Notes: generated by a model from the letters alone, not told the origin. A stretch of DNA of 64,000 nucleotides from Calditrichia bacterium (GCA_050633245.1 JBOEGD010000004.1:77866-141865); one strand, 5' to 3'; positions 1 to 64,000 are shown, counted from the first letter of the stretch. Translations and numbers: made by a program.

Positions 1-35
1 AATGTTCAATGTTCAATGTTCATAATTCATAATTA
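1..35. repeat. 7-bp tandem repeat (AATGTTC)x3 followed by (ATAATTC/A)x2, truncated by the window edge
   Basis: Read directly: aatgttc aatgttc aatgttc ataattc ataatta. The reverse-complement unit recurs at 44594-44619. Confidence 0.85.
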
Positions 36-53
36 ATCAACTGATAGATTGTC

Positions 54-878
54 GTGTCTGCTCACCCACTTCGAAAAAATAACGCTATCGATCCTTTTCT
101 GGAACTCCAGAGCAGTGCTAAGAGAATCTTGCCTGAAGCGCATAAGGAGTTTGACGGTCCTTTTTTTCAGGATATCTCTTACTATATTTCCAAAAAGCTT
201 CCCAATCAATTAACACAAAGTGAATTGATTTCTATTTTACAGGAGGCTCTGGTTCGCCTGTCCGAAAAGCTGAACGAGTCAGAGGAACAGGTGCTAAAGC
301 CAGTAGCATACTACCGAACGATTGTCCGCAATCTTGTTAATGATCTTTATCGAGACCTTCTTCGAGACGAACGATTTCTTATTTCAACCCCAGCCGTTTT
401 GGAGCTTAAGGAATCCGGGGTTCCCAAAGAGCTTGTCAGAGAACTGGAAAAAGAGATATCCCCCAAACTATTGGCTTTACGCACGCTTCAGGATAAATTA
501 AAAACAATTTTTGAAGCGCTTGACTATAATGAACAGACGCGTCGCTATTTTCAAGGATTTGCCAGGCGATGCTTTCAGCAAAAGGGCCAAATACAAATGA
601 AGCCGGAATGGCTGGCGAATGTTCCCGATGATGTTCCTGCAGAAGATGCGATATCTTTACCACTTAATTCCTGTATTGAAGAGTTGGATAGTGTGGATAG
701 GGATTTGATTCGGCTACGCTTCGGGATCTTTTCTGGAATGGATGGTTTTCAATTTAGCTTTGAAGAACTAAAAGATATATTTGACTACTCATCTGTGCGG
801 AAAATACAAAATCGTTACTATTATTTATTGAAGCAATTGCGTCAATGTTTAGAGGTTAAAGGTTATCCATTTGGATAG
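54..878 (+). CDS. Atypical ECF-type (sigma-70 family) RNA polymerase sigma factor
   Basis: Region-2-like ILQEALVRL...YYRTIVRNLVNDLYR and region-4-like LNSCIEELDSVDRDLIRLRFG...SFEEL...LKQLRQCL. GTG start, 9 bp upstream of a zinc-finger anti-sigma gene. Confidence 0.75.
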   Translation: MSAHPLRKNNAIDPFLELQSSAKRILPEAHKEFDGPFFQDISYYISKKLPNQLTQSELISILQEALVRLSEKLNESEEQVLKPVAYYRTIVRNLVNDLYRDLLRDERFLISTPAVLELKESGVPKELVRELEKEISPKLLALRTLQDKLKTIFEALDYNEQTRRYFQGFARRCFQQKGQIQMKPEWLANVPDDVPAEDAISLPLNSCIEELDSVDRDLIRLRFGIFSGMDGFQFSFEELKDIFDYSSVRKIQNRYYYLLKQLRQCLEVKGYPFG

Positions 879-887
879 AAACGCAAA

Positions 888-1778
888 GTGAAAACCATGA
901 ACGAAATAAAGCAATACAGCTTTCTCGTTGATCAGCAGGGGCACTGTAGTGTCGAAGGCGAGCGTGAGCAGGTTCTGGAACGTTATCTGTTGTCGGCTAT
1001 GTCCGAGGAGGAGTCTTCGGCTTTCGTTGAGCACCTCTTGTTTTGTCAGAAGTGCAGTCGTGAACTAAAATTCCGTGAGCAGCTGCGTCAATCGCTGCGG
1101 AACAAGCCAGTTGATGAACAAATTGCGGCAAGGGCTGAGGCCGTTTTAGAAGCACGAGTGCGGTCAGGCGCTTCTTCTGTAAAATGGTATCGCTATGCTG
1201 CGGTTGCGGCAATTATTTTGTTGATGTCAATTCCAGTCTATCTGTATTCGACTGCAAAAATGCCGCTTACAACATGGGGCGAACTTGCTGTTATTTCTGA
1301 AGAGGATAAAAAACCTGTTCTGCTACAGTCTCTGGATTCTTCAACTTTCGATAACTATAATCAAGCCGTAAATACTCTATATGAAGCGCAGCCAAGAGGG
1401 CGCTGGATTTTTGCTCAACCGCTTGACTCTGCCGGTGTACGTTCTGCCATCTCGTCACTTGAAGACTCTTACCGACAATCTCTTCCCCGAGATGTGCATG
1501 TTGATGTTACAATCTACTTGTTCAAAGCGAACTTGATGCTAAATCATCCTGGAAGGGCTATTGAATGGATGAACAGGGCGGTCGAAACACGGGCAAACCG
1601 TTTGAAAATGGAGCGTTGTTTAGAACTTGTTCAACAGATGCGCCGTTTTACAAAAGGCCCACGCGGTTTAGGTGGTTTGAAAAGTTTCATGAGGAGGCCA
1701 AACAAATATGCTCATTTGGATGTTCGTCTTTCTATGATCGAGAGGGAACTGAAGTATATGATTGACCGACGAGAATAA
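888..1778 (+). CDS. Membrane-anchored zinc-finger (ZAS/zf-HC2) anti-sigma factor with a C-terminal helical/TPR-like extracytoplasmic domain
   Basis: LERYLLSAMSEEESSAFVEHLLFCQKC contains HxxxCxxC, followed by one TM helix (YAAVAAIILLMSIPVYLY). Lies directly downstream of the sigma gene. Confidence 0.8.
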   Translation: MKTMNEIKQYSFLVDQQGHCSVEGEREQVLERYLLSAMSEEESSAFVEHLLFCQKCSRELKFREQLRQSLRNKPVDEQIAARAEAVLEARVRSGASSVKWYRYAAVAAIILLMSIPVYLYSTAKMPLTTWGELAVISEEDKKPVLLQSLDSSTFDNYNQAVNTLYEAQPRGRWIFAQPLDSAGVRSAISSLEDSYRQSLPRDVHVDVTIYLFKANLMLNHPGRAIEWMNRAVETRANRLKMERCLELVQQMRRFTKGPRGLGGLKSFMRRPNKYAHLDVRLSMIERELKYMIDRRE

Positions 1779-4700
1779 AACCTGCCCAGAAAAAAGGATG
1801 CTGGAAATCTTCGGATTGCTGGCAAGCCACTCTCGCTGCCCGCAGCGCCGTCAATTTGTCCCCGCCACTTAGAAGTGCTTCATAAAATGCTTTAAAGAAA
1901 AAGCTTGAGCTGCGATTCTCCGTCTTCCATAGTGCTACCAAAACGTTGCGGGCGCCAGAGTGTAGAAATGCCTGACAAGGCCCTATCAACCCCTCACCGG
2001 CAGACCAATCGCCACGTCCGGATTCACAACCATTGAGAACAACCAGTTCGGCACTCAACTCAAGACTATAGATTTCTCCCGGTAAAATGATGCCGTCGGA
2101 ATTCTTGTCGGGACTTAGAATGAATCCTGAAAGTGCCGGGTTTTGCTCATCATAAAACCCGTGAGTAGAAATATGAATATGGCTAAAGTGATTAAGCTGA
2201 CCGGAGAAGAGCAGAGTTTCATTTGCGGATTCTCTGATCTTAACCTGAACATCTGAGGTAAATAAGTCGGACAGCCAGCTTGGCAAATAGCTTTGGCTCT
2301 TCAGGAAGATATCAGCTATGGTTTCAACCTCGGTAATGCTATAGGGTAATGGTGGAATGGCGGAGGAATTTGTCGAATCTCCGGCAGCCAATAGTTTGGT
2401 GATCCGATGCAGCTTTTGCTGGTTCTCAGATTTTTTTTCAAAGCCTGGTGCTATCCCAAGAAAGCTATTTGTTGCCTTCTTCTCTGATGAACGTTTAGGC
2501 TCTGCGTAGAGAAGGGTTGCAGAATAAGAATAGCTCAAGCTACGCTTATTCGAGAGAAATGGAAGCGAGCTATAGGCCTGTAATCGACCTAAAGTGGGAC
2601 GCTCTGTTAGTAAAGCAGAAAATGGAAAGTCGAAAAAACGCTGGTCAGGTATTATGATCAACTGGCTTTCACCAAGATGCTGCTCGAATGGCCGAAGTAA
2701 TGAATCATATAGTGCAGATGCACTTCTACTGAATTGTTGATAGTCGTCTGTGAATCCACTGATATTATTCTTAAAGGTCGAATAGTGTTTATTGAATACG
2801 CTATCCATTCTTACCGTATTGGCCAACAGACTGTCTTGCGTTAAAGCAAAAATATGTAGTGAGTCTCCGCTTGTAAAAAGCTCGAGAAGGCTACTGCCGC
2901 TGGCGGAGAGTGTGCTTTGCAAAAGGCGAATATCAAGCTTGGCAGAATCTTGTTGAAAAAGCAGACCTGCCGGGATGCTGCTCTCTATGTTCAGTTTCAA
3001 TCTGCGATAACGAGAGGTCAGATTTGTAATACTATCTTCAAGAGCAGTAGCTTTCGTTTGCTGCTCCGTATTACCCATAGCGTCAATAAGCTTGCTTGCT
3101 GTTTCCAATCTCCAGATGCGTTTTTTTAAGCTGACCTCCAGATGCCGTAGCGAATCCGGGATGGCAACATGCTCAATTACTTTCGACTCTCTCTGCAGCC
3201 TTTTCAGCATTGCGGCCTTGCTGTCGTTGGATACCTGAAAGGCGTTATAAAGATTTTCTTCCTGACCAGATGAAGCATGGCGTTTAAGATAGGCATTAAT
3301 CATTAACTCATGAAGCGGCTGAACAAACTTACCTAATGTCCAATGAAAACGATCAGAATGAATGTCTGTGCGCATTCGCTCCATTATCTGTTGCGCCAGC
3401 TCGGCAGTTGCAATTGATTCATCCAGTAGCTTGCTGTTTATCGTTTTGGAAAGCTTAAGCTGAATACCGGCTTTGGCAATTAGATGTCCCAGAGCCTGAC
3501 TGGGAAGGATTATGCTTTCAAGCAGCGGATTGTCGTTTCCTTGCAGACTATCGGGATCATTAAGCGTTACTCTCAGCCCTTCCTGACGATAAAAGAGTGC
3601 AAGAGAATATTCGCCAATGGCTTCGTGAAAGGAAGAGCGAACATCATAGTAATCGCCGAGTGTTCGGGCATACGGCGACAGATGTTCCTTGTAGATTCGG
3701 GCAGCCCTTTCCATATGAAGACGGGCTTTGGTCATTTTGCCTTGCAGCATATAGATGTTGGCCAATGAGTGCTCGGTGCTTCCTATGGCGATATTTTGCT
3801 CCTCAATCTTGTTACGGCGAATGTCCAGCGCTTTCTCCATATACTTTGCTGCCGAATCCGCCATCTCGAGGCTCAGATAAAACTGAGCCTGATTGGTGTA
3901 GTTTTCCGCCAGTCTCATCGTCGACCCGGTGCCTTGTTGAGATAAGCGAATGCGTATTGCCTCACCATTGACCTCAATTGCACGCTGAAAATTATATTTC
4001 ACATAATGAATGGCAGCCAGATTACCCAAATAACGAGCCTCAAAAAATGGGGTTAGTGGCTGTGTCTTACGAAATCGCTCCAGCCAAATAATCGCATCTT
4101 CAAATTCCTGAAAACCGAAGTGGAGTGCCGCTCTTAAATTGTATAGATCTCCCCATAAGACGCTGTCCTGATGTGCCGGATCGACAGAATCTGCGAGTTG
4201 GAGGGCTTTAGTAGTCTGCTCAATGCTTTCTATCGGCAGAGCATGGCTATAGAATGCAACAGCTTTGGCATAGGTTATTTGGGTCTCTAGAAGAGAAGCA
4301 TGCTCCTCAACACGACCAAGAACTTGAAGTGCAGAATCGCAATACACAATACTGGTATCCAGATTGCTTCGGGCAAAGAAAAATCCCTTCACATGTAGCA
4401 GACGGGCTCGCTGTTTGCTAAACTTTTCAGAATGAGGGTCGGCAAGTTGTATGGCCTCTTTCCACATGGACTGAAAGTTCCGAGACTCTTCTTGTTCCAT
4501 CAAAAAACGGCAATGGTTGATGAAGTAGCGTAGTCGCTCACCTCTTGCTCTATGGCTGGCATCTGCTGCTGCACCGCGAGCGGTAGCTATTCGCGCGCTA
4601 TCCAGTAGTGCGGACAGTCCTTCGAACTCTTGGTGATCGAGTTTGCGTTCTATCTCAATCAGCAGATTCTCTTCGCTGGTGGTGAGATTTGAATTCGCCG

Positions 4701-4803
4701 ATAAGGATGTCACGTCCCTTTCTTCGCAATTACATAGCAAAACTGATAGCAGAACGAAATTGGCGAAACGCCGACAGATAGAAAACGTGTTTCTTCTGAG
4801 CAT
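1732..4803 (-). CDS. TPR-CHAT domain caspase-like protease, possibly a lipoprotein/exported
   Basis: TPR repeats (ARYLGNLAAIHY, LAENYTNQAQFY, TEHSLANIYM). CHAT motifs LIIIPD..FPFSAL, HISTHG (catalytic His), VVLNGCESG (catalytic Cys), GARNVLVALW and HPFFWAGFILVG. Start reassigned from 5022 to ATG 4803, which gives the signal-like N-terminus MLRRNTFSICRRFANFVLLSVLLCNC. Confidence 0.9.
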   Translation of the reverse strand: MLRRNTFSICRRFANFVLLSVLLCNCEERDVTSLSANSNLTTSEENLLIEIERKLDHQEFEGLSALLDSARIATARGAAADASHRARGERLRYFINHCRFLMEQEESRNFQSMWKEAIQLADPHSEKFSKQRARLLHVKGFFFARSNLDTSIVYCDSALQVLGRVEEHASLLETQITYAKAVAFYSHALPIESIEQTTKALQLADSVDPAHQDSVLWGDLYNLRAALHFGFQEFEDAIIWLERFRKTQPLTPFFEARYLGNLAAIHYVKYNFQRAIEVNGEAIRIRLSQQGTGSTMRLAENYTNQAQFYLSLEMADSAAKYMEKALDIRRNKIEEQNIAIGSTEHSLANIYMLQGKMTKARLHMERAARIYKEHLSPYARTLGDYYDVRSSFHEAIGEYSLALFYRQEGLRVTLNDPDSLQGNDNPLLESIILPSQALGHLIAKAGIQLKLSKTINSKLLDESIATAELAQQIMERMRTDIHSDRFHWTLGKFVQPLHELMINAYLKRHASSGQEENLYNAFQVSNDSKAAMLKRLQRESKVIEHVAIPDSLRHLEVSLKKRIWRLETASKLIDAMGNTEQQTKATALEDSITNLTSRYRRLKLNIESSIPAGLLFQQDSAKLDIRLLQSTLSASGSSLLELFTSGDSLHIFALTQDSLLANTVRMDSVFNKHYSTFKNNISGFTDDYQQFSRSASALYDSLLRPFEQHLGESQLIIIPDQRFFDFPFSALLTERPTLGRLQAYSSLPFLSNKRSLSYSYSATLLYAEPKRSSEKKATNSFLGIAPGFEKKSENQQKLHRITKLLAAGDSTNSSAIPPLPYSITEVETIADIFLKSQSYLPSWLSDLFTSDVQVKIRESANETLLFSGQLNHFSHIHISTHGFYDEQNPALSGFILSPDKNSDGIILPGEIYSLELSAELVVLNGCESGRGDWSAGEGLIGPCQAFLHSGARNVLVALWKTENRSSSFFFKAFYEALLSGGDKLTALRAARVACQQSEDFQHPFFWAGFILVGQSYTSVPSRS

Positions 4804-4984
4804 AAACAGTGCGGTGTTGAGTGTCTTTTTGCTAATTGATTTGAAGAATAGCACTAAAGAGTAAAAAAAACCTACATCTATTTCAAATCCTGTCCTTTTC
4901 TGCACGTCATATAGAATAACAGCAAATTTAATGATGAGCCGAAAGTTGATCCTGTAACAGAGCATACGCTTTGAATAAGTAACC

Positions 4985-5040
4985 GGCTGTACCCGACCGG
5001 GCTGGCATTGTGCGGATGACATGCCTGGTTGGGGGCGGCT
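4985..5040 (+). other. GC-rich long RNA hairpin in the CHAT / secreted-protein intergenic region
   Basis: 4985-5002 pairs with 5023-5040: 18 positions, 5 G-U pairs on the + strand, 1 mismatch, plus an inner mini-stem. Confidence 0.5.
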
Positions 5041-5112
5041 CTTAGCGGCTTAACCATGAATCTGAACTATTGCCTTATCAGGCTTTCACACACAACCAGG
5101 AGGATCTTAATA

Positions 5113-5226
5113 ATGACGTGTAATAGATTTATAACTGCAAAGTACGTATTGATATTACAAAATTCTGCCTTACGGAGACCGTTAAACAGACGTTGGCAGT
5201 CTGGAAGTTCGTGCCTTTTCAATTAG
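5113..5226 (+). CDS. Possible 37-aa small ORF / leader peptide
   Basis: AGGAGG at 5098-5103, 9 nt before ATG 5113. Peptide MTCNRFITAKYVLILQNSALRRPLNRRWQSGSSCLFN has no recognisable domain. Confidence 0.3.
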   Translation: MTCNRFITAKYVLILQNSALRRPLNRRWQSGSSCLFN

Positions 5227-5269
5227 CTGTTTATTTCGCATATCATTTTTCTATAAAAGGGGAATCACC

Positions 5270-7939
5270 TTGAAAAAATTGACAACCACTCTATTCTGTT
5301 TATCCATTTCTCTGCTTAGTTATACATCTGTATTTGCCCAAACGTCATTGAACTTTGGGCAAACAAATAACAGCGCGATTTCCACTCTTGGGGAAGTAGA
5401 TTCGTATACATTTGATTTCACCGGGACTTTCTCAGAAACCGTTATTATTCGTATGGCTGAGCCAACGTCTACAACTTTCAGTTGTCTGGTAAAGGTGTTT
5501 GGGCCAAATGGTATTGAGCTTGCAAATGTGGCCAATAACCTTAGTGCCGAGGTTATCCTGACAAACTTATCGAACGGTACGTATACGATAACAGCTGAAG
5601 AAAACGGCGGGAATGCCACAGGCCCGTATTCGCTTTTTGTCCAACGCTCAAAAGATGCCGGAAACCCGATAGCTCTGGATTTTGGTGTTAATGGCACTTA
5701 TAGTCTTCCTGGTTACGGTGATGTAGACACCTATACTTTCGATATTACAGAAGGCATCGGACAATCAGTTATCGTTCGTATGTCTGACTTACCAAATACA
5801 TCTTTCTATCCCACCATGCGTATTTTTAGTCCCAGCGGCCAACAGATTGGCTTTGAAGGAACACCAACTTGCGCTGAGTTCACCTTCAACGTTGTTGAAC
5901 TTGGAACGTATACTATTTGGGCCTATGAAGGTGGTGGTGATCAAACCGGTGCTTATGGAATGGTTGTTCAAAAATCATTGAATGCCGGCAGCAGTTCCCC
6001 GCTTGCATTTGGGGATAATAGCAGTAACACGATCGCAGCCTTTGGCCAGGTCGATACCTACACGTTTGATATTACAGAAGGCATCGGACAATCAGTCATT
6101 ATTCGTATGACTGACTTACCAAACACCTCCTTTTATCCTACAATGCACATCTTTAGTCCTGACGGCCAACAAATAGGTTTTGAGGGATCGCCCACTTGTA
6201 GCGAGTTTATATTTACAGTAGTCGATACCGGTCAGTATACCATTTGGTCCTATGAAGGTGGTGGTGACCAAACCGGTGCATATGGAATGGTCGTACAAAA
6301 ATCTCTTAATGCCGGAAATACTGCAGCTGTCGCCTTTGGCGAAAACGGCAGCAGCACCGTTGCGACCTTCGGACAAATTGATTCTTATACGTTCGATATT
6401 ACAGAAGGCGTAGGTCAGTCGGTAATTATTCGCATGTCCGATTTACCAAATACTTCTTTTTATCCCACGATGCGCATTTTTAGCCCCAGCGGCCAACAAA
6501 TATCTTTCTCAGGTGCCCCAACCTGTGCCGAGTTTATTTTCAATGTTGTTGAATTGGGCACCTATACGATCTGGGCTTACGAAGGTGGAGGAGATCAGGT
6601 TGGCGCATATGCTCTGCTTGTGCAAACTTCGTTGAATGCCGGTAGTAGTTCCATGCTTTCTTTTGGAGAGAATAGTAGCCATACCGTAGCTGCTTTTGGT
6701 GAGGTCGATACCTACACCTTTGATGTCTCAGAAGGTATCGGTCAGTCAGTTATTATCCGTATGTCAGACTTACCCAATACGTCTTTTTATCCAACAATGC
6801 GCATCTTCAGTCCAAATGGACAGCAAATTGACTTCTCAGGTGCACCGACCTGTGCCGAGTTTATTTTTACGGTTGTCGATACCGGTCAATATACAATCTG
6901 GGCTTATGAAGGAGGTGGCGATCAGACTGGCGCATATGGAATGCTTGTGCAAACGTCGTTGAACGCCGGAAATACAACTTCTGCAGCCTTTGGAAATAAT
7001 AGCAGTAGCACGATTGCGACCTTTGGTCAAGTCGATAGCTATACCTTTGATATTCTGGATGGTGTTGGACAATCGGCAATTATTCGAATGTCAGACTTGC
7101 CAAATACTTCGTTCTATCCGAATTTTCGAATTTTCAATCCGAACGGGCAGCAAATTGGTTTCGTAGGTTCGCCGATTTGTGCTGAGTTTGTTTTTAATGT
7201 CGTAGAGCTTGGTACGTATACAATCTGGGCTTATGAAAGTGGTGGAGACCAAACGGGTGCTTATGGCATGGTGGTTCAAAAATCCTATCAGCCGGGTGAG
7301 GCTATAGAAATTTTTCAAGGAACAATGATTACCGAAACGATTGCGACCTTTGGGCAGCTGAAAACATTTGACTTTTATTTCCCGGGGCCGGTAGGGGGAA
7401 CTGTTGATCTTCAGATGATGGAAATTCAGTCCAGCTCATTTGCCTCACAGCTGACCTTATTTGCACCAGATGGTCAGCAGCTTGCTGACGTTGTTGGAGT
7501 GACAATTGCAGACATCGTTGCCGTCTTGCCTGATACCGGACGATATGCCGTTTGGGCACGTGAGTCTGGAGGAGATGTTACAGGGGTATTCGAGTTGTCG
7601 CTCGATTTACCTCTGGGAATCGGAGATGATGTTGAAGAGCCTGTTCAGGCATTACCAACAGAGTTTGCTCTTCGTCAGAACTATCCGAATCCGTTTAATC
7701 CGACAACGAGTATTGCCTTTGCGCTACCGCGATCCGAAGCGGTTAACATAAGCGTTCTAAATATTAATGGCCAGTTGGTGCGCACCTTAATTTCAAATGT
7801 GAACTTTGTAGCCGGAGAGCATGTCATTGAATGGGATGCACGAGACGACAGGGGAGGGGCTGTTTCCAGTGGCGTCTATTTTTATCGTATCCACACAGCA
7901 GACTTTTCATCCGTCCGCCGTATGATATTACTTCGCTAG
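5270..7939 (+). CDS. Secreted protein with seven ~109-aa PPC-like beta-sandwich repeats and a C-terminal FlgD-Ig/T9SS-type sorting domain
   Basis: TTG start after AAGGGGAA. Signal peptide ends VFA-Q. Repeats follow the pattern G(Q/E/D)VD(T/S)YTFD...IFSP.GQQI...G.YTIW..EGGGDQTGAY. C-terminus LRQNYPNPFNPTT...WDARDDRGGAVSSGVYFYRI...RRMILLR. Confidence 0.9.
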   Translation: MKKLTTTLFCLSISLLSYTSVFAQTSLNFGQTNNSAISTLGEVDSYTFDFTGTFSETVIIRMAEPTSTTFSCLVKVFGPNGIELANVANNLSAEVILTNLSNGTYTITAEENGGNATGPYSLFVQRSKDAGNPIALDFGVNGTYSLPGYGDVDTYTFDITEGIGQSVIVRMSDLPNTSFYPTMRIFSPSGQQIGFEGTPTCAEFTFNVVELGTYTIWAYEGGGDQTGAYGMVVQKSLNAGSSSPLAFGDNSSNTIAAFGQVDTYTFDITEGIGQSVIIRMTDLPNTSFYPTMHIFSPDGQQIGFEGSPTCSEFIFTVVDTGQYTIWSYEGGGDQTGAYGMVVQKSLNAGNTAAVAFGENGSSTVATFGQIDSYTFDITEGVGQSVIIRMSDLPNTSFYPTMRIFSPSGQQISFSGAPTCAEFIFNVVELGTYTIWAYEGGGDQVGAYALLVQTSLNAGSSSMLSFGENSSHTVAAFGEVDTYTFDVSEGIGQSVIIRMSDLPNTSFYPTMRIFSPNGQQIDFSGAPTCAEFIFTVVDTGQYTIWAYEGGGDQTGAYGMLVQTSLNAGNTTSAAFGNNSSSTIATFGQVDSYTFDILDGVGQSAIIRMSDLPNTSFYPNFRIFNPNGQQIGFVGSPICAEFVFNVVELGTYTIWAYESGGDQTGAYGMVVQKSYQPGEAIEIFQGTMITETIATFGQLKTFDFYFPGPVGGTVDLQMMEIQSSSFASQLTLFAPDGQQLADVVGVTIADIVAVLPDTGRYAVWARESGGDVTGVFELSLDLPLGIGDDVEEPVQALPTEFALRQNYPNPFNPTTSIAFALPRSEAVNISVLNINGQLVRTLISNVNFVAGEHVIEWDARDDRGGAVSSGVYFYRIHTADFSSVRRMILLR
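5660..7290 (+). repeat. Intragenic tandem repeat, 327-bp period, five highly similar copies (plus two divergent flanking copies)
   Basis: The equivalent GAT (Asp) codon of YTFD falls at 5741, 6068, 6395, 6722 and 7049, exactly 327 bp apart. Confidence 0.9.
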
Positions 7940-7980
7940 TAAACAAACGATCTCAAGAGTCTCGTAAAAGTGACAGTCCG

Positions 7981-10848
7981 TTATGCTGTTTCCTCAACCA
8001 GTCGGTCTGTCACTTTTTCTTTCCACTGCTTCAGCTCTTCAGCAACGTAGGTGCCGGTATAGGAGGTCTTGTGCCTGGCCAATTTTTCCGGAGCGCCGGT
8101 TGCGATTATTTTACCGCCATTGTCTCCACCTTCAGGGCCAAGGTCAATTATCCAGTCCGCCGTTTTAATGACGTCAAGATTATGTTCAATAACAACCACT
8201 GTATTGCCTTTCTCAACAAGTCTGTCCAGCACGCTAAGCAGCATCTGAATATCGTCGAAATGCAGACCGGTTGTGGGCTCATCAAGTATATAGATGGTTC
8301 TTCCGGTTCCTACTCGGGAAAGTTCTGTTGCGAGCTTCACGCGCTGTGCTTCGCCACCACTCAGTGTTGTTGCTCGTTGTCCCAGTTGAATATAGCTTAA
8401 GCCAACATCAAATAGCGTCTGTAGCTTTCGTTTGATACGCGGGATTTTATCAAAAAACTCCAACGATTCTTCAACCGTCATTGCCAGCACATCAGAGATC
8501 GACTTGTTGCGATAGCGAATTTCCAAAGTCTCCCTATTGTAGCGTTTACCGTTGCAGGTCTCGCAAGTCACGTAGACATCAGGCAGGAAGTGCATTTCAA
8601 TCTTCTTAACACCATCGCCCTCACAAGCCTCACATCGTCCGCCTTTTACATTGAAACTAAAACGGCCTGGCTTATAGCCACGAATCTTAGATTCGGGTAG
8701 TTGAGTAAATAAATCGCGAATGTGAGTAAAAAGCCCGGTGTAGGTTGCCGGATTAGACCTTGGTGTGCGTCCAATTGGCGATTGATCGATATCGATAACC
8801 TTATCGAGATTCTCAAGCCCCTCAATTGTTTTATAGGGCAGTGCTATTTTCTTGCTGTTGTGAAAATGAGCGGCCAAAAGGGGATAGAGCGTGCTGTTTA
8901 TTAAGGTGCTCTTACCTGACCCCGAAACACCGGTGATCGCTGTAAACGTCCCTAATGGAAAGGTTGCGGTAACGTTCTTCAGGTTGTTGCCGTTTGCTCC
9001 CTTTAAGACTAGCTTCTCGCCATTGCCCTTGCGTCGTTGCGCAGGCACCGAAATATATTTTTCAAACGATAAGTATTGACCGGTAGTAGAGCCGGGAGTT
9101 GCAGCAACCTCTTCGGGGGTCCCGGCGGCAACTATTTCACCACCATTCTTGCCCGCTGCGGGACCAAGGTCTATAACATAGTCGGCTTTTTCAATCGTTT
9201 CGCGGTCGTGTTCAACAACCAGAACCGTATTCCCCAGATCACGCAGGTGAATAAGGGTTTCAATCAATCGACTATTGTCGCGTTGATGCAGTCCGATAGA
9301 TGGTTCATCTAACACGTATAAAACGCCAACGAGTTGACTACCGATTTGTGTTGCAAGCCGGATGCGCTGCGCTTCACCTCCGGAAAGTGTTCCCGCCGTT
9401 CTACTTAGGGTCAGATAATCAAGGCCAACATTTAACAAAAATGATAGCCGGCTCTTGATCTCTTTTAATATTTGCTCGGCGATAATTGTATCGCGTTTCG
9501 ATAGGGAGAGGCCATCGAAGAAATCGTAGGCCTTCCGAATGTTTAATGTAGTTACATCTGCGATGTTTCGCTTGTCTATTCGCACCATCAGAGCTTCCGC
9601 TCTCAGACGTGCGCCGTTGCATTCCGGGCAGCTTACGTCATTCATGAAGCCCTCTATCCAGTTTCGGATGTGGTTAGAGCCGGTCTGACGATACCGTCGC
9701 CATAGATTGTTTATTATTCCCTCGAATCGAACAGCAAATTCGTATTTGGCGTGCTTCCGCTTTACTTTTACGTTAATGCGACTGTCACCACTACCATGTA
9801 AAATTAAATCGCGAACATCCTGGTCCAATTTATCCCACGGAATATTTAGATCGAAACCTGCGTCCTCAGCTAGCGCGTAAATCATTTCAAATTGCCAGCT
9901 GGAGCGCTCAGCACCAACCGGTGCGACCGCTCCTTCTGCAATACTTAGGCTGCTGTTAGGCACCAACAGACGTGGATCGAGTTCTTTTTTACTACCAAGT
10001 CCATCACAGGATTGGCAGGCCCCGTATGGGCTATTGAAGGAAAATGTTCGTGGCTCCAGTTCTTCAAAACTGACGCCGCAGGTATTACACGAAAACTGCT
10101 CACTAAAAAGCGTTTCTTCATCTGCATCAATGTTGTCGAGAATAACCAGTCCGCTCGCCATTTTCAGAGCCGACTCAACCGACTCGGTCAAGCGCTGTTT
10201 CCCCTTCGGTTGAATCTTAAGGCGATCAACAACGACTTCAATATTATGCTTAATTTTTTTATTGAGCGAAATCTCATCTTCAATGCCGTGTAGTTTGCCA
10301 TCCACACGTACGCGTACATAACCCTCGCGCTTAATTTCTTCGAAGAGTTCGCGATACTCGCCCTTTCGACCGCGAACTACCGGGGCAAGAATCTGCACCC
10401 GAGTGCCTTCCGGAGTTGCAAGTATGGCATCCACAATTTCCTGAGGCGTTTGACGGGTGATGGGCTTGCCGCATTTGCTGCAATATGGTACACCAACGCG
10501 AGCATAAAGTAGCCGCAGATAATCATAAATCTCGGTAACGGTTGCGACTGTTGACCGTGGATTTTTGTGCGTTGTTTTTTGCTCAATCGAGATGGCAGGG
10601 GAGAGGCCATCTATATAATCGACATCTGGCTTTTCCATTAAACCAAGAAATTGCCGGGCATAAGCGCTTAGAGATTCAACGTAGCGACGTTGTCCTTCGG
10701 CATAGATGGTATCGAAGGCAAGACTGGATTTACCAGAGCCTGAGAGACCGGTAATTACAACCAGTTTTTCTCGTGGAATATGGACGTCTATGTTTTTGAG
10801 ATTGTGTTCGCGGGCGCCTTTTACGACTAAGAAATCTTTTTTCGACAT
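7981..10848 (-). CDS. uvrA: Excinuclease ABC subunit A
   Basis: [19 protein letters not shown], two [11 protein letters not shown] signatures and zinc fingers. Likely start ATG 10848 (MSKKDF). Confidence 0.98.
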
Positions 10849-10903
10849 AGGATCGGGTACTTGGGGTTTCAGGTTTGTCTTAGTGAACATAAATACACGG
10901 CCA

Positions 10904-10932
10904 AATATAGCGGATATTGATATGCACATCAA
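10904..10932 (-). promoter_or_regulatory. Sigma70-type promoter for uvrA
   Basis: TTGATG-N17-TATATT on the - strand, the same pattern as seven other sites in the window. Confidence 0.6.
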
Positions 10933-11116
10933 GCGTTATTTTAAGAGAAAGGGCAATATCAACAGTTTTTATCCGAGTAAAGGGTAGCGTTTTTTGTTTT
11001 TTCAGTTACGCAACAAATGATCTGCATCATCTTCAATTTATGTGAACAAAATTACTATTTCTTTATTGAATCTTGAGTTGAATCCAACCAAAGCGACACC
11101 GCTGAAGAGTAGTATT

Positions 11117-14100
11117 ATGGATGATACGATTTTCAGGAAGTTTGAAAATACGCGCAAAGAATTGCTTGATCTCGATCTGCGAAACGTTCGCTTGAATTTT
11201 CGCAATACAGCTAAGCAAATCACGGTATTGCAGCCTTCTACCGCCCATTGCTTCAACCATCTGGTTGAAAAGGGATTGCCATTTTCCTTCCTGCCCAACA
11301 ACACGCAATTGCGCGATGAGGATACCGATACCGATGTTCCTTCAGTCGCGCTATTGGATGAAGATGCTGAGTCTGAGTACTCTCGCTCGACCGAGACGCT
11401 CGCCGATTCGCAACTGCTTACCCGTCACAAAACGGAATCCCTACAAAAACGCCTGCTAAAAATTCATGCTGACTCTCGTTTGTATCTCGAAGAACGCGGA
11501 ATTAATGCGTTATACCTCGCTACCGGCTTCCTGCATTGGTTTGATGAAAAAAGTAGCGGAGAGTTACGAAAAGCTCCACTTTTATTAATTCCGGTAGAAT
11601 TACTCCGTGCCGATGCCAAGTCTGAATATGAGTTGATATATACCGGTGAAGATATCGACTTCAACGCCGCCCTGGTAGAAAAGCTTTATCACGAATATCA
11701 TCTAAAAATTCCACTGATAGAGAGCGCAGAGAACATCTCACTGGATTATTTTTTCCGCCAGGTTCAGGAAGCAGTAGCAGAGAAGCCCACCTGGAATGTA
11801 GTTCCTGATGAGGTGCATCTGGGTATTTTTGCCTCCGGTCGTTTTCAGATGTATAAAGATCTGGACACCGCTCTCTGGCCAAGTGATAAAAAGCCTGATG
11901 AACATCCGTTGATAAATACGATCCTCGGTCTTGGGTTTATGGAAGATGAGAAGATGGAGATGCCTGACTCCATCGATCGCTATTTGGAGCCAAAAGGCCT
12001 TCCACTGATCCTGGATGCAGACGGTTCACAAACACAGGCGATTCTGGCCATGAAAGCTGGAAAGAACCTGGTTGTGCAAGGCCCCCCCGGAACGGGTAAG
12101 TCGCAAACGATTGCCAATATGTTGGCAACAGCAATAGCACTCCGCAAGAAGGTGTTGTTCGTTTCCGATAAGCGAGCTGCACTTGAAGTGGTGAAGCGTC
12201 GTCTCGATGAAGCAGATATTGGCGATCTGGCGCTTGAGTTACACAGCCAGAAGGCCACAAAGAAAGGTTTTGTTCAGGAGCTTGCACTGGCTTTGGAACC
12301 TGCCGGGCTAAAAAGCCGCGATGGACTTGATGAGGTTACAACGCTTATCAGACATCGTAAATCTGTGAACGATTACTTTCGTATTATTACCATGCCGATT
12401 GGCAATTCGCAAACCTCTTTTTTCGACGCTGCCGGGCAAATTTTAAAACTTTCGCCGGAAGATCCACATCGACCTACAGAGTTCGACAGCACACAAATGG
12501 TCGATTGGGAAGAGACAGACTATACCCAGTTTCGCAGTAAAGTTGAGGGGATTGCCGATTATTTACTGCATACCGGCACCCGCAAAGGAAATCCATTCAA
12601 TGAATCACGCCTCATTCAGTTTCTTCCTACCGAAGAAGCTGCCCTTAGAGACGAGTTGAATCAGCTGCTCGCAACGATTAAAAAGCTTTTCGAACAGTCC
12701 TCAACCTTCGCAGGAAAATTGCAGCTTTCCTATAGCGATACCATTGTTGGCATCACTGAAATGTGTACAATTGCCAAGCTTATTGAAAGCTCGCCTGAAC
12801 TAAGCGGCATGAAACTGGATTCGCAGTTCTGGTTAAAAGAAGATGCAAATATTCGAAAGCTCCTCGAGTCGGGAAAGCGTCATACCGATATCAGACGTAA
12901 GCATAGACAGACATTTGTAACCTCAGCCTGGAATACCGATCTCAGTGAAACTCGCGCCATACTCAATCTGAATAGCTCGAACAAGCTGCGTAAATTCTCT
13001 GCTCGTTATCGTGCTGCTTGTGCTCAGCTTGCCAGCATCATGAATTACGAGCCGCCTGATTCATTTATTGAACAGATGGAGCTGATCGATGCGGTGCAGG
13101 AAGCTCAAAAGCTGCGACGTATTATAAAGAAGCACGACAATTTGGCCGGAATAATCTTTGGCCCACATTGGAAAGGCGTACACTCAGACTGGAATCAGCT
13201 ATTAGCTGCCACAGACTATGTGCAGGATGTGCAGCGCCAAATAGATGTAGAAGCTTTGCCTGAAACCGTCTTGGTCGCACTGGGAAGAACCATTCGCAAA
13301 GAAAAACTGGGAATGGCTATTATGCGCATAACTAAACTTCAGGACGAACACATTGATCAGGCAATGAAAGTGCAGCAGCGGTTGCAGCTAAACGTCGAAG
13401 AAGGTGAAGAGGCCGATTGGGGACGCAATTTAACCGAACAAATGAAACTCCTGAAATCCTGGATTAGTAACTTGCCGCAGCTGCGCCAAACCACCGCATT
13501 GAATAATCGCCTCCAGGCCCTCAGGGAGACGGGAGCAGACTTTCTGGCAGATCAGTTACTGCACTGGAAAAAATCTCCTAAGACAATCTTATGGGAATTT
13601 GACTATGCCTGGTATTTTGGTCTGATCAATCGTGCCTACGGAGACCATCCCGAACTCAATGGACTTGATGGAATTGCCCTGGCGCAGCATCTTACCAAGT
13701 TCCGTAAGTTAGATCATCTGCTTCAACGCTATAATCGTCTGCGTCTCCGCAATTTTTATCTAACCAATCGCAAAGAAGCTGGCCATGATGTTCAAATGAA
13801 TATCATTAAGCGCGAGGTTCACAAAAAGCGACTGCACATGCCGGTTCGTAAGCTCTTGGAAGAAGCTGGTGATGCCATTCAGACGCTCAAGCCAATCTTC
13901 ATGATGAGCCCGATGTCTGTTTCAACATTCCTGCCGCGGGGCGCTATTGAATTCGATCTTGTTATCTTTGATGAAGCCAGTCAGGTTCGCCCGGCCGATG
14001 CTTTTGGCTCGATCGTGAGGGCAAAACAGTTGATTGTGGTGGGAGATGAAAGACAACTACCTCCGACGCGCTTCTTCGAACAGCAGTTCTCCGAAGGTGT

Positions 14101-15928
14101 TACTCCTGATTACGACAGTACAAAAGCGAATGAAAGCATTCTCGATTTGCTACTTTCCCGTAACACGCCATCACACATGTTGCGGTGGCACTATCGCAGC
14201 CGCCATCAGTCTCTGATTGCGGTATCCAATCGTGAGTTTTACGATAACGGGATTCTCATTTTCCCGGCAGCGGGCTACGAAACTGATGCCAGCGGACTTT
14301 CTTTTGTTCATTTACCTCACACGCATTACGAGCGTGGGAAGTCTGCCACAAATCCAATGGAAGCTCATCTTGTCGCAAAAGCGGTTATTGATCATGCTCG
14401 CCGTTCACCACATCTTACGCTCGGTGTAGTAGCATTTAGTATGAGTCAACGCGATCGCATTCAGCTTGAACTGGAAGCACTGCGTAAAGCAAACCCCGAC
14501 TGCGAAGGTTTTTTCGAATCGAATAAATTAGAGCAGGTATTTGTAAAGAATCTTGAAACGGTGCAGGGAGATGAACGCGACGTTATTCTAATCAGTATTG
14601 GTTATGGCAAGGATGATAAAGGCGCCATGGGCATGAACTTCGGCCCGCTAAACCAGGATGGTGGCGAGCGACGATTGAATGTGTTGATAACCCGTGCGCG
14701 AAAAGCATTAATCGTCTATGGCAATTTCTTACCGGAAGAGTTAGATCTTGAACGCACTCGCAGTGTCGGTTTACGTGCCTTGCGCAATTTTTTACACTAC
14801 GCAAGAACTGGGCGTCTGGAATTCTTCGATACGGTTGGAAAGATGCCGGAATCTCCCTTTGAACAGGCTTTGCTTGCTGCGCTGCGCAACAATGGTATTC
14901 CCGTTGAACCCAAGGTTGGTACAGCAGGCTGCTTTATTGATATTGCTGTAAAAGATCCGCGCGGTGATGGCGGCTATCTGCTTGGAATTGAATGCGATGG
15001 TGTAGCCGATGCCAATACGCGTTCGGCTCGGGATCGCGATCGTATTCGACACGAAATTCTCGAAGATCTTGGCTGGCGTCTCTATCGCATTTGGAGCACA
15101 GACTGGTATAATAATCCACAGTTCGAGATGGATCGCCTCCTGGAAGCAATCGAAGAAGAGCGCAAAAGTCGTCCCGCGCCTGCACGAAAATGGACACCAC
15201 CGGTTGATCAGGAAGTCCCGCGTGCGCAATCCAAATCTACTTCTGAGCCTGTCTCACAGGCAGAGCCCGAGCCGGAAGTCGAGCCAAAACCGAAAGCAAG
15301 ACCAGGAACTCTCGATTTTGATGATGAAGACATGGAAACCGGTCTGACGCCATCGCAAAAGATGGTAATTGCTATTGCCAAACCCTATGAAATGGCGCGT
15401 GTCTCTACGCCAAATAGTGGAGACGAAATACAGAGAATGCCAACCGGTCAGCTGTTGAATCAGATTAAAACAATTGTTCGTATTGAATCACCAATCCATT
15501 TTCAGGCAATTGCACATCGTTTTCTTGGCACCGTGAACGGAAAGCCCAGTGACCAGCGCAATGTCGACAGATTGAGAGAGGTGGTGAATTCCGGCTGCAC
15601 GACTGAAGCTTTTTATATGCGTGAAAATTTTTTATGGGCGATGGCAAAGAAACCACCGGTTGAAATTCGTGACCGCGCATTATTGCCAGATTCAATGCGC
15701 CGTCTTGAATGGATTGCACGAGAAGAAATTGCCATGGCTTTTGACCGTATTGTGCGTGCTGCGGGTCCGATTAAAATACACTCCGCAACACAGGAGGTCA
15801 GCAAGATTCTTGGAATGGGCTTTCCGCACACTGAAGAAGAACATTTGTTAAGCAATGTTGGATTATTTTTAGTTGAGAATGGTTATTTGCATTTGGACAA
15901 CCAAAATCAACTGCGAGTTGCCGGCTAA
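11117..15928 (+). CDS. DUF4011 / SF1 (Upf1-like) helicase / Vsr-like (DUF559/MTES_1575) nuclease / DUF3320 protein, Hhe-like architecture
   Basis: N-terminal LLDLDLRN..LNF and EERGINALYLATGFLHW..APLLLIPVEL. Walker A QGPPGTGKSQT, then FDEASQ, VGDERQLPP, LRWHYRS, VQGDERD, RRLNVLITRA, ESPFE..GIECDG..LGWRLYRIWSTDW and IVRIESPIH. Likely start ATG 11117 (ORF is open from 11042). Confidence 0.9.
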   Translation: MDDTIFRKFENTRKELLDLDLRNVRLNFRNTAKQITVLQPSTAHCFNHLVEKGLPFSFLPNNTQLRDEDTDTDVPSVALLDEDAESEYSRSTETLADSQLLTRHKTESLQKRLLKIHADSRLYLEERGINALYLATGFLHWFDEKSSGELRKAPLLLIPVELLRADAKSEYELIYTGEDIDFNAALVEKLYHEYHLKIPLIESAENISLDYFFRQVQEAVAEKPTWNVVPDEVHLGIFASGRFQMYKDLDTALWPSDKKPDEHPLINTILGLGFMEDEKMEMPDSIDRYLEPKGLPLILDADGSQTQAILAMKAGKNLVVQGPPGTGKSQTIANMLATAIALRKKVLFVSDKRAALEVVKRRLDEADIGDLALELHSQKATKKGFVQELALALEPAGLKSRDGLDEVTTLIRHRKSVNDYFRIITMPIGNSQTSFFDAAGQILKLSPEDPHRPTEFDSTQMVDWEETDYTQFRSKVEGIADYLLHTGTRKGNPFNESRLIQFLPTEEAALRDELNQLLATIKKLFEQSSTFAGKLQLSYSDTIVGITEMCTIAKLIESSPELSGMKLDSQFWLKEDANIRKLLESGKRHTDIRRKHRQTFVTSAWNTDLSETRAILNLNSSNKLRKFSARYRAACAQLASIMNYEPPDSFIEQMELIDAVQEAQKLRRIIKKHDNLAGIIFGPHWKGVHSDWNQLLAATDYVQDVQRQIDVEALPETVLVALGRTIRKEKLGMAIMRITKLQDEHIDQAMKVQQRLQLNVEEGEEADWGRNLTEQMKLLKSWISNLPQLRQTTALNNRLQALRETGADFLADQLLHWKKSPKTILWEFDYAWYFGLINRAYGDHPELNGLDGIALAQHLTKFRKLDHLLQRYNRLRLRNFYLTNRKEAGHDVQMNIIKREVHKKRLHMPVRKLLEEAGDAIQTLKPIFMMSPMSVSTFLPRGAIEFDLVIFDEASQVRPADAFGSIVRAKQLIVVGDERQLPPTRFFEQQFSEGVTPDYDSTKANESILDLLLSRNTPSHMLRWHYRSRHQSLIAVSNREFYDNGILIFPAAGYETDASGLSFVHLPHTHYERGKSATNPMEAHLVAKAVIDHARRSPHLTLGVVAFSMSQRDRIQLELEALRKANPDCEGFFESNKLEQVFVKNLETVQGDERDVILISIGYGKDDKGAMGMNFGPLNQDGGERRLNVLITRARKALIVYGNFLPEELDLERTRSVGLRALRNFLHYARTGRLEFFDTVGKMPESPFEQALLAALRNNGIPVEPKVGTAGCFIDIAVKDPRGDGGYLLGIECDGVADANTRSARDRDRIRHEILEDLGWRLYRIWSTDWYNNPQFEMDRLLEAIEEERKSRPAPARKWTPPVDQEVPRAQSKSTSEPVSQAEPEPEVEPKPKARPGTLDFDDEDMETGLTPSQKMVIAIAKPYEMARVSTPNSGDEIQRMPTGQLLNQIKTIVRIESPIHFQAIAHRFLGTVNGKPSDQRNVDRLREVVNSGCTTEAFYMRENFLWAMAKKPPVEIRDRALLPDSMRRLEWIAREEIAMAFDRIVRAAGPIKIHSATQEVSKILGMGFPHTEEEHLLSNVGLFLVENGYLHLDNQNQLRVAG

Positions 15929-16056
15929 GTTTAATCATTTTTGATGTAGATTTCTCCTTCCAAAGATTCACCTTGACATTAACCCACAATTTTCGTTCTT
16001 TCATAAAAGCTCAACGAGCGTTTTAGGTGTGCGAACCTACGACGGTGAGAGTTTAA

Positions 16057-16680
16057 ATGATTTCCCTACTTCGAAAGCTTATTCCCCCTGCGGAATGGCA
16101 ACGGCCGGTAATCCTGCTTTCAGGAATAATAACCGGCTTAGCATTTTTTATTGCGTGGATTGCCAATGTCGGATCTTATCTAACAGATGATCCGAGAGCC
16201 TGCGTCAATTGTCACGTTATGACCCCTCAATACATTACCTGGAGCCATAGCTCTCATAAGGATGTGACAACTTGTAATGATTGTCATGTACCTCAGGATA
16301 ATGTGTTTAAAACCTACCTGTTCAAAGCCAAAGACGGATTGTATCACGCATCCATTTATACACTGCGTGCAGAGCCTCAGGCCATTGTGATGCATGAAGC
16401 GGGGCGGACTGCCGTGCAGAATAACTGCATACGTTGTCATGGTGATCAGGTAACTGATGCACGGACGGCATCACAGGTTGAGGGGCATGCTGCAAGCAGA
16501 TTGGAGCGAACCTGTTGGGATTGTCATCGTGAAACGCCGCATGGACGCGTGAGAAGCCTTGCTTCAGTTGGGTTTTATGCTGAGCCACTTCCTATTAAAG
16601 AACAGCAGAAACATATTGTTCCGGACTGGCTGGATGCCGCCGTTATTCATTCTAATACGACAAAACGGAGATCGAAATGA
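16057..16680 (+). CDS. nrfH: Cytochrome c nitrite reductase small (tetraheme, NapC/NirT family) subunit
   Basis: N-terminal TM, SYLTDDPRACVNCH, four CxxCH motifs (CVNCH, CNDCH, CIRCH, CWDCH). ATGA overlap with nrfA. Confidence 0.95.
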   Translation: MISLLRKLIPPAEWQRPVILLSGIITGLAFFIAWIANVGSYLTDDPRACVNCHVMTPQYITWSHSSHKDVTTCNDCHVPQDNVFKTYLFKAKDGLYHASIYTLRAEPQAIVMHEAGRTAVQNNCIRCHGDQVTDARTASQVEGHAASRLERTCWDCHRETPHGRVRSLASVGFYAEPLPIKEQQKHIVPDWLDAAVIHSNTTKRRSK

Positions 16681-18182
16681 GTGCATCCTCAAAGAATTGG
16701 CTGCTGTTTATTGCCACGGCCATTGTGGTTGTCGCATTAAGTCTTTTAGCAAACAGCATTATCAATCGCAAAGCTGAGTCACAGTTTGCCTATCAGCCGC
16801 AAATAGATATTGCAGAGAACGAGCCGCGAAATGACGTGTGGGGAGAGCACTTTCCTCGTCAATATCAATCCTTTCTGCGCACGAAAGACACCTCTTTGGT
16901 CACCGCGCTAAACGGTTCAAAGCTGCGTGATGCGCTGGCAGAAGATCCGCGTCTGGTCGTGCTTTGGGCGGGATATGGTTTTTCCAAAGACTACAATCAA
17001 CCACGGGGACATGCCTATGCAATAGAGGATCTTCGCAATTCTCTGCGTACCGGTGCGCCAACCGGCCCGGGAACCGGTCCAATGCCATCAACCTGTTGGT
17101 CCTGTAAGAGCCCGGACGTTCCGCGATTGATGCAGGAGCGCGGACTTGCAGAATTCTACAGTGGGAAGTGGGCTGATAAAGGATCTGAAGTCGTAAATAA
17201 TATTGGCTGTGCAGATTGCCATAATCCCGATAATATGACGCTACGAATCTCACGACCGGCACTTGTTGAAGCATTCGATGCAATGGGAAAAGATATTAAC
17301 CAAGCCTCTCATCAGGAAATGCGTTCGCTTGTGTGCGCACAATGTCATTCTGAGTATTACTTCAACAAGAAAGTTCCCGGCAATGAAGGTGTGCCGTATC
17401 TAACATTTCCATGGAAAAACGGCACATCGGTTGAAGCGATGGAAAAATACTATGACGACCTCGAGTTTACCGATTGGACCCACACGCTAAGCAAGGCACC
17501 GATGTTAAAGGCTCAACATCCCGGCTATGAACTCTATCTGACTGGCGTGCATGCTAAGCGCGGTGTTGCCTGTGCCGACTGTCATATGCCATATAAAGCC
17601 GAAGGCGGGCAGAAATTTACCGATCACCATATTCGGTCACCATTGGGTAATGTAGCGAATGCCTGTCAGGTTTGTCATCGCCAGGAAAAGCAAATGCTGC
17701 TGGACGATGTGTTTGAGCGCCAGTCTCGAATTAAGAAAACACAGCAAAAATTGGAAGAACTGCTGGTTCGCGCTCATGTGGAGGCTAAGAAAGCATGGGA
17801 TCTTGGTGCAACCGAGCAGCAAATGACATCGATTCTGAAGGATATTCGCCATGCGCAATGGCGTTGGGATTATTCCATTGCTTCGCATGGCGGCAGCTTC
17901 CATTCGCCCGTTGAAGCGAGTCGAATTGTTTCTACCGGAACAGCGATTGCTCAGGAAGCCAGAGTGAAGCTGGCTCGGCTATTGGCTGAGCTGGGATTCA
18001 ATCGTGAAGTGCCCTACCCGGATATTTCCACTAAAGCCAAGGCTCAAATTTTGGTTGGATTGGATATTCCGAAGCTCGAACGTGAAAAGAGAGCATTTAA
18101 AGAGAATGTCGTTCCGAAATGGGATGAGGCGGCCAAAGCTCGCGAGGCGGCGATGGATAGTGAACCGATATCGTTGCGTTAA
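16677..18182 (+). CDS. nrfA: Ammonia-forming pentaheme cytochrome c nitrite reductase
   Basis: Lys-ligated CWSCK heme 1 plus four CxxCH motifs; LWAGYGFSKDYNQPRGH, KAQHP, AQWRWD and ASHG. Confidence 0.97.
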   Translation: MSASSKNWLLFIATAIVVVALSLLANSIINRKAESQFAYQPQIDIAENEPRNDVWGEHFPRQYQSFLRTKDTSLVTALNGSKLRDALAEDPRLVVLWAGYGFSKDYNQPRGHAYAIEDLRNSLRTGAPTGPGTGPMPSTCWSCKSPDVPRLMQERGLAEFYSGKWADKGSEVVNNIGCADCHNPDNMTLRISRPALVEAFDAMGKDINQASHQEMRSLVCAQCHSEYYFNKKVPGNEGVPYLTFPWKNGTSVEAMEKYYDDLEFTDWTHTLSKAPMLKAQHPGYELYLTGVHAKRGVACADCHMPYKAEGGQKFTDHHIRSPLGNVANACQVCHRQEKQMLLDDVFERQSRIKKTQQKLEELLVRAHVEAKKAWDLGATEQQMTSILKDIRHAQWRWDYSIASHGGSFHSPVEASRIVSTGTAIAQEARVKLARLLAELGFNREVPYPDISTKAKAQILVGLDIPKLEREKRAFKENVVPKWDEAAKAREAAMDSEPISLR

Positions 18183-18219
18183 TGCTGACTGACGTTAAAT
18201 AGAAAAAATTACCTTTTAG

Positions 18220-18317
18220 TTTTGTCACCTCGAGCGGAGTCGAGAGGCTAAGAAGCTCTGGATAGGGCTTCGGCGGAGTCTATGCCGAGCGCAGTCGAGG
18301 TGCTCAGTCTGACAAAA
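18220..18317. repeat. REP/MITE-like palindromic element between convergent genes
   Basis: Ends TTTTGTCA...TGACAAAA are inverted. Internal units CGAGCGGAGTCGAG and CGAGCGCAGTCGAG resemble the GTCAnnnnGAGCGnAGTCGA-type REPs I recognise from FCB genomes. Confidence 0.65.
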
Positions 18318-18370
18318 TTCAATAATGAAAAGTTTGTATCTAATATTTTTACCAGATGACTTTAGCCGCG

Positions 18371-19891
18371 TTAAGCTGGAAGACTAAGGCCGGTGTAGAG
18401 AATATAAATGAAGGTCATTAGCAAAAAAAATAGAAGAAATAACACTGCCGATACGGTACAGAGTGCATTAACCCAGTTATTATTGAGCCACTTCCAACCG
18501 CGCTTATAGTCTGTTGTCTTACCGCAATGTGTACGTCTTTCGGTGTCTTTTCCGCATATGGTGCAGGAATACCGTACCTGCACAGTGGCGCCCAACAGAC
18601 TGTCGAATAGACTCGCCAGAAAACCTGCCGCAACCACAAATAAGAACAACTGCCAATCACTGCTTAAATCGCTACTAAAAGGTATTCCGCTCACTGCAAT
18701 TGCCGCTGAACCGGCTAATGAGCTCACTAAACCAATTGTTGTTACGCCACCGGATGTTCCTGCGGGAACCGCTTCGCCATTGGTTATCAGGTAGGGGGTT
18801 TGTTTGGCCAAAGACCCAAGCTCAGTTGCCCAGGTATCTGCTGTTGCTGCAGCCAATGCCGCTAAATAAAGGAAATAGAAAAGCTCATTGGCATAAAACA
18901 TATAGCTTATCATCAGGATTCCTGCAAGACCACCATTGGCGAAGGCCTGTGCATAATCTCGTCTGCTTTCTTTCTCCGCAAGCTCATCCTGCTTCGTCTT
19001 TCTCGCCTTACCAATCTTCGATAATAAACTGGATAGGATGAAAAAAGCCAGAATCGGTATCGTCCATTTCCAACCACCAAAGCCAAATATGGGAACGGCC
19101 AGAAGAAATAGCGCTGTCGCACCGCTGGGGGTCAAAAACCTAAACCTTATGGAAAAACCGGCAGTCAGAAGTGCGTAGACGATTGCCATTGTTAACTGCA
19201 GGTTAGCGGCGTTGTCGTTGCTTAAAAAGAAATATAGAATGATAGCTGTTGAGAAAGGCACGGACAGATTATCGCTACCTTTATGACTAAGTGCTTCTGC
19301 AACGGTTGCGACAACTGCAGTTGCAACGCCAAACCAAAACGAGTGCAGTAAACTAAATTGATAGCCTATTGAGAACGGATCGTAGCGAAGTAACAGAAAG
19401 AGGGTGATGGTAGAAACCAGCAGCATTGCCAAAGAACCCTCAAACGATTTACTATCTTTGATAAGAATGTAGGTTCGAACTTTGGCAAGTCCTTCACCAA
19501 CAATTGCTGCTGCCGCATCTCCAAAAGAAAGCACCAACATGGCGGCAATAATAACAAGCTTGTTCGCCGGAAAACAGAGTAGCAGTAAAACGGCAAATGC
19601 CAGAGGATAAAAGGCTGTTCCATAACTTAGTCGCGTTCCATGCATGCTCTTAAGAAGTCCGCGCCTAAGTGCAAAGAGGTTGACCAGGCCAAATGAGCCG
19701 GCAACCAGAATCATCGCAAGTGCATCGCCCATCAAAGAAACGGCTGACACACTTATTATGCCAACAGATATATGCACAAATTTGCGAGTAAATTCTACCG
19801 ACCAGCCTGCAAATCTGCGCACTATTTCTGCAATAGCAATCATACCAACAATGAGCAAGGCAAGCAGGCTGATGGTTTGCCAGTCCTGCAT
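18371..19891 (-). CDS. Polytopic membrane protein: phytol/dolichol kinase-like (CTP-transferase) domain fused to DUF92 (TMEM19)
   Basis: TRKFVHI, SYGTAFYP, GDAAAAIVG, KSFEGS and GSDNLSVP (kinase-like part). RDYAQAFANG, ADTWATELG, GTSGGVT..G, DSLLGATVQ and LNNNWVN (DUF92 part). Confidence 0.85.
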   Translation of the reverse strand: MQDWQTISLLALLIVGMIAIAEIVRRFAGWSVEFTRKFVHISVGIISVSAVSLMGDALAMILVAGSFGLVNLFALRRGLLKSMHGTRLSYGTAFYPLAFAVLLLLCFPANKLVIIAAMLVLSFGDAAAAIVGEGLAKVRTYILIKDSKSFEGSLAMLLVSTITLFLLLRYDPFSIGYQFSLLHSFWFGVATAVVATVAEALSHKGSDNLSVPFSTAIILYFFLSNDNAANLQLTMAIVYALLTAGFSIRFRFLTPSGATALFLLAVPIFGFGGWKWTIPILAFFILSSLLSKIGKARKTKQDELAEKESRRDYAQAFANGGLAGILMISYMFYANELFYFLYLAALAAATADTWATELGSLAKQTPYLITNGEAVPAGTSGGVTTIGLVSSLAGSAAIAVSGIPFSSDLSSDWQLFLFVVAAGFLASLFDSLLGATVQVRYSCTICGKDTERRTHCGKTTDYKRGWKWLNNNWVNALCTVSAVLFLLFFLLMTFIYILYTGLSLPA

Positions 19892-19892
19892 G

Positions 19893-22532
19893 TTATCCTT
19901 TTACAACGATATTTACCAGTTTATTCGGAACGGCAATGACACGCACAATTTCTTTGCCTTCGATAAGTGTTTTAATTCGCTCATCGCTCATTGCCGCTTC
20001 CTGGAGGGCTTCTTTGGAAAGACCGATATCAACGGTTAAGCGCTGACGCAGTTTACCATTTACCTGAATCACGACTTCAGTGGTGTCCTGCTTCAAATGA
20101 GATGAGTCAAATTTCGGCCAGGCGTGATAAGCAATGCTTTTGTCGGCAGTCTGATTCAGACGTTCATACAGTTCTTCAGCAAGATGCGGTGCAAACGGAC
20201 TTAATGCGACCAGAAACTCATTGACAACAGACTTTGGACATGTAGCCCACTTCATTGCTTCATTCACAAAGGTCATCATTGCTGCAATTGCGGTATTAAA
20301 ACGCATTCCGTCAAGATCTTCGGTCACTTTCTTTAGCATGCTGTGCAGTTGGAAAAACTGTTCCTTATTTGGCTTCTCATCGACAATGCGTTTGTCCAGC
20401 TCGCCATCAAGGTTGATTACCAGGCGCCAGGCACGCTTCAGAAAGCGATGCACACCTTCCACGCCTTTCATACTCCAGGGCTTTACCTGTTCGAGTGGGC
20501 CCATAAACATTTCATAGAGACGTAGCGAGTCGGCACCATACGCCTCAACGACGGTATCCGGATTTATGACATTACCACGACTTTTGCTCATCTTATGTGC
20601 GCGTGCTTCAATGCGGATACTACCATTTTCTTTCCAGACAAAAGAATCACCTTTTTTGTCCACCTCGTCCGCGGTCAGCTTATGAGCCGTTGTGCCGTTA
20701 CCAGTCTCTTCATCTAGATCGCTTTGTTGAACATCTTTAGCTGAAACAGGATTACCGTTGGCATCCTTGTATAGCGTGAATTCCATTTCTCCAAGAATCA
20801 TTCCCTGGTTAACCAGCTTCTGAAATGGCTCGACCGTTGAAACATGTCCTAAATCGTAAAGGACCTTATGCCAGAAGCGCGCATAGAGCAGGTGGAGCAC
20901 CGCGTGTTCGGCGCCGCCCACATACAAATCTACCGGCATCCAGTAATTTTCCTTTTCAGGATCGAGAAACATCTCATCGTTTAGCGGATCAATATAGCGT
21001 AAATAATACCAGCACGATCCTGCCCATTGCGGCATGGTATTGAATTCACGTGTGTAAATCACGCCGTCTTTTTCAATAAATTTCCAACTGTCGGGAGCAC
21101 GTCCAAGCGGTGGCTTTGGCTGTTCATCTTCCTCGAGTGGTGTTGGCTTAAAGTCATCCATCTCAGGAAGCAACAAGGGCAATTTGTCCTCGCTAATAGC
21201 TTCCGATTGTCCATCCGGGTGATGTAGTATCGGGAATGGCTCTCCCCAATAACGTTGGCGGCTGAATAGCCAGTCGCGCAACTTGTAATTTATCTTTCCC
21301 TCACCAATGTCGCCTTTTTCAAGCCAGTCGATCATCTTCCGTTTGGCATCAGCTACATTTAATCCGTTTATGTCCAAGTCGGGTCCGGCAGAATTAACCA
21401 GCGCGCCATCACCACTATAGGCAGCTTCATTTACGTCGCCACCACTGATTACTTCTACAATTGGCAAGTCATACGCCTTGGCAAACTCCCAGTCGCGTTC
21501 ATCGTGGCCGGGAACCGCCATAATAGCTCCGGTGCCATAGCTGGCTAGTACATAATCCGCGATCCAAATTGGAATCTTACCGCCGGTAACCGGATTGATA
21601 GCAAAGGCTCCGGTTGGCACGCCGGTTTTCTCTTTTTGTAGTTCAGTGCGTTCCAGGTCACTTTTCTGTGATGCAGCGGCCTGATACGATTTTAGTGGTG
21701 AACGATGATCGTCTGTGGCAATTTGCTCTACAAGTTCGTGCTCAGGACTGAGAACCATGTATGTAGCACCAAACAGTGTGTCCGGGCGAGTCGTAAACAC
21801 TCGGATCGCTTTATCCTTATGGCCGTCGACAGCAAAAGACACCTCCGCGCCTTCAGATCGTCCTATCCAGTTGCGCTGCATTTCTTTGATGCTTTCCGGC
21901 CAGTCCAGTCCTTCAAGATCGTTAATCAAGCGTTCGGCATATTCGGTTATTTTCAACATCCATTGTCGCATCGGTTTGCGGTATACCGGATGGTTGCCAA
22001 TTTCGCTTCTACCATCGATAACTTCTTCATTTGCAAGCACTGTTCCCAAAGCCGGACACCAGTTGACTGGTACTTCTGCAACATAGGCCAGACCCTTGTG
22101 ATATAACTGTAAGAAGATCCACTGCGTCCATCGATAGTATTTCGGATCTGTCGTATCGACTTCGCGATCCCAGTCGTATGAGAAGCCGAGTGTTTTCAGC
22201 TGCTCACGAAAGCGAATGATATTCTTTTCCGTGGTGATTCTGGGATGGGTGCCCGTTTTAATGGCATACTGTTCGGCCGGCAGGCCGAATGCATCCCAGC
22301 CCATTGGATGAAGCACATTATATCCGCTCATCCTCTTGTAGCGTGCCAGAATGTCGGTTGCAGTGTAACCTTCCGGGTGCCCAACATGAAGTCCTGATCC
22401 GCTGGGGTAGGGGAACATATCAAGTACGTAGTATTTCGGCTTCGTCCGATCGGTATCATCGGTTTTAAACGTTTTATTCTCTTCCCAATGTTTTTGCCAC
22501 TTGGCTTCAATATCCCTGAATGCATACTCCAT
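19893..22532 (-). CDS. leuS: Leucine--tRNA ligase
   Basis: [20 protein letters not shown] editing domain, KMSKS. Likely start ATG 22532 (MEYAF). Confidence 0.98.
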
Positions 22533-22932
22533 TTCTGCAGTCCCTTTCATACAACCCATATTGGGCATATCGTTTCAGCGTTCGTAAATTTAGAAGCCTT
22601 AAATTTAGCTTTAGTTTACGCTCAAAACAAGGTTTTCGTTTTGTTCTCTGTAAGAGAATTCGGGTTAATATATTGAATTAGAAAGATATTGAAATTGAAC
22701 GGAAACCTAATTGTATCGAGACAGTATATATCGTAGATGAAAACCAAAAAAAGAACGCCCCCGAGTTGGGTGAGTGGAGTTGTTAGAAAATTTTGTATGT
22801 AATGTGATGCCCATCGAAGCAATTATTATATAAAGTTAATAATTTTTCAAAAAAATGACTCTTACTTGAGAATACCACAGTAGAAGATTACTCTTCTACA
22901 TATGCACCGCACGATAAATTCGGAGAATCACC

Positions 22933-23121
22933 GTGATCCGTTTAATAAAGCCCGTACGCATAGAAATACGTAAAATTGAGTATGAAAATGACAAGTATAT
23001 CCTGGTTGAACATGATGGTCATACCGCGTGGTTGCGCAAGTCGCAAATTCGCATTATTGATACAAATGATTTGACTACTACGATTGAAATCCCCCGCAGG
23101 TATTATCAAAAGAAATTCTGA
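22933..23121 (+). CDS. Small hypothetical protein (62 aa, beta-rich)
   Basis: GGAGAA RBS before GTG. The pattern YENDKYILV..WLRKSQI..IEIP looks like a real protein. Directly upstream of 23147. Confidence 0.6.
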   Translation: MIRLIKPVRIEIRKIEYENDKYILVEHDGHTAWLRKSQIRIIDTNDLTTTIEIPRRYYQKKF

Positions 23122-23146
23122 TATCGTTTTTCAGTGAGGAGGCGAC

Positions 23147-24847
23147 ATGCCGGTGGCAATACTCATATTGCTCCTCACGTCCCCACTTTTTTCACAGCAA
23201 TTGCAGTTCAGCGAAGTGATGTTCGATCCCATCGGTTCTGAGCAAACCGATGAATTTATTGAGTTCTATAACGGAAGCTCGATGATTGTTGATCTTAACG
23301 GTTGGTCTATTGCCGATTCGCTAAGCAGCGATTTAATTATTCGTCGTCCGGCTGAAAGCACGCTTCTCCATCCAGGTGAATACATGCTGCTGTTTGATGC
23401 AAGCTATTTTGAACAGACAGCCGGCAGCTATGATTCACTGATTCCTGCCTCCGCAGTGGTAGCGCAGATTGATGGTGCAACATTTGGTAGTGGAGGACTT
23501 ACAAACTCTCGCTCTAAAACCATATTTCTTATCGATGCCTTGCAGGATACAATAACAGCCTATCGCTATTCCAAGGGAAATGCCCCTGGATTCAGCGATG
23601 AAAAGATAGACTTGGCTGGAAGTGATTTGCCAGAAAATTGGAGCAATAGTGCAAATCTGAATGGAACTCCGGGATTTTTAAACTCACGGGCAATTAGAGA
23701 GATCGACCTTTCTTTAAAAGGACTAACACCTCTCGACAGTCTGTTGCTCTCTGAGCAACGCCTGACCTTTGCATTAGAACTAAGCAATCGTGGACGATTG
23801 TCAATTCCTCAGGCGGAACTTCTTGTTTTTCAGGATTCCGATCGAAACGAGCTTTTCACTGAAAACGAAATGGGACGCATTATAATTCAACAAAACCTTC
23901 CGGCGCCGGGTGATAGTCTGACTATTTATGTTGATTTTGAAAATGTTCAGGCCGGGCGAACGCAGCTTTGCGTGCAGTCCAAAGTTTTCTCCTCCGATAC
24001 GATAAGCTCGGTAACATGTTGGGAAGGTGTCATCGATGATATTCGCGCTCAAGTTGTCATCAATGAAATTATGGCAGTTCCGGAAGGTAGCAGGGAAGAG
24101 TGGGTTGAAATTGTAAATGCCGGTATCAATCCAATTGATTTGTCAACCCTGTCTTTTAGTGATGCGAGCAACGTGACCAATTTACCAAGGTATATATTGT
24201 TACCAGATGAGCTTGTCGTTTTGTGCGGAGATCAATCTGCAATTAACGATTATCGGATAGCTCCTGAGAGAGTTCTTGTTTTGGAAAGCTTCCCGTCATT
24301 GAACAATGCGTCTGATAACTTATTTCTTAGTGGGCTTGGCGGTTGGCACTACGATCGGGTGGAATATGCTGAGGAGTGGTTTCGCCGAGAAGTGGATGCC
24401 GGAATATCGTTGGAAAAATTTAACCCGAAATTTAATGGAAAGCTGGAACAAAGCTGGAGCGCAAGTGTTTCGTCGGCGGGACACTCTGCCGGTTTGCAAA
24501 ATTCTATTTATCTAAAGGTATTACCAGAGACAAGCAGACTTAGTTTTCAGCCGAACCCCTTTTCACCAGACGGTGATGGATTAGAAGACGTCTGCCTGAT
24601 TCGCTATCGTTTGCCAGAGACTACGGCATTTGTTGCACTGCGCATCTATGATTTGCGAGGTCGTCTAGTTCAAATGTTGCTCGACGGCAATCCATCTGCC
24701 AGTGAGGGTGATGTACTGTGGGATGGCAAGGATTCACAAGGGCGAGCTGCACGTAGCGGAGTTTATATTGTGTTAATGGAAGCCATAAATCAAGAGTCTG
24801 GAGCACTGCATCAGGAGAAACGAAGCGTGGTTTTAGTTCGACGTTGA
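23147..24847 (+). CDS. Secreted lamin-tail-domain (LTD) protein with CARDB-like and C-terminal FlgD/CHU_C-like sorting domain
   Basis: GAGGAGG RBS and signal peptide. Two LTD motifs (FSEVMFDP..DEFIEFYN; INEIMAVP..EEWVEIVN), GTPG.NS, and C-terminal PNPFSPDGDG..WDGKD..SGVYIV. Confidence 0.85.
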   Translation: MPVAILILLLTSPLFSQQLQFSEVMFDPIGSEQTDEFIEFYNGSSMIVDLNGWSIADSLSSDLIIRRPAESTLLHPGEYMLLFDASYFEQTAGSYDSLIPASAVVAQIDGATFGSGGLTNSRSKTIFLIDALQDTITAYRYSKGNAPGFSDEKIDLAGSDLPENWSNSANLNGTPGFLNSRAIREIDLSLKGLTPLDSLLLSEQRLTFALELSNRGRLSIPQAELLVFQDSDRNELFTENEMGRIIIQQNLPAPGDSLTIYVDFENVQAGRTQLCVQSKVFSSDTISSVTCWEGVIDDIRAQVVINEIMAVPEGSREEWVEIVNAGINPIDLSTLSFSDASNVTNLPRYILLPDELVVLCGDQSAINDYRIAPERVLVLESFPSLNNASDNLFLSGLGGWHYDRVEYAEEWFRREVDAGISLEKFNPKFNGKLEQSWSASVSSAGHSAGLQNSIYLKVLPETSRLSFQPNPFSPDGDGLEDVCLIRYRLPETTAFVALRIYDLRGRLVQMLLDGNPSASEGDVLWDGKDSQGRAARSGVYIVLMEAINQESGALHQEKRSVVLVRR

Positions 24848-25024
24848 GCTTTTTGACAAAAGAAATGCTTGAAATGAGCAAAAAGATGTCCAAAAGCGGC
24901 ATATTTTTTATCACAGGGCTTGAACATTTGGGTGGATTTTTGCTATGTTGTAGTAGAGAGGCTGATGTATCAATGCCCTTGCTAATCCTCGAAAGAAACT
25001 ATACCCATTTTCGGAGTGCCCTCC

Positions 25025-25249
25025 ATGAATGCTTCGCAAAGCTGGTCGATTGAATACAATCATAACAGTGGCTCATTTCACCTTGGTCGTACTGGTGAAA
25101 TGCTCAATCGCAACGTTACTGCCGTAGATATTGGTCGCGCAGTAGAATTTGTTTGCATTGGAATTTTCCAAACGAAAGAACAGGCAGAGACTGCAATGCT
25201 TGAGTTTCGCCGTAAGCGTAAGCCATGTAAAACGATTGCAATGCTCTAG
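25025..25249 (+). CDS. Small hypothetical protein (74 aa)
   Basis: GGAG 8 nt upstream of ATG 25025. Protein-like sequence WSIEYN..FH..EMLNRN..IGIFQTKEQAE. Confidence 0.55.
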   Translation: MNASQSWSIEYNHNSGSFHLGRTGEMLNRNVTAVDIGRAVEFVCIGIFQTKEQAETAMLEFRRKRKPCKTIAML

Positions 25250-25339
25250 GACATTTCGAGCACCGCTCTTTCGATGTCATTCTAACTGATTTTTCAATCA
25301 GAACACTTACCTATTTTGTTCTCTACATTTTTTATACCT

Positions 25340-25442
25340 AAAAAAACGAACCTCCTCTAAAAAGAGAAGGTTCGCGATGTGAAGTGTTTCGGGGGGGAAA
25401 CACTCAGGGGAAGCTTGCGCTTCTAGATATACATGTTGGTGC
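25340..25442 (-). ncRNA. Candidate ~100-nt sigma54-dependent small RNA
   Basis: On the - strand: a GAAGC-GCAA-GCUUC GNRA hairpin, an AGUGUUUC-CCCCCC-GAAACACU hairpin, and a 12-bp terminator stem with a G-U pair followed by U7. A -24/-12 motif lies immediately upstream. Confidence 0.55.
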
Positions 25443-25452
25443 TTATCTAAGA

Positions 25453-25468
25453 TTCAATTGTCATGCCA
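25453..25468 (-). promoter_or_regulatory. Sigma54 (-24/-12) promoter-like motif
   Basis: TGGCATG-ACAA-TTGAA versus consensus TGGCACG-N4-TTGCW. GG-N10-GA spacing is exact, predicting +1 near 25442. Confidence 0.55.
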
Positions 25469-25623
25469 AAAATAGTGTTGTGGGAAAATAAGGTTTTGTT
25501 AAGTATAGACTTAGGAGCTTTTTTTCCGGTTCCGGAGACTTCTACTGTTGAAAACTGCTGAGGGATTTCACTTGAGGGCAGGGGAAATGGCACAGTAAAA
25601 AATGCGGAGCTAGCCGAATATCG

Positions 25624-26532
25624 CTAAATCTCGATAATGGAGCCTTCCTGTGCGGCGTTACAGGGAATAGCATAATTATGTTTTTTCAAGCGCTCTCGGC
25701 TTTGTGCTTCCAGTCGATCTATGGTGTCGTCATCATGATCGGGGTCATGATGAAATAAAATAAGCTGCTTCACTCGTCCTTTTCGCGCAATATCGCATGA
25801 GTACGTATAGGGAGAGTGACCCCAGCTTACTCTTTCTTTATATTCTTCAGGAAAATACTGCGTGTCATGAATTAGCAGATCGGTTTCACTTATAAAGTTG
25901 ATTAACTCTTCTTCTTTGTTGTCTGCAAAGTTTTCAAACCGATCTTCTAGTGAATCTCCGCTAAAAAGCCCTTCATTTTGATCGTCGAGGCGACGGTAGG
26001 GTTCATTGTCGCTTATGTATACCACAGATTTTCCCTTATAGTTAAAGCGAAATCCGAGCGTATAGCCGGGGTGATTCAAAAATTTAGTTTGAACATGCAC
26101 GCCTTCGACGTCGAATTCACTTTCCAGTATTGAGCGAAATTCCATACGCGCTGCCATATCATCAACTGCAACGGGAAAGTAAATGGGATTCATTTGCATC
26201 GAGATAATATTGGATAGGTCGACACTTGGTTCATCACAACCAAAGACAACAAATTTATTGCCGGGGACAAATGCCGGTTTAAAGAAGGGGAGACCCTGAA
26301 TATGATCCCAGTGAAAGTGACTGAGGAAAATATACGCGTTGTGCGGACCTGGCTTTTCTTCCATTTCCTTAGCCAATTCGCGGATACCGGTTCCGGCGTC
26401 CACGATAAAGGGGGGCATGTCGGGAAAGCGAATCTCTACGCAGGACGTATTGCCACCGTAGCGCAATGTTCTTGGGCCGGGAGTGGGGATAGATCCTCGC
26501 ACACCCCAGAATTTAATTCGTATAGGAGCCAT
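25624..26532 (-). CDS. MBL-fold metallohydrolase (ribonuclease Z / cyclic-nucleotide phosphodiesterase-like)
   Basis: FWGVRGSIPTPG..YGGNTSCVE, DAGTG, SHFHWDHIQG, HPG, SWGHS and FHHDP. Confidence 0.92.
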   Translation of the reverse strand: MAPIRIKFWGVRGSIPTPGPRTLRYGGNTSCVEIRFPDMPPFIVDAGTGIRELAKEMEEKPGPHNAYIFLSHFHWDHIQGLPFFKPAFVPGNKFVVFGCDEPSVDLSNIISMQMNPIYFPVAVDDMAARMEFRSILESEFDVEGVHVQTKFLNHPGYTLGFRFNYKGKSVVYISDNEPYRRLDDQNEGLFSGDSLEDRFENFADNKEEELINFISETDLLIHDTQYFPEEYKERVSWGHSPYTYSCDIARKGRVKQLILFHHDPDHDDDTIDRLEAQSRERLKKHNYAIPCNAAQEGSIIEI

Positions 26533-26995
26533 TTTGGAGTGGGTAGACGAGTTCCCTAATCTTTGTGATAAGCATGTTCGCTCTGGTGGGTTTTATAAAG
26601 AACGCATCTGCGCCGAGTTCCAAAGCTTTTCGACGATCTGACTCATACATCTTACCGGAATAAATTATTACTCGTGTTCCGCGCATGTCAGGCGAGCTTT
26701 TTATCTCTTTACAGAGACGCAATCCATCAATCTGCGGCATCATTAGATCCAGAATAACTACCTTCGGACGATGCGCCTGAATTGTGCGTAGTGCTTTCAT
26801 GCTGTTGGTCTCAAATTGTGCCTTGAAGCCATATTCCTCTACCAAAAGTTTGGTGAGGTGTGCTTGTTCGAGATTATCTTCAACAATCAATACATCGTAG
26901 AAGCTGGATTGATTACTCATCTCTTTAGACTCGACCGTAAAATGTTTTACTTCCTTGTTCATTTTGCGTAACTCCGTTTTGTCAGCAAAGGCCAT
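26513..26995 (-). CDS. Response regulator receiver domain protein
   Basis: VLIVED, ILDLMMPQIDG and FFIKP. Start may be 26920. Overlaps the MBL gene by 20 bp. Confidence 0.9.
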   Translation of the reverse strand: MAFADKTELRKMNKEVKHFTVESKEMSNQSSFYDVLIVEDNLEQAHLTKLLVEEYGFKAQFETNSMKALRTIQAHRPKVVILDLMMPQIDGLRLCKEIKSSPDMRGTRVIIYSGKMYESDRRKALELGADAFFIKPTRANMLITKIRELVYPLQNGSYTN

Positions 26996-27200
26996 CTTAA
27001 ACTAGTTATCGTCACTTATTTCTTCTATCTGAAAGGTGATATTCTGAAAGAATTGCTAGAATTCAGTGTAGACAATATTCTATATCCCAACCCAGAAGGC
27101 ATCAAGCTTAGATAAGCTCAGATGGTTTAAATAAGGTATTGTACCACTAAGGGGAATCTGTTGATTAAAGTCACAACTGTTTTAGGGAAACTTTAATGCT

Positions 27201-27692
27201 TTATTTGGGTGGTTCTTGTGCAACTGTATGAGATAGAGAAATTGCGGGTGAGGTTCTGTTAAGGACTATTAGCCCAATTGACAGGAGAAAGAGTAAAACA
27301 TTCTGCATTAGCTTGCCAAGGCTGAGCTTTGAACCGCTCTCAGCGGCAAAACAACCGCAGTTAATATCGAGTCCTCGAAAATAACCCTGAGCAACGGCTG
27401 TCAGGAAAACTGCCATGAGAAGCGCGTTCAAATACGACGTTTCTTTTGGCCAAAATCCTACAATCAGGCAAACGCCCAAAATGGCCTCCAGATAAGGAAT
27501 CCAGATAGCTAACCAGCGAGAGGCTGTTGGACCCAACATGCGATAATTCTCTATAGACTGTGCAAATGCCGTGGGGTGTAAAACCTTATCATAGGCTGCA
27601 AATAACAGCAGGCCTGCAAAGAATAAGCGCAATATCGTATAGATCAAGCCATCGCGACGGACAATCATTAATAGTGAATTGAGATTGATCAT
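27201..27692 (-). CDS. MauE/DoxX family redox-associated membrane protein
   Basis: AAYDKV..P..FA..I.NY, PYLE, RGLDINCGCF. Confidence 0.88.
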   Translation of the reverse strand: MINLNSLLMIVRRDGLIYTILRLFFAGLLLFAAYDKVLHPTAFAQSIENYRMLGPTASRWLAIWIPYLEAILGVCLIVGFWPKETSYLNALLMAVFLTAVAQGYFRGLDINCGCFAAESGSKLSLGKLMQNVLLFLLSIGLIVLNRTSPAISLSHTVAQEPPK

Positions 27693-28165
27693 GGCAGGTT
27701 ACCTTCAGGTGTCTCGAGAGGATAGCCTCGTTCGAGCCATGCGGCAAAACCGCCATATAAGATGTGAACGTCGCTGAATCCTGAAGAGAGCATCTCTCCG
27801 GCAAGTATTGCTGCATCTGTTGCCGAATCGTCAAATGTGTAGAGGATGTAGGTCTGCTCTTTCTGCAGGCTGTCGAGTTGGGTCTCGCCAGTATAATACT
27901 TCATCAATTCTAAAGACATTGCACTAGGAATGTGGTCAATTTGCCATTCTTCCGCGGGGCGATTATCTAAAAAGGCAGCTGAGTTGTCAAGAAGCTTCTG
28001 AAATGCACTGTCGGCACTAATTATTAGTACCTCATTGGGAGTAGGTGAAAGGCTTGGTTTGAGTAACTTGGGATGAATTCCTTCCGGATGCATAGAGTTT
28101 ATGGTTAACCCCAAAAGTAGAGGGCCAAAAAGTAAAAGCAAAGCTCTTTTCGCAGAGGAACTCAT
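27689..28165 (-). CDS. Rhodanese-like domain protein, non-catalytic (no active-site Cys)
   Basis: N-terminal TM, FLDNRP..EW..DHIPSA and LYGGFAAW..GYP. The active-site loop reads ILYTFDD rather than YC. Confidence 0.8.
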   Translation of the reverse strand: MSSSAKRALLLLFGPLLLGLTINSMHPEGIHPKLLKPSLSPTPNEVLIISADSAFQKLLDNSAAFLDNRPAEEWQIDHIPSAMSLELMKYYTGETQLDSLQKEQTYILYTFDDSATDAAILAGEMLSSGFSDVHILYGGFAAWLERGYPLETPEGNLP

Positions 28166-28181
28166 GTAATTAGCGGATTGC

Positions 28182-28214
28182 TTTTTCCGATGCGTCTAAC
28201 GCGCATCGGAAAAA
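28182..28214. terminator. 13-bp stem-loop, possible bidirectional terminator or mRNA stabiliser
   Basis: TTTTTCCGATGCG-N7-CGCATCGGAAAAA. Confidence 0.55.
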
Positions 28215-28219
28215 TAGTG

Positions 28220-28912
28220 TTAACTGCGGACGTTAATAAATACCGGAATACTCAATTCATTTTGATTCTTGTGATCAGACTCGATGAGAATTTGACCATT
28301 CTGTCTTCCGGTTTCCTGTGGCTTAAGCTCAATTCTAATCAAGTGCGACTTTCCGCTGGGGATGGTAACACTTTCCGGGAAAATACTGACATGCGCATTC
28401 GATGATCGAATTTTGTTAATTTGAATTTCTCCACCGGATTCATTTTCAATCTCAAAAAACTCGGTATAGGTGGTGTCCGGATTAAGCTTAACTTTTTGAA
28501 AGTTTATAAACCGTGGACTGATGTTAAGGTCTGTAACGATTTTAGCTTGAACGACAACAATATGCGTCTTTGTGTCTGCATTCTTAAAGTTGATGCGAAT
28601 ATTCTTGCGAATGACGCCGCTAAAATTCTTTGTGTCCAGAGTATAAGGGATGTTCGCCGTTTCACCAGGCGCGTAGGTCATTTTTTTAGGAGTAACTGCC
28701 GTGCAGCCACAGCTTGGCTTAATGCTTTCGAGTTCCAGAGGTGTCGATCCGCTGTTTTTGAATACAATTTCGCCGGTAATAACATCACCTTTTGAAACTT
28801 TTCCCATATCCATTACCTGCTCATGCAAAAATTCAACCTGCTGAGCCGACAAGAATGACGTAAGAGTTATCATGATAAAAAACAATGATTTAGCCATTTT
28901 GACTTTCCTCAT
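28220..28912 (-). CDS. DUF1573 domain exported protein
   Basis: Signal peptide, DMGKV..G, FKNSG..PL.L..IKPSCGCT..PGE, followed by a second Ig-like domain. Confidence 0.85.
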   Translation of the reverse strand: MRKVKMAKSLFFIMITLTSFLSAQQVEFLHEQVMDMGKVSKGDVITGEIVFKNSGSTPLELESIKPSCGCTAVTPKKMTYAPGETANIPYTLDTKNFSGVIRKNIRINFKNADTKTHIVVVQAKIVTDLNISPRFINFQKVKLNPDTTYTEFFEIENESGGEIQINKIRSSNAHVSIFPESVTIPSGKSHLIRIELKPQETGRQNGQILIESDHKNQNELSIPVFINVRS

Positions 28913-29879
28913 GCTTTTGAAGTTTTTCTAATATTAACGCAAAGCGTTTTGATAAATTAACAGTGAACTCTTTGTGTTCTCCCGAAGTCGGGTGAACAAA
29001 TCCGAGACGATAAGCGTGAAGAGCCTGATGTCGCAGATGCTTTAGCAAATATACGGCGAAATTCCTTTTGGATAAAGCAGAAAGGCGATTTAATTGCCTG
29101 TCTCTGCCGGCATATTCCGGATCTCCAAAAACCGGATGACCAATATGCCTCATATGAACGCGAATTTGATGCGTGCGCCCCGTTTTCAGCCGTATGTTCA
29201 GTAAACTTATAAAATCGAGATTCTGTTCCGTAGAATATTGTGTAATGGCCAGCTTGCCAGAGTTGCCAACGCGAAAAAGCTTGCGATCAGATTTACTGCG
29301 TTCCAGATGATTTTCAAGAAGGCCTTCAGTCGGATCGGGTTTGCCCCAAACCAGGGCTCGGTACTCGCGATATGCAGTCTTATCACTAAACTGATTTTGC
29401 AGGGCAACATGGGTCACGTCATTTTTAGCAACGACTAATAAACCGCTCGTATTCTTATCCAACCGATGCACAATTCCCGGTCTGAGCCTGCCTCCAATAC
29501 CGGATAAATCCTTGCAATAGTGCATAAGGGCATTCACCAGCGTTCCGCTTGGGTTACCGGCACCCGGATGAACTACCATCCCGGCTGGCTTGTTTATGAC
29601 AATCAGGTCTGAGTCTTCAAAAACAATATCGAGCGGAATATCTTCGGCAAGAAGTTCCGTCTCTTCTGGAGCAGGAATATGAAGGTGAATCTGTTCACCC
29701 GTCGACAACCGATACGATGCACGGACTGGCTGTTGATTCACTTGAATGTGTTTATCGGCAATAAGTTTCTGTAAAAATGAACGAGAATAGTCATCCAAAT
29801 GATCAGCCAGAAACTTATCCAGTCGACTACCATCCGAATCGTCACTAACGGTTAAATGCAGTTGTTTTGCTTCAATCAT
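28890..29879 (-). CDS. rluD: RluA/RluD family pseudouridine synthase
   Basis: S4 domain RLDKFL..SRS, NKPAGMVVHPG, GIVHRLDKNTSG and TGRTHQIRVH. Likely start ATG 29879. Confidence 0.93.
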   Translation of the reverse strand: MIEAKQLHLTVSDDSDGSRLDKFLADHLDDYSRSFLQKLIADKHIQVNQQPVRASYRLSTGEQIHLHIPAPEETELLAEDIPLDIVFEDSDLIVINKPAGMVVHPGAGNPSGTLVNALMHYCKDLSGIGGRLRPGIVHRLDKNTSGLLVVAKNDVTHVALQNQFSDKTAYREYRALVWGKPDPTEGLLENHLERSKSDRKLFRVGNSGKLAITQYSTEQNLDFISLLNIRLKTGRTHQIRVHMRHIGHPVFGDPEYAGRDRQLNRLSALSKRNFAVYLLKHLRHQALHAYRLGFVHPTSGEHKEFTVNLSKRFALILEKLQKHEESQNG

Positions 29880-30010
29880 TTCAGCCTCAGCGGTGGCGCA
29901 AATAAATGTAACAGGAGAACGAACAGGGAGGATGTTTGATGTAGAACTTTTGGAAAAGGAGGCTGGAGTATTTCCAGCCACCTATATTATTAAAGCAATG
30001 ACCAAGGCCA

Positions 30011-30469
30011 TTACTTTAATCTATTCAATTTTTTATGGTCCAACTTTGCTTTAACCGTTGTCTCCGTGTGTGGAACAGCTTCAAGCCGCTCTTTAGGGAT
30101 CGGATCTCCGGTGAGTTTGCAAATACCATAGGTGCGATTCTTAATGCGATCCAGGGCACGATCGAGATACCCAATAAACTTTTGCTGGCGACTGATCATC
30201 AAATAGAGCATTTCACGTTCCATGGCATCAGTTCCAGAGTCCGCCATGTGATACGTATAGCCGGACGCTTGTTCCTGAGCGTCTTCGAGTCGTGTATTCA
30301 TTTGCTCAATCTCATTCAAAGCTTCAGATCTCTTCGTGAGAATAATCTGACGAAAATACTCCAGCTCATCATCGTTCAGGTATGTGGTTAAGACCTGTTG
30401 CTCGTCATACGTTCCCTCATCACCATTGACTAACTTCTTGGCTTTATTAACCATTCTACCAGTCCTCAT
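30011..30469 (-). CDS. dksA: TraR/DksA family transcription factor (zinc-less variant)
   Basis: HMADSGTDAMERE and ALDRI..TYGICKLTG.PIPKERLEAVPH; only one Cys. Confidence 0.85.
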   Translation of the reverse strand: MRTGRMVNKAKKLVNGDEGTYDEQQVLTTYLNDDELEYFRQIILTKRSEALNEIEQMNTRLEDAQEQASGYTYHMADSGTDAMEREMLYLMISRQQKFIGYLDRALDRIKNRTYGICKLTGDPIPKERLEAVPHTETTVKAKLDHKKLNRLK

Positions 30470-30509
30470 AGCTTTGTGTGATTCCGAATTATATCGGATA
30501 ATTTTGCTG

Positions 30510-30538
30510 AATATAAGTTATTTTCATGCCCTTGTAAA
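30510..30538 (-). promoter_or_regulatory. Sigma70-type promoter for dksA
   Basis: TTTACA-N17-TATATT on the - strand. Confidence 0.55.
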
Positions 30539-30613
30539 CTAAATAATGCAAACTTTTTACTAACTAGAATTAGTCCTACAAGGGCACTCGACTATCGACT
30601 ACAGATCGTTGCT

Positions 30614-33600
30614 TTAACTGTCCGATTTACGAATAAAAATCGAAAACTCATCATCATCAATCATAATGCTCTGTCCGGTTTCACCAGCCGGCAGGCTGTC
30701 GTGGAGCTCGGTAGCAAGCGTTTCAAGACGAATATATTCTGCCTGAGCCACTGCTGCATCCGCAATCTGTGATGGGGCAGAGTAGTGCACAACAATGCGG
30801 TCCATTACGTCCATATTCGCATCCTTACGCAAGTTCTGGATTCGATTGATAAATTCCCTCGCGATGCCTTCTGCCGCTAACTCAGGCGTAATTGTCGTAT
30901 CAAGTGCCAGTAGTATGTCCCCATCTCTTGTTACGGCTGCATCTCCGATAGGTTCCTCACGAATATCCAAATCTTCGCTGCGTATTTTTTCGGGCTTTCC
31001 ATCAATATCTATCGTTGTAGAACCGCCGGATTCCAGCGTCTCTAATACGTCACTGCCGAAGGAGGAAATCTGACCGACAGCCTGCTTCATACTTTTACCA
31101 AAGCGTGGTCCAAGTGTTTTAAAGTTGGGCTTGACCTGGCGTGTAACCAATTCATCCAGTGGTTTATCAATAGCAATAGTCTTTACGTTTAGCTCTTCCA
31201 GAATTAACTCGCTCATCAGAGTTACCGCATCCAGGCTGGCCTTGTTGCTACTGTAAACGGTCAGTTCCTGCAGCGGCTGCCTTACCTTTAGACGATGGTC
31301 TTCGCGAAGTGCTCTGGCGCTGCGAACTACTCTCTGAGTAATGCTCATTCGCGATTCCAGTGCTTCATCCTGGAGTGCAGTTTCGCGAGCTCTGAGCGTT
31401 GGAAAATCACAAAAGTGCACGCTCTGAGGCATAGTCTCTGTCTTCAGGTTGCGATAAAGTGCATCCGAAACAAATGGACAAAACGGAGCCATCAGCTTAC
31501 AAACGGTTAGCAAAACTTCATGCAACGTTTGATAGGCGGCTGTTTTATCTGCTGAATTTTCGCCCTTCCAGAACCGACGTCGATTGCGCCTCACATACCA
31601 GTTGGAAAGCTCATCGATTACGAACTCGGTAATCGGACGCGCTGCCTGGGTTAAGTCATAGTTACCAAGTTCATTGTTCACACGCCCGGAAAGGGTATAT
31701 AGCCTGGACAGAATCCAGCGGTCAATCTCAGGACGTTCACTAACCGGTACTTCTTTCTCGGTGCCATCGAATCCGTCGATGTTGGCGTATAACGCAAAAA
31801 AACTATAGGTGTTTAACAGTGTGTCGAATAGTTTGCGATAAACTTCTTTAACCCCGTCTGCGTCAAACCGTTTGGCAATCCATGGATTATTCATGGTCAG
31901 TAGATACCAGCGCAATGCATCCGCACCGTGGGTATCGAATGCCTCGAAAGGATCGACGGCATTTCCGAGCCGCTTGCTCATCTTCTTGCCGCTTTTGTCC
32001 AACAACAAATCGTTCACAATAATATTTTTAAACGCAACGCTGTCGAATAAAACTGTCGCCAGATTATGCAGCGTGTAAAACCAGCCACGGGTTTGATCGA
32101 CACCCTCTGAAATATAGTCCGCAGGAAAGCTCTTGTCGAACAGCTCTTTATTCTCGAAAGGATAATGAAGCTGTGCAAATGGCATTGCACCAGAGTCGAA
32201 CCATACGTCGATAATCTCAGGCGTGCGTCGATATTCCTTTCCGTCTTTTATGAAGATAATCTTGTCTACAAAAGGACGATGCAGATCGAGCTCACCTTCC
32301 GGTAGCTCACCAACCGGTGTTCGCTTCTCACCATCAAGATAGATGCCCTGATTTAGCTCTTCAATTGAGCCGATGCAGATGAGATCACCATCTTCTGAAA
32401 CCCAGATTGGCAGCGGAGTGCCCCAATAGCGATCGCGGGAAAGAGACCATTCTTTGTTGTCTTCCAGCCAGTTGCCGAAGCGGCCTTTGCCGATCTCAGG
32501 TGGCTGCCAGTTGATGGTGTTGTTCAGTTCAATCATGCGCTCGCGATAGGCAGGTGAGTTAATAAACCAGGCTTCCCGTGCATAATAGATAACCGGATTG
32601 TCCGTACGCCAGCAGTGTGGATAGCTGTGCAGGTAATCGTTCGTAATGCGATAGGCCTTGCCCATCTTTTTCAGAGCAATGATAATATCTTTGTCCGCAC
32701 CTTCTTCGGTATGCCCATCGGCATAGGTGAAGGTCTTAACAGTGCGTCCGGAAAACTCACCCATGCCGTCTTTAAATCGGCCACCAGGGGTAACAGTTAT
32801 GTTGACCGGGAGATTATGCAGCTTGGACATTTCGTAGTCATCCTGACCGAAAGCGGGAGCCATATGAACAATTCCTGAGCCATCTGCGGTAGTCACAAAA
32901 TTCCCGGGAAGAATAGTTAATACATTTGGGTGTTCAGAAGCCTTCAGATCGATGAAGTCAAAGATCTGTTCGTAGCACGTTCCAACAATCTCTTTGCCCT
33001 TTAACTCTTCCAGGATTTCATATTCACCATCCAGTGCGGAAAGTCTCTCCTTAGCCAGAACCAGATTCAACGTCTGCTCCTCTTTTCCCGCATTTGACTT
33101 CAATTCGCGTGTATTCTGCACGCGAACATAGTCGATTTCCTCGCCGACAGCGGCGGCTGTATTGGTAAGCAGCGTCCAGGGAGTCGTTGTCCAGATCAAA
33201 AGCTCACTTCCAACAAGCGACTCTTTTGGCGACGATAAGACCTTGACCTTCACGTAGGTATTCGGATCTTTAACGTCTTTATAACCGAGTGATAGTTCAT
33301 GCGAGCTAAGAGGCGTTTCAATTGTTGGAGACTGTGGCACAATACGAAAGCTCTTGTAGATGTAGCCCTTCTTGTAGATCTCGCTTATTGCCCACCAAAC
33401 GGATTCCACATACTCATTTTTGTAGGTGATATACGGATCATCCAAATCCAGCCAGTAGCCCATTCGGTCGGTCAGGCGACGCCAGCCATGTGACATCTCG
33501 ATATGCTCATCGACCAGTTCGCGACAGGCAGTATTGAATTTCTCAATACCAATTCCTTCAATCTCGTTCTTTTGTGTGAGGCCAAGCTTTTTCTCGACGG

Positions 33601-33883
33601 CGATCTCTACCGGAAGGCCGTGAGTATCCCATCCGGCTTTACGTGGCACCTGGAAGCCGGACATGCTTTTATACCGACAAATGACATCTTTTATGGTGCG
33701 ACCAAGCACGTGGTGAATACCCGGTTTTCCATTTGCAGTAGGCGGGCCTTCATAGAAAATATAGAGAGGGGCATCTTTACGCTGTTCAAGGCTCTTTTTA
33801 AATACATCTTCTTTTTGCCACAGTTTCAGCACATCCTCTTCCAATTTCGGGAGAGAAGGCTTACCGTCAAATTCTTTAAACAT
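30614..33883 (-). CDS. ileS: Isoleucine--tRNA ligase, type 2 (IleRS2)
   Basis: EGPPTANGKPGIHH, GWDTHGLPVE, WTTTPWTL, SRDRYWG, DQTRGWF, KMSKRLGN and an IleRS2-type C-terminus. Confidence 0.97.
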   Translation of the reverse strand: MFKEFDGKPSLPKLEEDVLKLWQKEDVFKKSLEQRKDAPLYIFYEGPPTANGKPGIHHVLGRTIKDVICRYKSMSGFQVPRKAGWDTHGLPVEIAVEKKLGLTQKNEIEGIGIEKFNTACRELVDEHIEMSHGWRRLTDRMGYWLDLDDPYITYKNEYVESVWWAISEIYKKGYIYKSFRIVPQSPTIETPLSSHELSLGYKDVKDPNTYVKVKVLSSPKESLVGSELLIWTTTPWTLLTNTAAAVGEEIDYVRVQNTRELKSNAGKEEQTLNLVLAKERLSALDGEYEILEELKGKEIVGTCYEQIFDFIDLKASEHPNVLTILPGNFVTTADGSGIVHMAPAFGQDDYEMSKLHNLPVNITVTPGGRFKDGMGEFSGRTVKTFTYADGHTEEGADKDIIIALKKMGKAYRITNDYLHSYPHCWRTDNPVIYYAREAWFINSPAYRERMIELNNTINWQPPEIGKGRFGNWLEDNKEWSLSRDRYWGTPLPIWVSEDGDLICIGSIEELNQGIYLDGEKRTPVGELPEGELDLHRPFVDKIIFIKDGKEYRRTPEIIDVWFDSGAMPFAQLHYPFENKELFDKSFPADYISEGVDQTRGWFYTLHNLATVLFDSVAFKNIIVNDLLLDKSGKKMSKRLGNAVDPFEAFDTHGADALRWYLLTMNNPWIAKRFDADGVKEVYRKLFDTLLNTYSFFALYANIDGFDGTEKEVPVSERPEIDRWILSRLYTLSGRVNNELGNYDLTQAARPITEFVIDELSNWYVRRNRRRFWKGENSADKTAAYQTLHEVLLTVCKLMAPFCPFVSDALYRNLKTETMPQSVHFCDFPTLRARETALQDEALESRMSITQRVVRSARALREDHRLKVRQPLQELTVYSSNKASLDAVTLMSELILEELNVKTIAIDKPLDELVTRQVKPNFKTLGPRFGKSMKQAVGQISSFGSDVLETLESGGSTTIDIDGKPEKIRSEDLDIREEPIGDAAVTRDGDILLALDTTITPELAAEGIAREFINRIQNLRKDANMDVMDRIVVHYSAPSQIADAAVAQAEYIRLETLATELHDSLPAGETGQSIMIDDDEFSIFIRKSDS

Positions 33884-33930
33884 ATCTGTTCCTGTAGGTT
33901 ACTGATTTCTCTGTAAGCGTTGGAATATTG

Positions 33931-34752
33931 TTACATCTTCTCAATTAGGCACTTCATCAGTCTGGTTAACTTGGGTTGTGCCGCCATCGCTGTTGCAATT
34001 ATATCGGCCACATCAACGGCTTCGAGCGCATCGGGAAAGCATTCGTCGGTAATTACCGAAATGCCAAAAACCTGCATATTCATATGGCGAGCGGCAATTA
34101 CTTCCGGGACTGTGGACATACCGACGACATCTGCACCGATGTTGCGAAGGAAGCGATATTCGGCTCGTGTTTCAAGACAGGGACCGGCGACTGCGACATA
34201 CACTCCTTTTTGCACCGGAATCTTTTCTTCCAGAGCGAGGCTTTCAGCAAGAGCGATCAGACGCTGGGAATACGGTTCTGACATGTCTGGAAAGCGTGGC
34301 CCAAGTCGTTCATCATTAACCCCGATGAGTGGGTTGTCGCCGAGTAGATTGATGTGATCATTCATGATCATCAAATCGCCTTTGCTGTAGATTGGGTTCA
34401 TACCGCCGCAGGCATTGGAAATAACCAGCGAGTGAACGCCGATATGTTTCATTAGCCGGATGGGGAAGACGATTTGTTGCATAGTGTAGCCTTCGTAATA
34501 GTGAAAGCGCCCCTGCATAGCAACTACATTTCGTCCACCCAGTTTGCCGAAGATGAGTTTTCCTTCGTGCGACTCTACGGTAGAGACTACAAAGTTAGGA
34601 ATTTTATCATACGTAATTTCAATTTCCGCTTCAATTTCTTCAGCAAGTTCACCGAGCCCGGTTCCCAGAACGATACCGATCTCCGGTTGAAAGTTGGTTT
34701 GAGTACGAATGTAGGCGACTGCCTGATCAATTTGCGTCATGATATCGCTCAT
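33931..34752 (-). CDS. punA: Purine-nucleoside phosphorylase (trimeric type)
   Basis: IVLGTGLG, QGRFHYYEGY, GPCLETRAE and VGMSTVPE. Likely start ATG 34752. Confidence 0.93.
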   Translation of the reverse strand: MSDIMTQIDQAVAYIRTQTNFQPEIGIVLGTGLGELAEEIEAEIEITYDKIPNFVVSTVESHEGKLIFGKLGGRNVVAMQGRFHYYEGYTMQQIVFPIRLMKHIGVHSLVISNACGGMNPIYSKGDLMIMNDHINLLGDNPLIGVNDERLGPRFPDMSEPYSQRLIALAESLALEEKIPVQKGVYVAVAGPCLETRAEYRFLRNIGADVVGMSTVPEVIAARHMNMQVFGISVITDECFPDALEAVDVADIIATAMAAQPKLTRLMKCLIEKM

Positions 34753-34809
34753 GATAATTCCTCTGTTCGTTAATGCGGTGTAGGGTAAAGGCATTTATAG
34801 CTATGTAAA

Positions 34810-34868
34810 GACCGCGATAAGACAACAGCGAGTGGCCGATTAATGAGCGCTATTGTTTTATCGCGGTC
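34810..34868. repeat. 21-bp inverted repeat (19/21 match) with 17-nt spacer, inside an operon
   Basis: GACCGCGATAAGACAACAGCG ... CGCTATTGTTTTATCGCGGTC. Confidence 0.75.
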
Positions 34869-34903
34869 GCGACAGAATAAGGAAATACAATGTTTTCGTA
34901 TTA

Positions 34904-35566
34904 TTACTGACCGTCGCTGTTTTCCTTCTTGTCCTTCAACTTTTTCATCAAAGACTCTTTTTCCTGCTTAAGTTCTTTCAAGCGTCCTTGTTCTTCAACG
35001 CGTGCAGCTTCGAGTCCATCTTCATGTTGACGAAGAAAACGGACTTTCGCAAGAGCATCATAATTATCGCGCTTTATTCCTCGTGATGCAAAATAAATAC
35101 TGCCAACTACAGCGCCGAGTCCACCGGTGAAAAACGGCGGCGGGTTATCCACTGCATACCAAACGGGAAGTCCTACGGCAATTCCTGCCAGTCCACTGAT
35201 GGCTGCGCCACCGAAGGCATATACCCAGGAGTTTCGACCGGTGCGATACTTTTTAATCTCGGCATCGGTAATCTCATTGGCTTGATAATCGAAATGCTTG
35301 TCAGATTGTTCTATACGAGCAATATCGCTATGATTGAGCTTGTGTTCAAGATGATCCTGTGAAGAAACCATCGTAATTGTCTGCTGTTCGTGGCCAATGA
35401 CGAGACCTTCCATGATATCACCACTCTTCAAAAATACGCGTACCGACTGATCTGCAGCAATTTTTTCAGGTGTAACAATACGTGAGCCGCTGCAATTTGT
35501 TAGCAGTAAGACCACAAAGATGGCTAACATACCTTTTGCCATAATACTTAGAACATCCTTTTTCAT
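34904..35566 (-). CDS. Hypothetical lipoprotein with glycine-rich TM hairpin and C-terminal coiled coil
   Basis: Lipobox-like LLLTNC, two Gly-rich hydrophobic segments, and 4-bp overlap with divIVA. Confidence 0.75.
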   Translation of the reverse strand: MKKDVLSIMAKGMLAIFVVLLLTNCSGSRIVTPEKIAADQSVRVFLKSGDIMEGLVIGHEQQTITMVSSQDHLEHKLNHSDIARIEQSDKHFDYQANEITDAEIKKYRTGRNSWVYAFGGAAISGLAGIAVGLPVWYAVDNPPPFFTGGLGAVVGSIYFASRGIKRDNYDALAKVRFLRQHEDGLEAARVEEQGRLKELKQEKESLMKKLKDKKENSDGQ

Positions 35567-36348
35567 TTGTCGGGCTCTTTCTTGTTTAATGTTTTAATCA
35601 AATCGTCGATTTGTATGCCTTTTTTAAAGAATTCATTAATATCGTCTTCGGATAAAGATGCAGTACCAGTAGTTTTTTCTTCTTGTCCTGTGTCGCTTTT
35701 TTCGTCAGTTGATTTGCGATTTCTTGCGGGTGGAGGTGTCTCTTTTTCTCTCTGCACGCCCTCTTCCGGCTCCGGAGCCGGGCGATGGATAATATTTCCG
35801 GAGCCGGATCTACCTGATTCTTCGGTATCTCCGGTATCACTGCTAAGCTTGCGTTTGGCTTTTTGAACCACAAATTCGCGTTGATCATCGCTGACAAGAT
35901 CATCGATCTCCATGACCGACAAGAGCTCAATTTGAGAAGAAAGAATGTGGCGGAGTCGATTAATAAAAGACTCTTTCTGAGTTTTTAACCAGCCAATTTC
36001 TTCTTTAATACTGCGTGCTTCCTTGCGGGTATTTTCAAGAATCTCAAGGGCTTTCAGCTCTGCTTCCTTCACAGTGAGATCTGCCTGGCGCTTGCTGCTT
36101 TCTTCAGACTGCTTTTTTACTTCCTGAAGATTGACGAGTGTTTCCCGCAGCGTTTTTTCGTTCCTTTGATAATCCGACAGCTTGGTTTCAAGCTCGATTA
36201 TCCGATTGCTCTGATTCTTATTCGTCTCGGTAAGCTGTTCGTACTGCTCGGCAACCATTTCTAGAAAGGTTTGAACCTCAACGGGATCAAAACCTCGCAT
36301 GGCCTTGCGAAACTCCTGCTTCCGGATTTCTAATGGCGTTAGTTTCAA
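35563..36348 (-). CDS. divIVA: DivIVA domain protein
   Basis: MKLTPLEIRKQEFRKAMRGFDPVEVQTFL followed by a coiled coil; TTG start with AGGAG RBS. Confidence 0.92.
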   Translation of the reverse strand: MKLTPLEIRKQEFRKAMRGFDPVEVQTFLEMVAEQYEQLTETNKNQSNRIIELETKLSDYQRNEKTLRETLVNLQEVKKQSEESSKRQADLTVKEAELKALEILENTRKEARSIKEEIGWLKTQKESFINRLRHILSSQIELLSVMEIDDLVSDDQREFVVQKAKRKLSSDTGDTEESGRSGSGNIIHRPAPEPEEGVQREKETPPPARNRKSTDEKSDTGQEEKTTGTASLSEDDINEFFKKGIQIDDLIKTLNKKEPDK

Positions 36349-36395
36349 AAGAATGCTCCTTTAAAATGCCAGATCGTGTTTCAAATGGACTGTCT

Positions 36396-37082
36396 TTAGC
36401 GTTTGCCAAACAGGGCTGATCCTATTCGAACCATGTTTGCGCCTTCTTCAATAGCTACCTGGAAATCGCCGGACATGCCCATCGACAGAGTCTTAATATC
36501 GGCATGGTTCAGTTCGAACGTCCCGGCTTCATCATATAGTTCTTTTAATAAACGAAAGCAAGGTCGCACTCGTTCCTTATCTTCGGAATAAATGGCGATT
36601 GTCATAAATCCCTGCACATTTAGATTCGGCAGACGGTCAATTGCTTTTAACAGCGTTAGTGCACTTCCGGGATCACAACCGATTTTCTGCGGCTCACCGC
36701 TGGTATTTACTTCAATTAGCACCGGCATCTGGCGGTTCAGCTTGGCGCAACGTGCGTGAATCTCTTCAGCTAAGGCAATATTGTCGACAGATTGAATCAT
36801 GTCAAACAACTTTACCGCATACTTTACTTTATTGCGTTGGAGATGGCCGATAAAGTGCTTTTTCACCGGTCTGTCTATTGCATCGCTTTTATCACGAAAT
36901 TCCTGAATGCGGTTTTCACCAATATGCTCAACACCGGCATCAATTGCGGCGTTGATGACTTCTGCGTCAAAGGTTTTGCTGACGCCAATAAGCGTAACGC
37001 TGTTTTTCGCTAATCCGCTCTTAACTTCGGCTTCGCGAATTTGCTTATTTATTGAGTTTAAATTTTCTGTCAGATACTGCAT
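36396..37082 (-). CDS. yggS: YggS family PLP-dependent homeostasis protein
   Basis: IGVSKT, GENRIQE, HFIGHLQRNK, LSMGMSGDF and VRIGSALFG. Confidence 0.95.
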   Translation of the reverse strand: MQYLTENLNSINKQIREAEVKSGLAKNSVTLIGVSKTFDAEVINAAIDAGVEHIGENRIQEFRDKSDAIDRPVKKHFIGHLQRNKVKYAVKLFDMIQSVDNIALAEEIHARCAKLNRQMPVLIEVNTSGEPQKIGCDPGSALTLLKAIDRLPNLNVQGFMTIAIYSEDKERVRPCFRLLKELYDEAGTFELNHADIKTLSMGMSGDFQVAIEEGANMVRIGSALFGKR

Positions 37083-37116
37083 AAAATGGCGTTCTCCCTA
37101 CCCCTGAAAATGCTAT

Positions 37117-37434
37117 TTACTGCTCGTTGGATTGCTGGAAGCCAAATGGCTTTCCCTGCTGTTGATTTGGTAGCTTAATTTCACCATTTTGTTCTTCAAA
37201 TTTTTTAATGTCATTGTCCAAAGTATGTAGCAGAGCCTTGGCATGCTGGGGTGTTAAGATAATTCTCGCATACACTTTTGCCTTTGGCACACCTGGAAGA
37301 AGACGGGTAAAGTCTACTACAAATTCTGCCTGAGAATGGCTGATTATTGCCAGATTGCTATAGATGCCTTCGGCTTGCTCAGGGGGTAATTCGACATTTA
37401 TTTGCTGCTTCGGACCCTGATTGGAATTGCTCAT
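37117..37434 (-). CDS. DUF3467 domain protein
   Basis: AEGIYSNLAIISHS..EFVVDF..P..KAKV..RIILTPQHAK. Likely start ATG 37434. Confidence 0.88.
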   Translation of the reverse strand: MSNSNQGPKQQINVELPPEQAEGIYSNLAIISHSQAEFVVDFTRLLPGVPKAKVYARIILTPQHAKALLHTLDNDIKKFEEQNGEIKLPNQQQGKPFGFQQSNEQ

Positions 37435-37507
37435 CAATTTTCCTTCTGTTAATCGTATATTGCCTTGCAGCAAGAAGTGCTGTACATTCAGCCTTTAACT
37501 GCGGCAA

Positions 37508-37536
37508 AATATAGTGTGAAAGCCCGCTGATTGCAA
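37508..37536 (-). promoter_or_regulatory. Sigma70-type promoter for the DUF3467-yggS-divIVA-PNP-ileS operon
   Basis: TTGCAA-N17-TATATT on the - strand. Confidence 0.6.
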
Positions 37537-37609
37537 GCGATTGTATTTGCTGTAGAAATGAAATGAAGCAGTTTTTTCCAGTTCTTTGTTCAAACTCAGG
37601 AAGAGAAAT

Positions 37610-39436
37610 TTGGCACCTATACCCGAACATATAATCGACCGGATTCGCGATGCTGTAAACATTGTTGATGTTGTCAGTCGTTATGTGTCCCTCAAGAAAA
37701 GGGGGCGCAATTATACCGGTTTATGTCCATTCCATCAGGAAAAAACACCCTCATTCTCTGTCAATCCCGAAAAACAGATATTTCACTGCTTCGGCTGTGG
37801 CGTCGGTGGAAACGTATTCTCCTTTCTCATGCAGCATGAAAGGCTAAATTTTGTAGACTCTGTAAAGCAGCTTTCTGAGGAAACCGGAATTGAGATCCCT
37901 GTTTCAAAAGAGTTTAAGAAGCAGGAAAGTGAACGAGATCGCTTTTTTCGCTGTAATCTGGCAGCGCAGCGGTTTTATCAACAAAAACTCCCTGAAGCGC
38001 CTGCGTCATTACGCACCTATTTGCAAGGTCGCGGATTGAATGATGAATCGATGCAAAACTTCTTAATTGGTTATGCTCCCGAGGGTTGGGATAATCTGCG
38101 CAAAGCGATAGAAGCTGGCAAAGGCAAACTCGAGGATTACCAGACGCTCGGTCTGCTACTCTTGAGTGAAAAGAAAAATTCCGTTTACGATCGTTTTCGC
38201 AATCGACTGATGTTTCCGATACAGGATGCCGCAGGCAAAATTCTTGGCTTTGGTGGAAGAGCACTGGTCGATGAGCCCGGATCTCCCAAATACATCAACT
38301 CTCCGGAATCCCCGATTTATCAGAAGAGCCGGGTGCTGTATGGCATCAACCGCTCAAAAGATGCGATTCGGGAAGCCGAGCGAGTTCTGGTTGTTGAAGG
38401 ATACATGGATGTGATTCAACTGCATCAGGCTGGAATCCGCAATGTCGTGGCGACGAGTGGAACGGCGCTTACTGAGGATCATGCTGCGATTCTGCGTCGC
38501 TATGCAAAAGACGTAACGCTTTGCTACGACGCCGATAAGGCCGGAATCAAAGCTGCTGTACGCGGTGGTGAAACCATGTTTCAACAGGATTTAAACGTAT
38601 CGGTTCTGATTCTGCCGGAAGGGGAAGATCCCGACAGCTATGTGAAAGAGCATGGCGCGGAATCATTTAAGACCTTACTTGCTGAAGCGCAGGATTACTG
38701 GGATTTTCGTCTTTCCAGTTTGCAGCATAGTTTCGACATGCAGCATGCAGGTGGACGTTCGGAAGCTGTTTCCGAAATTCTGAGCGTGTTGGCTTCACTT
38801 AAAGATCAGGTAAAAGCCGGGTTTTATGTAGAACGGAGCGCAAGCGCTCTTGGAATTGGTGAGGATATTCTGTTTAGCGAACTCAAAAAGAAACGCAGTG
38901 CCGCGGCACGCAGACAAGCCTTCAGAATTGAAGAACCGCCTCCGCCGAGTGAACCCAAGCCATCCGGAAAAGATGCTCCTCTTGCTTTTACCGGTGCATG
39001 GGGAGGAGAAAAAGACGTCATTTTGCTTCTAATCAACTTTTATAAAGATATTCATGAATACGTCTATACACATCTGTCTTCAGAGGACTTCCTAAACGAA
39101 GAATTTCGCATGCTTTTTGAACAGGTTCGTCAGTTAGCGAGTTCAGACAACGTGATGCATCACGTGCTTGAAAATATCACTTCTAAACCTTTGCGAGAAT
39201 TATTTGTGCATGAGATGGAGCATACCAACAGTCAGTTTAACAAGCCGTCGCTTTATTTGCAAGACTGCATCAAACAGCTAAAGATTCAGCGCTATCGGGC
39301 GGAGGGTGAGCGTGCAAAGATGCGCTTGAAGGAAATGGCACCTGAGGATGAACAGTATATGGATATTTTGCAGCAGTTACATGTCTCGAATACCCAGCTC
39401 AAAAAATGGCGGGATGTGGAATCGACCCGGGAGTGA
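37610..39436 (+). CDS. dnaG: DNA primase
   Basis: CPFHQEKTPSF..CFGC zinc finger, DRFRNRLMFPI, KYINSPE, VEGYMD and YDAD.AG (TOPRIM). Likely start TTG 37610. Confidence 0.97.
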   Translation: MAPIPEHIIDRIRDAVNIVDVVSRYVSLKKRGRNYTGLCPFHQEKTPSFSVNPEKQIFHCFGCGVGGNVFSFLMQHERLNFVDSVKQLSEETGIEIPVSKEFKKQESERDRFFRCNLAAQRFYQQKLPEAPASLRTYLQGRGLNDESMQNFLIGYAPEGWDNLRKAIEAGKGKLEDYQTLGLLLLSEKKNSVYDRFRNRLMFPIQDAAGKILGFGGRALVDEPGSPKYINSPESPIYQKSRVLYGINRSKDAIREAERVLVVEGYMDVIQLHQAGIRNVVATSGTALTEDHAAILRRYAKDVTLCYDADKAGIKAAVRGGETMFQQDLNVSVLILPEGEDPDSYVKEHGAESFKTLLAEAQDYWDFRLSSLQHSFDMQHAGGRSEAVSEILSVLASLKDQVKAGFYVERSASALGIGEDILFSELKKKRSAAARRQAFRIEEPPPPSEPKPSGKDAPLAFTGAWGGEKDVILLLINFYKDIHEYVYTHLSSEDFLNEEFRMLFEQVRQLASSDNVMHHVLENITSKPLRELFVHEMEHTNSQFNKPSLYLQDCIKQLKIQRYRAEGERAKMRLKEMAPEDEQYMDILQQLHVSNTQLKKWRDVESTRE

Positions 39437-39563
39437 GGCAGAAGGCAGACGGGATAAAAGATGCGCAAAGAAACCGTTAAGATGCAATGCTTCGCATCTC
39501 CAGACAACGGCGCAGGCAAGTGAAGAACAGTACGAACAATGGTAAACATTTACAGGACAAAGA

Positions 39564-40031
39564 ATGAACAAGACACAGGTTTTTCAGAGCGCTTGTAAAG
39601 CGGTAGAGAATATAATTGAAGAAAATCGGGAGCGTGATAGTGCGCTACTTAAAATTTGCGAGGTGCTGCACGAGAAAATAGATTATTACGATTGGGTCGG
39701 CTTTTATCTTGTCGATCCCAATGCTGATCGTGAATTGGTGCTGGGCCCCTATGTAGGAGAAGCAACCGATCATACGCGCATTTCATTTGGGCAGGGGATT
39801 TGCGGACAGGCAGCAGAAACTGAGGAAACGTTTGTTATTCAGGACGTTTCCAAGGAAGATAATTATCTGGCTTGTGGTCTGAGTGTAAAGTCGGAAATTG
39901 TGGTGCCTGTGTTTAAAGATGGTCAGGTTGTGGCCGAGCTGGATATCGATTCAAGTGTGCTTGAGCCTTTTTCTGAGGAAGATAGGGTGGCAATGGAGAA
40001 GATCGCGAAGCTGGCCAGTGTACTTTTTTAG
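39564..40031 (+). CDS. msrC: GAF domain protein, free methionine-(R)-sulfoxide reductase-like
   Basis: WVGFY, LGPYVG, GQGICG, YLAC..SEIVVP and LDIDS. Confidence 0.75.
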   Translation: MNKTQVFQSACKAVENIIEENRERDSALLKICEVLHEKIDYYDWVGFYLVDPNADRELVLGPYVGEATDHTRISFGQGICGQAAETEETFVIQDVSKEDNYLACGLSVKSEIVVPVFKDGQVVAELDIDSSVLEPFSEEDRVAMEKIAKLASVLF

Positions 40032-40043
40032 CAGCAAAAAGAA

Positions 40044-40072
40044 AGGCGATTTCACTATGGGTGAAATCGCCT
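40044..40072 (-). terminator. Intrinsic terminator between the convergent GAF and sod genes
   Basis: AGGCGATTTCAC-N5-GTGAAATCGCCT with an A-tract on the left, i.e. a U-tract on the - strand. Confidence 0.75.
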
Positions 40073-40098
40073 GACCAAGTTTTACATGGATGACCTGC

Positions 40099-40698
40099 TT
40101 AGAAACGTTTTGCTACAGCATTCCAATCCACAACATTCCAGAATGCCTCAATGTAGGCCGGACGACGATTCTGGTAGTTCAAATAATATGCGTGCTCCCA
40201 TACATCCAGCCCCAGTAGCGGATAGTCGCCGTCGGTTATCGGATTGTCCTGATTCGGTGTAGATGTAACAGCAACAGATCCGTCTGATTTGCGAACCAGC
40301 CAGGCCCAGCCGCTGCCAAAGCGTGTCGCAGCAGCTGCTGCAAAAGCTTCTTTGAAGGCATCAAAGCTGCCAAACGCATCATTTATGGCGTTTGCGAGAG
40401 AACCGGAAGGCTCACCTCCACCATCGGCACTCATTGTTGCCCAGAAAATAGTGTGGTTATAGTGCCCACCACCATTATTGCGAACACCACCCTTAGCGGA
40501 TTCCGGCAGATCGTTTAGAGACTTCAGTAAATCTTCAATGCTTTTTCCTGCAAGCTCAGTATGGCCTTCAAGTGCAGCATTTAGTTTTTTTACATAGCCA
40601 CCGTGGTGTAAGTCGTGGTGGATGGTCATGGTGCGCTCATCAATATGAGGCTCCAAAGCATTATATGCATATGGCAGATCAGGTAGTTCAAAAGCCAT
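40099..40698 (-). CDS. sodA: Superoxide dismutase, probably Mn-type
   Basis: [48 protein letters not shown] and DVWEHAYY. Start ATG 40698. Confidence 0.93.
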
Positions 40699-40904
40699 TC
40701 TTTGCTCCTTTGTTTGTAGTGTTAGGCGTGAGTTACTATCACTTTTCAGACAAATAAAATACTCCGAGGCTCTAGGGGTTGTCAAGCGCAAAAAGAAAAC
40801 ATCTTGACTGCCTTAATGGCAAAGTGTAATATTGGGCTTGGATAGAATCGAAGAGAATAATTTTAAATATTTAGCCCCTATTTTTACTGCAAAGGAGAAG
40901 TGAA

Positions 40905-41417
40905 ATGAGCATGAACCGTACTGTTACGATGGGTGGAAACCCGATGAATCTAAGTGGTGATGGTCTTGGCGTAGGCAGCAAGGCACCGGACTTTACACTG
41001 GTTGGACTGGATATGAAGCCGAAAACTCTCTCTGACTTTAGCGGAAAGGTCTGTATAATCAGCACTGTTCCGTCACTCGATACTGGTGTTTGTGATACGG
41101 AAACACGCCGTTTTAATGTGTTGGCTGGTGAATTGAGTGATGATATTGAGATTCTTACCGTAAGTGTCGACCTGCCCTTTGCTCAAAAACGATGGTGTGG
41201 GGCCAGCGGCGTAGACAAGGTGACGATGTTGTCTGACCACATGACTGTCGACTTTGGAAAAAACTATGGTGTTCTGGTAACGGATTTGCGCATTCTTGCA
41301 CGCTGTGTGTTTGTTGTAGATAGAGAAGGCGTTATTCGCTATACGCAACTGGTGCCGGAAATCGCTCAGGAACCGGATTATGATCCGATTATCGCAGCAG
41401 CAAAAGAGCTTCTTTAG
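40905..41417 (+). CDS. tpx: Thiol peroxidase (atypical 2-Cys peroxiredoxin)
   Basis: PSLDTGVC, SVDLPFAQKRWC and EPDYD. Confidence 0.95.
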   Translation: MSMNRTVTMGGNPMNLSGDGLGVGSKAPDFTLVGLDMKPKTLSDFSGKVCIISTVPSLDTGVCDTETRRFNVLAGELSDDIEILTVSVDLPFAQKRWCGASGVDKVTMLSDHMTVDFGKNYGVLVTDLRILARCVFVVDREGVIRYTQLVPEIAQEPDYDPIIAAAKELL

Positions 41418-41506
41418 AATTACGTGCGGAGAACAGAAAGTTTGAAGGTCTCATTCTTTTTGTTCTCTGTCCCTGAAACCTTTCTTCAAAAAATGTGCTG
41501 AATACA

Positions 41507-42739
41507 ATGGAAATAGCAATTGACATTCTTGTGGAGATCTGGAATCTTACCCTCGAGATGGCCCCGTATTTAATATTGGGCTTTCTTGTGGCCGGATTCT
41601 TAAGCCTCGTGCTGCCGCGAGACAAGGTTGCTGCGCATCTGTCCGGCAACTCGGTCGGTTCAGTAGCCAAAGCCGCAGTGCTTGGAATGCCGCTTCCGCT
41701 TTGTTCCTGCGGTGTTATTCCTGTTACAGCCCACTTGGAAAAGCAGGGAGCCAGCCGTGGTTCGGTGCTTTCCTTCCTGATTTCGACACCTACCAGCGGC
41801 GTAGATTCTATTTTGGCCACCTATGCACTTTTGGGACCCTTACTTGCAATAATGCGTCCGATTGCCTCCCTGGTCAGCGGTTTCTTTACCGGAATATTGC
41901 AGATTCGAGTCCATGCTGATAAGCAAGATCATGCAGCGCAGCAAGCAGAGCCTGAGGAAGTAGACAATCGAACGACAACGGAGAAAATTGTGGCAGCCAT
42001 TCGTTATGGTTTAGACGACTTAGTTGCCGACACCGCAAAATGGTTGATTATCGGACTGATTGCCGGTGGAGTTCTTAGCTACGTTTTGCCTGCAACTCTC
42101 GCTGGCAGCTATTTAGCAGATCCGTGGATAAGCTATCCTCTAATGTTGTTGGTTGGCATACCCATGTATGTTTGTGCAACCGGTTCCATTCCAATTGCTG
42201 CTTCAATGATTTTCAACGGAATGTCTCCGGGAGCCGGATTCATATTCCTCTTCGCCGGCCCGGCGAGTAACACTGCTACGCTGTCTTTTGTATGGGGAAA
42301 ACTTGGCAAAAAAACACTTGTGCTCTACCTCGGCTCAATTATCGTATGGTCGCTCTTTTTTGGATTGGTTATAGATGTAATTTGGGAATTGTCTGGTAAG
42401 AGCTTTGCACTGCTCGGACATCAGCACGACCTGCTTCCGGCATGGTTGAAAATCCCGAGTGCGATTTTGCTGATAGCGCTTCTTGTTCGCGTTTATCTCC
42501 CGAAAAAAACGCAGGTTATTAACGATAGCAACAGTGAATTTATGGTGGAAGATATGAATTGCGAGCACTGCCGTAAAACGATTAGTGCAGCACTAACTTC
42601 CGTAGAAGGTATTACTGAATTCGCAGTAGATTTGGATAAGAAATCCGTTTCCATCGCAGGCTCAGTGAAGCCGGAAACGGTTATTGCAGCGATTCGTGGC
42701 GCAGGATACTCTGTTTGCGATGCGGTTGATCCATATTAA
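41507..42739 (+). CDS. SO_0444/ArsP-like permease (Cu/Zn efflux) with C-terminal HMA domain
   Basis: PLPLCSCGVIP, ISTP..GVDS, PMYVCAT.S.P and C-terminal MNCEHC. Confidence 0.88.
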   Translation: MEIAIDILVEIWNLTLEMAPYLILGFLVAGFLSLVLPRDKVAAHLSGNSVGSVAKAAVLGMPLPLCSCGVIPVTAHLEKQGASRGSVLSFLISTPTSGVDSILATYALLGPLLAIMRPIASLVSGFFTGILQIRVHADKQDHAAQQAEPEEVDNRTTTEKIVAAIRYGLDDLVADTAKWLIIGLIAGGVLSYVLPATLAGSYLADPWISYPLMLLVGIPMYVCATGSIPIAASMIFNGMSPGAGFIFLFAGPASNTATLSFVWGKLGKKTLVLYLGSIIVWSLFFGLVIDVIWELSGKSFALLGHQHDLLPAWLKIPSAILLIALLVRVYLPKKTQVINDSNSEFMVEDMNCEHCRKTISAALTSVEGITEFAVDLDKKSVSIAGSVKPETVIAAIRGAGYSVCDAVDPY

Positions 42740-42750
42740 AAGGAGTATTC

Positions 42751-43374
42751 ATGTCTCAAAGCCTGCTTCCTGTTTTTCCGCTACAGCTGGTGTTATTCCC
42801 CGGAATGCTTCTTCCATTGCACATCTTTGAAGAACGCTATAGGGAAATGATTGCCCGCTGTTTAGAGAAGAAAGAGCCTTTTGCTATCGTATTGGTTCAA
42901 AATGATGCCGTTATGGAGACAGCAACTCTTGCAGAAATTGTTGCCGTGGTTAAGGAATATCCGGATGGGCGAATGGATATTTTGACTCGTGGAAACAACC
43001 GGGTTGTGCTCAAAAATGTTTCTGAAGCAGCCAGCTATTTGCAGGCTGAATATTCGGTTCTGGAAGATTTGAATCCCGCTGCCGGAACGGAACTTGTTGA
43101 AAAAGGACGTAATCTGCTTAGAGCATTTATTAAACACAGTGGCGACGAGGTCGATGAAGAAAGACTTGGAGCACTACCTGCGGATGAACTCGGTTTTCTT
43201 ATTGCAGCACATGGCGGTTTTAGTCTCCTTGAAAAACAGCGGTTTCTGGAAATGACTGATGCCTCTGAAAGGCTAGACGCTCAGCTCAAACTTGCTGAAA
43301 TACTTGATGCGCGTGCGACAACTGATGCAATTGAGCGAAAACCCATAAGTACGAACGGAAAGTTGCCGCATTAA
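42751..43374 (+). CDS. LON peptidase N-terminal substrate-binding domain protein
   Basis: LPVFPL..VLFPG..LPLHIFEERYR.M, DGRMDI..G and KQRFLE. Confidence 0.9.
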   Translation: MSQSLLPVFPLQLVLFPGMLLPLHIFEERYREMIARCLEKKEPFAIVLVQNDAVMETATLAEIVAVVKEYPDGRMDILTRGNNRVVLKNVSEAASYLQAEYSVLEDLNPAAGTELVEKGRNLLRAFIKHSGDEVDEERLGALPADELGFLIAAHGGFSLLEKQRFLEMTDASERLDAQLKLAEILDARATTDAIERKPISTNGKLPH

Positions 43375-43462
43375 GCGCTGAGCTTTAGGTATATATTAAC
43401 AATTCATACTATTACTACCCGACATAAACCTCTTGGGCGACTACTCTTGGAAGGAATCTGCT

Positions 43463-44578
43463 ATGCACGACCCACGTCTGCAAAAACTCGCGTCTGTACT
43501 CGTTAACCATTCAACGGCTATTCAATCTGGAGAAAATGTTTTAATCGAAGCATTTGATATTCCTGAAACTCTGGTTGAAATTCTTGTAGACACCGTAGCC
43601 GATAAAGGCGCCAATCCGTTTGTTTGGATAAAGAAAAATCGCGTTATCCGCAATCTTCTGCTGAATGCAACACCATCCCAGTTTGAGACTCTTGGCGAGA
43701 ATGAACTGCAATTAATGAAGCAGATGGATGCCTATATCGGCGTTCGCGGGAGTGAAAATGTAAATGAACTCTCGGATGTGCCGAAGGATAAGATGGATTT
43801 GTATCTAGAGAATGTGCTAAAGCCCGTGCATTTTAAGGAGAGAGTAAATAATACCAAATGGGTTATTCTTAGATATCCAGCGCCTTCTTTTGCACAGCAG
43901 GCCGGGATGAGTACCACGGCATTCGAGGATTTCTTCTTTGATGTTTGCACGCTGGATTATGCCCAAATGGCTGTGGCACAACAGCCGCTAAAAGCCTGGA
44001 TGGAGCGCACCGATCGCGTGGAAATTACTGGTCCCGATACCGATCTCAGTTTTTCGATCAAAGATATCCCGGTAATTACCTGTTCCGGTGGACATAATAT
44101 TCCAGATGGAGAGGTGTTTACTTCACCCGTTCGTGATTCAGTAAATGGTCGAATTGCTTACAATACGCCGACTATCTACCAAGGAATAACGTTTAACGAT
44201 ATTGTTCTGACCTTTAAAGACGGCAAGGTTGTGGAAGCAATTGCCGATAAAACTGAGAAATTAAACGAAATTCTCGATACGGATGAGGGCGCCCGATATA
44301 TTGGTGAATTTGCCATCGCCTTCAATCCGTATATTGTTAATCCAATGCTTGATATTCTGTTTGATGAGAAGATGGCGGGTTCATTTCACTTTACGCCGGG
44401 GAATGCTTATGAGGATGCTGATAACGGTAATCGCTCGAACATTCATTGGGACATGGTGATGCGACAAACGCCGGAGTTTGGTGGTGGTGAAATTCGCTTC
44501 GATGACGAGTTGATACGTAAAGACGGTCTGTTTGTCCCGGCTGATTTACAGGGCTTGAACCCTGAGAACTTGCGATAA
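43463..44578 (+). CDS. Aminopeptidase, M29 family (AmpS/AmpT-like)
   Basis: NIPDGEVFTSP, IGEFAI, LFDEKM..HF.PG.AY and IHWDMV. Start ATG 43463. Confidence 0.92.
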   Translation: MHDPRLQKLASVLVNHSTAIQSGENVLIEAFDIPETLVEILVDTVADKGANPFVWIKKNRVIRNLLLNATPSQFETLGENELQLMKQMDAYIGVRGSENVNELSDVPKDKMDLYLENVLKPVHFKERVNNTKWVILRYPAPSFAQQAGMSTTAFEDFFFDVCTLDYAQMAVAQQPLKAWMERTDRVEITGPDTDLSFSIKDIPVITCSGGHNIPDGEVFTSPVRDSVNGRIAYNTPTIYQGITFNDIVLTFKDGKVVEAIADKTEKLNEILDTDEGARYIGEFAIAFNPYIVNPMLDILFDEKMAGSFHFTPGNAYEDADNGNRSNIHWDMVMRQTPEFGGGEIRFDDELIRKDGLFVPADLQGLNPENLR

Positions 44579-44593
44579 GCGCTGAACGGTAGA

Positions 44594-44619
44594 ATTGAAA
44601 ATTGAACATTGAACATTGG
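44594..44619. repeat. Short 7-bp tandem repeat (ATTGAAC/A)x~3.5
   Basis: attgaaa attgaac attgaac attgg, the reverse complement of the repeat at 1-21. Confidence 0.7.
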
Positions 44620-44626
44620 AACCAAT

Positions 44627-45337
44627 ATGGCAAACAAACCCATAGCTCTTATAACAGGTGCCTCACGCGGAATTGGTCGCGCTACGGCTGTGAGACTGGC
44701 TGAAGGTGGATACAATACGATTCTTACCGGGCGCAATGTTGTCAGCCTTGAAGAATCGCGAGCCCATGTCGTGGCTGCCGGAGACCTTGATTGTAAGGTT
44801 TTTGCCGCTGATCTTGGTAAGTCTGAGGACATTGCGAGGCTCGCTGAGGAAGCAGGGAAGAGGGTTGACGTTCTGATTAATAATGCCGGGCTTCTTCACG
44901 CGAAACCATTTTTAGAACTTACAGATGAAGAAATTAGTGATATGTTGAACCTTAATTTGGTCGCAATAATGCGGCTTACTCGTCACGTCTTGCCACAGAT
45001 GTTGGAGCGTGAATCCGGGGCTATTGTAAACATTGCTTCACTCGCTGCAAAAAATGGCTTTGCCGGGGGAAGCGGATACTGTGCTTCAAAGTTCGGATTG
45101 CGTGGATTTGCTTCCTCTTTAATGCAGGAAGTGCGTAGCAAAAACGTTCGAGTGATTACTCTATTTCCCGGATCGGTGGATACGGGATTGATTGCCCGCT
45201 ATGATGCCGCACCGCGTCCTGATTCAATGCTACAGCCTGATGATGTCGCAGAAGCTATTCTTACGGCGATCTCTTTGCCGGTAAGAGCAACGATCAGTGA
45301 GTTGGATTTGCGGCCGAGCAATCCGCAAAAGCGCTAA
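44627..45337 (+). CDS. SDR family oxidoreductase
   Basis: ITGASRGIG, NNAG and YCASK. Start ATG 44627. Confidence 0.93.
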   Translation: MANKPIALITGASRGIGRATAVRLAEGGYNTILTGRNVVSLEESRAHVVAAGDLDCKVFAADLGKSEDIARLAEEAGKRVDVLINNAGLLHAKPFLELTDEEISDMLNLNLVAIMRLTRHVLPQMLERESGAIVNIASLAAKNGFAGGSGYCASKFGLRGFASSLMQEVRSKNVRVITLFPGSVDTGLIARYDAAPRPDSMLQPDDVAEAILTAISLPVRATISELDLRPSNPQKR

Positions 45338-45461
45338 ATGCCGCAATAAAGTTTGTATACTAAAGAAGTTTGATTTACGATACATGCACTGATATTTCAT
45401 CGCGCTATCTTTGCAGAGCATTGTTACTGGAATGAATCACTAGATATTTGAGAATTACTGT

Positions 45462-46265
45462 ATGATAGACATCCACAATCATATTATTTTTCGGTTTGAC
45501 GACGGGCCGAAAACGCTGAATGAATCGCTTGATATGCTGCGAATGGCTGCTGATCAGGGGATTACCGACGTATTTGCTACTTCCCACTTCAATGAGATGA
45601 TTCCGCAGGAAACTGAGGAAGACTATTTCAACAAGCTTGCGCTATTACGTGAAGAAGTTGATAAAAAGAATATTGCTATCAAGCTTCACTCGGGCTCGGA
45701 AATGTTTTACCATCACTTCATGGATAAAACGGTTGCCTCCAGTCGCGTTACCACCTTAGCCGATCAAAATCAGTATATCTTAATGGAATTCCCGATGTTT
45801 CTAATGCCTACCGGTGTTGAGGACACGGTTTTCAAGCTGACCATGGATGATTACATTCCAATTATTGCTCACCCGGAGCGCTATTCGGTTATTATTGAAA
45901 AGCCGGAAAAAATCGTTCTGTTTATACGTTATGGCGGTCTGTTGCAGGTAAATGCCGGCAGTATTGTTGGAGATTTTGGTCGTCGGGTACAGAAAATTGC
46001 CTTAAATCTACTCGAGAAGCAGCTGGTGCATTTTGTGGCATCTGATGCCCACAGCACCAAAGGACGTTCCTTCAAGTTAGATAAAGCTATTTCGGTCATG
46101 GAAGAGAACCTTGATAAAGAGTATGTCAAGCAGCTGACGCAAACCAATCCTGCCGCCATCCTAAGTCGCGAGCGTCTAAAAAATGTTGCTCTTCCGCAGC
46201 TTGAACTGGAAGATGAGTCTGGCGGTTTCCTCAGTCGTGTGAAGCGGCGTTTTAAGCTGAGCTAG
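45462..46265 (+). CDS. CpsB/CapC family PHP-domain tyrosine phosphatase
   Basis: MIDIHNH, DDGP, ATSH, IAHPERY and ASDAH. Confidence 0.92.
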   Translation: MIDIHNHIIFRFDDGPKTLNESLDMLRMAADQGITDVFATSHFNEMIPQETEEDYFNKLALLREEVDKKNIAIKLHSGSEMFYHHFMDKTVASSRVTTLADQNQYILMEFPMFLMPTGVEDTVFKLTMDDYIPIIAHPERYSVIIEKPEKIVLFIRYGGLLQVNAGSIVGDFGRRVQKIALNLLEKQLVHFVASDAHSTKGRSFKLDKAISVMEENLDKEYVKQLTQTNPAAILSRERLKNVALPQLELEDESGGFLSRVKRRFKLS

Positions 46266-46286
46266 GCACTTGCCCACATAAAATCC

Positions 46287-46315
46287 TTGTTTTAAATCTC
46301 CTGTAAATATACATT
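46287..46315 (+). promoter_or_regulatory. Sigma70-type promoter for the Fe-S oxidoreductase
   Basis: TTGTTT-N17-TACATT. Confidence 0.5.
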
Positions 46316-46377
46316 TATCAGCAGGTAATCTATTTCATGCCTGTCGATTACATGTCCACTTATTTTCAGGAGCATTT

Positions 46378-48411
46378 ATGTCCCCAACGGCTACTCTTCC
46401 TGCAAAGTTCATTTTTACTATCATGCTTGTTGCCGCGGTTGCAGCCTTTATTTACTTCATGTATTTGCGCATCAAAGTTCTGTATGCCGCTCAGCCGGTA
46501 GATAGATTTAATAATTATGGCGAGCGTTTTCGCAGCTTGATCGTTTATTATCTTGCACAAAAACGCATGTTGGATAAGCGCTTTCGTGGTGCCGGTTTTA
46601 TGCACGCCATGGTTTTTTGGGGTTTTGTTGCTGTTTCCCTGAACACAGTGCACCTTATTGTGCGGGCCTACGTTCCCGGTTTCCACATGCCGCTGTTTGG
46701 ACCGGATAGCCCGTTGGGATATTTTTACATCTTTATCCGAGACGTATTCGAAATAATGGTCTTCGTAATGGTGCTATTTTTCGCCTATAGGCGTCTCGTT
46801 ATCAAGCCAGACCGTATTAGCCTGTCTGGCGATGCTGCTTTTATCCTCAGTATGATCGCCACCCTGATGGTAACAGATTTTTTCCTCAATGGCTCTGCTA
46901 AAGCACTGTATGGAGAAACAGGTGAAGCGCCGTCCTTTGTTGCCAATATCATGGCCGGATTCCTTGCGCCTATGAGCAAGGGTTCTTTATCTGTTCTGCA
47001 CGACTCTGCCTGGTGGCTGCACATGGTAACGCTGCTGTTTTTTATGGCATATCTGCCAATATCCAAACACTTTCATGTGGTTACCTCAGCATTCAACGTC
47101 TTTTTCCGCAATCTGGAGCCCAGCCGGCTGCCTCATATGGATCTGGAAGATGAAAATCTCGAAAATTACGGCGTGTCTGCGGTTGAGCAGTTCGACTGGA
47201 AAGACATTCTCGACGTTTATACATGTACTCATTGCGGACGCTGTCAATCCGTATGTCCCGCCTACGCCACCGAAAAACCTCTGTCGCCAAAGAAGGTGAA
47301 CGAAGACATGCGTGAGCACGTTATGGAAAAAACTCCGTGGATTCTTCAAATGGCCGATCAGGTTAACGGCGAAGGTGCTGCCTGGGAGGGTGAAGCATTG
47401 GTTGGTGGGGCAATTAAGGAAGAAACCATCTGGTCTTGCACTACCTGTAAAGCCTGTGAAGATGCCTGTCCGCTATTCATCGACTTTATCGATCGCTTTG
47501 TAGAAATGCGTCGTCACCTGGTTCTTGAGGAGAGTCGCTTTCCTGCAGAGTTGACAAATATATTCAAAAATCTCGAAAACAGTGGAAATCCATGGGGAAT
47601 AGCACCGGACGATCGTGAAAACTGGATGGAAGGGTTATCAATTCCCAAGGCGCGCGATGTAGATACCGAGGTCGAATACCTGTTCTTTGTCGGTTGTGCC
47701 GGGGCATTCGACCAGAAAGCACAGAAGACCGTGCAGTCTCTGTCAGCCATTCTTAATAGCGCTGGTGTTAACTACGCGGTGCTTGGAAAAGAAGAAACCT
47801 GCACGGGAGATCCTGCAAGGCGAGTAGGCAATGAATATTTGTATCAGATGATGGCTGAACAAAACATCGAGATGTTAAATTCGAAAAGTTTTAAGAAGGT
47901 GATTACCAGTTGCCCGCACTGTTACAATACAATCAAAAATGAATATCCGCAGCTTGGCGGCAATTTTAAGGTTGTTCATCATACCGAAGTAATTGCCGAA
48001 CTTATAAAAGAAGGTAAAATTACGCTGACTGAAAAACTTGATAAAACCATTACCTATCACGATTCCTGCTACATTGGTCGTCATAATGATGTCTACGACG
48101 CACCAAGAGAGGCTCTGAAGGCCATTCCCGGCGTAACGCTACAGGAGATGCCTCGTAGTCGCAATAACGGCTTCTGTTGCGGTGCTGGCGGCGGACGTAT
48201 GTGGATGGAAGAAGACAAGCCTCGCGTAAATCAGAATCGCGTTGATGAAGCCGCTACCGAAACGGATGCCGGCCTTGTCAGTACAGCTTGTCCGTTTTGT
48301 TCGATCATGATTCATGATGGAATTAATGAAACGGGGCGAGAAGGGCAGTTGGAAACAATGGATGTTGCTCAGCTGGTAGCCCAGTCGATGAAAAAAAGTG
48401 ACAGCGCTTGA
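46378..48411 (+). CDS. Membrane Fe-S oxidoreductase (FadF/HdrD-like; NarI-like TM region, 2x[4Fe-4S], two CCG domains)
   Basis: TM helices with His residues, CTHCGRCQSVCP, CTTCKACEDACP, CTGD, CPHC, YHDSC and CCGAGGG. Confidence 0.92.
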   Translation: MSPTATLPAKFIFTIMLVAAVAAFIYFMYLRIKVLYAAQPVDRFNNYGERFRSLIVYYLAQKRMLDKRFRGAGFMHAMVFWGFVAVSLNTVHLIVRAYVPGFHMPLFGPDSPLGYFYIFIRDVFEIMVFVMVLFFAYRRLVIKPDRISLSGDAAFILSMIATLMVTDFFLNGSAKALYGETGEAPSFVANIMAGFLAPMSKGSLSVLHDSAWWLHMVTLLFFMAYLPISKHFHVVTSAFNVFFRNLEPSRLPHMDLEDENLENYGVSAVEQFDWKDILDVYTCTHCGRCQSVCPAYATEKPLSPKKVNEDMREHVMEKTPWILQMADQVNGEGAAWEGEALVGGAIKEETIWSCTTCKACEDACPLFIDFIDRFVEMRRHLVLEESRFPAELTNIFKNLENSGNPWGIAPDDRENWMEGLSIPKARDVDTEVEYLFFVGCAGAFDQKAQKTVQSLSAILNSAGVNYAVLGKEETCTGDPARRVGNEYLYQMMAEQNIEMLNSKSFKKVITSCPHCYNTIKNEYPQLGGNFKVVHHTEVIAELIKEGKITLTEKLDKTITYHDSCYIGRHNDVYDAPREALKAIPGVTLQEMPRSRNNGFCCGAGGGRMWMEEDKPRVNQNRVDEAATETDAGLVSTACPFCSIMIHDGINETGREGQLETMDVAQLVAQSMKKSDSA

Positions 48412-48457
48412 TATCGGCGCCGTCAGGGAGACAATGCACAAAGTCTGGAGAAATAGA

Positions 48458-48772
48458 ATGAAAGCTTTTGCTGCGATCTGTTTTGCCTGTTTTCTTATCT
48501 CTGTTGTTTCATGTGGCCGTGATGTCGCCGGCCCGGAACCCGTTATCACCAAGGCGATTCCTGAAATTAAGATCGGGAGTACAATCAATGAAGTACGTCA
48601 GGTATATGGCACGCCGGATCTCGAAGGCTATGATTATCACGACCTCGGCCAGTTCGATGACAATGGCATAATCCGTTTTGATTACGCTATGCATTATGAC
48701 GCACAAAACCTCACCTTTTGGCTGGATAAAAGCTGGCCGCGCTTGGTAACACACATAGACGGCTCTCTCTAG
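48458..48772 (+). CDS. Small lipoprotein, SmpA/OmlA(BamE)-like fold
   Basis: GGAGA RBS, lipobox VVSC, and IKIGSTINEVRQVYGTPD motif. Confidence 0.6.
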   Translation: MKAFAAICFACFLISVVSCGRDVAGPEPVITKAIPEIKIGSTINEVRQVYGTPDLEGYDYHDLGQFDDNGIIRFDYAMHYDAQNLTFWLDKSWPRLVTHIDGSL

Positions 48773-48777
48773 CAGAA

Positions 48778-48839
48778 TAAATCACGTGATTTAACTATCT
48801 GTATGCCTATTCAGTGTCCGGTGACCCTCACCGGACACT
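48778..48839. repeat. Perfect 16-bp palindrome plus a 12-bp perfect inverted repeat
   Basis: TAAATCACGTGATTTA (48778-48793) and AGTGTCCGGTGA-CCC-TCACCGGACACT (48813-48839). Confidence 0.75.
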
Positions 48840-48973
48840 TCTGCTGTGTAATCTTTTTACAGCTATTGCGACGATTAACTGATAAAGTCTCGATTTAAGG
48901 CGATTGTTATAATTGGTATAAGATTTGTATTTATGCCGGTCGTAACTGAATTAAATCAATCTGAGGAATTATT

Positions 48974-50626
48974 ATGAAGATCTGTGCGCAACTACTTACG
49001 ATACTGCTTTTTCTCTCTATGCAACTTTCTGCGGCGGACTACTATGTCGATGATGTATCTTCAAACGGTAATGGTTCTCAATCCAGCCCCTTTAACGATT
49101 TTGATGATGCAATGAGCGCTGCTCAACCCGGTGATGTAATCTATGTAATGCCGGGAACCTATGATTTGTCTGGCGAGATCGCTTCTGTGCGCGATGGCTC
49201 TGCCAATCAGCGTATTACGATAAAGGCTTTTGACGCCAATAACAGACCACTCATCGAACGAACCGGTCGCGTGATGGAAATCGATCACCGATACATTACA
49301 ATTGACGGGTTAAGAATTAATGGTAAATTCGGCGATAGCGACGTTGTGCGCATGCGTGATGCCGACTATGCGATTATTCGCAACACTGAAATCTTCAATG
49401 GAACGAAAGACGGTATCGACATGCACAAGTCAGACAATGTGCTAATTGAAGACTGTGAAATTCACCACATGCTCGGTGGAACAATCAGTAATCAGGTCGA
49501 TGCCCACGGCATTGTCGCAACTGGTGAGAAGAATCTGACTATTCGCGGCTGTGACATTTACTATGTCTCCGGCGATTGTTTTCAGACCGATCCAAATCGC
49601 GGCTACCCTTTGTGGGACAATGTCCTTGTTGAAAACAGTAAGCTCTGGACAGGTCCTCTTCCGGGAGATGCCGCAGGTTGGGACCAGGGTGAAATTCCTG
49701 GTGAAAATGGAATTGATACCAAGATCAATCCTGATTCAGTCAGCTTTGGCTATCGACCAAAAATTGTAATTCGCAATGTCGTTTCCTATGGATTTGAAGA
49801 AGGCTATATCAACAATCGCTCTGCCATGAATATTAAAGAAAACATCGATTGTACTTTGGAAAACGTGGTGGTCTTCAACAATGAGATCGGATATCGTCTA
49901 CGTGGACCGGGTAGTCGCGGTGGCGCTCAGGTGTTAATGATCAATTGCGTTGGCTTTAATAACGACAAAACGTTTCGCCTGGAAGATGGTATTGAGAATC
50001 TGAAAATTTACAACTCGACGTTCAACAATAATGGCGGAGACTACATTCAGAACGCTGGTGGTGGGCCTGATGAAGGCTCACTCGATGTTCGCAACAATCT
50101 ATTTGTCTCCGAGAAGCCATCCATCGCTGATGATGGAACTAATCTGGTTGCCAACAGTTCGTATTTTATCGACATGGCAAATCATGATTATCACCTGTCG
50201 CAAACTAGCCCTGCCATTGATGCTGGTGATGATATCAGTATGGTTACAATCGACTTTGATGGTAATCCACGCTTCGCCGGCAGCTACGACGCTGGTGCGG
50301 ATGAATTTGACAGTACAACCGGAATTAGTTCGCCAGGTCAGGAAATCGCTGGTTTTGAATTAATGCCGAACTTTCCAAATCCATTTAATCCTGAAACGAC
50401 GATTCCCTTTCGTCTCGATGAATCGTCTAACATCCAGCTTTCGGTATTTAATATTGTCGGTCAAAAGGTCACCACATTGGTTGAAGGCACAGTAGCGGCC
50501 GGAAGCTATGAAATAAAGTGGAATGGACTTGATGATCTTGGAAATAGAGTTGGAACGGGCGTATATATCTATCGCCTGCAGTACGGCAACACAAGCCAAA
50601 CCCTGAAAATGCACTTAATACAGTAA
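48974..50626 (+). CDS. Secreted right-handed parallel beta-helix protein (pectin-lyase-like fold) with FlgD/T9SS-type C-terminal domain
   Basis: Signal peptide, YYVD..NGSQSSPF..AQPGDVI...PGTY, beta-helix repeats, YHL...SPAIDAG..D.GADE, and NFPNPFNP..GVYIYRL. Confidence 0.88.
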   Translation: MKICAQLLTILLFLSMQLSAADYYVDDVSSNGNGSQSSPFNDFDDAMSAAQPGDVIYVMPGTYDLSGEIASVRDGSANQRITIKAFDANNRPLIERTGRVMEIDHRYITIDGLRINGKFGDSDVVRMRDADYAIIRNTEIFNGTKDGIDMHKSDNVLIEDCEIHHMLGGTISNQVDAHGIVATGEKNLTIRGCDIYYVSGDCFQTDPNRGYPLWDNVLVENSKLWTGPLPGDAAGWDQGEIPGENGIDTKINPDSVSFGYRPKIVIRNVVSYGFEEGYINNRSAMNIKENIDCTLENVVVFNNEIGYRLRGPGSRGGAQVLMINCVGFNNDKTFRLEDGIENLKIYNSTFNNNGGDYIQNAGGGPDEGSLDVRNNLFVSEKPSIADDGTNLVANSSYFIDMANHDYHLSQTSPAIDAGDDISMVTIDFDGNPRFAGSYDAGADEFDSTTGISSPGQEIAGFELMPNFPNPFNPETTIPFRLDESSNIQLSVFNIVGQKVTTLVEGTVAAGSYEIKWNGLDDLGNRVGTGVYIYRLQYGNTSQTLKMHLIQ

Positions 50627-50653
50627 GTAAGAAATTCTCTTCTCTACTAAGGC

Positions 50654-50686
50654 CCGCTGTGGAATTGTTCTGCAGCGGTCTTTTTC
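50654..50686 (+). terminator. Intrinsic terminator
   Basis: CCGCTGTGGAA-TTG-TTCTGCAGCGG followed by TCTTTTTC. Confidence 0.7.
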
Positions 50687-50695
50687 TTATTTTTA

Positions 50696-51448
50696 TTAAA
50701 GTAAAGGAAGTGCCGCAGCCCCGACAACTTTTTTACCGCTCTCTTGCAAGTAGGCAACTAACTCATAGCTCTCACCGCTAAGTTCAGTAAACTCCGGAAT
50801 GTTAACCATCCCGTTGCTGCTGTTGACGCTGGAACTGGAAAACGCCATAACTACATTGTTATGTGATAGTTTTCTTCCGCGATTCTCGCCACGTGGAACA
50901 TCATTGTCTGCCTTTACACGTACCACTGCCAGGTTGAGAGTTCCGCTAAATTTTTGCTGCGCATCCCAATTTATTTTTCCATTGTCCACACTATTACGTG
51001 TTATAGCCAGATTGTATTGAGGAGCTTGAGAAAGGGCTTTTTCAACCTCTGCTTTAGCCTGCCCACTTCTGGAACCAACGAATTCAACATTGCCATTTAT
51101 TATCATCTGAGGCGTGTAGATGCTCCGCAGGCCAAAAGCAGAGCCGTATTCACGCTGGCGTTGTGTTAGAGTTTCGCTGCTGTAGGGGTCTTTCCACCCA
51201 AGGTAATTCCAATAATCTACGTGCATTGAAAGCGCATAAACTTTCTTACCTGAATCTTTTGCCTGCTTGTTGATCTCTTGCAACACTTTGTCTGCGGAAG
51301 GGCAACTGCTACAGCCTTGTGAGGTAAATAATTCGATAACGGCAATGCCGTTTTCTGTTTCGGGAAGGGGAGCTTCTGCTGATCCGGCAGCTACGAATGC
51401 GAGTAAAACCAACGCACCCAATAAAGTAATGACCCATATTGATTTCAT
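50696..51448 (-). CDS. DUF1223 thioredoxin-like exported protein
   Basis: VIELFTSQGCSSCPSAD, HVDYWNYLGWKDP, YTPQM and RGENRG. Start ATG 51448; the longer ORF only translates the tandem repeat. Confidence 0.92.
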   Translation of the reverse strand: MKSIWVITLLGALVLLAFVAAGSAEAPLPETENGIAVIELFTSQGCSSCPSADKVLQEINKQAKDSGKKVYALSMHVDYWNYLGWKDPYSSETLTQRQREYGSAFGLRSIYTPQMIINGNVEFVGSRSGQAKAEVEKALSQAPQYNLAITRNSVDNGKINWDAQQKFSGTLNLAVVRVKADNDVPRGENRGRKLSHNNVVMAFSSSSVNSSNGMVNIPEFTELSGESYELVAYLQESGKKVVGAAALPLL

Positions 51449-51473
51449 GTTATGTCTCCGTTTGATAGGTTCG

Positions 51474-51528
51474 ATAAGGCAATAAGGCAATAAGGCAATA
51501 AGGCAATAAGGCAATAAGGCAATAAGGC
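51474..51528. repeat. 8-bp tandem repeat (AATAAGGC)x6 plus a partial copy
   Basis: Perfect units from 51481 to 51528, preceded by ATAAGGC. Confidence 0.95.
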
Positions 51529-51607
51529 AGAACTTGCTACCGTTCACCGCTTAAATATATAGTAAAGGCTCTTTAAAATCATCCTGAGGTTCTAACGGAA
51601 TTCTAAC

Positions 51608-51853
51608 ATGTCATCTGGTTTTGTCTTGATATTACTTGATAAGGCGCTTCGGATTGTAGATGATACTGTTTTATCTGAAGAATGTTATCAGGAAGCTTTT
51701 GCCCTGGCCGTGCAAGCTAAAACTACTGTCTATGATGCGTTATACCTGGTTGCTGCTCGTAGACAAAATGCCCATCTGGCTTCAGCAGACAACCGTCTGG
51801 TTAATATTGCAAAGAAACGCCATATTCGTGTTATAACAGATATTGACATATAG
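51608..51853 (+). pseudogene. C-terminal fragment of a PIN/VapC-family ribonuclease toxin
   Basis: AFALA...TVYDALYLVAA...LASADNRL is the C-terminal PIN motif. The N-terminal D-containing motif and any antitoxin gene are missing. Confidence 0.65.
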
Positions 51854-51931
51854 ATTTAAACGAATTGACATCCATTAGCGGAACTCTAACTCGTAAAAAT
51901 GAATATACCAAATATCTACCCGCGTTTCCCG

Positions 51932-51960
51932 TTGATTCGCGAGCGTTGAAGTTGTATATT
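51932..51960 (+). promoter_or_regulatory. Sigma70-type promoter for the DUF4835 gene
   Basis: TTGATT-N17-TATATT. Confidence 0.6.
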
Positions 51961-51986
51961 TTTGCTGTTCATAAACGGAGAAATCC

Positions 51987-52865
51987 ATGCTAAATAAGTT
52001 GATGTTTTCAATCCTTTTGATTGTCGCAATAGTTATTAACCTGCCTCTGTCTGCTCAGACGGTGAAGGCGCGAGTTGCCTTACAGTCAGATCGCCTGCTA
52101 CCTGAAGAGCGCAATATCCTCAGTGACATACCCAATCGGTTGGAAGACTATATAAACTCCTACGATTGGGCCGGGGACAATGAGCAAATAGAAATTGATT
52201 TGCGACTGAATTTCGTAATCGAGGCTGTGAGCGACCGCGGTAGCGAGCAAATCTTTCGCGGTCAGATCGTAACCAATTCATCGTCGGGTGAGAACTTTGT
52301 AGATCGTGCCGTTGAATTTGTTTATCAGCAAGGTCAATCAATGCAGCATGATGAAGCGCTTTTTAACTCGTTAACCTCGATTGTCGATTACTACATCTAC
52401 ATGATTATGGGCGGCGAAATGGATGCGTATCTTATTAAAGGTGGCACCTTTTTTTATGATCGCGCGAGAATTATTGCTGAGCAAGGGCTCATCAGCAACT
52501 ATAAGCTTGGTTGGACAGCCCGTCAGGAAGAGGTTAACTCGGTTACTGATGCCGACCACGCATTTTTAAGAGAAGCAAAGTTCTATTATTATGAGGGGCT
52601 GTTTTTTATCGAGTCACGGCGAGATCGTGAGAAAGGCCCCTTGTATTCCAAGAAGGTCGTCGATCTTCTTGAGAATATTCAGCGTCGAAAGCCCAGCAGC
52701 AAAATTTTGAAGCGTTTTCTTGATGCTCACAATCAGGAATTCTGTAAGCTTTTTTCTTATGATACAACGGAAGAAAATGCCCGGAGAATGATGGGCATCG
52801 ATAACCGCCGTCGGGAAGTATATGAGGCGTGCTTAACGGCAAGAGAACAGGGCGAGTATAATTAA
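51987..52865 (+). CDS. DUF4835 family protein (T9SS PorD-like)
   Basis: Signal peptide, DYINSYDW, D..VEF.Y..GQ, NSLTSIVDYYIYMI.G..D, GTFFY..A and GW..R. Confidence 0.7.
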   Translation: MLNKLMFSILLIVAIVINLPLSAQTVKARVALQSDRLLPEERNILSDIPNRLEDYINSYDWAGDNEQIEIDLRLNFVIEAVSDRGSEQIFRGQIVTNSSSGENFVDRAVEFVYQQGQSMQHDEALFNSLTSIVDYYIYMIMGGEMDAYLIKGGTFFYDRARIIAEQGLISNYKLGWTARQEEVNSVTDADHAFLREAKFYYYEGLFFIESRRDREKGPLYSKKVVDLLENIQRRKPSSKILKRFLDAHNQEFCKLFSYDTTEENARRMMGIDNRRREVYEACLTAREQGEYN

Positions 52866-52873
52866 ACGAAGAC

Positions 52874-52905
52874 GGCATCTCAACAGTTGTGTGGAGATGC
52901 CTTTT
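52874..52905. terminator. Stem-loop terminator between convergent genes
   Basis: GGCATCTC-N12-GAGATGCC-TTTT. Confidence 0.6.
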
Positions 52906-52909
52906 GCAT

Positions 52910-53986
52910 TTAGACGTTAAATCTTACATTCATAATATCACCGTCTTTAACGATATAGCTTTTTCCTTCCAGGCGTAGTTTGCCTTCATCACGTGCCTTA
53001 GACAGGCTACCCAACTCCAGAAACTCTTTATAGCCAACGACCTCTGCGCGAATAAAGCCACGTTCAAGATCAGAGTGAATAACGCCGGCTGCTTTCTGAC
53101 AGACCGTATTTTCCTTAATCGTCCAGGAACGACATTCGTCTTCACCAACCGTAAAGAAACAGGCAAGACCGAGCAGCTCATAACATGTGCGTATCAGCTT
53201 GTTAGAAGCCGGCTCTTTAATACCAAGCTCTTCCATAAACATTTCTCGATCGTCATCATCCAGCTGAGATATCTCTTGCTCAACCTTACCGCATAAACCA
53301 ATCATGCTCACATTTTTGCCAGCCTGGAAGCTGTTTAACAACTCAGCGTCTTTTTCAATATCGCTCTCGTTGTAATTGATAACGAAAACCAGTGGCTTTG
53401 CCGTCAGAAACTGATATCCTCGAAGCATGGTTGCCTCATCTTCAGTGAAATCTATTTCTCGAAGCGGGCGTTCTTCTTCCAGAACTGACATGCAGCGCTT
53501 AAGCAATTCCAGCTCACGCTGATTCTTCTCATCTTTTACTTTGGAAAGCTGTTTTTCGAGACGCTCGATGCGGGTTTCCATAATGCTGAGATCGGATAGC
53601 AAAAACTCCGCTTCAACAGTCAAAATATCGCGAGCCGGATCGATGCTTCCGGCAGGATGAGGGTAGAACTCATTCTCGAATGCCCGAATAACAACACAGA
53701 GCGCTGCCGTTCCCTTTAACACCTGCAAAAACTGAGCATCGAAGCCTTTTTGTCCGGAATCGCTATCCATCCCGCCAACTTCAATATATTCGATGGTTGT
53801 ATTAACCTGCTTCTTCGGATTGAAGATTGCAGTCAGTTCATCCAAGCGGTTGTCGGGCACTTTTACAATGCCGCGATGTACTTCGATTTTTCCACCGCCA
53901 AATCCGCCATCGGCGGTCTGTCCGGTCAAGGTAGAGAAAAGGGTCGTTTTTCCGGATACGGGCAGACCAACTATTCCAACTTCCAC
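52910..53986 (-). CDS. ychF: Redox-regulated ATPase YchF
   Basis: GIVGLP..GKTTLF, VPDNRL, FLTAKP, FFTVG.DECR.W, AAG.IHSD.ERGFIRAE and DGD...RFNV. Confidence 0.95.
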   Translation of the reverse strand: MEVGIVGLPVSGKTTLFSTLTGQTADGGFGGGKIEVHRGIVKVPDNRLDELTAIFNPKKQVNTTIEYIEVGGMDSDSGQKGFDAQFLQVLKGTAALCVVIRAFENEFYPHPAGSIDPARDILTVEAEFLLSDLSIMETRIERLEKQLSKVKDEKNQRELELLKRCMSVLEEERPLREIDFTEDEATMLRGYQFLTAKPLVFVINYNESDIEKDAELLNSFQAGKNVSMIGLCGKVEQEISQLDDDDREMFMEELGIKEPASNKLIRTCYELLGLACFFTVGEDECRSWTIKENTVCQKAAGVIHSDLERGFIRAEVVGYKEFLELGSLSKARDEGKLRLEGKSYIVKDGDIMNVRFNV

Positions 53987-54029
53987 GTGAGTTTCCTCCG
54001 GTTATAAAATTTTCGTTTAATCGGCGCGC

Positions 54030-54108
54030 AATATAGCATTTGCATCTGCGAATTCCAACTGATCAGACAAATCCTTTCTTGACAATTCAACTAGTGCAGA
54101 CCTACATT
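54030..54108. promoter_or_regulatory. Divergent sigma70-type promoters for ychF and rnhB
   Basis: - strand TTGGAA-N17-TATATT (54058-54030); + strand TTGACA-N18-TACATT (54079-54108). Confidence 0.55.
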
Positions 54109-54172
54109 CAAGAATTGTCTCACTAGTAAAGCGACTACGAGTTGAATGCATACGGCTAAGGTTTTATAGACA

Positions 54173-54808
54173 ATGTCTGATATACCGGAAAATTTACAGT
54201 TCGAACACTTTATTTGGCAAACAGGCATTACGCGAATTGCCGGAATCGATGAGGTCGGACGTGGCCCATTGGCAGGGCCTGTCGTGGCAGCAGCAGTTAT
54301 TTTTGAGCCACATTTGCATCTCGAAGGTGTAACAGATTCCAAGAAGCTCTCGGCGAAGAAACGGGACTTGTATTACGATCAAATTTTGGAAAACTGTAGT
54401 CACTATGCTGTGGGCATTGTAGATAATGAGGAAATTGATCGTATTAATATTCGCCAGGCAACTTTTAAAGCTATGCGAATGGCGTTGGGATCTTTAGGGA
54501 GGGCGCCAGAATATTTATTGGTGGATGGAGAGGAACTACCGAGTAAAATTTATCCACAAGAGGCTTTGATAAAGGGTGACCTCAGGAGTTTTACTATTGC
54601 TGCTGCGTCGATAGTTGCAAAAGTAACCCGCGACAGAATGATGATTGAATTTAATGAAACGTATCCCGGATATGGATTTGATGGTCATAAGGGGTATGGA
54701 ACTGCAGCGCATATTGCTGCAATTAAACGAATGGGCCCAACGCCAATACATCGCCGCTCTTTCCTTACGCGCATTTACCCTCAGGCATCTGACTCACCGT
54801 CCTCGTAA
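54173..54808 (+). CDS. rnhB: Ribonuclease HII
   Basis: GIDEVGRGPLAGPV, DSKKL, LVDG, AAASIVAKVTRD, HKGYGT and HRRSF. Confidence 0.97.
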   Translation: MSDIPENLQFEHFIWQTGITRIAGIDEVGRGPLAGPVVAAAVIFEPHLHLEGVTDSKKLSAKKRDLYYDQILENCSHYAVGIVDNEEIDRINIRQATFKAMRMALGSLGRAPEYLLVDGEELPSKIYPQEALIKGDLRSFTIAAASIVAKVTRDRMMIEFNETYPGYGFDGHKGYGTAAHIAAIKRMGPTPIHRRSFLTRIYPQASDSPSS

Positions 54809-55215
54809 CGCTTCATGCGCTTCGAGATCTTCTCAATTTCCTTTAAGGGATATACCCGGCCTTCTCCAATTCCAGGACATTCTTTGGCAACCAGGTTCCA
54901 GCGATACTGAGACTTTAAATTCTCGGGCCAGAAGGGGAAGGTGCTGCATTGAACAGGACGTGCTTCATATACCTGACAGCGTTCATTCTCCAGAAATACA
55001 CAGTCGCCATTGTCGTGGGATTTTAAGAAAATATGATTTCGAATAATTTCAGTATACTCCCAGAGAAAGTCAGCTTCATCCATCATTAATACGTCAGCCA
55101 TTGTGGATGCTTCTTTTTCACTCAACATAACAGAGCCGGTTGGGTTTGAACAGCAATGACCACATTCTGTGCAGCCAAACTGCAGGCCCTCGGCGTAGAA
55201 CTTCTTCTTTTTCAT
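54781..55215 (-). CDS. YkgJ family cysteine-cluster (CxxCxxCC) protein
   Basis: CTECGHCC, CVFL, CQVYEARP.QC.TFPFW and CPGIG. Confidence 0.92.
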   Translation of the reverse strand: MKKKKFYAEGLQFGCTECGHCCSNPTGSVMLSEKEASTMADVLMMDEADFLWEYTEIIRNHIFLKSHDNGDCVFLENERCQVYEARPVQCSTFPFWPENLKSQYRWNLVAKECPGIGEGRVYPLKEIEKISKRMKRYEDGESDA

Positions 55216-55226
55216 GCTTTGCTCGC

Positions 55227-55640
55227 CTACTCTACTTCTTCTGCAACCACATCGCGTGGCTCTTCCTTATAATCGCGAAAAATGCGGAAAGCATCGAGGT
55301 CATCGCGAAGCGAGTTCACTACGTAGGCAATTACTGCCGCGTCATCCATAAAACCGAAAAAGCCAAGGAAATCCGGGATTAAATCCAGCGGGTTTACAAA
55401 ATATAATACTGCGCCCATTGCCGAAAGCAGGGTTTTCCAGGGGAGTTTGCGATAGTCGCCGTTGCGATAAGCGAGTAGCATTTGAATCATTGTTTGAAGA
55501 TCGCCCCAGACAGATTTGATGCGATCTTTATGTTCATCGGCTTTTTTCCTGGCATCATTGAGTACGGACTCGGCTTGCTCATCATCTCGTAATACGTCTT
55601 CTGCCTCTTTTTTGGACTTCTCGTATACTCTGTTTCTCAT
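55227..55640 (-). CDS. YkvA/DUF1232 family membrane protein
   Basis: LYFVNPLDLIPDFL..GFMDDAAV. Confidence 0.92.
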   Translation of the reverse strand: MRNRVYEKSKKEAEDVLRDDEQAESVLNDARKKADEHKDRIKSVWGDLQTMIQMLLAYRNGDYRKLPWKTLLSAMGAVLYFVNPLDLIPDFLGFFGFMDDAAVIAYVVNSLRDDLDAFRIFRDYKEEPRDVVAEEVE

Positions 55641-55799
55641 GCTAACATCCTGTTCTACGGTTCATATTTTTCTCATAACAATCTACAAAGAGATTCCTTG
55701 GGTAAAAAGATTTTTATCGTTTGTCGTAGAGAATTAGGCACTATATTAATTGCTTATTCCCACAGTCCTGAAACACACTTTTATTCTGAAGGTTCCGGT

Positions 55800-56486
55800 T
55801 TGTCATTGATTATACGCTCTGTTTTTGCCATTCTTTGTCTGTTTGGAACGTACGGATATGGCCGTGCCTTGGTGGCCTACACTCAGCGGCAGTTGGGCGT
55901 GTTAGATATGCATGGAACAGTGCTGGCATTTGGCGTCGGGGCTTTTTTCTATTTGTCTCTCTGGCTATTCTTCTTTTCGAAACGTGGTAATTTTTGGAGT
56001 GTTTTTGAGCATGAAATGATTCACGCGATTTTCGCGTTACTATTCTTTAAAAAGGTGCATTCGTTTGCCGCAACTCGTAAGAAGGGGGGAATGGTAGAAA
56101 TTGAAGGGGGGAACTTCATGATTGCTCTTGCACCATATTTCTTTCCTTTAGTCACTGTTCTGCTAATCGGTGTAAAACCATTTCTTCCCTATCGCTATCA
56201 GTGGATATTAAATGCTCTTGTGGGCTTTACACTTATGTTTCATCTGGTGCATCTAACAAACGAGTTTCACCCGGAGCAACCCGACATTCAGCGAACCGGA
56301 CGTCTGTTCTCCGTTATCGTTATCTTGTTCTTTAATATTTTCTTTATCGGACTCTCAATCGCGTCGCTCGACGGAACGATTATTCCGATGCGCGGCTTTG
56401 TTGAAATGGGCTTTTGGGATTCCGTTGAATTTGCGGCTGATCTATTTCAACGCGGAGAAAATGAAGTTAGGCAGCGCCTCTTCTAA
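55800..56486 (+). CDS. M50B-like membrane metallopeptidase
   Basis: HEMIH zinc motif, GG.V, IALAPYFFP, Q.DI and multiple TMs. The ORF is open from 55698; TTG 55800 is preferred because a TATATT lies at 55742-55747. Confidence 0.75.
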   Translation: MSLIIRSVFAILCLFGTYGYGRALVAYTQRQLGVLDMHGTVLAFGVGAFFYLSLWLFFFSKRGNFWSVFEHEMIHAIFALLFFKKVHSFAATRKKGGMVEIEGGNFMIALAPYFFPLVTVLLIGVKPFLPYRYQWILNALVGFTLMFHLVHLTNEFHPEQPDIQRTGRLFSVIVILFFNIFFIGLSIASLDGTIIPMRGFVEMGFWDSVEFAADLFQRGENEVRQRLF

Positions 56487-56971
56487 ATAGTTGCAGTAGA
56501 ACGTTGCTTTATCTGCGGCCACATTCGGTCAATCTCGGCCTTAATCTCCCAAAACGTATTCCGGTGAATTTCTAAACTACGTCCATGCGGATCTTTGATG
56601 GACAGCTGCTCCGGCGGTTCGGGCCTGCAAAATTCTTTTAAGGTGAAAAGTTTAACATTGTGGTGGGGGAAAATAGCCAAGAGGTCATTCTTGTGTTCTA
56701 ATGTCATGCAGAGAACAAGGTCACATTCATTCATCATGGTGGGATTGACGGGTTTCGAGCGCAGTTCCAATGTCTCAAGGCCATTTTCACTACATACCTG
56801 AATAGAATTTTCTGCAGGAGGAACACCTTGAATTGCCCAGGTTCCGGCAGATTTAACCTCAATTTGCTCTTGCAAATTCTCATCCATAACTAACTTGCGA
56901 AGATAAACTTCAGCCATAGGTGTGCGGCAGATGTTTGCTGTGCAGACAAAAAGAACCGAGAATCTCGACAT
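56483..56971 (-). CDS. Low-molecular-weight protein Tyr/Arg phosphatase
   Basis: VLFVCTANICRTPMAE, SAGT and DP.G. Confidence 0.93.
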   Translation of the reverse strand: MSRFSVLFVCTANICRTPMAEVYLRKLVMDENLQEQIEVKSAGTWAIQGVPPAENSIQVCSENGLETLELRSKPVNPTMMNECDLVLCMTLEHKNDLLAIFPHHNVKLFTLKEFCRPEPPEQLSIKDPHGRSLEIHRNTFWEIKAEIDRMWPQIKQRSTATI

Positions 56972-57067
56972 AGCAGCAGGAATCTCTGTTTAATGCATAA
57001 TAAGTGAATTTTGTCATTTCTAGCGCGTATGACTAAAATTTAAGCGAAATCTATCAAAATGCCTAGT

Positions 57068-57676
57068 CTAAATTGGCTTTTTCCGGATTGTTAGGATGCT
57101 GCTCAATAGCTCTGTTGGATATGCCCCTTGTCGAACAATGATACAACTTTTATCCGTCGGGTCAACTTTAATTATTGTTGAAGGGATTGAGTGCCTGCAA
57201 GTGCCATAATCAAGCTTTTCATCTACACCTGCACGAATAGAACTGTTTACCTTCTCAAAAGCTATTGGGGGCGGCTCACCTGTCAGATTAGCGCTAGTGG
57301 TAATTATCGGCACGCCGCAGGAATTTATTAGAAAATTACTCAATTCATGATTCGGATAGCGGATGCCTATTTCCGGGAACTGATTCCAGTAGGCCAGGGG
57401 ATAGTTTTGTTTCGAGGGAATTAGCAGAGTTAACGCCCCGGGAAGGAGCTTTTTGCAGATATCCAGAATCCAGCTGTCGGTGATTAGTAAGTCTGTTTCC
57501 AGGGATTGATAAGAGGAGATCATTATCGACAACGGTTTGTTTACGTCGCGTTGCTTTAAATGGGCTACCTTTTTCAGAGCATCAAAATTATCCCAACGTG
57601 CTGCCAGTCCATATACCGTCTCGGTTGGATGAAGCAGAACGCCACCATCGCGAAGTATTTTCCCGTATTGTTCCAC
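57068..57676 (-). CDS. tsaC: L-threonylcarbamoyladenylate synthase (YrdC/Sua5)
   Basis: PTETVYGL, K.R...KPL, PGALT, TTSANLTG, PSTII and RQGA. Confidence 0.92.
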   Translation of the reverse strand: MEQYGKILRDGGVLLHPTETVYGLAARWDNFDALKKVAHLKQRDVNKPLSIMISSYQSLETDLLITDSWILDICKKLLPGALTLLIPSKQNYPLAYWNQFPEIGIRYPNHELSNFLINSCGVPIITTSANLTGEPPPIAFEKVNSSIRAGVDEKLDYGTCRHSIPSTIIKVDPTDKSCIIVRQGAYPTELLSSILTIRKKPI

Positions 57677-57678
57677 CT

Positions 57679-58749
57679 CTATGGCTCCTCAGATTTGTTT
57701 TTCGAGTTGAGCATTGATTGTACTTCTGCTAAAACAGGGTCAATCGTTATGCTCTTCATGCAATCGAACGTCTTTATTGGACAAGTATTCCCGCCATGGC
57801 TACCGCAGGGGCGACAAACCAGTCCGTCCGTTTCAACAACGACATCATTGTCTCCATAGGGAAAAAAACCAAAATCAGTGATCGTAGGTCCAAAGACCGC
57901 GGTCACAGGTGTTCCTACGCTCACCGCCAGGTGCATCGGCGCGCTGTCGTTTGTTAGCAAAACACGCGAATGCTTAATTAAAAGTGCAGATTGACGCAGA
58001 CTGCATTTACCAATAGCATTGTGAATCTTGCCATTCACGGCAGCCGCGATTTCAGAGCCAAGCTGTTCGTCTGCTGGCCCGCCGATTAGGATAACCTTAA
58101 CCCCACGCTCAATTAGAGCCGTTGCAACCCCCGCAAATCTCTCGGGCAACCAGCGTTTAGTGTTCCACACTGAACCTGGCGCAATTGTAACCGTAGATTC
58201 TCCGGGAGATATTTCATTCTTGTCCAGCCAGCGATTCACTACCTGTTCATCTTCATCATTGAAATAGAGAAGCGGAAATACCTTGTTGTTGATTTCGATA
58301 TTCAACGGAGACAATAGTTTCAAATTACGATCGATCTCATGTACACTGCTTCGAGGATAGCTAACGGTATCTGTAAAAAGCATACGCCCGGCGCTTCTAT
58401 CGAACGAAATGCTGCGTTTGCATGCAGCCAGGCGCACCAGTACAGCACTTCGCAGCGAGCGATGTGGAACGAGAGCTAAGTTATAGCGCTTCTTGCGTAG
58501 CTTCTTGGCAAGACTCATATAATTACTGATGCCGCGATCGGTATTGCGCTTATCATAAATAATGAGTTCGTTCAGATCGTCATGTGTTTCCAGGAGCGTG
58601 CGTGCTGCCGGAATAGCAATAAAGTCGATCTCGGAATCTGGAAAAGAACGTTTGGCTTCCTGAAGGAGGGGGAGCGTTAAGATAACGTCTCCGATGAAGG
58701 CAGTCTGTACAATTAGAATGCGATGAACAGGTAATGGGGAGTTGCTCAT
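57679..58749 (-). CDS. waaF: LPS heptosyltransferase II (GT9)
   Basis: QTAFIGDVILT, APGSVWNTKRW, TNDSAPMHLA, FGPT and CRPC..HG..CP. Confidence 0.85.
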   Translation of the reverse strand: MSNSPLPVHRILIVQTAFIGDVILTLPLLQEAKRSFPDSEIDFIAIPAARTLLETHDDLNELIIYDKRNTDRGISNYMSLAKKLRKKRYNLALVPHRSLRSAVLVRLAACKRSISFDRSAGRMLFTDTVSYPRSSVHEIDRNLKLLSPLNIEINNKVFPLLYFNDEDEQVVNRWLDKNEISPGESTVTIAPGSVWNTKRWLPERFAGVATALIERGVKVILIGGPADEQLGSEIAAAVNGKIHNAIGKCSLRQSALLIKHSRVLLTNDSAPMHLAVSVGTPVTAVFGPTITDFGFFPYGDNDVVVETDGLVCRPCGSHGGNTCPIKTFDCMKSITIDPVLAEVQSMLNSKNKSEEP

Positions 58750-59132
58750 AATTACATCATTTTGTTTCGCGATTTAGCGTTGCGGATACAGGGTGAAATT
58801 TCGTCTTAGGTGGCGAAAAATCAGGCAATTCGTGACAATTGTCAAAATCCGTCACAATGAGCATCGTCTGACAATGAATGAAGTTGCATGCAAAGATATT
58901 CGCAATGTCTTTTTTTGATAAACTTTTAAGTTGTTGTATATATTGAATTTGCTTGCTTTTTTTGATTTGTGCTTCAATGAGGCTTCGATGCAGAAATACC
59001 TCGAAAATTCATTTTATATAAATTCTGAAAAAAATGTCGAAAAATCACCTCTGATGTTACTGCGATCAATACTGCATGGTGAATATTCGCGTATATTTTA
59101 TCAACAATTGAACATGTTACGGAGGAAACACA

Positions 59133-59345
59133 ATGAAAAGTTTATCACAAATTCGTCAAGCATACGAAGACAATTATGCGAAGATGACTGCTCTAATTTC
59201 TCAAATGGGTGGTGACGAGTGTATTAAATTCCATCGCAAGAAGCGATCCTCACTTTATACGAAGCTCAAAGACCTTCAGCGTCATGAGCACTATCTGGAC
59301 GAAATGGAGAACCGACTGCACAGTTCGCAGTATTCGTATCACTAA
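59133..59345 (+). CDS. Small hypothetical helical protein (70 aa)
   Basis: GGAGG RBS at 59121-59125 and its own downstream terminator, forming an isolated + strand unit. Confidence 0.75.
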   Translation: MKSLSQIRQAYEDNYAKMTALISQMGGDECIKFHRKKRSSLYTKLKDLQRHEHYLDEMENRLHSSQYSYH

Positions 59346-59413
59346 AAAGGGATTTTGCCTTGCTTCCTCCGCAGCAAGCAATGCATAAGACTCCAATCTA
59401 CATCATATAGATC

Positions 59414-59450
59414 GCCCGGTCAGGCTTTTGTCTGACCGGGCATTTTTTTT
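59414..59450 (+). terminator. Intrinsic terminator
   Basis: GCCCGGTCAG-N8-CTGACCGGGC-ATTTTTTTT. Confidence 0.85.
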
Positions 59451-60369
59451 AGCGGCTATCTCTTGCCAGCTTCAGCATAATGGCTTTCTGAACGTGCATT
59501 CTGTTCTCTGCCTCATCAAACACAATAGATTGCTTACTTTCCATAACCTCATCGGTAATCTCATCGCCACGGTGCGCCGGAAGACAGTGCATAACCAGCA
59601 CATTATCTGCAGCATGTGATACCAACTCCGTATTCAATTGATAGGGCGCAAATATCCTCTTTCGAGCAGCAGCTTCTTCTTCCTGTCCCATACTTGCCCA
59701 CACGTCTGTGTATAGCACATCGGCATTGGTAACGGCTTCCACAGGATCTGTAATCAGTTCAATCTTGCTTAATCCCGCAGCGCGTGCATCTTCGAGCGTT
59801 TTAGTATCTGGTTGATAATCGCGCGGTGAACAGATAACCAGATGAATGGGAACGCGGGCAGCAAAATTTATCCAGGAGTGAGCGATATTGTTTCCGTCTC
59901 CGACATAAACGATTTTCAGATTGTCCAGCGTGCCGCGGTGTTCAAGAATCGTAAAGGTGTCTGCCATAATCTGACAGGGGTGATTGTAGTCGGTAAGGCC
60001 GTTTACTACCGGAACACTGGCATATTCGGCAAGCTCTTCGATGTGAGCATGTTCGAACAGGCGAGCCATAATGATATCATTATAGCGTGATATAACGCGT
60101 GAAATGTCTTTCACGGCTTCACGCTTACCGATTCCAATATCCTGTGGTGCCAGATATAGCGCTGTTCCGCCGAGCTGAAAAATTCCCGTTTCGAAGGAAA
60201 TTCGCGTGCGTGCACTTGGCTTCGCGAAAATCATCGCAAGACTATAGCCTGCCAAATGATGATGTGGTTCACGATTATGTGTTTTGGTTTTCATCTCTTT
60301 GGAAAGGTCAAAAACTTCATAGATCTCTTCTTTTGTGAAATCTGTAATCGAAAGAAAATGTCTGGCCAT
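59449..60369 (-). CDS. argF: Ornithine carbamoyltransferase
   Basis: KPSARTR, HPCQ, GDGNN, DVWASMG and HCLPAHRG. Start ATG 60369. Confidence 0.95.
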   Translation of the reverse strand: MARHFLSITDFTKEEIYEVFDLSKEMKTKTHNREPHHHLAGYSLAMIFAKPSARTRISFETGIFQLGGTALYLAPQDIGIGKREAVKDISRVISRYNDIIMARLFEHAHIEELAEYASVPVVNGLTDYNHPCQIMADTFTILEHRGTLDNLKIVYVGDGNNIAHSWINFAARVPIHLVICSPRDYQPDTKTLEDARAAGLSKIELITDPVEAVTNADVLYTDVWASMGQEEEAAARKRIFAPYQLNTELVSHAADNVLVMHCLPAHRGDEITDEVMESKQSIVFDEAENRMHVQKAIMLKLARDSR

Positions 60370-60431
60370 TAGTGTCTCCTTGGCTAAAAGTCCGCTCAAT
60401 AGGGTATTGTGCAGAGATTGTTTTTGTTTTC

Positions 60432-61802
60432 TTAAAGGATAAATTTGCGTAAATCTTCATCTTCTACAATATCACGCAGCTTATCTTCGACAAATTTGCG
60501 CGCAATTGTTACAGTTTGGTCTTTCATTGCCGGCGCTTCGAAAAGTAATTCTTCAAGCAGGGTTGACATGATGGTATGCAGTCTGCGTGCACCGATGTTT
60601 TCTGCTTTGGTGTTCACATAGCTTGCAGTTTCGGCCATGGCCTGGATCCCGTCTTTTTTGAACTTCAGCTTAATGCCTTCTGTTTGGAGCAGCGCTTCAT
60701 ATTGCTTTGTGAGTGCATTTTGCGGCTCAGAAAGAATCTTAACGAAGTCTTCAGTTGTCAGACTTTCCAGCTCGACGCGTATGGGGAAGCGTCCCTGAAG
60801 CTCGGGGATGAGGTCGGATGGTTTAGATACGTGAAACGCACCTGAAGCAATAAAAAGAATATGATCTGTTTTTACAGTACCATACTTGGTAACTACGGTT
60901 GTGCCCTCAACGACCGGGAGAAGATCTCGCTGAACGCCTTGTCTGGATACATCCGGTCCCTGTTTGGATGTGCCCCCGGCAATTTTATCAATCTCATCCA
61001 GAAACACAATTCCGGAGTTTTGCACGCGTTTTAGCGATTCCTGAACCACCTCTTCCATATCAATCAGTTTTTGAGCTTCCTGCTGAGCCAGCAGCGAAAG
61101 TGCTTCCGGTACCGATACGCGGCGCTTTTTCATCTGTTTTGGCATAAAGTTACCAAACAACTCCTGCAGGTTGATGCCCATTTCTTCAAGTCCCCCCGGT
61201 GAAAAAACCTGCATGGTTGGCGTTGAATCACTCGGCGTATCAATTTCCACAGTGCGTTCATCAAGTTCGCCCTTCATCAATTTCTGGCGAAATTTTGTGC
61301 GGCTGCGCTGATATTTGGCTTCAGCGGAATTTTCTTCGTCGACATCATCCGGGGTAAAGCCTGTTTGAGCGGAAGGGGAGGGGATAAGAATATCCAGCAG
61401 TCGTTCAATTGCCAGTTCACTGGCTTTCTCTTCGACAGCAGCTTTTTTTTCTTCTCGTACCATATTCAGTGCAATATCCACAAGGTCGCGAATAATACTT
61501 TCGACGTCTCGACCGACATAACCGACCTCGGTAAATTTTGAGGCTTCAACCTTAATGAATGGCGCGTTAGCCAGCTTGGCCAGTCTTCGCGAGATCTCGG
61601 TTTTTCCAACGCCGGTTGGCCCGATAAGAATAATATTATTCGGCATAATTTCGTCATGAAGCGGACCTTCTACCTGTTGACGACGCCAGCGATTACGCAG
61701 GGCAATTGCAACCGATCGCTTTGCGTTGTGTTGTCCGATAATGTAGCCGTCTAATTCTTCAACAATTTCTTTGGGGGTAAACTCTTTAATCTGTTTACGC
61801 AT
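60432..61802 (-). CDS. hslU: ATP-dependent protease ATPase subunit HslU
   Basis: [26 protein letters not shown] and NIGARRL. Confidence 0.98.
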
Positions 61803-61822
61803 ATAGTATTGCTCCTAAGGGG

Positions 61823-62368
61823 CTATAAAGATTCAACTGTAATATGATTATTGCTGTAAATACAAATGTCTGCAGTTATACCCAGGGCACTTTTAACAAT
61901 TGCATCTGCAGAGAGATCGGTATTTAGCTTTAAGGCGCGGGCTGCTGCCAGGGCATAAGGACCGCCGGAACCAATGGCAAGAATTTGATCGTCCGGTTCA
62001 ATAACGTCACCGGTTCCGGATATTATAAGAGCTGTTTCATTGTTTGCAACGGCCAATAAGGCTTCGAGTCGACGGAGATAGCGGTCGGTTCTCCAATCTT
62101 TTGCAAGTTCAACTGCGGCCTTGGTAAGATTGCCGGAGTAAGACTCCAACTTCTCTTCAAATCGTTCGAACAGAGCGAACGCATCGGCGGCGGCACCGGC
62201 GAAACCGGCAAGGATCTCATCGCGATATAAGCGACGTACCTTCTTGCCCTGATGTTTCATTACTGTATTACCGAACGTTACCTGTCCGTCTCCGCCAAGA
62301 GCGACTTTTCCGTCTTTTATGACACCAAGGATTGTCGTTGCGTGAAAGCGAGGAAGTTGAGAATCCAT
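61823..62368 (-). CDS. hslV: ATP-dependent protease peptidase subunit HslV (short propeptide before catalytic Thr)
   Basis: [30 protein letters not shown] and ICIYSN. Start ATG 62368 after GGAG. Confidence 0.97.
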
Positions 62369-62400
62369 ATATGCGGAACTCCTGTTAGTAGGTTTTAGCG

Positions 62401-62434
62401 AGGCCAATGTACAATAATTGGCCTGCGATATCAA
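62401..62434 (-). promoter_or_regulatory. hslVU promoter overlapped by an 8-8-8 inverted repeat
   Basis: TTGATA-N17-TACATT on the - strand (62434-62406); AGGCCAAT-N8-ATTGGCCT at 62401-62424. Confidence 0.55.
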
Positions 62435-62468
62435 ATGAAAAGCAATAAGGGGAAAGGGGAGAGACGTC

Positions 62469-63953
62469 TTAGATATTGCGTCGTAGTCGAGCTACCGGAA
62501 TATCCATTTGCTCGCGATATTTTGCTACGGTCCGACGGGCAATTGGAATACCTTCATCCTTTAACAGCTTGGCTAACTTCTCGTCACTGAGAGGCTTGCG
62601 CGGATTCTCCGCACCGATAATTACCTTTAGTCTGTCCTTGATGCGAAGTGTGCTCATGTCTTCGCCGTCTTCGGTCTCCATTCCTTCATTAAAGAAATAC
62701 TTTAACGGGAAAATACCGTGATCGGTTTCAACATACTTACCTTTACAAACTCTGCTGACCGTAGAGATATCCATTTCTATGTCTTCGGCGATGTCTTTCA
62801 TAATCATCGGGCGAATATGTTCAGCTCCTTTTAGAAAGAAGTCCTTTTGCTTGTCGACAATCGCTTCCATCGTGCGCTGCATGGTTACCTGTCGCTGCTG
62901 GATGGCCTTAATGAACCACTTTGCAGAATCAACCTTTTCCTTAAGGAATTTTTTTACTTCCCTATCGAGCTTCTTAGGTTGCCGAATCATCTTTTTATAG
63001 TGGTTGCTAATTCGGAGCCCGGGTGTTTTGTATTCATTTAATGTTACGACCAGCTCATCATCGACCAGGGCGACGTAGAAATCCGGAACAATATAGTTGA
63101 GCTTTACCTCTGAATAGCCTTCACCGGGCTTGGGGTTTAGCTTCTCGATTTCACTGAGCGCATCTTTTACGTCATCCAAGGTTACGGAAAGCATATCAGC
63201 TACCTTCTCGAAACGTCGATTTACAAAATCTTCATAGCACTCTTTCAATATTTTGATCGGCAAGGAGACTGCGTTCTTATCTTCTTTGGAATACAGCTGT
63301 GCGAGTAGGCACTCACGCATATTTCTCGATCCGATTCCCACGGGATCGAATTGTTGAACAAGTGTTAAAACAGTCTCAACATCTTTTTCTTCAACCTCGA
63401 ACACCTCGGCAATAGACTCGCTGTTTACATCTTTATCCAGATAACCGGTTTCACCGATGTTGTATATAATGTATTCTCCAATACGAAATTCTAGGTCAGA
63501 CAAGTTTAACATGCGCAGCTGCTCTAGAAGATGTTCCGACATGCTTTCTTCATAACGCTCCGGCATGTTCATTTCTTCTTTAGAATTGTCCTTTGGCTGG
63601 CGCGGCTCAGGCGGATCATCTTCATTTGGCAAGAGGTCATCCAGATCTATCTCGTCCTGGCCTTCCTCATTGGCCTTGTCTTCTTCGCTTTTGGTGTTTT
63701 CTTCTATTTTACCAATTTCTTCTTCAATCTCTTCGCGTTCTTCCTTGTTCTCATCCATCTCCAATTCATCATCGCCATCCTGTATATCTTCCCATTCTTC
63801 AGACTCTTCCAGAACCGGGTTAATCTCCAGTTCAGTTTGAATCTTCTGTTCCAGCATAAGCATTGGAAGCTGTAATAAAGTGGACACGAGAATCTGCTGC
63901 GGTTTTAAAACCTGCTGCTGAGTTTGTATGAGTGCTTGTCCTAGCTTGGCCAT
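62469..63953 (-). CDS. rpoN: RNA polymerase sigma-54 factor
   Basis: Q-rich region I, NPVLE, DPVGIG, STVSRV and the RpoN box [10 protein letters not shown]. Confidence 0.97.
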
Positions 63954-64000
63954 TCCCTGTTACCATCGTCCTTGTAAATGATTGAGAGTACGTATTTTTT

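Follow-up and report, generated by a model that had tools for sequence, protein, structure and literature searches.

The first 7,939 nucleotides of a 64,000-nucleotide stretch of DNA from a Calditrichia bacterium of the Calditrichota group (hereafter the window) carry four open reading frames, all of which lie where the original prediction had placed them. On the plus strand, a divergent sigma-70-family gene (54..878; 274 aa) is followed by an anti-sigma factor gene (888..1778; 296 aa). The gene for a TPR-CHAT caspase-fold protease (1732..4803; 1023 aa) runs towards them on the minus strand, with its 3' end overlapping that of the anti-sigma gene by 47 nt. Across an intergenic region (4804..5269), the protease gene is divergent from a plus-strand gene encoding a secreted, seven-repeat, PPC-like protein with a type IX secretion system (T9SS) sorting domain (5270..7939; 889 aa). 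A co-directional LRR gene directly upstream of the window, outside the view of the original prediction, is part of the locus; it precedes the sigma gene and encodes a cytoplasmic protein, and three AATGTTC heptamers lie in the 3' portion of the spacer between the two genes (1..53, plus strand). The rest of the 64-kb window comprises housekeeping genes. The genome (6.3 Mb, 97% complete) is an uncultivated metagenome-type assembly, through which alone the organism is known. A search of the window open reading frames for cas genes returned nothing, nor did the 97%-complete genome yield a Cas1, in agreement with the earlier description of the system as CRISPR independent. PADLOC returned no match for the four proteins of the module region or for the LRR protein; it identified a candidate defense gene (PDC-S37) 3 kb past the repeat gene, for which no link to the module was seen.

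Sigma factor, anti-sigma factor, and exported protease

Structural modeling indicates that the product of 54..878 is a sigma factor, as a highly divergent member of the sigma-70 family. Its AlphaFold model (pLDDT 80.1) matched 17 PDB chains at E ≤ 1e-3, which belonged to the sigma-70 family without exception and of which the closest were the three-domain sigmas SigA, sigma-32, sigma-S, and FliA; the nearest named ESM Atlas clusters are also sigma-70 families. Sequence matches to Sigma70_r2 (E = 0.011; 15.9 bits) and to the sigma70-ECF model TIGR02937 (E = 4.7e-7; 29.6 bits) fell under the curated cut-offs of 24 and 42.9 bits, respectively. Between regions 2 and 4, the model contains about 65 to 90 extra helical residues (insert 112 to 175), with four helices in the ~90 residues that separate the two regions, and since the extra residues occupy the position where region 3 would sit, the protein is not a minimal ECF sigma. 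It is longer than the regions 2 and 4 with short linker that define ECF (group 4) factors, and it misses the cut-offs of the corresponding models. The label "ECF-like" thus stands for membership of the sigma-70 family, as judged by fold and clusters, and falls for the typical ECF type. The family is extremely rare: five representatives at E ≤ 1e-30 were found among 1.84 billion representative proteins, and of 61 related genomes (its own included), just 4 encode a full-length homologue, each adjoining an anti-sigma homologue.

The anti-sigma factor (888..1778, plus strand) has a predicted N-terminal CHCC zinc domain, a transmembrane helix at residues ~100 to 122, a linker (123 to 150), a TPR-like domain (151 to 256), a disordered stretch (257 to 274), and a conserved C-terminal helix (275 to 293). 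Its match to zf-HC2 is weak (E = 0.041, below the cut-off) and exceeds the cut-off in some relatives; the residues C20, H49, C53, and C56 are invariant in 11/11 aligned anti-sigmas. The transmembrane segment is the single long hydrophobic helix in the model, with conserved AA/L columns in the alignment. With the zinc-binding anti-sigma (ZAS) domain in the cytoplasm, the C-terminal part would lie outside. The invariant CHCC residues and the modeled helix bear out the proposed ZAS anti-sigma with one transmembrane helix and an extracytoplasmic domain. Foldseek searches with the anti-sigma model returned nothing at E ≤ 1e-3; locally, small TPR modules matched best, and the DdvA scaffold was not among the matches.

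The protease encoded at 1732..4803 (minus strand) combines TPRs with a CHAT domain (E = 4.8e-51) containing the motifs HISTHG and LNGCESG. The catalytic residues His881 and Cys926 (numbered from a start at 4803) are invariant in 15/15 aligned CHAT proteins, so the catalytic dyad is intact, as first described. The reading frame is open as far as 5022, which would add a 73-residue N-terminal extension; as this extension is missing from orthologues, the start at 4803 is correct. A signal-like segment followed by a cysteine (residue 24 in the window protein) is present in 5/5 orthologues, and inspection and conservation both point to an exported, lipoprotein-type protein, as the original prediction had suggested from the N terminus. 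A conserved export signal would enable the protease to reach the outer domain of the anti-sigma factor. A PDB sequence search with the CHAT domain found a sole solved relative, DdvA (8rot_B; E = 5.9e-6). Other TPR-CHAT paralogues in this genome are paired with different signaling proteins, such as a sigma-54 activator and a CHASE2 Ser/Thr kinase.

Recurrence of the triad and identity of its neighbors

A gene neighborhood survey placed a sigma-70-family gene adjacent to the anti-sigma gene in 6/6 loci of the window type (type A). A convergent TPR-CHAT gene was present in 4/4 loci with sufficient DNA (the window, L034, L035, and L040), and a fifth genome has both the sigma/anti-sigma pair and the orthologous CHAT gene at contig ends. 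The triad recurs independently, in a paralogous form, at four more loci (type B): the sigma is a canonical ECF factor, the anti-sigma is of the zf-HC2 kind, and the TPR-CHAT gene is again convergent, with flanking genes and an anti-sigma outer domain that differ from those of type A. None of the 8 triad loci examined has CHAT fused to the anti-sigma; in each, a convergent gene encodes it on its own. Elsewhere in the phylum, 11 of a further 29 TPR-CHAT loci (from 11 genomes; 3 of the 29 without any flanking open reading frame to judge) lie within ~1.5 kb of a sigma and/or zf-HC2 gene. Judged from these neighborhoods, sigma factor, anti-sigma factor, and TPR-CHAT form a real, conserved triad, which upholds the co-conservation claimed at the outset. 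Both co-conservation and a CHAT export signal, the absence of either of which had been named in advance as counting against the prediction, were found.

It could be argued that the protease is merely adjacent to the sigma operon, or a member of the sigma regulon, without itself acting on the anti-sigma factor, and that the tail-to-tail arrangement produces transcriptional interference at most. The convergent genes do have 3' overlaps in five loci (47, 23, 17, 4, and 4 nt), and CHAT proteins are not tied to sigma systems, given that the other TPR-CHAT paralogues of this genome are paired with other signaling proteins. However, the pairing recurs in paralogous systems (11/29 CHAT loci), and the corresponding parts form one polypeptide in DdvA of Myxococcus xanthus (PMC11506125). 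Fusion in the DdvA lineage together with adjacency here is a classical sign that two proteins are directly coupled in function, and we regard mere adjacency as quite improbable.

Further clusters were observed on contigs 12 and 18 of the genome; that on contig 18 lies next to genes for a NACHT protein and a Peptidase_C14 caspase. Alignment of the anti-sigma profile (hhalign) with the single-pass proteins of these clusters did not establish homology for either contig 12 (E = 0.0026; probability 11.5%) or contig 18 (E = 0.56), and the sigma profile matched the sigma-like protein of contig 18 at E = 0.086.

The secreted protein at 5270..7939 contains seven repeats of ~109 aa (327-nt period) with similarity to PPC domains, and a C-terminal T9SS sorting domain (TIGR04183, E = 2.3e-15, 56.3 bits against a cut-off of 23; Por_Secre_tail, E = 3.2e-10). 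Its N terminus, MKKLTTTLFCLSISLLSYTSVFAQ, is signal-like by inspection. The protein therefore has both the N-terminal signal and the C-terminal sorting domain of T9SS type A cargo, and its description as a secreted seven-repeat protein is confirmed. In the original prediction, CHAT acts as site-1 protease and the freed sigma factor transcribes this gene from the region 4804..5269. The gene does stay divergent from CHAT in the closest relative, L040 (40% identity, 671 aa, five repeats), so that a PPC/T9SS protein occupies this position in 2/2 loci of one subclade. Yet L040 is flanked by the same housekeeping genes (aconitase and uvrA), and shared ancestry alone therefore explains the synteny; the repeat gene is absent from the other subclade, where a gene for an OMP_b-brl outer membrane β-barrel replaces it (58 to 66% identity in 3/3 loci).

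Promoter searches also point away from the repeat gene. Scanning both strands of 4804..5269 and its L040 equivalent revealed no ECF-type motif, with the caveat that the canonical motif may not be that of this sigma factor, and a relaxed scan of window positions 1 to 8100 gave a single match, within the sigma gene on the opposite strand. The sequence CGTAAC-YTT-N13-CGTWA (an ECF-type GTAAC-N16-CGTWA motif) instead lies 61 to 63 nt before the LRR start codon in 3/3 loci, upstream of the LRR-sigma-anti-sigma operon and just outside the window; the strict pattern occurs three times in the 6.3-Mb genome, and the remaining two occurrences are intragenic. A conserved sigma-70-like sequence, TTGAC-N17-(T/C)AT(G/A)TT, lies between the LRR and sigma genes, upstream of the window. 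The LRR gene is missing from the second subclade, where a dyad-motif search (L034, L035, and L012 or L049) gave no common promoter. Neither generic sigma-70 promoters (17 versus 12.9 ± 3.3 in shuffled sequences) nor terminators (7 versus 7.4 ± 2.8) exceeded shuffled expectation. By analogy with ECF autoregulation, we assign the LRR-upstream motif to the 54..878 sigma factor as a candidate site; the 54..878 sigma is atypical, and the genome encodes other ECF sigmas by which the motif could be used. The repeat gene, a conserved neighbor in one subclade whose membership of the module is doubtful, is thus probably not the output of the sigma factor, and we consider the full original model, with its output at 4804..5269, very improbable.

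A putative split version of the DdvA/DdvS switch

The nearest precedent for the triad is M. xanthus DdvA/DdvS rather than Craspase. DdvA is an anti-sigma factor in which a ZAS domain that binds the sigma factor, a transmembrane helix, and a periplasmic TPR-CHAT are joined in one chain (PMC11506125). Self-cleavage is proposed as the site-1 step, and the truncated form is RseP dependent; cleavage by CHAT is itself a proposal, and dyad mutants lacked a phenotype in unperturbed cells (PMC11506125). Like DdvA, the window anti-sigma has a CHCC-type zinc domain, one transmembrane helix, and a flexible linker, and the module includes a TPR-CHAT with a His/Cys dyad, predicted from sequence to be of periplasmic type. 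As in DdvA/DdvS, the sigma gene adjoins the anti-sigma gene and the genome encodes an RseP-type protease. Unlike in DdvA, anti-sigma and TPR-CHAT are encoded by two genes on opposite strands, the protease has a lipoprotein signal of its own as an anchor, and the anti-sigma factor retains a small TPR-like outer domain. The window sigma factor, three-domain-like and 274 aa long, differs from DdvS, and no CBASS or CRISPR island lies near the module, whereas the DdvA system controls anti-phage defense islands (CBASS, type III-B CRISPR). On this comparison, the triad looks like a two-protein version of DdvA/DdvS. The authors of the DdvA study sought fused forms only, which they found in Myxococcota and one Comamonas (PMC11506125).

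The actinobacterial ECF54 sigma factors also show conserved genomic linkage to a TPR-CHAT protein; unlike the window locus, that group has no recognizable anti-sigma and includes a carboxypeptidase-regulatory-like protein and a subtilase, both absent here (PMC7826278). The split module of sigma factor, anti-sigma factor, and exported TPR-CHAT was not found in the literature searched; the supplement of PMC7826278 may list more CHAT-linked ECF groups.

The triad shares with Craspase the connection of a TPR-CHAT protease with release of a sigma factor from its inhibitor. Craspase, the type III-E CRISPR system of Cas7-11, the TPR-CHAT Csx29, Csx30, and CASP-sigma, is reportedly cytoplasmic and RNA guided, whereas the window protease carries an export signal, a membrane protein of the ZAS type serves as the inhibitor, and the window open reading frames include no cas gene. 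In the Sigma-E/RseA/DegS/RseP pathway, a periplasmic protease senses an envelope signal and clips a single-pass anti-sigma factor, which is then processed by a site-2 protease. We propose the same logic of regulated intramembrane proteolysis for the triad, with a ZAS-type anti-sigma unlike RseA; the site-1 candidate is a cysteine protease of the caspase fold that has TPRs as sensors, where DegS is a PDZ serine protease.

Under this proposal, the CHAT lipoprotein would reside in the periplasm, where its TPRs may sense a protein signal. As in the DdvA proposal, CHAT, as site-1 protease, could then clip the outer part of the anti-sigma factor at either the linker or the disordered C-terminal tail. 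The transmembrane helix would next be cut by a site-2 protease of the RseP type, for which a Peptidase_M50 protein of 446 aa encoded in the genome is a candidate, and the sigma factor would be freed. The freed sigma could act in positive feedback through the ECF-type promoter before the LRR gene that heads the LRR-sigma-anti-sigma operon, and the sigma-70-like promoter directly 5' of the sigma gene may provide basal expression. We give an even chance to the triad being one such envelope-to-cytoplasm signaling module, a split DdvS/DdvA switch with CHAT as site-1 protease and feedback on the LRR operon. Against this, the CHAT gene is convergent to the sigma operon and lies outside its transcript, and the regulatory link is one that we infer. 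Complex prediction with CHAT residues 146 to 1014 (without the first 145 residues) and anti-sigma residues 120 to 250 scored 0.42, 0.00, and 0.00 in its runs, which is evidence neither way.

An alternative hypothesis is that the triad cooperates without CHAT cleaving the anti-sigma factor. The TPR-like domain or tail of the anti-sigma would bind CHAT as a securin-separase-like inhibitor, pseudosubstrate, or dock; CHAT would act on other envelope proteins, such as T9SS cargo or the β-barrel; and the sigma factor would be freed by partner exchange or another site-1 protease. The layout of the anti-sigma outer part, in which a folded TPR-like module precedes a disordered segment and a conserved helix at the C terminus, is consistent with such binding, as is the fact that in both subclades (2/2 and 3/3 loci) CHAT is divergent from a gene for an envelope protein. 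Control of a TPR-CHAT by separase/securin is cited in the DdvA study (PMC11506125). However, the outer domain of type B anti-sigmas is quite different and the CHAT partner is kept, which a flexible-linker substrate fits better than a specific inhibitor fold, and we consider the binding alternative unlikely.

Within the preferred reading of CHAT as site-1 protease, we speculate further that the lipoprotein is a caspase-fold counterpart of DegS whose TPRs watch envelope proteins in transit, namely PPC-repeat T9SS cargo in one subclade and a small outer membrane barrel in the other. A defect or attack would lead to cutting of the anti-sigma in trans and release of a hitherto unclassified three-domain sigma, with the LRR gene as its first target and several parallel copies of the system (contigs 12 and 18). 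This extended version is very doubtful; if true, it would constitute a transmembrane LRR/TPR/caspase-like pathway reminiscent of innate-immune wiring.

In DdvA, protease and substrate are in one chain, whereas the split system would place them in two proteins, which can be combined, mutated, and titrated, making it directly testable; tractability is limited by an organism known solely as an uncultivated metagenome-type assembly. The 54..878 sigma factor would widen the known range of sigma-70 architectures. Finally, the arrangement recurs in two paralogous triad types and at 11/29 CHAT loci of this phylum, suggesting that input to alternative sigma factors through exported CHAT proteases is widespread, CRISPR independent, and so far undescribed.

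Components of the module

The four open reading frames of the original prediction all lie where it had placed them. The first (54-878, + strand) encodes a 274-aa protein of the sigma-70 family that is highly divergent: it matches Sigma70_r2 at E 0.011 and TIGR02937 at E 4.7e-7, the latter with 29.6 bits against a cut-off of 42.9. Its AlphaFold model (pLDDT 80.1, from an 11-row alignment) retrieved 17 PDB matches at E<=1e-3, all of them sigma factors with regions 2-3-4 (SigA, sigma-32, sigma-S, and others), and its neighbors in the ESM Atlas are sigma-70 clusters. In the model, ~90 residues forming four helices separate region 2 from region 4. Because of the sub-cut-off scores, the region 2-3-4 structural matches and this insert, the predicted label "ECF-like" is only roughly right, while assignment to the sigma-70 family stands. 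The factor is exceptionally divergent. A four-member profile searched against 1.84 billion representative proteins found 18 at E<=1e-3 and just 5 at E<=1e-30, and those weak tail matches that were scanned are true sigma factors, aligned via regions 2 and 4. A word-indexed search of 5.8 billion clusters returned 5 proteins.

The second frame (888-1778, + strand) encodes a 296-aa anti-sigma whose pattern C20...H49-x3-C53-x2-C56 is invariant in 11/11 aligned sequences and corresponds to the CHCC pattern that PMC11506125 describes in DdvA, the anti-sigma of the Myxococcus xanthus DdvS/DdvA pair. Its model (pLDDT 74.5) comprises a helical N-domain, a transmembrane helix (100-122), a poorly structured linker (123-150) in which W130 and Q147 are invariant across the six window-like members, and a five-helix TPR-like domain (151-256, pLDDT ~90), after which come a disordered segment and a last helix. 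Foldseek searches with this model returned small TPR modules only, none significant. Pattern and modeled helix bear out the prediction of a ZAS anti-sigma with one transmembrane segment.

The convergent third frame (4803-1732, − strand) encodes the TPR-CHAT protein (CHAT match E 4.8e-51). The anticipated intact dyad and lipoprotein-like N terminus were both recovered: HISTHG and LNGCESG are present, with His and Cys invariant in 15/15 aligned proteins, and a basic-hydrophobic segment ending in Cys, which by lipobox rules we take to be a lipoprotein signal, is common to 5/5 orthologues. In the orthologue alignment, the 73 residues before the ATG at 4803 are unconserved.

The window's genome (G000) encodes seven large TPR-CHAT paralogues, all with signal-like N termini. 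Two lie in clusters with divergent sigma-like and single-pass proteins. On contig 18 (L042, G000:C18:62001-80000), one strand carries a sigma-like protein (215 aa, Sigma70_r2 E 7e-5), a Cys-rich protein (139 aa), a single-pass protein (342 aa) and a TPR-CHAT (1137 aa); the cluster adjoins genes for a 1104-aa Peptidase_C14 caspase/alpha-beta-hydrolase protein and a 902-aa NACHT protein. On contig 12 (L041, G000:C12:86001-104000), a 217-aa protein similar to the sigma-like one of contig 18 accompanies a Cys-rich protein (134 aa), a 400-aa single-pass protein homologous to that on contig 18 (BLASTP E 2e-7), two unknown proteins and two TPR-CHAT proteins (979 and 1097 aa). A further paralogue (988 aa) is wired to a different output: on contig 5 (L043, G000:C5:29001-47000), the genes that follow it on its own strand encode an unknown protein of 315 aa, a CHASE2-Ser/Thr kinase and a GAF/sigma-54 activator.

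Recurrence of the triad

Co-conservation of sigma, anti-sigma and CHAT had been set beforehand as a test. Full-length sigma homologues occur in three of 60 relatives (4/61 including the window's genome), each adjoined by a near-full-length anti-sigma homologue; two scans of public contigs found the three genome loci again and added two metagenome loci. At all four loci with enough DNA (the window, L034, L035 and L040), a TPR-CHAT gene of 1012-1032 aa lies tail-to-tail with the anti-sigma gene; L039, where the DNA stops just past sigma, is outside this count. A fifth genome has its sigma/anti-sigma pair on a 2.2-kb contig and, on a different contig, an orthologous CHAT (E 3e-146) truncated by the contig end.

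Weak ZAS-only matches coincided with CHAT matches, and four more triads were found there. These combine a canonical ECF sigma (Sigma70_ECF, r2, r4_2), a zf-HC2 anti-sigma of 233-258 aa with an unrelated, beta-rich outer domain, and a convergent TPR-CHAT, split in one case into 758 + 194 aa; their other flanking genes differ. Across all 29 non-self CHAT loci, surveyed with ~1.5 kb of flank each (66 flanking ORFs: 38 scanned, 24 in loci annotated earlier, and four short ORFs left out), 11 have a sigma and/or zf-HC2 neighbor, from 11 genomes and two families, a purely descriptive count, since genomes that are kin cannot serve as a statistical test. Three of the 29 lack any flanking ORF, and at two the neighbors are protein kinases. 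Given the recurring triads and these 11 loci, the link between a sigma/anti-sigma pair and an exported TPR-CHAT is therefore recurrent and not a one-off. The three genes probably form one functional unit. Anti-sigma and CHAT genes are convergent in all 8 triad loci, an arrangement that would allow transcriptional interference or antisense effects. Their 3' ends overlap by 47 nt in the window (1732-1778), 23 nt in L034 (4544-4566), 17 nt in L040 (9656-9672), and 4 nt each in L076 and L077.

Flanking genes and candidate targets of sigma

The fourth frame (5270-7939, + strand) encodes the expected seven repeats, which are PPC-like and ~109 aa long, and a T9SS sorting domain. Whole-genome tblastn with this protein gave a very long list; among the matches listed, its last ~100 residues recur on many contigs, so the genome must code for a great many T9SS-sorted proteins. 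Elsewhere, the repeat gene adjoins CHAT only at the closest locus, L040 (40% identity, five repeats), where synteny carries little weight because the aconitase and uvrA housekeeping flanks are also common to L040. That metagenome locus also holds a further TPR-CHAT gene (L040:967-4065, 1032 aa) on the far side of aconitase, with no counterpart there in the window's genome. Second-subclade loci instead have, divergent from CHAT, a gene for a small outer-membrane beta-barrel (L034:771-1340; L035:627-1358; L049:67-627), followed by a lipoprotein gene. At 58-66% identity in 3/3 loci, the barrel is far better conserved than sigma, anti-sigma or CHAT (~26-38%).

The original prediction had sigma transcribing the repeat gene. 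Neither 4804-5269 nor the corresponding L040 region yielded an ECF-type motif, and the gene is not kept in the second subclade; that proposal is not supported. A different gene lies directly 5' of sigma, and co-directional with it, in 3/3 loci of the window's subclade: shortly before the window begins (G000:C4:76771-77691 = L031:350-1270), at L040:7014-7928 and at L039:902-1666. It encodes a cytoplasmic-looking leucine-rich-repeat (LRR) protein of 306 aa that lacks a signal-like N terminus and in which many Cys, His and Trp residues are invariant; a strong ribosome-binding site, GAAGGAG, precedes the gene. The aconitase-LRR intergenic region contains the invariant blocks CGTAAC, TTT and CGT-A (GTAAC-N16-CGTWA), 61-63 nt 5' of the LRR start in 3/3 loci. 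The usual ECF promoter type has an AAC/CGT pattern. The strict motif occurs three times in the 6.3-Mb genome, the other two inside genes. Among candidate targets, the LRR-sigma-anti-sigma operon is thus the one with most support, not the repeat gene; from these motifs we infer that sigma may autoregulate this operon, with the LRR gene likely its unexpected first target.

The LRR-sigma spacer holds a conserved sigma-70-like promoter, TTGAC(A/T)-N17-(T/C)AT(G/A)TT, in 3/3 loci. Between it and the sigma start are three tandem AATGTTC heptamers (window 1-22), with a second set ~90 nt upstream. The short L040 spacer has none of them; they could represent an operator or repeats prone to slippage.

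Relation to DdvA and proposed mechanism

The closest system is DdvS/DdvA: the sole match of the window's CHAT domain among PDB sequences is DdvA (8rot_B, E 5.9e-6; profile E 9.4e-6). According to PMC11506125, DdvA is a single chain of CHCC ZAS domain, transmembrane helix, flexible linker and periplasmic scaffold-TPR-CHAT; the authors suggest that, for the site-1 step, a signal induces DdvA to cleave itself in trans, after which RseP acts, and their search covered fused forms only. In the window, by contrast, anti-sigma and CHAT are unfused, although fusion is a defining feature of the DdvA family, and no defence island is seen with the module. It is therefore filed as a split variant of DdvS/DdvA and not as a member. 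Housekeeping genes make up the remainder of the window (nrfHA, leuS, ileS, dnaG, sodA, rpoN, and others). PADLOC marks one PDC-S37 candidate defence gene (11042-15928, + strand; 1628 aa, helicase-like, full-length PDC-S37 match E 0, also Hhe E 6e-192), separated from the module by uvrA. Cas1 was sought in the 97%-complete genome and not found. The resemblance to Craspase, which is cytoplasmic and Cas-bound, goes no further than the shared idea of a TPR-CHAT that releases a sigma. In Actinobacteria, the ECF54 group has a link to TPR-CHAT but no anti-sigma (PMC7826278). A literature search found no paper on a split sigma/anti-sigma/TPR-CHAT form. The module is real, and is a new split variant of the recently described DdvA type.

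Upon these established parts, with their conservation, predicted topology and recurrent linkage, we propose a mechanism in which CHAT would sit in the periplasm and cleave the outer part of the anti-sigma, RseP would act after that cut (an RseP-type Peptidase_M50 is encoded in the genome), and the sigma would feed back on the LRR operon. We rate the full statement, proteolytic control of the anti-sigma by CHAT, as an even prospect. The logic of the module in this uncultivated organism follows from DdvA, and split systems of this kind make the site-1 protease question directly testable.
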